A DNA stretch of 36,654 nucleotides from Thelocarpon superellum (lineage: Eukaryota): positions 1 through 36,654 of the forward strand of contig JAPEUG010000146.1 of assembly GCA_026025795.1 (NCBI GenBank), written 5' to 3'. The notes under the pieces are model-generated. The model had not been told where the DNA came from. It ran no database searches and saw nothing but the letters and a program-made list of their open reading frames with translations. The position numbers and the translations under genes are program-made. Below, piece by piece: positions 1 to 36,654 of this stretch (positions are counted from its first letter, which is position 1; each line of letters opens with the position of its first letter).

Positions 1-561
1 CTCGCCCTGCTTCCCTCGATCCTGTATGAACCCACGCATCCTCTTATGACGCAATCTGGCCGGCAGCAGGCGTGGCTGGGTTTTCCTTCATTACCACGGG
101 TCATCGAGCATCCGGCTCAGATGGATGTCGGGGAGCACGCCAACCCTCACCATACCAGATCGTCTGTTTCCGTGCCGAAATGTGGGGAAGAGGCGCGGAC
201 CGAAGGAAGGAGGGGTAGTGCCGTGGTGCGCGTGAGTACGTGTACCAGGCGCCTGGCTTCGGTTGGCTCCGGTCCAGCGTGGGAGCTATCTGGAAGCACT
301 GGGAGCTCCCCGCGCCTGGGTTAGGCGATGCTCGCGCCAGCTCTCCCGAGGGGCCATCGTCTCCCGAGCTCTGGGTACCTCCCCTCTCGCACGGCCCACA
401 ATAATGGTTCGAAGATCTGCTATTGAGGTCCCGTTCTGCCGACCGTCTCCCGTCTTGCTGGTGCAGGGCCAACGCGTTGTACATGAGCACTGGCTGACGG
501 ACGTTGTGCCATAGCTGGCCCACTCCGCGACCGAGCTCCCTACAGAAGACTGTACCGTGGT

Positions 562-1463
562 CTAGAAGGGATCCTCCCTCGCCAGCGTCGAGATTTTGAT
601 GACCCGAGTCACGTCAAATGCGCCTCGCTCTGGACGCCCGAGCAGCCTCGCTCTCTCCAGCGTAGTGTGCCATGTCGAGATCTGTCGCTCGTCTTGCTCA
701 GGAAGCTTCGGCAGGACGTCGTCCCGCTGGTTACTGACGAGCTTCACCTGCCCCTGGGTAAAGCTCGTGGTGAACTGGGTGTGTCTAAAGATCCACCACT
801 GCACATCCCTCAGGGCCGCGGGCCCATTGTCTCCAAGTAGGTCGGTGCCGAATGCCCAACTCCACGGATGCTCTAGATGCTCCGGCTTCGACGACCCGTG
901 GATGGTAGGTGCATGATGGGTGACCACACAGATCCGCTGCCGTTGCCCTTCTGTGCCTCCCCGGACCGAGGTGATCTCCGCGGCCAACCATTCGACATCC
1001 CGCTGATGTTCGGCGTTGTGGTTGTCCACGGTCCAGTCTTGGATCCGCCGAAAGTCATTCACCTTGGCCTCGACAATCTTGCACGCTTCCGGGAGGATGT
1101 GAGACTGGAGCGTACAGCCTGGAATTGTAATGTTCAAAAGGTCCTTCGGGCTGACTCGAGTCCGATGCAGGATGACCAGCTTCGACGAGAGAGCGGGCTC
1201 CTTCTCCGACGACGTGGCCAAGCGAAGTCCCACCTCTCAAGACACACCAAAGAACCGTGGTTGCCAAGCACCAAGAAGACCTAGACGTAGCGATCGCAGA
1301 CCCGACGCAGGAAGTCGAGGTAGAGATCGTAGTCGGCTAGTCGGCCAATGTCGCCTGCTAGGATGAGGTAGGGAGCGCGGGTAGGAAGATCAAAGGTCGT
1401 GTATTGTCGGCCCGCTTCAAGGTGAAGATCGGACATTACGTGGAAGGCCGCCGGGCGGACCAT
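562..1463 (-). pseudogene. Calcineurin-like metallophosphoesterase pseudogene
   Basis: Motifs SDLHLE, LAGDIG, GNH and VVTHHAP are present. The frame is broken by TAG at 1281-1283, a 1-nt frameshift just after GNH (~1255, destroying GNHE) and TGA at 1237-1239. The C-terminal GHTH motif reads RHTQ and SNQRGY reads SNQRDD. Confidence 0.85.
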
Positions 1464-1895
1464 CTCAGCATCTTCTCCTCGGCACGCACCAGGTGACCGT
1501 CTTTGCCGTCATGCAACCCGATCTGGAGGCGAATCTCTACTTCCAGATGGGGCCTCTGGATGGACCCGGTAGATGCCATCTAACTCTAGGTAAATGGTCT
1601 GAACTGGAAACTGACGAGGCGCGGGCGCCGTAACCGCCGACTCCCAATGGAAGAAGCCTCAATAGGCGTAAGGGTATGCTACTGTGGGAGTACTTCCCTC
1701 TGCGGGTCCTTGTGTTTCTACGGGCGGACTCAGCATTACTCGGAGTGAGTTGGGTACGTGGGGCTCCCCCGGCTATGTTAGCCAATGCCGGCGGCTAGTA
1801 GCCGCCTTGACCAAGGAGCAAAGGAGGACTACGTATGGCGCAGCCATCGTGGGAATCATGAATCCCGGTTTCAAACCCGCTTCGTCCTTCTAGAG

Positions 1896-2727
1896 ATGGA
1901 GTCGCCGGATCTTCAGCTCCCTTTGAGCTTGCTGCAGCACAATCGAATCGCTGTGTGTTTAACCGGCGAGCTGGTACGGAACTACTACAGCGTTCTACGC
2001 ATCGTCCATGTACGATTCTCGGTGGCATATCCACTACGTCGCCGCGCATAGTGCTAATCGTACTGTCGGAATATCGAGCTTTGTGCACCAGCGGCAGATC
2101 TCAGCAAGGCCGCCGCACTTCTCGCAGCACACGATCTGCCTGTTCGACTTGCAGAAGATGAGACGGGAAACCTCTACATAGCCTACCAACACGGCCTTCC
2201 GCGTTTCCTGGGCCAAAGGAGTGCGGATTGTCACTTGATCCTCGTCACCGACACATACCTCCATCTCGCCCCTTTGCATAGCCACCTCGTCTGCCCATCG
2301 AAGGAGACTCCGAAGACCAAGTACAGCCACGAGATGTTAACCTCCTGCCATTGGCTATAAGCAGCACCTTGCACATTCCACGCCTAGGTGCTCTTGTTCG
2401 GGGGCTCTGTCCGGGCTATGTTGAAACACGCGAGCCGGTGTTGCAATGGCCGCCGAGCAGCTGGTCGATAGGATGGATCTTAGCTATCAATGGATCTATG
2501 CCTATGCAAAGCTCGGTCAGCCTGACGAGAGGGCGTTTGCCCTGTTTCTCGTAGACGGAAAGGGCTCGCGCATCTCCGCCTTCTCCTTGAATCAGCTGAC
2601 GTGTTACATTTCGGTCGCGAGCGAGGCGCAGCAACTCCTGCGTGTGCCAGGGCGCAGTTGCTACTTGCTCTGTGGATGTATCATTAGCATCTCCCCCGTG
2701 ACCACTTTGGCTTCCACTTACAGCTAG
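1896..2727 (+). pseudogene. Pseudogene of an uncharacterised fungal protein family (possibly nucleotidyltransferase-like)
   Basis: Reassembles across frames as MESPDLQ...CLTGELVRNYYSVLRIVH | intron 2010-2069 (GTACGA, GCTAAT branch, acceptor reads CGG instead of CAG) | NIELCAP...GLPRF...YSHEML, frameshift ~2340, LPLAISSTLHIPRLGALVRGL, frameshift ~2440, MAAEQLVDRMDL...SRISAFSLNQLTCYI...LRVPGR. This resembles a conserved fungal hypothetical family I recall (GExALNYYxVxRxxHDxExC ... AEQLVDGMD). Confidence 0.6.
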
Positions 2728-3153
2728 GCAATCTAGCCGCACGATTACTGAGGGACAAGTCATGACCCCTGTAATCGGCAGACCTTCGGTGGCTCGAGCA
2801 GAATCGCAGCACCCTGCTCCGCCAGAAAAGACAAGAGTTCAGCATCAGGAATGTTGGGCTTGCCCTCAAGTGATATCCCGAGCTTGATATGGCCTTTACC
2901 GCATTGGATTTGACGGTGCTGCTGCAAAGACAGCGGTGGCGCCCATCAGCCTCGGCAGTCTACCACCCCCTTAACCCGGCGAGGTTCAACAGGGACTGCT
3001 CAAGCAGGAATGGTGTATCGTCTTTCCGCCGACACTGCCAATCACCCTGTCAATCTCTGCATACCACTACTCGGATCGGAATCATGTATGATTAGCTGAA
3101 TGGCAAGGAGCTCTCACCGTCTGGCATGCAAGCGTCTCGTGCCGAAACGTAAC

Positions 3154-4691
3154 TCAAGTCATTGCCGCTTCACACGCCCGTAAAGACCCAACGACAGCAA
3201 AACAGATGACGGGAGATACGACATATGCGATCTGGAGGACAGTCAGCCAGGACACAAATCACTCCCGCGAGTAGAGGACCAACGGTGAGGAACTTGGCGA
3301 TGGCCATCTTTTCGAGCTCGTTCGTTCCGTTGACGTCCGCCAGTGACATCAGCATGATCGCGGGAGGACCCGTGGGCATCAGCATCATGCAGAACCACAA
3401 CATCGGATCGGGCCCGAGGATCTGCGTGCGGGTGGCCATGGCCCAGATCACCGCGATGCTGATCCTGCATCGGCGCGACGTGGTCAGTGACGGTGCATAA
3501 GCGCCAAGGGCGGAGAAGAAGGGAGGTCGTACAGGGGCCACGCCACGAAGCGGATGGCGAAGATCAAGAGCATCGGGCTCCATGGCACAGTGCCCGATGC
3601 TTCCCCTTTCTTCATCTTCCGGAGACTGTTGCTGAGCTTGGAGCCCACCACGACCAGCTGCAAGGCAGGGAACAGCTCGCCAATGTTTTGGATGCTGGTG
3701 GTGAGCCAGGCCTTGAAAAAACCGCCCGCTTCCGTGCCGTTGAAGAATAGCCGGTGCAGCGGAGGCACCAAACCCAAGACGGCCCCGGTCACCGCCCCGA
3801 TGAGGGGGGGGTTGATGAAGGCGTAAAGAAGGTCGAGCATGGCCTGCAGCCAGTGTGGGCATTGATCCCAGTACTTCTTCGACTCCTTGAATGCCTTCCG
3901 GCCTGCTCGTTGGCCTTGTTGGACCACTGGATCAGGCAAAAGGGAGGTCGCTTCGTTGACGTCCCCGCCACTCGCGGCATCACGGCCGTCGCGGTGGTGA
4001 GGGCGAGTGCGACCCGCCTCGGCGTCCTCGGTCCCTTCGATGGCCGTGTCCTGGTCGGCTTCCTCGTCGCCGCCTTCCGACGGCTGTTCGCTCGACTCAT
4101 CCGGCGCATTTTCCCCGTCGAGCAGCTTGGGCCCCAGGGCAAAGGTGAGGGAGTTGCCCACGACGGCGCAGACCAAGAAATATGACTTGGCACGTTGTAC
4201 CGCCTCGGCCGACGTGTCGTGCTCATTCATCAGCAGCTTTGCGAGGACGCCGGTCGCGTCGAGCGCTTGGACCAGCAGGAGGGGGAGCGAGGTGGTGTTG
4301 TTGAAGGCCACGGCCGGCGTGACCCATGACGGCAACTTGAACAGCCGCGTGGCCAGCAGGCCCAAGGCCAGGGAGAGGAGGGTGTAGACGAGCGACCATA
4401 CTGCGGCTCCATCAGCAATGCACGCTTCATCCGTCTACCGATGCTGCTCGCGCACGCACCCAAAATGGGGACATAGCGAGAGGCGGTGTCGAGGTGCAAT
4501 TGGGCCCCGACGTTGGTGATGAGCAAGGCCGGTAAGAACAGGCGCACGCACAGCTTGGAGATATCCTTGGCGGAGGACTCCCGGAGGATCTGGAACTGGG
4601 ATGCGACGATGCCATAGCTGATGGTCAGGAGGACGGCGAGCGAGGCTTGCAACGCGCCGAGGAAGGACGTCACCAGGCTGCTCAGCACCAT
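3154..4691 (-). CDS. Auxin efflux carrier (PIN-like/AEC) family membrane transporter, 4 exons, ~452 aa
   Basis: Exons 4691-4460, 4400-3533, 3464-3284 and 3231-3154 join in frame through GT-AG introns of 59, 68 and 52 nt. Two hydrophobic blocks surround an acidic loop. Motifs LFLPALL, FNNTTSLPLLL, NPPLIGA and MLMPTGPPA. Confidence 0.88.
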
Positions 4692-4703
4692 CTTGCGATC
4701 CGC

Positions 4704-4737
4704 GAGGCCCGACGAGGCCCGACGAGGCCCGACGAGG
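4704..4737. repeat. 10-bp tandem repeat (gaggcccgac) x ~3.4 just upstream of the transporter ATG
   Basis: Seen directly in the sequence. Confidence 0.75.
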
Positions 4738-5223
4738 AGTCCTAGGCCACGACTGCGGATGTTTGTGGCTGGAGCACTTTTGTCATGTCTCGTTGTCTGC
4801 CTGGAGTGCCCCCGTAAGTTTGGGGGGTTCTCAACTCGTCCTCGACACCGCGTCCAATATTCGAGTTCTCTACGCGTCACTCCGCTCGCCCTCGCTTCCT
4901 CCAACCGCACTACGTCATCAGCCACTCCGGCAGTAAGGCTATTCAGTAAATGGCGCGCTCACTTCCTCCCAAGCTGTACATCTGTCGGGATGGTTTCAAG
5001 CTCCGCGTAAGATTGCTACAAGTGGTATCCTATGCTGGATGCATCGTAAGGAGTATGTACACCATAACGAGAGATCATCATGACCCAACCGTCGTACTTC
5101 GTTTCACCACATTATCCGCCGTCTCATTACCGCTCCGCTTCCGTCGTAGCAAATCATATCCATGCGTCGGTCGTCAATGGTCTCGAGGGCACGGAGCGAG
5201 CCGAGAGCAAGGAAGATTGCGCT

Positions 5224-6209
5224 CTACAAGGCGAGCATGAAGCCGACCAAGCCCAGGATGCCGCCGACACTAGGTGGAAGCGCTGCGTTGGCTGCACCGC
5301 TCGTCTTCGTGGTGGAGGCGGTCGTGGTGCTGCCGACGGTGGTCGAGGAGGTTGCGGTGCCCGTCGTCGTCGTCGAGGTCGAGCTGGTCGTGGTACTCGA
5401 CGACGACGCACCCGACGAGCCACTGGGGGTCGAGACCTACGTCACATGATGAGCGTGTTATTCGATACCAGGTGCGAAGCTGCAGCGGACTCACCGAGAA
5501 GGTTGACGTGAGGATGGTGGAGCTGCTGCCGGCGGAGTTGGTCACCACCGTGGCCAACCCCGTGATGGTGCTGCCGGCGGAGTCGGTCGTGACTATGGCG
5601 CCGGATGGCTGGGTCGGGGTGGCCACACCTCCAGTGGAGATGGTGCCGGTAATGCCGGTGATGGTGCTGCCCACCGAGTTGGTCCCGGTGCCCGTGACGC
5701 CCACGATGGTGGTGCCACCCACGACGGTCGTCAACGCATCCAACGTGCCCGTGGTGATGACGCTGCCGGCGGAATTGGTGCCCAGGACAGGCGCGCCCGG
5801 AATGCCCGTGCTCGCCACACCCCGGAGCGCGCTGATGGCCGACTCGAGCGAGGCCAGGTTGGGCTGATATTGGGAGGGGACGGCGGTGAGGTAGGTCGGT
5901 AAGCTGGTCGCGGCCAGCCCGGAGAGCAGCAGCGACTTGGCATCCGCCGTGGTGCCCTCAGCCGCCGCAGCGCTCTGCGCCACGACGGCGAAGGCCGTCG
6001 CGATGTCAGTGGGGAGATAGAGCGAGACGAGCTGCGAGACCGCCGAGGAGAACTCGGCCGCATTCGTACTACATCGCCGTCAGCAACATGGCGAGCGAGG
6101 GAGATCCTGGCGGTACTGACGCCTGGGGCGCGGGCTCGCGCTTCTCCAGCTGCGGAGCAGCCAAGACAGAGGAGCTCAGGAGAGCCAGGGGGAGCAGCTT
6201 GGACCACAT
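5224..6209 (-). CDS. Secreted, probably GPI-anchored Ser/Thr/Gly-rich cell-surface protein, 3 exons, ~291 aa
   Basis: Exons 6209-6121, 6068-5495 and 5436-5224. Signal peptide MWSKLLPLALLSSSVLA, Kex2-type site EKR, internal T(N/D)S(A/V)GS repeats, S/T-rich stalk, and a C-terminal GPI-like signal SGAANAALPPSVGGILGLVGFMLAL*. Confidence 0.85.
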
Positions 6210-8012
6210 GATGGACACGACAACGGTAGCAACGGAGCAAGGCGGGCGACAGTTCAAGGATGGGGGCGGGTGAGGTCCTGAGACACAACGAGAGCAATTG
6301 AAGATGCAGAGGCGGAAAAGAGTGCGGCGGGAGCCAAGATTATAAGACCCGGACTGAGCTGGCCAAGCCTCTCACCTGGCCGGCAGCTAGTCCTTGCATC
6401 TGCAGGTTTGGAGGTGTGACGACGGTGGGGACCTGCCAAACCTTGACAGGGGAGCTCCCATGCCGTTTCTAGCAGTGCATGTCCTGCTGTCCCCCATTTG
6501 GTGTGGGGAGATGGATGGACGTCGGGCCATGCTCGCCCAGTTTGCGTGCTAGCGTTCGGCGGCCCAGGACGATCGAGGGCGTGAGTGCGCGTCAGTGCTT
6601 CTCGTCCTATCCTGCTGTGGCTGAGCCGTGGCGCCGGGCCACTGACCTTGGCACCATGATCCCGCCGTCGCCACGGCTGGGTGGCGTCAGACGCGTGGGT
6701 ACCCACACCGCAACCCGCGGGCACAAGTGGCTTACGGTGGGACTCGATGCTGGTAGCAAGACCGGTGGCTGGGCTGGTAGATCCTGCAAGCCGGTTTTGA
6801 AAAGATGACATTTAGTTACGGCATCAAGGCTACGAGTGCAGCTCTGGTGGTGATGCAGGGCCACGACGGAGGGCGTGATTCGCGGCACGATCGACCGGGA
6901 GCCGTCTCGCTGATTGGCGTTCGAGGCAAGGAAGCGCGGAGATAGAACGAGACCTGGAGCGCCTCGCACCGTGCTGCCGTCATGGGAGGCGAATCATCGA
7001 GCCAAAGCTAGCGGGGACCCCCGGGAACCTGTTTGGGCCTTCGCTGGGACCGCACCATGGCCGAGGGTGGAGGTGCAGGTGCTCTGGCCGTGGTGCAGAC
7101 CCTGCAGACGCGCCAGGGACGTGCCTTGGCGAGCTGCAGGCCGATACTATCGGTAGTGGCTCCTCGAACGCTACCAGCCACGCAGTGTGGACGAAGCGGT
7201 CTGGCCGCCTTGCTCCACCTTCTGCCCCCGCCACTTTTTCCCGTTGATGGCACGAACGAGTCGCAGCACCCGCCGGGCGACTTTTATGGTCCGCAATGCG
7301 AGTCGCTGGTGACAGTACTCCGTCTTCGCATGGCACAGCTACACTATTGAATTGTCCGGTGCAGTTCACTAATTGGAACGATGCGGCCGAGTCACCAATG
7401 GTGGGGACGATGTCGTCACCGCGCCAAGACGTTGGCGGCCGACAGCGACGATGACGATGAAGATGATTCTGCGCGGAGTAGGACAGAGGACTCGTAGTCG
7501 AACCAAGTACGGTGGCTCGACGGCGACTCGCCTGAGACCTGTACCGTGTCGATGCGTCCTCGTAGGCGCAGGATCGTTGGAGGTATGGACGTTGCCTGGA
7601 TCTGCGCGGGCCCCAGAGTCGCACACCCAATCGCTCCACGGCGTGGATCACGTACTTCGTACGTCTCACGCTGCTGAGGACAAGCCGAGCGGCAGCCAGT
7701 CCCGCGAGCTATTGCCCATGGAAACCTCCCTAGAGCGGTTTCTAGTGGCTCCGGTAGGTGACTCGGCTACTGCACTCGCACTTGCGGATCGTAGCTGAGA
7801 GTCGTAGCCCGATCTCTGGACGCAACGGAGCTCTCCGTCCAGCAACTGGGCGAGAGGGCCAGCACCACCACCACCGCACGCTTTCGCTGGATCGGGCCGC
7901 ATCTTTGATCGTACCGCTGCGTGGCAAGATGTGGTGCAGTCCATCATACGAGCACGAGAACGAACCCGTCGATCGATTGGTCTACTCCCGACCGCATGCA
8001 GCACCATCGAGA

Positions 8013-8066
8013 AGGGACGCCAGTGCAGGGACGCCAGTGCAGGGACACCAGTGCAGGGACGCCAGC
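8013..8066. repeat. 14-bp tandem repeat (agggacgccagtgc) x ~3.8 downstream of PRP31
   Basis: Seen directly in the sequence. Confidence 0.8.
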
Positions 8067-8173
8067 ACGAGCTCGTCGGGCCCTCTGCATTACATGTACA
8101 GTAGATTGATGAAGGAACGCCAGCCAGCATTGATGACCGCCCGCAACGCCGCCCCATCGACGCGACGGCCTTG

Positions 8174-10150
8174 CTAGCCGGCCGCCGTGCCGGACTTTCC
8201 ATCGCCCACGTCGGCCTTCTTCCGCGCCGGCATCCCGGGCACCTTGAACGCGGGCGCAGGCCCGCTGCCGGCGCTGCTCCCTTGACCGCCGATCTGGGTG
8301 AAGGTTCCACCCTTGAACCACCGATCCTCATCGGCCTCACGCTTCCGTTTCATCGCCGCCTGCACCTTGGGGTCGACCAGCTCGAGGCCTTGCACGGGCG
8401 TGAAGGCGAGCGAGCTGGCCGTGCCCGCCCCGGCCCCCGCCGTGGACCCGACGCCCGAGGATCGGAGGCCATGTGCCCGGAGCATCGCGGCGTTGCCACT
8501 CGCTCCGGCACCAAAGCCACGCAAGGAAGATGCCGTGCCGCCGACCGGGGTTGCACCGCCCCAGCCCTTGTTATTCTTGCTCAGCTTGGCGCGCGTGCGC
8601 TGGTCGACCTGCAGATTGCGGATGCGGCCCTCGTTGGCCTGCCCGATCATGCCCAGTCCCTTGGTCCCCTCGCCCGTGCCGTAGCCCACTTCCTTCTCCT
8701 CCTTCCCAAAGGCCATCCGGTTCTGCGCCTTCCGTAGATCCGTCATCGCCAGGGCTTCCTTGGCTTTGCGCGCCCGGCGGCCGCCGCGCTTGCGCGACGG
8801 CTTGTCGTCCGGCGCGGGCAGCGCGCGCGCACCCTTGTTCGGCGGTGGCTCCGTGAGCTTCTCGAGGCGCTCGAGGCAGGCCGCTTTCAATTCTTCGCCG
8901 AGCGACCCGTCCAGATGGCTGTGCACTCGGTCCACCCGCGCCGCCAGGATGACCTTGGCCGACACGATGCGCATCGCTTGGCGCTTCAGGTCCGACGGGA
9001 TGCCGCCGATGATGGGCGAGTGATAGAGAAAGCCCTGGTGGCGCACCCCCACGTTGGTCGCGAAGCCCGTCTGTGACTGCTTCTTCGACCCCAGCGGCGC
9101 GATGTTGCACGCGGGCGTCTTGGCGAGCCCCGTCAGCCCGCCGGCGAAGTTGAGCAGCTGCGCGGCCACGAGGGAGCCGATCAAGGCCGTCATGTTCGGC
9201 GCGAACACATTCATCCGCGACTGCACGTAGTCGGTCAGCGTCTTCTTCGCCTGGTCGAGCGAAAGCGCCATCTCGCAGCCGCGAAGGACGCGTTGCAGCT
9301 CGGCCTCGGTCAGCTCGCGGCCCCGCGTCGTCGTCGCCTCCACCGTGACGACCATAAGCGTTGGCCCGTCCAGCACCGACTTCAGCGAGGCCCCCACCAG
9401 GTTGTCCGACGCCGACGCCAGGCGACGCACATCATCCATGGGGCCGTTGCCGATGATGGCGACCGCCTTGGCGTAGTCCAACGGGTTGGTGACGAGCGTC
9501 TCGAGTTCGGGAAAGCGCACGGAGTAGTGGTCCCGGATGAACTTGTGTACCAGGATGATCTCGTTGTCGATCGAGGTGGAGAGGGTGTTGGACTCCGTCA
9601 GCAGATGGTACTCGGGGTTGTCCTCCACCGAGCCCACGTTGGTCGTCTGTTGCTCCGGCGGGAGGGATTGGAAGTGCCCGATTCTCTGTAGCGCGGCGGA
9701 GCGAGTCAGGGCTATGGTTCGGGTCGATGGATGTAAATTTCCAGTCACATATGAGGCACAGAGACGGGGGCGGGGGCAGGGATCACGAACCTCGAGTACG
9801 GGCTCCAGCGTCGTCATCAGGCCAGCCACGGTGCGCACGTCGTCGACGCCGCCCAGCTGCATCTTCTCCACCTTGGCTTTGGCCTCATCCTCGTCGTCAT
9901 CCTCCGCCAGCGCCTCCCCGTTGATCGTCACCGCCTCTGCCGGATTCTCTTCTTCCGCTATCGCCTCATCGTCGTCGACGTCCATCTCGCCGTCGTGGTC
10001 GGTCCGCTGCGCTTTCCGTCGGCCGTGTCCGTTGGCGGTGGGTGCGGTAGCCGACGCCTCATCTCGGCGCCAGTCGCCCGTCTGGCTGGTCTCCTCATCT
10101 GACCCCGAGTCTTCAAAATCCTGGAGGAGCTCATCGGCCAGGGTAGACAT
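8174..10150 (-). CDS. PRP31: U4/U6.U5 tri-snRNP protein Prp31, 2 exons, ~623 aa
   Basis: MSTLADELLQDF start; NOSIC/Nop domain (HKFIRDHYSVRFPELETL, LAKTPACN, ARVD); Prp31_C (KRGGRRARK, NRMAFG, SSLAFTPVQGLEL). Intron 9790-9686 (105 nt, GTTCGT...CAG). Confidence 0.96.
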   Translation of the reverse strand: MSTLADELLQDFEDSGSDEETSQTGDWRRDEASATAPTANGHGRRKAQRTDHDGEMDVDDDEAIAEEENPAEAVTINGEALAEDDDEDEAKAKVEKMQLGGVDDVRTVAGLMTTLEPVLEVRDPCPRPRLCASYVTGNLHPSTRTIALTRSAALQRIGHFQSLPPEQQTTNVGSVEDNPEYHLLTESNTLSTSIDNEIILVHKFIRDHYSVRFPELETLVTNPLDYAKAVAIIGNGPMDDVRRLASASDNLVGASLKSVLDGPTLMVVTVEATTTRGRELTEAELQRVLRGCEMALSLDQAKKTLTDYVQSRMNVFAPNMTALIGSLVAAQLLNFAGGLTGLAKTPACNIAPLGSKKQSQTGFATNVGVRHQGFLYHSPIIGGIPSDLKRQAMRIVSAKVILAARVDRVHSHLDGSLGEELKAACLERLEKLTEPPPNKGARALPAPDDKPSRKRGGRRARKAKEALAMTDLRKAQNRMAFGKEEKEVGYGTGEGTKGLGMIGQANEGRIRNLQVDQRTRAKLSKNNKGWGGATPVGGTASSLRGFGAGASGNAAMLRAHGLRSSGVGSTAGAGAGTASSLAFTPVQGLELVDPKVQAAMKRKREADEDRWFKGGTFTQIGGQGSSAGSGPAPAFKVPGMPARKKADVGDGKSGTAAG

Positions 10151-10471
10151 GGCGGCCAGTCGCTCGGCCGCGAAGAGCGGGATGAAACGCAGACAGCGGG
10201 CTGCGTGGTGATGCTGTGGCTGGCGGCCAAGGTGACAATTTCCACGGATTGAACGGAAACGGAGGGTAAGTCGTCGTGACTCATGTCCACCGCACCACGA
10301 CGCCGACCCGACGATTGGTCCTAATACGGAATAGCGCTGATTACCTCAGCCAGCTCACCTCGAATTCTCTTGAGCGTCATCCAATTGACTCCGTCAAGGC
10401 CGCTCTCCACCCGACGAGCAAGCCACGACCTCGCCTCCGACACCCTCGGTCAGGGTGTGCCAGCGGCCAAC
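10151..10471. promoter_or_regulatory. Probable bidirectional promoter shared by PRP31 and CLF1 (321 bp)
   Basis: Divergent ATGs at 10150 and 10472. Contains TGACTCA (10277-10283) and CCAAT on both strands (10314-10318 and 10381-10385). Function of these sites is unverified. Confidence 0.6.
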
Positions 10472-12568
10472 ATGGAGTCCTCACGAGGCCCCCCGCGGGT
10501 CAAGAACAAGGCGCCGGCGCCGCAGCAGATCTCGGCGGAGCAGCTGCTGCGGGAGGCCGTGGATCGTCAAGAGCCCGGGGTGCAGGCGCCGACGCAGCGC
10601 TTCGCCGACCTCGAGGAGCTCCATGAATTTCAGGGCCGGAAGCGCAAGGAGTTTGAGGACTACGTGCGGCGCAATCGGATCAACATGAACAATTGGATGC
10701 GCTATGCGCAGTGGGAGCTCGAGCAGAAGGAGTACCGCCGGGCCCGCTCCATCTTCGAGCGGGCCCTCGACGTCGATGCCACCTCCGTCACGCTCTGGAT
10801 CCGGTACGTCGAGGCCGAGATGAAAACACGGAACATCAACCACGCGCGCAACCTGCTGGACCGCGCCGTCACCATCCTGCCGCGCGTCGACAAGCTGTGG
10901 TACAAGTATGTGTACATGGAGGAGACGCTGGGCAACGTCGCCGGCACGCGCCAGGTCTTCGAACGCTGGATGAGCTGGGAGCCGGACGAGGGTGCGTGGA
11001 GTGCCTACATCAAGCTGGAGAAGCGGTACAGCGAGTTCGGTCGGGCGCGCGACATCTTCGAGCGCTTCACCGTCGTCCACCCCGAGCCGCGCAACTGGAT
11101 CAAATGGGCCCGCTTCGAGGAGGAGAACGGCACGAGCGAGCTGGTGCGCGAGGTCTTTGGCATGGCCATTGAGGCGCTGGGCGACGAATTCATGGACGAG
11201 CGGCTCTTCATCGCCTACGCCCGGTACGAGGTCAAGCTGAAGGAGTACGAGCGCGCCCGGGCCATCTACAAATACGCGCTGGACCGGCTCCCGCGCGCGC
11301 GCGCCATGACGCTGCACAAGGCCTACACCACCTTTGAGAAGCAGTTTGGCGAGCGCGAGGGCGTCGAGGATGTCATCTTCTCCAAGCGGCGGGTGCAGTA
11401 CGAGGCGCAGATCAAGGAGAACCCCAAGAACTACGACAGCTGGTTCGACTACGCCCGCCTCGAGGAGACGACGGGTGACGTGGATCGGGTGCGCGACGTC
11501 TACGAGCGTGCCATCGCGCAGATTCCGCCGACGCAGGAGAAGCGGCATTGGCGCCGGTACATCTTCTTGTGGATCTTCTACGCCCTGTGGGAAGAGATGG
11601 ACCACCAGAACGTCGAGCGGGCGCGGCAGGTCTACGACGAATGCCTGAAGCTGATCCCGCACCAGAAATTCACCTTTGCCAAGGTCTGGCTGCTCAAGGC
11701 CCACTTCGAGGTGCGACAGACGGAGATCCAGGCGGCGCGGAAGACGCTGGGCCAGGCCATCGGCATGTGCCCCAAAGACCGGCTCTTCAAGGGATACATC
11801 GAGCTCGAGCTGAAGCTGTTCGAGTTTTCCCGCTGTCGCACCCTCTACGAGAAGTACATCGCCTGGAACCCGGCCAATTGCCAGGCCTGGATCAAATGCG
11901 CCGAGCTCGAGCGGGGTCTGGATGATCTTGATCGGGCCCGGGGGATCTTCGAGCTGGCGGTGGAGCAGCCGGTGCTGGACATGCCCGAGCTGCTCTGGAA
12001 AGCGTACATCGACTTTGAAGAGGAAGAAGGCGAGTACGAGCGCACGCGGCGCCTGTACGAGCGACTGCTGGCCAAGACGGGCCACGTCAAGGTGTGGATC
12101 AGCTACGCCCACTTTGAGATCAACGTGCCCGACGCCGAGCATGCGGAGGACGAGGAAGAGGCCGACGACGAGCGACCGGTGTCGGACGAGGCGAAGCAGC
12201 GGGCGCGGCAGATCTTCGCCCGCGCCTACAAGAGCATGAAGGAGAAGGATCTGAAAGAAGAGGTAGGCGCCCCACGCGATCGACGGCGCGCGTCCGGCCG
12301 GCTGACGCTGTTCCAGCGAGTGGCGCTCCTGAACGCCTGGAAGTCCTTCGAGCAGACACATGGATCGGCGGAGGACCTCGAGAAGGTGGAAGCACAGATG
12401 CCCCGGAAGGTCAAGAAGCGACGGAAGCTGGACGGCGAGTCGATGGAGTTCGAGGAGTACATCGACTACGTCTTCCCGGCCGACGACCAGCAGGCCGCCA
12501 ACCTGTCCAAATTGCTGCAGATGGCTCATTCCTGGAAGAAGGGACAAGACGGGAACGCGGCATCGTGA
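10472..12568 (+). CDS. CLF1: NineTeen complex HAT-repeat splicing factor Clf1/Syf3/crooked neck, 2 exons, ~680 aa
   Basis: [29 protein letters not shown] start, many HAT repeats ([10 protein letters not shown]), and C-terminal [11 protein letters not shown]. Intron 12263-12316 (54 nt; GTAGGC, GCTGAC branch, CAG). Confidence 0.97.
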
Positions 12569-13174
12569 GGCGCATCATGCACTCCACCGGGGCGTATGTA
12601 GTATGTAGCACCAAAGCAAAGGAGCTCGGGCGACTGTCTCTTTGCCGCGTATCGGAAACACCACGTCGGCGATGGCATTTGTTTCTGTACCAGTGCGCAG
12701 TCCTCTATACCTTCACCACAGAGACATACCGGTCGCTGAAGAGAGGTCGGTGCTGATTGCACGTAGCGTGACCCACTCGCATTTGCAACGGTGGAATGAG
12801 GTGTGGCGTCAGGGTGGCATCTCAACCTCCGTGTCGTTGCATGCGAAGAGAATGATGGCGATGATGTTGCTCATCTCTACAATTGATGACAATGTTCTAC
12901 AGAAGCCACCCAAACAACATCATTGCCAGTCTACAGGTCTGTGCCCAACGTCATTGACAGGCTATAGACGGCTTGCCTATCTCCCAACCGCCCCCTCAAC
13001 CTTGCCAACTATCGTCAGTGCGTGGAGGCATGGCCGGTGCGCAAAGGTCCCAAATGAGAGATTTCTTCAGCCACTCATACGCGTCCCCTCTTCGCCGGCG
13101 CGTGCCGTGTTCAATCTACCGCTCTGCTGCTCATCACTCGCCGTCGGCCGAATACTGCATCCATCACCGTCGTC

Positions 13175-14492
13175 ATGAAGGGCCTCACGTGGACCATCGT
13201 TTGGTCGCTCATCGTCGCAGGCTTGATTCAGGCTAAGCCGGCGGAAAACGCGACGTCAGACGCTCGTTTCAGCCTCACCTTCAAGGCCAGTACCTCCGAA
13301 CAGGAGATCAACGCGATCGAGCGAAAGCTAGCAGGGACTCGTGGCGTGGTGAGCGGGCGCTGGATGCATCAACACGCACGTAGGATCAGGACGCTGCTGA
13401 CCGAGACAGAAGGGCGTCAGGCGGATGCTCGTCGTGGACATGCCACGCAACACCTCCAACACCACGCTGTAGGAGAGCACCACTCCCATCTACCCAGAAG
13501 CGTGACCGAGAGCGAGAGAATGTCGACGGAGACTCACCACGTGGCACGTTAAGAGAGGTCTCCGCGCCGGCGAAATTCTACTTGACGAAGTGGCGTCTGC
13601 CTCCACAGGTCGATCGGGTCTATCTGGGCCGAGGCTTCGAGAAGTGAGCTCTCTCCCCCTCACGCGACAAGTTCCGTCCCAGGGCGTCATCAGCGCCATC
13701 TAATCCGTCGCGCCGTCGCGCCGTTCAGCCCCGCCTCCTTCCCCAAGACGTGCAGGAACGCCTCCCACCAAAGCTCGCTCGTCACGGCCCTGGCCGGGGC
13801 CGTGATACTGGCCAATCAGTCGGCCGAAGACGCGTTTCCGACCGAGGTGTGGGAAAGGTACGTGTGGTGACATTGTTTTGCTAGGCTACGGCGAGGTGGA
13901 AATCAATCTCTTCTGGGGGGGATGCTGCGGTCAGCAGACGACGATGTCCACCGACTGCTGACGAGGCCACAGCTTCTTTGCCGGCTCGGACCCGACGGTT
14001 GTTCACCAGGTCTTCAAAGCCGTCTCCAAATTCTCCCCTCGCACAATTGATCTGCGATGCTGGCCGCATTCGCGCGACGACTATTGCTTCAACGACAGGC
14101 TGGGCGCCACGGACCGCACCGGCATCATCCTGCTCTGCCCCCTGTTCTTCACACACCTCGCGACCATGATCAGGTGCGATGAACGCCGTCGATCGCAGGA
14201 TGGCTCGCTTCTCCAGCTGCTTGTGCAGAATACTTCACCGCATGGATGGGAGATTCGCAGTTCCGATGCCGAATCACCTCTCGCCGTGCAAGACCGGGTC
14301 CGCGCGCGCAGAGATGACCCCACGCAGCCGTTGACCCAATACATTGCCGCGGCCTACGAATATTTCGCCGTCTATGCTTACTGGCATCGATGTGCGCTGG
14401 GGAATCGGACGGCCCCGCTCGCTGGGGGCTCACCTACAAGTGCCGGTCAAGCGTCGAACCCCGAGCGGCTCGGCGACGGTGGTGGCCTCTGA
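13175..14492 (+). CDS. Secreted deuterolysin (peptidase M35)-like protein lacking HEXXH, 5 exons, ~323 aa
   Basis: Exons 13175-13348, 13410-13468, 13554-13643, 13729-13857 and 13973-14492 give one stop-free frame. Signal peptide, then M35-like pattern TC...LVTALAGAVILA...FF...V...F..V...C...C...ILLCPLFF...C...Q..SLL and AAAYEYFA, with six Cys. Intron 2 (AAG acceptor) is the least certain junction. Confidence 0.72.
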
Positions 14493-17400
14493 TCTTCGAC
14501 CGTATGAGCAGTAGGTCGGTTCATGATCCTGGTCACCATCGTCAAACGAAATGATGAATGATCCTGTGCAACGAAGATCGATGAACCCCCAGGTTTGTTC
14601 CGGCCATCTTGATCGTCATTGAGCGAAGATGCTGCCTTGAGGCGTGTCGATAGAAATGTCGGTCGCGGGCCTTCCCTCGAACGAAGGAGAATTATCGCCG
14701 GTGGATCGTAGGCCAATGGCTATAAGACCGACGTTATACAAGACCGACGTTGTAGATCGCTACCGACCGTGTTCATAGCTGCGAGTAGGGAGGACCGCTC
14801 ATTCGCATCTCAACTTCACCCCACGCACCGCCGCTGCCATGGCAAAGGCTCCGTCGGCAGACAGCTGGCAAGGCAGCATCGTGACCGACGACGTTCTCGA
14901 GGTGCATCGAGCGATGCGGACTCGTGGCGGTCGAGAGTGTAAGGGGACCGTGAAGCTTGAAGCAAACTCGCCGTCGCCGCACCTGCCGCCCGCGTACGCC
15001 ACGGCAAATGACGACCGTTGGAAGAAGCGGTGAGCGGGGCTGGAGAGCAGGGGCAGACCAGACGACCCGACGGTTCTGTTACGAAGCCCAAGAAGCAAGT
15101 CTGGGTCCCATAACTCGACGGCCGGCACGGTGGCATCATCCGTACCTGAGGGCGTTGGCACGCAACTCGCGGGGGTACGGCGCGTTTGCAGAATGCACCG
15201 CGAGGTTTAAATGCTCCACTTGGCGCGGCCGGCGAAGTGCAGGACGTACTCGTAGTACGAATAACACTACATACAACGCACTCCCGTAATCCTATAGTTA
15301 CTGCGTACCTTGCCAAAATACCCATACCCATATACGTGAGAGCGACGGCGAGCCCCGGAAAGCTCCGTCGCCTGCACCGCCTGCACCACCGTCGTGCCTG
15401 AGCCAACTGGACCGGCTCGTGATTCGACTGCTGCCACTGCTTGTGCCGCTGGTCACCCGTGGACGAATGGCACGACACAGCCGCGCCCGAGAACTCGAGG
15501 CTCCACAGGCCTGCACCGGCGCGCTAATGCAGGTTCCACGGGCCCTCGCGGTAGCTGGATCGGGGAGAACGGTCGCCTTCATTCGCCGCTCGCCATCACG
15601 TCGAAGTATGGCACGTTCGGGGACCAGGACTCGTGAGGCGACGGGACCAGCGCCAATGGCTCCCACCACGAATATGGACTCTTCCGATGCCCGGGAGCCT
15701 CGTCCCGGGCGGGGCATGCAGAGCTGGACGAACCAGCTGCACGCGCGCTGGGCGGTCAGTCGCCAGCCGCCAGCGAAATAACGCTCAGTCTCGCCATCTT
15801 TGACCAGGCGACGGCATTTCGGGGAGGCGTCGGCTCCGCTCTCTACTCGTAGGGTAACTACCAGAGCATTGTCATACAACCAAATGATGCATGTCGCGCG
15901 CATGGCTGCACGGTCGCCCCGATGTGACTCTGACCCAGCGGACACCAGACGGCGCAAGGGCGTCGGCGGGTCGGTCGGGATCGCAGGACCGATGGTCGGA
16001 AGGCAGATGGATGACGAAATGGATGGCCGGCGAAGCAGCTACCAGACTCGTCAAGGCATCCCTGGCCCGCTGGACCCACTGCAATTAATCCGCGGGGCAC
16101 AATACTTGCGTGCTTCTTGGCGTCTGGCGGGCCTCGCCCGGATCGCAGTGGGCGGAGGCAGGCCTGGGTGCTCCCTTGGGCACGGAATTACGTGAGACCT
16201 ACCGCTTGGCTTGGAGGACGATCAGGTCTTGTGTTGTGTCCGCACGGGAAATAGGGGCGGACGGCCCAGCAATGTTTTGCCGAGCCAACGAGCGACGACT
16301 TTCCCTCCGAGCCTCGCCCGGCTCGACGAATCAGCGGGCGGCCTGGTCGCTCGCCGCCGTCGTCGATGGCTGGGGTCAGTGCACCTTTTCACTTCGCCGC
16401 GCACTAGACGCACCCAGTCGGCTGGCTTCCGGCAACGCTCTGGCCCACGAGACAGTGCGCTGCCCGCCCCGGATACGCGTCGGCCCAGATACCGCACGAT
16501 AGCTCCCGGCCAAAAGACCGGGCCTGAGATTGCGCCGACGCAAGCATTCAGACCCGCGCGCATTGCCTTGATGTTGGCGTGACCGGGGAGCAAATTGGAG
16601 GAACAGACAATGGGCCAGGAGGGAAGAAGGATGCCCGAGGGAGCGACATCATCCAAGCGTCCCGAGCCCTTCATCTCTCCTCGCTCGCTAAAGGCGACAT
16701 CCACTCAAGCGAACAAAGCGACGACGACGCCAGGTGGAAAATCCTCGTGCTTTTCGTTTGCCCTGCGGTAGCGGTCTCGCCTACAGGTATGTTACGAGTA
16801 GGGTATGGGACAGCTCTCCGCCGTCTCCAATAATCGTAAGCCTTGACCAACGACAACTCCCAACCGAGTACCTGTTCGGGTCATCTCACCTTACACTGCC
16901 TGATGCGCGCTGCAGCACCAGGCCTAGGCGGTCCTTGTGGCCGCACGCACTTGACGAGGACCTGCAGCAAGTCTGGCTCGGCTGCGATCCTCGTGGACCC
17001 CTCCGGCGTATGGCTGGGTGCTCGGGGGGAGGGGGAAGGGGGAATGCGAGTACTCGCAGAGGTCACGGTACGAGAGCAATACCAGGTTGCCCGTGCTTGG
17101 ATCGCAGCGTACATGGGTGAGGACGGCCGACGTTGCGGCCACGCCGTTTGCCACCTTCGACCGAAACCTCCCCAGCGCGGAGGTGCACGGTCTGCAATGG
17201 TCCTCAGAGGCTAGCCATACCCTTTGTCCTGGTCCGGGCCGGGTCGGATGACGTCCGACATGATCTGGAGGCTGAGGCCGCTGGCGGACGGCCGATGGAC
17301 CGATTGAAAGCCAGAGAAACCGATGGACGCTTCTAGTGCCCTGCGAGCCCAAGCCTCCGACACGCCGCTCCCGGCCCAGCTGGTCTCCAGCACGACGGGG

Positions 17401-18639
17401 ACGGGGCCAAGGGCACTGAGCGGCGCCGCGGAGGCGGCAGCGTGGCTGGTCGTGGATAGTGCTGGAGCTGCGATGCTGCTGAAGAAGCGTCACGGGCGCA
17501 CACGAGTGCTAATCGTAGCACGGCCCTCGTACCGCATGCTGCCCACCCGGCCGGCTAAGGTCCCGCCGGCGTACCAGACCCGTACCGCGAGTCACGGCTA
17601 GACCGTGGCAAGCTTTCCCAGCTTCCCTTCCCTTCCCTCTTCTTCCCGCGTCGACCTTGCAGCGCGGCCGCGTGTAGATGGCACTACGCCCTCCGATCCC
17701 GACTTGACTTTGCTCCAAGCACGAGTAGCGGGTGGCCGGTGCAGTGTGTCGCCCGCACAAGCGTCGATCAACACACGCCGGTCGACCTTCTCTCCACGCC
17801 CGCCAGGGCACCAGGCCCGTCCCAGGCACCACCCGCGAAGATTCCTACCTTCCCACCCCCCAAGCCCAAAATCCAACAACGTGTCGGTTAAACTTTGATT
17901 GATCAAGCCCGCCCGGCCAAAGCCCCAGTGCCCATCTCGTGGCCACCCTCGTGTTTCAGATCGCCACGGTCATCTACTCTTCCATCATCTTCGTGCCTTC
18001 GCACTCCGCCACGCGATCGAGGCGTCCGTTCGGCCATTGCACCCCGCGAATTGCATCTTGGACCAAGTCGTGGCGGGCATTGTTCGTGGGAGTCGCGTGT
18101 TTACCCTCACGCGAGCGTCAGGCACAGGCACAGGCCGATCGGTTCAGGGGAACGAATGCTTGGACGCCACGACCGATTCGACCACTTCGACCGCTGAGCC
18201 ACGCCAGCGTCAATGCAACTTTGAGAACCGTTGCGACACCACGTACAACACCCACTGGCCCCCATTGCGAGTTTCAACGGGTCCCACTGCACACACCAGG
18301 TCGCACGTGAGGCGCGACAGGACGTGAAGGCCGACTCCAGCTCCACCTGACGTCGGGATCGCCGTCAGCCGTCAGCCCACCAGGACCCGACTCCGCCTCG
18401 ACTTCATCTCCATCCAGCGAGGAAAGGTTACACTCCCGTTGCGCCTCGGTCGAGCTCACGCACGCGTTGCAGTGGTCGCGCCCCTGGTGACCATGCGATA
18501 GCGCCCCGTCCATTCGATCGAGCGGAGATGTGGTCGATTTCATGAGCTCCCGCACCACCCCGCCCCACCGAGACTACCACTACCCTCTGCGCTCTCTCGT
18601 CGCGCGCAGCGGACGATAGACGAGCAAGCCGCCCTCACC

Positions 18640-20844
18640 ATGGCTGCCCCGGCGCCACCGGTGGCACTCCATGGGCCCTGCTCCATCGTCTTCAACAACA
18701 CCCTCTATGTCTACACCCCCGACGCCTTTCAGTCCATCCCGCTGGAGCAGGGGGGACGGTGGAGGTCGCTCCCCCTCGAGGCCGCTGTCACGGGTGCCCG
18801 CTGTGTTAGTGTGATCCCGAGCGGCGACGCCAGCCAGGCAGCATTGTTCCTGGTGGGCGGCTCCACCAACGTCTCGACCATGTATCCGGGCCTCTCCTAC
18901 TACTCCTTTGCGAATAATCGGTGGGACTCCAACATGCCCACGACGTCAGTGACGCAGAACCGGAGAAATCACGCCTCGATCTACCTCAACGCCTCGTCTT
19001 CGCTCCTCATCTATGCCGGCTCGCAGGACAGCTCGAAGAACACGCAGCCGTCGTCACAGACCTTTCTCATCGCCGCAGAGCCGCCATATACCGTCACGTC
19101 CTTTCCGTCCAAAGCGGCACCACCCGGCGTCAATCCTGTGCTCATGCCGTGGAATGACACCCACGCCGCTCTGGTGGGAGGTGACCCAAATAACCAGCGG
19201 GTCACGCTGTTCTCCCCCGACCAAGGATGGGTCGACCTGGGAGTGCAGCTTCCCAGTGGTATCCAGAGCCAGCAGCAAGCGGTCGTCGTGACGGGTAGCG
19301 ACGGCAGCAAGATCCTCGAGACCTTTGACTTTTCCACCTCTCCCAACACCGTCAACTCGACGGTACTCGTTGATCCGTCCAGCAACGGCCCGTCGGCTAG
19401 CAGCATCATCGGGGCCGCGCATTCGGCGCATTCCAAGGAGCGACGCTGGGGTCCCCCCCCGGCCAAGCGGCGGCGGCGAGATGTGACGGCGGCCAACTAC
19501 CCGGCCTACAATGCATCCCTGGCGCCGACGACCACGCGAAGCGACCTTGCCCTCGCACAGGATACGAATGGCCAGGTGGTCGTGGTCGGGGGCGATAGCT
19601 CCGACCCGATCAGCGTCTTCAACTCCCAGACGAACGCATGGGTCGACACGAAACAACTCTTTCGCGGCGTCGCGAGCACGCCGAGCTCCTCCCGCACTCC
19701 CACCTCGACTCCATCATCCAGCTCATCTCCGACCTCGTCGGCCCCCTCGTCACCCACCGCCGTAGCGGGCAGCGACGATGGCAAATCAAAGTCCCTCACC
19801 ATTCTTGGCGCGACCCTTGGCAGTATCTTTGGACTCATCTTCCTCATGGTTCTCATCCTTCTCATGCTGCGATATAGCCGGCGGCGACAGCGGCGGGACG
19901 CAGAGCGGCAGAGCCGCCTTGGAAACTCCGGCACGGATCGGGATCGGCTCAGCTTTGCGGATCGCGGGGCCAGCTTCATGACGGAAGCGGGGGGGTTCGT
20001 CCTGCCCGCCGTGGGTGATTCGCGAGGCTCGACGACGTCGACCGCCATCATGGGAAACAAGTATGGGTACGGCGACAAGCACGAGCCGACTGGGTCATAC
20101 GCGCCGACGGCCGGCGAATCACGGAAACCGCGAAGTTCGGGGTGGAGCCGGTACTTCTCCGGTCTGAATGGCAACGACTTTGCGCCGTCCGCGTCGGCAT
20201 CACGCGGCCCGGCGCTCTCGACGCAATTCCGGGAAGGCGACGACCGAAGTACTCTCGGCTCGGCGGCCGTGGCGCCCCTGGACGTCAAGAAAGAGCTCAG
20301 CCCGGACGACAAGAACCGCGGTCGCGGCCCGTCCCCACGCGGCTTCATCGGCCGCAATGGGCGAGACTATTCATCCGACACGGAGTCCTCGGGCCGCAGC
20401 GAAGGCTTCTCCAGCGGCATCCCGCCCAGCTTCAACGAAGACAACCAATGGACACCGGTCGCGCGACAAGACTGGGCCGGCGCGGGACGAGCGTCGTCTC
20501 GCGACCGCACCGCCAGCAGCGTCTACACCGCCAGCCGGCAGGGGTCCATGGTACCGCGCGAAGCGAACGCGGGGCCCTTGTTCCCACGCAACAGCAGCCA
20601 CGGCTCGATCCTGGGCTCGATGCATCCCGAGAGCCGCGCCCAAGCGGCGTCCATGTTCCACGAAAGCCCCGGCAACCCGCCCGCCTTTCCGCTCCCGCCG
20701 GGCCACGCGCCCGCTGGTTCCACTCCCATGGGTCCCGCGGGCGCGGCGGCCTTGCCGCCGGACCGGAGAGATCTCCGCACGGCTCACTCGGATATGAGCT
20801 GGTTGAACCTGGGCAGTTCACGCGACGAAAGTGCCGGCGGTTGA
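18640..20844 (+). CDS. Single-pass membrane protein with kelch/beta-propeller-like N-terminal domain, S/T linker and long low-complexity tail, 734 aa
   Basis: Single long ORF with strong GC3 bias. Kelch-like motifs (LFLVGG, LIYAGS, ALVGG, VVVGG), TM helix ILGATLGSIFGLIFLMVLILLML followed by RYSRRR, and tail motifs DRLSFADRG, SSGWSRYFSG and SDMSWLNLG. Confidence 0.88.
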   Translation: MAAPAPPVALHGPCSIVFNNTLYVYTPDAFQSIPLEQGGRWRSLPLEAAVTGARCVSVIPSGDASQAALFLVGGSTNVSTMYPGLSYYSFANNRWDSNMPTTSVTQNRRNHASIYLNASSSLLIYAGSQDSSKNTQPSSQTFLIAAEPPYTVTSFPSKAAPPGVNPVLMPWNDTHAALVGGDPNNQRVTLFSPDQGWVDLGVQLPSGIQSQQQAVVVTGSDGSKILETFDFSTSPNTVNSTVLVDPSSNGPSASSIIGAAHSAHSKERRWGPPPAKRRRRDVTAANYPAYNASLAPTTTRSDLALAQDTNGQVVVVGGDSSDPISVFNSQTNAWVDTKQLFRGVASTPSSSRTPTSTPSSSSSPTSSAPSSPTAVAGSDDGKSKSLTILGATLGSIFGLIFLMVLILLMLRYSRRRQRRDAERQSRLGNSGTDRDRLSFADRGASFMTEAGGFVLPAVGDSRGSTTSTAIMGNKYGYGDKHEPTGSYAPTAGESRKPRSSGWSRYFSGLNGNDFAPSASASRGPALSTQFREGDDRSTLGSAAVAPLDVKKELSPDDKNRGRGPSPRGFIGRNGRDYSSDTESSGRSEGFSSGIPPSFNEDNQWTPVARQDWAGAGRASSRDRTASSVYTASRQGSMVPREANAGPLFPRNSSHGSILGSMHPESRAQAASMFHESPGNPPAFPLPPGHAPAGSTPMGPAGAAALPPDRRDLRTAHSDMSWLNLGSSRDESAGG

Positions 20845-21414
20845 TGGACGAATGGCCGCTCGACACGGACTGATCTTGACGGGCCATGTCATGTCATCAT
20901 CGTCACGTCACACCCTCCCGCGACCCACGCGCGATGATGATTTGATCTGTACAGTTTCATACTCTCCTCGTTCTACTCTAGCATGGATCGCGATCGACAC
21001 GACACGAACAGATGGGACGAAATGGAAGGGATGGGTTGGGTTGGGACGGATGCATTACTCGAATTGAATCACACGAACGAACAAACGATAGAATAGTAAC
21101 TAGTACTACGATGCGAATGAAGGGGGGGGAGGTGAAGAGGAGAGGGGGGGAGGATGGTGTTTATAGTCACTCCTTCATCCGCCACTCATCCATCCGTCCA
21201 TCCGTCAATCACAAATCATCACACATCCGCTATACATCAGATCGTCGGCATTTCTTCACTTTTAAGTTAGAGCTACGCTGTGAAACTGAAATCCAGTCTG
21301 CACAACGGGTATAAATAACGTTGAAACACACGACTTTATCGTGACAACTGCACGATGATGAATTGCAGCTGACGCCATGTAATCACCTGCCCATATAACT
21401 AGCTCTCTGTTTGG

Positions 21415-23379
21415 TTATTTCAGGGGCCGATAGACCTTCTCGAGCTGCTCCACCACCTCGCTGTACACGGCCGATTGGAAGTCGCCGTCTCCCAAGTTGG
21501 TCCCCCACGGGCCAAAGGAACAGTTTAAGCAACGGCGAATCACCTCGTAGTATTCCGGCCCCGCTTCACTGACGCCGTCTTGGTCGAGCCAATACTGCGC
21601 TGTGCAGTAGTCTGTCATGTCGTTGGGCGCGCCGTCCGGCCCCAGGTAGCGCGGCCGCGCACTGTGACTCTCGACCGGCACGCCGTAGCACAGCTCGAGC
21701 AGCATGATGCCCAGCGATCGGAGGCTCTTGCGGCACTCTTGCGACGCTTGGTGTCCGTCGCACGCCGCTGCCGTCGACGGCGGTGCGTGCGACACAAACC
21801 GTCGCGAGAGATACGGCCGCTCGAGGATGATGGGCCGAGAGGATCCCTCGCTGGCGCGAAGGAAATGAATGTCCCTCTTGCTCCACGTCACGTCCATCCA
21901 CGGCGTCCGGTAGAGCTGGAGTAGAGACGCCGCCAGTGTGACCGCTATTGCATACCGATCGCGCCGTGTCAGAACAAACTCATCTCGAGGAGTGGCGGAC
22001 GGGTTCTCGCGATGTCGAGCCGGGTGCAACAAGTGCTCCAGCGTCACGGTGTCCCGGTAGTTTCGTGCGGTCGCCCCATGCGAGGTGTGGTATATGGCGT
22101 GTCGCCGATTCTGGTCCTGTAGGTCCCGAAGATATCCCAGCGAACTCGGTGTGGAGCGATGCCCGACAGGCGCGCTCTGAAGGACGGAGCACAGATCGTA
22201 GATCTCCACCGACGGCTCGGTGACGTGTGCGGGCCCTGCGTCTCCTTGTCGCTCCGTCGGCGGATCCTGAAAAGCTACCTGCCGAGGTCGTCGCCGACCC
22301 CAGCGGCTGGTCGTGGCCGAACTTGCGTCGGAGAGTGCCATCGAGCTCGATGAGTCGGTATTCGAGGCTACCCTGGCAGGATGTTCCAGAGCTTCCTCGA
22401 CGATTCGAATCTCCGTCGCGTGTCCATTCCAGTCCATCGTCTGTTCATCCGTTGATAGGGAGAAGAGCACCCTCAGGTGGGCGTCCGATCGATCCCCCGG
22501 CGGCGTGGTCCTCCGCACCGCGTCTCCCATTCGTTTCTCTAGTAAGAGATCCGCTCGATGCTGCGGCTCCACCCTCGAGCACGTGCATCTCCAGCGAAGC
22601 CGCAGCACCTCGTAGAACGACGCGGCTTGATCGCGGATCCGCCGGAAGGCTTGCGGGGTCGTCCGTCGGCTCCGGGTGGGGAAGAGCCGCTCATTCTTTC
22701 GGAGCAGCTTCTCGAGCTCCTCGTTCCTGGTGGTCAAGTCATGCAAGATCCTTTGCAGCTTTCCTTTGTAGATCATGAACTTCAGGCGCCGGAGCTCGTA
22801 AGCGACATTGAGTCGTCCGATCTTTGTGCCCGTGCTGCCCGTCACAGTATACTGGTCATGTCTGACTTCACCGCCGTCGCCGGCGCCATCTGCCTCGCCT
22901 GAGACGGTGAAGCCGGCGCCAGTGGGCTACAAATGGCGGTTAGCTGGGACCCGCTTGACGGCACGCTTCGGGCGTATGTCGATCCACACCTTGCCATCCT
23001 TAATCCCAAGTCGTTCCGTCAGAGCCTCCAGTTTCTGGTGTATGTCATCGATGATGATTCGGAAGGGATCGTAAGCGTTGGCGTAGCGGTTTCGGAGGGC
23101 CTTGTCCAGCGCCGGATCCCGCCAGCCGTCGCTCCGCGAGTTCCGCAGCAATTCGTCCTTCTGCTCCTCCGGCCATGCGACCGGGCTGAGCAGCTCCTCC
23201 AGATTCCCTTCCCAGAGCACTTTCTGAACTCTGATGTCGTTGGAGAATCGCAGGAATGTCGTCCGAAAATTCCACCAGTCGTCGATGAACTCATAGCCCT
23301 CCTGATAGTGATCCAGTGCACCCATGATGAGTGGAAAGGCGGCAAGCACCAGCCCCGCCGTCTCGACTCCAGTCACCAT
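21415..23379 (-). CDS. HeLo-like N-terminal domain + degenerate kinase-like (DUF7580-type) domain, 2 exons, ~633 aa; putative cell-death effector
   Basis: Exons 23379-22990 and 22926-21415; 63-nt intron GTGTGG...GCTAAC...TAG. N-terminus MVTGVETAGLVLAAFPLI. C-terminal LTRRDRYAIAVTLAASLLQLYRTPW, WSKRDIHF, PYL, LGIMLLEL, Y..VIRRCL.C.F and VYSEVVEQLE. Confidence 0.82.
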
Positions 23380-23690
23380 GATGGCGTGCCAAAGAGAACT
23401 GCTCTTTCCATCGACGCTTCCGTCGGAGGCTCGCCGACAACCGGGGTGTCCGCGCCACTCTCGCCGAAGCCTCGTTTTGGGATGTCTTTCCCTTCCAAGT
23501 CATTGTCGTCGTCAAGTCTGTCAGCCTTGCTAGTGAGGGCCATGGCTCGACTTGCTGTGATTGGCTTGATTCTGCAGCGAGGTCTGCGCACGATAGGCTC
23601 AGCCGTCTCCCTCCAATCGCGCGATGGTCGCTCCTCAGCCCTGGAATGGTGGTGTCGTCTCACGTGCTGTGCTTTCGTCTTGCCCAGAGC

Positions 23691-23787
23691 GGGGCTCTGG
23701 GGCTCTGGGGCTCTAGGGGCTCTAGGGGCTCTAGGGGCTCTAGGGGCTCTAGGGGCTCTTGAGGCTCTAGGGGCTCTCGAGGCTCTC
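23691..23787. repeat. G-rich minisatellite, 11 units of ggggctct(a), between the divergent effector and NLR genes
   Basis: Units counted directly: 2 x 8 bp then 9 x 9 bp, including gaggctct variants. Six AGGGG junctions. Confidence 0.92.
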
Positions 23788-24000
23788 CGCGGCGACTTCT
23801 TCAGCCCCGCGCTGGTGTCAAGGTTTGGCCCGGGCCCATCCCCAAGACCAGAACAACCACCAAGCCGACGAGTTGGAGTGCTCGGCCAAATCCATGACGA
23901 TGGTAACTATGAGGGATCCAACTGGGTCGTTCAAGCCACGTGAAAGGATCAGATCCTACAGCTGAAGGACGGCGATACGACTGTGCTTGTGACTTGAGAC

Positions 24001-27000
24001 ATGGCAGTCGTTCCTGCCCCAAGATCCATCGCTGCACAGGCACAGTCGTGCCAGCATTCTTACATAGAATTGCACCTCCTGGCGTCTCAGCGAGGCAGAG
24101 CTGATGATGAACCACTAACAACATCTTCCCTCCTCGATGGGTTGGAACGCTTCAAGCTCTGGGCTGGTAACATTGGGGCTCTCCAGAAGGGCACAAGCTC
24201 GTTGGATCACCGCTTAAGAGGCGCTCCTTCCATCCATTCTCAAGTCCTCCGGCTTCTCGACGAGTTACATTTCACCTTGACCGAAGGTTGTGGCGTTGAC
24301 ACCTCTTGCAAGACACATGCTGATCCCCGGCACAGCGTCGTCCATCTTATCCGGTCAAAGGCCGCAGCGACATGCCTCGCCAACGGCCATGGCCACCCTC
24401 GAGGCCGAGTTCGCCGACCACGACGATTCGAGTTCGGCGGACTCAGGCAACGAGGCCACGGTGCCCATGCCAGAGCTCGAGCAGCTCTCTCGGAGCATGG
24501 CAGATACGATCACGTCTCTCTTCAAGCTCTCGCAGGCCATCCGACGCTCACCTCGGCGAAATCGTCGTGCCGGCGCAGTTGCAACGTCGCTGGAGCCGTA
24601 CAATCCCGTGTATGACATTCATTATGTACGGGATAAGTATGCCCATATTCGTGACGAATGGCTCGTCGAGAGGCTGGGGACGGCCATCACTCAGCGTCGA
24701 GAGTTCCTCCGGTATCAGAAGAATCATCGAGCCAAGCTTTCCCGCGAGGCTCTGTCCCGCCCACAGGACGAAGCCATTCAACCAGTTGCTTTGGCCATGC
24801 CCCTGGGTCCAAACACAGCAACTCCCAACCAGGTAGCGTCTGGTCTGCCTCGATCAGCAAAGTCAGCACCAATCACCAAGTTGTCGTCAACAGAGGCTAC
24901 CACATTTGTCGCGGAGGATAATCCAGAGGTCGAAAGGCAGTCAGTTGCGGACCAGTCGGACACGTCCTTTGCAAGCTCGGTCGGCGACACGACTGAACGC
25001 GGACGCCCCCTCCCCCCGCTACCGCCCGAGTCCGCCAACCAGACGCCATTTGAATGCCCACTTTGCTTCACGATCCAGGTGGTCAAAGGTCCGTTGGCAT
25101 GGAAGTGAGTTCTGTCCCGTCACACGCTTGACCGGGCCAGCATGCACTAAGCAACTCCAGAAAACATGTCTACAGCGATCTTCAGCCGTATCTCTGCATC
25201 TCAAAGGACTGCCCGTTGCAGCTGTTTTCCAGCCGACAGGAATGGTCGCTACACGATCTCAACAACCATCGCAAGGAATGGCGATGCCCCTCCTGTCCAC
25301 AACACAAGAGCGCCTCTCCTCACCTCCTAGAAGCCCACTTTCGAGATCGACATCCGGAGTACGCCGCGGCGCAATTTGCTGCGCTCGTCCTTCTGGGCGA
25401 GGCGCCTATTGAAAGCGTTGCGGCCTCGGCCTGCCCATTTTGCGACTGGGAGACGAAACTACGAGACGACAACCCGGATTTGGCAGTGGGTGTGACGGTT
25501 TCCGTAACGCATAAACAGTATCAGAAACACGTTGGTCGTCATTTGGAGCAGGTGGCGCGCTTTGCTCTTCCCCGCGCCGCTACTGCCGAGGATAGCTCGG
25601 CTCCAGGGTCCACTACAGCGAAGACAGCGATTGTTTCATCAGCGCCGTCGGGGTCCCGAGCAGGGAGCCGCGCTCATCCAATACTGGATCTGCATCAGCA
25701 TGTGTCAGCATGGTCGAATCGCGTGGATGTGCTGCCACAGGGCGCCGGGCGACTCGATGAAAAAGCGATGTTTCCGCGTGACAAGTCGTCTTCATCGGAT
25801 CATGACGGGTCGAGCTCAACGAGCACGAACCTGCTGATAGCAGACGTGGCGGACGAAGAAGGTCCGCGCATGGCTTTCTCAAGTCCCCCAGTCGATCACT
25901 CCCCAAAACCTCCCGAGTCCCCCGCTGCCTCAGCGGCAAACGAGGGCACCGAGGAGACAGGGGCTCGTGAACCTTACGACCAGAGTCTACAGATCCTAGA
26001 CTGGATCAGCCCCTTGGATTTTACTTCTCAAGAGACCGATCTGCTTGATCAGCGACTGCCGGGGAGTTACGACTGGTTCCTCAAGCTTGAACGATTCCGA
26101 GACTGGATGAACAAGGATGGGGGAAGATTGTGGTGCACAGGTGAGCGTAAGTTGGATTCCATCGTCCGTTGGATGAAGGGGTATGCTGACCTGACCCTAG
26201 CGGGAGCGGGCAAGACAATGCTGAGGTATAGCCTGCTCGACCTTGTGCTTTGTGATGGTCACTAACGTTGATGCGATAGTACCGTTGTGGCGGATCATGT
26301 ACGACGCGAATATCCGTCTAGAGATGTCGGAATCGCCAATTTCCTCTGTGATCCGACGTCTCGTTACCAGTCGTGTTGGGATTTGATAGCAAGTCTCTTG
26401 AAGCAACTGCTACAACAGTACATCCGACAGAACGGACGGCTACCCGAGAGGACCACCGAGTTCTACCAAAGCCACGTGCTCCATGCAACACGCCCGAGCT
26501 TAGAGGAGTATCTGGCTGAGATTGACTTCGTCATTTCCACCTTTACCCAGGTCTTCCTGATCGTGGACGGCGTCGATGAATTGCCAACCAGTGAAGGTGA
26601 TGAGATCATTCGCATTGCCTCGAACCGTCTCGCCCTTCGGAAAGCTAATATCATGCTTACTTTGCGACCGACTGCGAGGGTGGAAGACGCAGTCGGAAGC
26701 GATACACAAGTGGCTCTTCCGGGTGATGGTGCGGACTTGCGAGAGTACGTCAGTGATGCCTTGGATATGCGACAGTCTCTGGCAAAGCTAGTCCAGGAGC
26801 GTCCGGCTTTTCGAGAAGATATTCTCGACCGACTGTGCGATGCCAGCCGTGGCGTGTAAGTTACCTTGATCCGTCCTTTGACCAGCCTGTCTGAACCCAC
26901 CATAGGTTCTCCTTAGCCCGACACCATCTCGACTTGTTGGCGGAAACGGACAATTGGGACGATCTTTGGAATGCTATCAAGACGCTCCCGGAGACCATGA

Positions 27001-28484
27001 CGGAAACACATCTTCTACGCTGGGAAGCGATGAAAGGCCAAGGGTCGGCCAATTTCCATGTCGCGCAGAGGATTTTGAGCTGGACCTACTTCGGATATCG
27101 GCCCTTAAGCTTGGTCGAGCTTCGCCAGGCTCTTTTGGCCGACGATTCGGCCGGTCTGGACGTCAGAAAGATGATTCCGGCTGAGAAAATCGTCTCACTG
27201 TGCGGTGGATTTGTGCAGTCCGACCCTAAGACTACGTTGGTCCACTTCACAGACGAATCGTGTCGCGAATTTCTCCAAGCCCATCAAGACCTGCTCCCGC
27301 GCGGTCACGCGCGTCTAGCACGGACATGCCTTGCCTATCTCTCGTCTGATGCCTTCGCAACCGGTCCGTGCCCTGATCAACGTGCCTGGGAAGCTCGACA
27401 TCGAGCCGAGCCTTTTCTCGACTACGCCGTCCAATACTGGGGGGATCACGTCCGACAAGCGGCCGATGCATCAACGAGTCGACAGGCGCTGGATTTCTTG
27501 AGTCTTTGGACCTTCGAGCCCCACCTCGGTACCTTGCTGCAAGCCCAGACATTGTTCTCGACGTCAGGAAGCGCATTCATCACGACACTCCCACCTCATA
27601 GCCAGTCGAGGCTGATCGTTGCATCATCATTTGGATTGAAAGAAGCTGTCGTTGTGATGCTCCAAGAAGGGGCTGACGTCAACGCTCAGTCCTTTCATGG
27701 CGAGGCAGCACTGCACGCGGCTTCTCGAGCAGGCCACGCTGAGACTGTTGACACGCTGCTTGCAGCAGGAGCAGATGTCAATGCGCAGTCACTTGAAGGC
27801 AAGACAGCACTACAGGCTGCTTCTCGAGCAAGCCATGTTGAGATTGTGGACAGGTTGCTTGCAGCTGGAGCTGATGTCAGGACTCAATCACTTCGTGGCA
27901 AGACAGCACTGCAGGCCGCTTCTCGAGCAGGCCACGTTGAGATTGTGGACAGGCTGCTTGCAGCTGGCGCTGATGTCAGGACTCAATCACTTCGTGGCAA
28001 GACAGCACTGCAGGCCGCTTCTCGAGCAGGCCACGTTGAAATTGTGGACAGGCTGCTTGCAGCTGGCGCTGATGTCAACGCTCAGTCAATTCGTGGCGAG
28101 ACAGCACTGCAGGCCGCTTCTCGAGCAGGCCACATTGAGATTGTGGACAGGCTGCTTGCAGCTGGCGCTGATGTCAATGCTCAGTCCGTTGATCGTGACA
28201 GTGCTCTGCAGGCTGCTTCTCAAGCAGGCCATAGTGGGATTGTGCGGCTCCTTCTTCAGGCTGGAGCTGATGTCAACGCTCGGCTTCTTGATCTTAATAC
28301 TGCACTGACGGCTGCGTCTGGAGCAGGCCACACTGCAGTTGTGCAGCTCCTGCTTGAGTCTGGAGCGGACGTCAATGCCTTGACACTTCAAGGCGAGACA
28401 GCACTGCAGGCTGCTTCCAGTACAGGCCACATTGACGTTGTGCAGCTCCTTCTTCAGGCTGGCGCCGACTCCGACATACCTTAG
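24001..28484 (+). CDS. Fungal NLR: helical N-terminal domain + C2H2-like zinc fingers + NACHT + winged-helix + 9 ankyrin repeats, 6 exons, ~1406 aa
   Basis: Exons 24001-24286, 24336-25104, 25161-26146, 26201-26225, 26280-26855 and 26906-28484 join in frame (4221 nt). Motifs: RFKLWAGNIGA..SLDHRLR; FECPLCF..WKKHVYSDLQPYLC..DC; ILDWISP; Walker A GEPGAGKT; Walker B VFLIVDGVDE; RPLSLVELRQAL; FLDYAVQYWGDH; ANK repeats. Confidence 0.9.
27670..28470 (+). repeat. 99-bp ankyrin-coding tandem repeats; central units nearly identical at DNA level
   Basis: KTALQAASRAGHVEIVDRLLAAGADV units repeat with near nucleotide identity around 27800-28190. Confidence 0.92.
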
Positions 28485-29207
28485 CATCCAATTGGAGAAC
28501 CATGTCGGAGAGCGAAGGAGTCAACTACTTAGTGTGCATTATTAAATCCTGATTCAGCTCTCTACGAGTTACTCGTACAGCAAGATCAGCTTAGCGGGTC
28601 GTTCGGTAACCCTTCCTTCCATTTCCATCGTCCTCGGATCGTCCATTCTTTCTTTCTTTCTTCGCCGGTGGCCTCGTTAGGTGGTCGGTCGGTCGATCCT
28701 ACCTCGACAATATTTCAGAATCTCGATTGGGATGCCTGTGCTACGTCCGCATGTACGCACACGCAGAAGGTCGGACAGACGGATGGAACAGAGAAGGGAA
28801 GGGGGGGGGGGGTAAGATGCTCCGTTCACTGATTCATTGGCCCAGTCAGCCATTTGTTATATGGGCACCTACGCTTGAACCGTGGTCTCATGCCAACGAG
28901 AGGACAGGGTGCTGAGTCTATCCTATCGTCCCGTACAACATACATGTACGTATATGTCAATGTATGGTATCAGGACAACGACAACGACAACGACACGCAG
29001 TGTGTGAGGCGTGAGGCGTAAGGGACGAGGCACGGGGCAAAAAGTAAAAGGCCAAAGGCAGGAGGAAATAACCCCGACGCCAACCAAACTCCCCCGCCCT
29101 CCTCCTCCTCCGCATTCCTGCCTTTCCTTGCCTTTCCGGCCTCCCTTGTCTTTCTCTGCCATTTCCCGTTCAATCCCGGTCTCTTCCATTCCAGTCCCGT
29201 TCTCTTT

Positions 29208-29228
29208 CCCCCCCCCCCCCCCCCCCCC
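29208..29228. repeat. C21 homopolymer within a pyrimidine-rich tract downstream of the C2H2 gene
   Basis: Seen directly in the sequence. Confidence 0.85.
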
Positions 29229-29735
29229 GGCTCCCTTCCCTTCCACGGCTTTCAACGTCCGTGCCGCGCGCTAGACGAAAGGGCCGGAAAAACATCTCCG
29301 GTCGGAAACACGCCCAAAGAAATAGAGCAAGCCGTCGTCGCATTCCTTCCCTTTCCTTTCTTCGTATCCTCCCATTCTCCCAATTCCATCATTTCGTCCC
29401 TCGTCTCCACCTCCCCTCCGGTTCGCCTCCACCTTCCGCTTGCCTCATTGGTACGTGGATGGCCATTCGTGCCGCACCATCAATCATTCGTAATTACCCG
29501 AGCCATTATGAGATGAGCCAACAGACGAGCCGGTATTAGATGCAGCTATCCCCATCCCACCCCCTTTCCCAACCAAAGCACCACCCGTGAAAAGTGAGCG
29601 TAACAAAAAGATAAACCATCAGGCAGATCTGGACTCGTAAAAGGTTCGACGATTCGACAGTGACGAGTATCGTTCGAGTCTGCTTTCGACATGTGTCCAA
29701 AGGGGTATCATGAGAGCCGCGGAGGCGTCGTCGAC

Positions 29736-30671
29736 TCATTCGCGCCGATCCAAATTCGCGGCGAGGATCAGTGCATGGAGACCTGGAGTCATTGCAGTGG
29801 ATTTCCGCTGTCCGTCGACGTCGCAATGAGACGAGCGGAGTGGTGTCGGATGGGCGCGGGGCGGTGCGGGATGTCGAGACACACAGGGCGATGGGTCCGA
29901 TCGATTCGGGATCGGAAGGGCCGTGGACGTAGGCGACTTGGCCTCAGAGCCCAGTGCCAGACTCTTGGATTCAGTCAGGTGGGGGTGAAGGCGGGGAAGG
30001 GGAGATCCAGCACGCTTACTGGGTCGGCTTGATTGCCGCGGAGACGTCTTTGTGAATCCGCGCTCCGACTCCGCCTCCGCCTCCGCCTCCGCCTCTGCCT
30101 CCGCCTCCACCTCCGCCTCGCGACCGCTCTCGTGCGTCTTCAAGTGCTGTTTCATGTTGTCCTTCCGCGCAAAGCGCTTCGGGCACCGGGGACACACCAC
30201 CTTCTTCTCGCCCGTGTGCTTCTTCGCATGTCGCGACGCGTGCCCGGACGTGGTGAAGGTCTCCTCACAGCCATACTCCTCCGCCAGCTGGCATGGGAAA
30301 TTCTTCGACACCGGCTTCGACTTCGACGGCGACCCCGGTTCGTGCGATGACGAGGTCGAGTCTTTCCGCGGCGTTCCGGCCGCGGCAGGAAAATACTTCG
30401 TTGATGCGTGGAATGAGGCTGGAGAGCTTCGGGGTTCGTGGGAGAAGCTAGGAGTAGTGGGCGAAGGGGAATCATTGCTCCGATACGAGGAGAAAGAGTC
30501 TGAGCGCAACAGGTCCGGCGTAGGTGGAATCCCACGTGAGTGAATATGATGCGGTAGCGACATTCGAGATGTCGTCCCGCCATTGACGCCAGAGGCGTAA
30601 AGGACGCCCGCCGACGTGGCATCGTCGTTGAGCAATGAAATGGCTCGTCCGAGCGAGTTTCGACCGTTCAT
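29736..30671 (-). CDS. Two-finger C2H2 transcription factor, Nrg1-like, 311 aa
   Basis: FPCQLAEEYGCEETFTTSGHASRHAKKHTGEKKVVCPRCPKRFARKDNMKQHLKTH; the FTTSGH and RxDN finger signatures resemble Nrg1. N-terminal ISLLND motif, Ser/Pro-rich regions, and an (EA)n tract from a hexamer repeat at ~30060-30120. Confidence 0.88.
   Translation of the reverse strand: MNGRNSLGRAISLLNDDATSAGVLYASGVNGGTTSRMSLPHHIHSRGIPPTPDLLRSDSFSSYRSNDSPSPTTPSFSHEPRSSPASFHASTKYFPAAAGTPRKDSTSSSHEPGSPSKSKPVSKNFPCQLAEEYGCEETFTTSGHASRHAKKHTGEKKVVCPRCPKRFARKDNMKQHLKTHESGREAEVEAEAEAEAEAEAESERGFTKTSPRQSSRPSKRAGSPLPRLHPHLTESKSLALGSEAKSPTSTALPIPNRSDPSPCVSRHPAPPRAHPTPLRSSHCDVDGQRKSTAMTPGLHALILAANLDRRE

Positions 30672-36654: not shown

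Follow-up and report, generated by a model that had tools for sequence, protein, structure and literature searches.

A divergent DUF7580 and zinc-finger gene pair in Thelocarpon superellum as a candidate non-amyloid two-gene cell-death module of Pezizomycotina

Introduction

Among the fungal systems in which an NLR is encoded beside an adjacent, co-evolving partner is sec-9/plp-1, a pair of the SNARE SEC-9 with PLP-1, whose effector is a patatin. To our knowledge, it is not known how fungal MLKL-like proteins (HeLo/HELL plus pseudokinase) are activated, and we know of no described function for the Pfam families DUF7580 (PF24476) and zf-C2H2_AcuF (PF26082), to each of which one protein of the locus considered here belongs. 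Our literature search returned no paper naming DUF7580 and none describing its pairing with zf-C2H2_AcuF. According to excerpts of a 2025 review, some HELL domains are found on kinase or pseudokinase proteins, as in MLKL (PMC12881547). The excerpted texts of this review and of a further paper describe the NWD2/HET-S, FNT1/HELLF and PNT1/HELLP pairs, in which an NLR gene adjoins one coding for a HeLo/HELL-type executioner (PMC12881547, PMC9815663). In the fungal gasdermin/protease clusters of the het-Q1/het-Q2 type, again as given in the review excerpts, the executioner gene lies in a cluster with its partner, and the partner's conserved activating domain is joined to varied sensor ends, namely an NLR or, directly, ANK, TPR, or WD40 (PMC12881547).

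Here we analyze a contig of 36.6 kb from the lichen-related fungus Thelocarpon superellum (the window, i.e., the whole stretch examined), on which two genes diverge from either side of a 621-bp spacer. The pair is best read as one copy of a two-gene unit, self-contained and widespread in Pezizomycotina, and we put at about one half the probability that it is a cell-death module of the sensor/executioner type that works without amyloid and has an exchangeable sensor end.

Results

The gene pair and its setting

Both genes, hereafter gene A (DUF7580 protein) and gene B (zinc-finger protein, here an NLR), are intact, in line with the initial annotation of this DNA, and the spacer between them is presumably a bidirectional promoter (Table 1). 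The neighbors, which that annotation had described as ordinary-looking, are identified by Pfam as PRP31 and a CLF1-like HAT-repeat gene. Its claim of a weaker GC3 bias in the NLR likewise agrees with our values, which are 0.57 for the NLR (0.45 in the ANK part) as against 0.85 for PRP31 and 0.88 for the CLF1-like gene, with 0.78 for a kelch-like gene on the same contig. The two partners are also unlike each other in GC3 (0.73 for the DUF7580 gene vs 0.57), an observation that counts against reading them as a cell-death module.

Table 1. Features of the divergent gene pair, with their coordinates in the window
Feature	Coordinates	Strand	Remarks
DUF7580 gene (gene A)	21415-23379	minus	633 aa
DUF7580 gene exons	23379..22990 + 22926..21415	minus	spliced product identical to deposited P0001
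DUF7580 gene intron, 63 nt	22927..22989	minus	GT..CTAAC..AG signals, CTAAC branch site
N-terminal helical bundle, aa 1-124	23008..23379	minus	AF2; within exon 1
Two long brace-like helices, aa 165-241 (165-218, 222-241)	22594..22824	minus	AF2 secondary structure
Kinase-like domain (Pfam DUF7580), aa 242-633 plus stop codon	21415..22593	minus	Pfam, fold matches; residues 245-633 in the AF2 model
Divergent spacer, 621 bp	23380-24000		ATG to ATG
9-bp minisatellite in spacer	23691-23786		GGGGCTCTA x 10.9
NACHT-ankyrin gene (NLR, gene B)	24001-28484	plus	1406 aa
NLR exons	24001-24286, 24336-25104, 25161-26146, 26201-26225, 26280-26855, 26906-28484	plus	no internal stop
NLR exon 1	24001..24286	plus	conserved aa 45-95, motif LERFKLWAGNIGA...SLDHRLR
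NLR exon 2	24336..25104	plus	conserved helical part, disordered linker, zinc-finger start (FECPLC)
AcuF-type C2H2 zinc-finger region, aa 334-492	25049..25581	plus	interrupted by intron 25105-25160
NACHT/NPHP3_N NTPase, aa 653-829	26062..26700	plus	Pfam
Predicted intron 4, 50 nt, NACHT to ANK join	26856..26905	plus	GTAAGT..CTGAAC..TAG
Eight 33-aa ankyrin repeats	27612..28454	plus	DNA period 99 bp, 7.8 copies, 81% matches

A predicted pseudokinase behind a helical bundle

The product of gene A matches Pfam DUF7580 with 93.1 bits (cut-off 27) over residues 225-627, as do 79 of 80 aligned relatives; the family comprises 3780 representative clusters at E <= 0.001. In the AF2 model (pLDDT 82.6), a disordered linker of residues 130-164 precedes the brace-like helices. 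The kinase-like character proposed earlier for this protein is upheld by fold comparison with VIA, which recovers the BIR2 pseudokinase (Z 11.3; 185 residues aligned, rmsd 6.9), RIPK3 (Z 9.2), and full-length MLKL, the last aligning over both parts (Z 9.1), and by Foldseek, which recovers BRAF (E 7.7e-4); kinases or pseudokinases account for 49 of the best 50 VIA rows and for nearly all Foldseek matches listed. A phmmer search of the PDB with P0001 gave nothing meaningful; the DUF7580 family profile run against PDB sequences finds the rat MLKL pseudokinase as its best match (E 0.013), and 22 of its 25 matches are kinases. Across 80 DUF7580 sequences the columns that correspond to HRD vary (K13/S12/D9, S16/E15, and Q13/S10), and the position of the "DFG" reads P-Y/F-I/V-S, with no conserved DFG. 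As neither the HRD nor the DFG motif is conserved, the DUF7580 protein is, judged by its sequence, a pseudokinase.

The N-terminal bundle is formed by helices 4-36, 38-64, and 89-124 (pLDDT 80-96), the first of which is glycine-rich and hydrophobic. Its VIA matches to AtMLKL3 (Z 8.2, with residues 1-173 of the latter matching), the HeLo domain of HET-S (Z 7.3), MLKL (Z 7.2; rmsd 2.9, 100 residues aligned), and plant CC domains (Z 8.3-10.7) all lie below the Z of about 13 under which, by VIA's own caveat, matches are common among helical bundles without kinship. Foldseek retrieved no match for the N-terminal model at E <= 0.001, and Pfam HeLo (PF14479) has no match on the 633-aa protein at E up to 5 and matches four of the 80 relatives (best E 0.0013). 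Language-model features, which offer no more than a lead, score the N-terminus at 0.94 and 0.90 against HeLo clusters; its nearest named relatives in feature space are HeLo, PigL_N, or SesA clusters throughout. The HeLo-like N-terminus put forward in the initial annotation is in keeping with this predicted helical bundle, which leans toward HeLo/4HB on three weak lines of evidence. From its modeled structure, gene A is best read as being built like MLKL, with a HeLo/four-helix-bundle-like N-terminus that is followed by a pair of brace helices and a catalytically inactive kinase domain.

Gene B as an NLR with a zinc-finger N-terminus

The protein deposited for gene B (P0004, 768 aa) is shortened at both ends relative to our 1406-aa model, and its annotation ends at a TAA within the donor site of intron 4; the join of the NACHT and ANK parts across this intron would follow from canonical splice signals together with domain logic. 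A large helical and zinc-finger N-terminus had been noted from the sequence before, and it is recovered here as a conserved module of ~480 aa, in which a helical part with the RFKxWAGNIGA motif is followed by the AcuF-type C2H2 region. Exon 2 contributes to the former the motifs IR.S..RD.Y, DI.HV, and WL.ERLG.AIT.RR..L.Y. For the latter, PF26082 (zf-C2H2_AcuF) is annotated, in precomputed form, on P0004, P0005, and P0155-P0158; Atlas clusters bearing this name score 0.97, profile matches to classical and JAZ/zf-met type C2H2 fingers are weak, and identity to the homolog at locus L035 is 41%.

Downstream, Pfam recognizes NPHP3_N (88 bits) and NACHT (33.2 bits; cut-off 26.7). Two introns, one of 54 nt (26147-26200) and one at 26226-26279, and the 25-nt micro-exon between them (26201-26225) break up the coding sequence for the Walker A motif, GEPGAGKT; this splicing is identical in the deposited P0004, and the L035 NACHT alignment is contiguous across the junctions. 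Two of the eight ankyrin repeats are identical, and the array varies mostly at repeat positions 5-6 and 9-12. Gene B is an NLR here because its tail consists of a NACHT domain and eight near-identical ankyrin repeats. No amyloid-motif family of Pfam matches either partner at E up to 1-5, which accords with the earlier impression that such a motif is lacking from both.

Recurrence of the pair

Word-indexed homolog searches gave few matches (3, 2, and 7). Using patterns derived from a 10-sequence alignment of DUF7580 proteins, and these patterns only, we collected 78 metagenome loci (57 clusters at >= 90% DNA identity). By tblastn, the N-terminal exons of the NLR matched 30, 32, and 29 of the 78, every match lying on the opposite strand and directly upstream of the DUF7580 gene; the conserved stretch of exon 1 has homologs at 30 of the loci and in P0005. 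A locus counted as informative when its DUF7580 match was full-length and was preceded upstream by 1 kb or more of sequence; at every such locus the divergent RFKxWAGNIGA/C2H2 module was present (30/30 loci, falling into 23 clusters, to which two partial-match clusters can be added to give 25), so that the linkage of the two gene types that had been suggested as a check is found. HMMs built from the module matches hit 36 of the 78 loci, with no further match in the 763,931 bases searched. The partner is absent from six loci with enough flank (L048, L067, L068, L069, L071, and L077), in all of which the DUF7580 matches are weak and diverged. Among the ORFs of 21 representative loci, the DUF7580 and zinc-finger-module families alone are present at every locus; the family that comes next is present at three. 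The two genes also co-diverge (Mantel r 0.86 over 18 loci, with none of 2000 permutations as high), and their ML trees have in common the clades {window, L001}, {L006, L014, L018}, and {L052, L058, L064}, one of six rows, and one of eight.

Variable tails of gene B

In tblastn searches the NACHT domain of the window found no match at any of the 78 loci, and in a scan of representative partner genes a NACHT-type module occurs only in the L030/L035 pair. What is conserved beside the DUF7580 gene is thus the N-terminal zinc-finger module, and not the NLR as such, in which the initial annotation had seen the partner; the NACHT-ANK tail is not kept. Within the zinc-finger ORF itself, the tails are NACHT-ANK (L035), ANK (L031), tyrosine phosphatase (L058), C2 (L021), DUF7104 (L052), or RRM (L009), with TPR in P0005 and NB-ARC in P0159; other partner-associated domains are RRM (L028), Myb (L014, L018), GYF (L026), BAG, and, in an Atlas cluster, PHD. 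Some of the tail domains sit in a neighboring ORF and may be part of the next gene, and some partner C-termini have no recognizable domain. In the gene trees, closely related partners bear different tails, a pattern typical of sensor swapping; NACHT-ANK, NB-ARC, ANK, and TPR tails are a hallmark of fungal STAND-type sensors. The RRM, Myb, GYF, BAG, C2, phosphatase, and PHD tails are atypical of immune sensors, which counts against a cell-death reading, and would also fit a nucleic-acid or signaling role.

Discussion

The DUF7580 protein has in common with vertebrate MLKL and the plant MLKLs (AtMLKL1-3, Pm13) the predicted order of helical bundle, brace helices, and dead kinase domain, at a sequence identity of ~10-13%. 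Unlike these proteins, it has a conserved WxCxC...H and CxxC set, and its gene has as dedicated neighbor a zinc-finger protein in place of an adjoining RIPK3-type kinase. The two-gene logic is like that of NWD2/HET-S, FNT1/HELLF, and PNT1/HELLP, but the candidate executioner ends in a pseudokinase instead of a prion-forming tail, no amyloid motif is found, the putative coupling element is the helical and zinc-finger module, and most of the partners are not NLRs. As in the het-Q1/het-Q2 type of cluster, a conserved domain of the partner is set on varied ends, here ANK, TPR, NACHT-ANK, and NB-ARC; in contrast to that type, the executioner is of another family and gene B has no protease domain. 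On present evidence, activation of the DUF7580 protein by proteolysis is excluded. With sec-9/plp-1 the locus shares an NLR lying beside a co-evolving gene, but neither the patatin nor the SNARE family is represented here.

We propose that a cue would be sensed by the C-terminal module of gene B and that, in the NLR form, oligomerization driven by the NACHT domain would cluster the N-terminal zinc-finger modules. The clustered modules might then bind the pseudokinase or the brace of the DUF7580 protein, and this binding would release or oligomerize its helical bundle, which could go on to attack membranes. Death would then be signaled in a necroptosis-like way, with no need for an amyloid motif or for a kinase of the RIPK3 type. 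What the sequences and models show are the gene structures, the folds, the lost catalytic motifs, the recurrent divergent linkage, the co-divergence, and the variable C-termini of gene B; that the two proteins bind, which of them signals to the other, that membranes are attacked, and that the role is one in immunity or allorecognition is what we infer. A bolder and more tentative suggestion, which we regard as somewhat unlikely, is that the RFKxWAGNIGA helical part and the AcuF finger form a new adaptor that binds the pseudokinase of fungal MLKL-like proteins and fires their HeLo-like bundle, as a portable two-gene cassette with a sensor freely exchanged throughout Pezizomycotina, be it an NLR, ANK, TPR, or an integrated enzyme or RNA-binding domain that serves as bait; if so, it would define a necroptosis-like pathway independent of both kinase and amyloid.

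The dedicated, co-diverging neighbor is a concrete candidate for the activator of fungal MLKL-like proteins, and the pair offers two domains whose coupling is directly testable. If the cell-death reading is true, fungal death clusters would have a third principle of coupling besides amyloid templating and proteolysis, and two families without an assigned function, DUF7580 and zf-C2H2_AcuF, would receive a role; the swappable sensor ends could further bear on what fungal NLR-like receptors detect.

The RRM, Myb, GYF, tyrosine phosphatase, C2, and PHD tails, the resemblance of the finger region to classical and JAZ/zf-met type C2H2 fingers, and the weak HeLo evidence would all suit a co-regulated pair unrelated to cell death, in which a pseudokinase scaffold and a C2H2 protein act in RNA, chromatin, or signaling functions and the bundle is only a coiled-coil for interaction. 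We consider this unlikely, albeit a serious contender, given that NACHT-ANK, NB-ARC, ANK, and TPR tails typify fungal STAND-type sensors, that tails differ among closely related partners as in sensor swapping, that the named feature relatives nearest to the N-terminus are without exception HeLo, PigL_N, or SesA clusters, and that MLKL heads the PDB matches of the kinase-like domain. Decidedly less probable is that the genes work like sec-9/plp-1, as guard and guardee or as an allorecognition pair, with one protein monitoring the other and mismatched alleles leading to incompatibility: the tight linkage and co-divergence of the genes, the low GC3 of the NLR, and its near-identical ankyrin repeats, which, like those of repeat-bearing fungal NLRs, vary at few positions, speak for it, but the NACHT domain is missing from most partners, and the other DNA available for the locus, in short contigs, has SNP-level differences of ~1% and no alternative haplotype.

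That the adjacency has no functional meaning and reflects inherited synteny or chance is scarcely credible, since the informative loci have the module even where protein identity falls to 22-25% and the flanking genes differ, with only the two families recurring; chance adjacency was rejected as contradicted by these linkage counts (30/30). An amyloid-coupled pair was likewise rejected, there being no match to a Pfam amyloid-motif family and the DUF7580 protein ending in a kinase-like domain. Fragments of both genes are also present on DNA contigs from moss metagenomes, at 95-100% identity (mostly 95-99%).

A conserved divergent gene pair

The DUF7580 gene and its zinc-finger partner constitute an old, self-contained, co-diverging divergent pair. 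Two DUF7580 peptide patterns, scanned against metagenome contigs from JGI, recovered 78 loci in 57 clusters (blastn, at least 90% identity). The three N-terminal exons of the window's NLR gene match 30, 32, and 29 of these loci, respectively (tblastn), all directly upstream of the DUF7580 gene on the opposite strand, 257–1139 bp from its estimated start. The initial annotation had named recurrent linkage as the check on its proposed pair, and such linkage is indeed found: the partner, viz., a gene with an RFKxWAGNIGA helical part and an AcuF-type C2H2 zinc finger, is divergently upstream in 30 of 30 loci (23 clusters) where DUF7580 is matched over its full length and the upstream sequence spans at least 1 kb, the compound locus L037 being set aside. 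With partial DUF7580 matches and enough flank the partner occurs in 3 of 9 loci; it is absent despite enough flank from loci L048, L067, L068, L069, L071, and L077, where DUF7580 is weak and diverged (17–39 bits). A further 10 loci with full-length matches have less than 1 kb upstream and are uninformative, although in two of them HMMs pick up the partner gene's edge. These HMMs, built from the tblastn matches, detect the partner module in 36 of the 78 loci and nowhere else in 763,931 bases, a count confined to loci that were picked via DUF7580.

ORF clustering of 21 representative loci returned the DUF7580 and partner families in all 21 and the next family in 3; therefore, the flanks differ and no third gene is conserved. 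The pairwise distances of the two proteins are correlated (Mantel r 0.86, with 0 of 2000 permutations as high), and supported clades are common to both maximum-likelihood trees, an agreement that shared descent alone would give if the pair had been linked since its origin, which is precisely what we conclude.

Architecture of the DUF7580 protein

The DUF7580 protein is built like MLKL. The 633-aa product, identical to the deposited protein P0001, has DUF7580 as its sole Pfam family (aa 225–627, 93.1 bits), and an exhaustive phmmer search places its homologs, mostly 560–640 aa long, in 3780 representative clusters (E≤0.001), of which 168 reach E≤1e-30. An AlphaFold2 model from an 80-sequence alignment (pLDDT 82.6, pTM 0.76) displays long helices (4–36, 38–64, 89–124), a disordered linker, helices 165–218 and 222–241, and an α/β domain reaching residue 633 with a disordered insert (308–370).

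The top structural matches of residues 228–633 (Foldseek, VIA-align) are almost exclusively TKL-, RLK-Pelle-, RIPK-, and MLKL-type protein kinases and pseudokinases, including the BIR2 pseudokinase (VIA-align Z 11.3), SIRK1 (10.9), BIK1 (10.0), RIPK3 (9.2), the rat MLKL pseudokinase (8.7), and BRAF (Foldseek E 7.7e-4). Kinases likewise make up 22 of the 25 PDB-sequence matches of the family profile, the best being the rat MLKL pseudokinase (E 0.013). In the profile alignment, the family motif LAssLLQLhsTPWL..W.K.DI.F aligns with the catalytic-loop region, and LGI.LLELCfG aligns with the α-F motif. Across the 80 sequences, the HRD-equivalent columns vary and P-Y/F-I/V-S stands in place of DFG; judged from this conservation pattern, the domain is a pseudokinase. 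Seven almost invariant family residues (W242, C244, C246, H253, C376, C596, and C599 in P0001) could form a putative structural zinc site within it. One family member, the 1634-aa P0082, continues for about 1000 extra residues after its DUF7580 domain, a C-terminal stretch that matches no Pfam family.

The N-terminal bundle is probably related to HeLo. A separate model of residues 1–242 (pLDDT 76.6) resembles many helical bundles; among the VIA-align matches listed are the Sw-5b NLR N-terminal domain (Z 10.7), Rx CC (8.8), MLA13 CC (8.3), AtMLKL3 residues 1–173 (8.2), the HET-S HeLo domain (7.3, 148 aligned), MLKL residues 2–117 (7.2, rmsd 2.9), NRG1.1 CC-R (7.1), and the MLKL N-terminal domain (7.0), values of 7–10.7 being common among helical bundles. 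Foldseek gave no match to this model at E≤0.001. Pfam weakly detects HeLo in 4 of 80 relatives (best E 0.0013), the sole family besides DUF7580 in more than three (Exo70_N in 3, four more families in 2 each). Language-model features, a weak line, place HeLo closest among named Atlas clusters other than DUF7580 (0.94 and 0.90), with PigL_N and SesA next (~0.8). The first helix is glycine-rich and hydrophobic (MSGxExAGxVLGxFPLxISA), with E6, G9, and L12 nearly invariant.

A constant zinc-finger module with variable C-termini

The conserved part of the partner spans ~480 aa, comprising an RFKxWAGNIGA...SLDxRLR segment, a helical segment (IRxSxxRDxY, DIxHVxxK, WLxERLGxAITxRRxxLxY) followed by a linker, and a multi-finger segment (FECPxC...W-KHVFxDLRPYVC...HRR.W.C..C...H....H...CPxCDWE...HLGxHMEQLALFAxP). 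Database annotation assigns the last to zf-C2H2_AcuF (PF26082); the Atlas clusters so named score 0.97, and profile comparison finds a weak resemblance to classical C2H2 fingers.

The C-terminus varies between the metagenome loci. The zinc-finger ORF itself contains NPHP3_N and ANK (L035), ANK (L031), a tyrosine-phosphatase domain (L058), C2 (L021), DUF7104 (L052), or RRM (L009); less certain candidates in an adjacent ORF are TPR (L055), RRM (L028), Myb (L014, L018), BAG (L073), GYF (L026), and a kinase (L064). Loci L006, L043, L045, L057, and L075 have no recognizable tail. Among deposited proteins, P0005 is a direct TPR fusion and P0159 an NB-ARC form. The close relatives L052, L058, and L064 bear differing tails, and the two NLR-type pairs (window and L035) fall in separate clades, each beside ANK-only forms. 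The NACHT and winged-helix parts of the window's NLR match 0 of the 78 loci (tblastn).

The model of that NLR, built from frame-keeping canonical GT..AG introns, yields 1406 aa. The deposited 768-aa annotation P0004 has identical splicing around Walker A, including the micro-exon. Its two ends differ: translation is set to begin at an internal ATG within exon 2 and to terminate at a TAA within the GTAAGT donor of intron 4, this 50-nt intron being left unspliced. P0004 is consequently missing both the conserved RFKLWAGNIGA exon and the entire winged-helix/ankyrin part. Exon 1 is real, as its conserved half (LERFKLWAGNIGA...) is present in P0005 and 30 loci elsewhere. Intron 4 is a predicted one, the alignment to the sole NLR-type homolog stopping just before it.

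Functional interpretation

By analogy to the amyloid-coupled NLR/HeLo pairs, which are likewise two-gene sensor/executioner arrangements, and to gasdermin/protease clusters, the most economical reading is that the pair might function as a sensor/executioner death module. In the gasdermin/protease clusters the activating domain is found on NLR cores or directly on ANK, TPR, or WD40 repeats, as noted in the text of a 2025 review (PMC12881547), and the partner tails likewise include NLRs and direct repeats. The zinc-finger N-module would then be the coupling domain, with the window carrying the NLR version; binding, the direction of signaling, and membrane attack are steps that we infer. The principal alternative, a regulatory pair without a lethal role, draws on the RNA-, DNA-, and signaling-type tails and the weak HeLo evidence. 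An allorecognition guard pair is also possible, by analogy to sec-9/plp-1.

Two-gene death/immune clusters are known from fungi; this pair would add one with a new coupling domain and an MLKL-like executioner. The same review notes, in its text, HELL with kinase/pseudokinase proteins and two-/three-gene clusters in general (PMC12881547); 'zinc finger' is absent from that text, as are 'zinc' and 'C2H2' from Wojciechowski et al., 2022, though the supplements of both could list such architectures. DUF7580 is not named in the literature searched outside subscription journals, nor is its pairing with the zinc-finger gene described there outside supplements; the acuF matches listed include unrelated uses of the term.

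Genomic context

The 36,654-bp window is one contig from a metagenome-assembled Thelocarpon superellum genome (Pezizomycotina, Thelocarpales). Every element of the initial observation holds, namely both intact genes, the spacer, the ordinary neighbors (PRP31, a CLF1-like HAT-repeat gene, a kelch-like gene, and a C2H2 factor), and the lower GC3 of the NLR (0.57 vs 0.78–0.88 in neighbors; DUF7580 gene 0.73). Loose ends of contigs from the probable source run X1 and moss-metagenome runs X2 and X3 lie inside the spacer minisatellite, which suggests copy-number or assembly variation. Short contigs from X2–X4 (a second study) are mostly 95–99%, some at least 99%, identical to both genes; therefore, T. 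superellum or a close strain is present in those moss metagenomes.

Coordinates of features in the window and in metagenome locus L037
Feature	Position	Strand	Details
DUF7580 gene, exons	23379..22990, 22926..21415	minus	63-nt intron, CTAAC branch site
Conserved W/C/H residues	~21517-22593	minus
Divergent spacer			621 bp, ATG to ATG
Spacer minisatellite	23691-23786		9-bp unit GGGGCTCTA, 10.9 copies, mid spacer
Contig loose ends (X1-X3)	23693, 23729
NLR gene, six exons	24001-24286, 24336-25104, 25161-26146, 26201-26225, 26280-26855, 26906-28484	plus
Split Walker A coding region	26147-26279	plus	54-nt intron, 25-nt micro-exon (26201-26225), second 54-nt intron
Ankyrin array	27672-28442	plus	99-bp DNA period, 81% identity; two repeats identical in protein; differences mainly at repeat positions 5-6 and 9-12; GC3 just 0.45
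PRP31 (minus) and CLF1-like HAT-repeat splicing factor (plus)	8174-12568		likewise head to head, 219 bp apart; GC3 0.85 and 0.88
Region matched by X2-X4 contigs	20500-29500
L037, second, partial DUF7580 N-terminus	L037:5416-5631		~4.4 kb upstream of main gene (L037:10001-10891)
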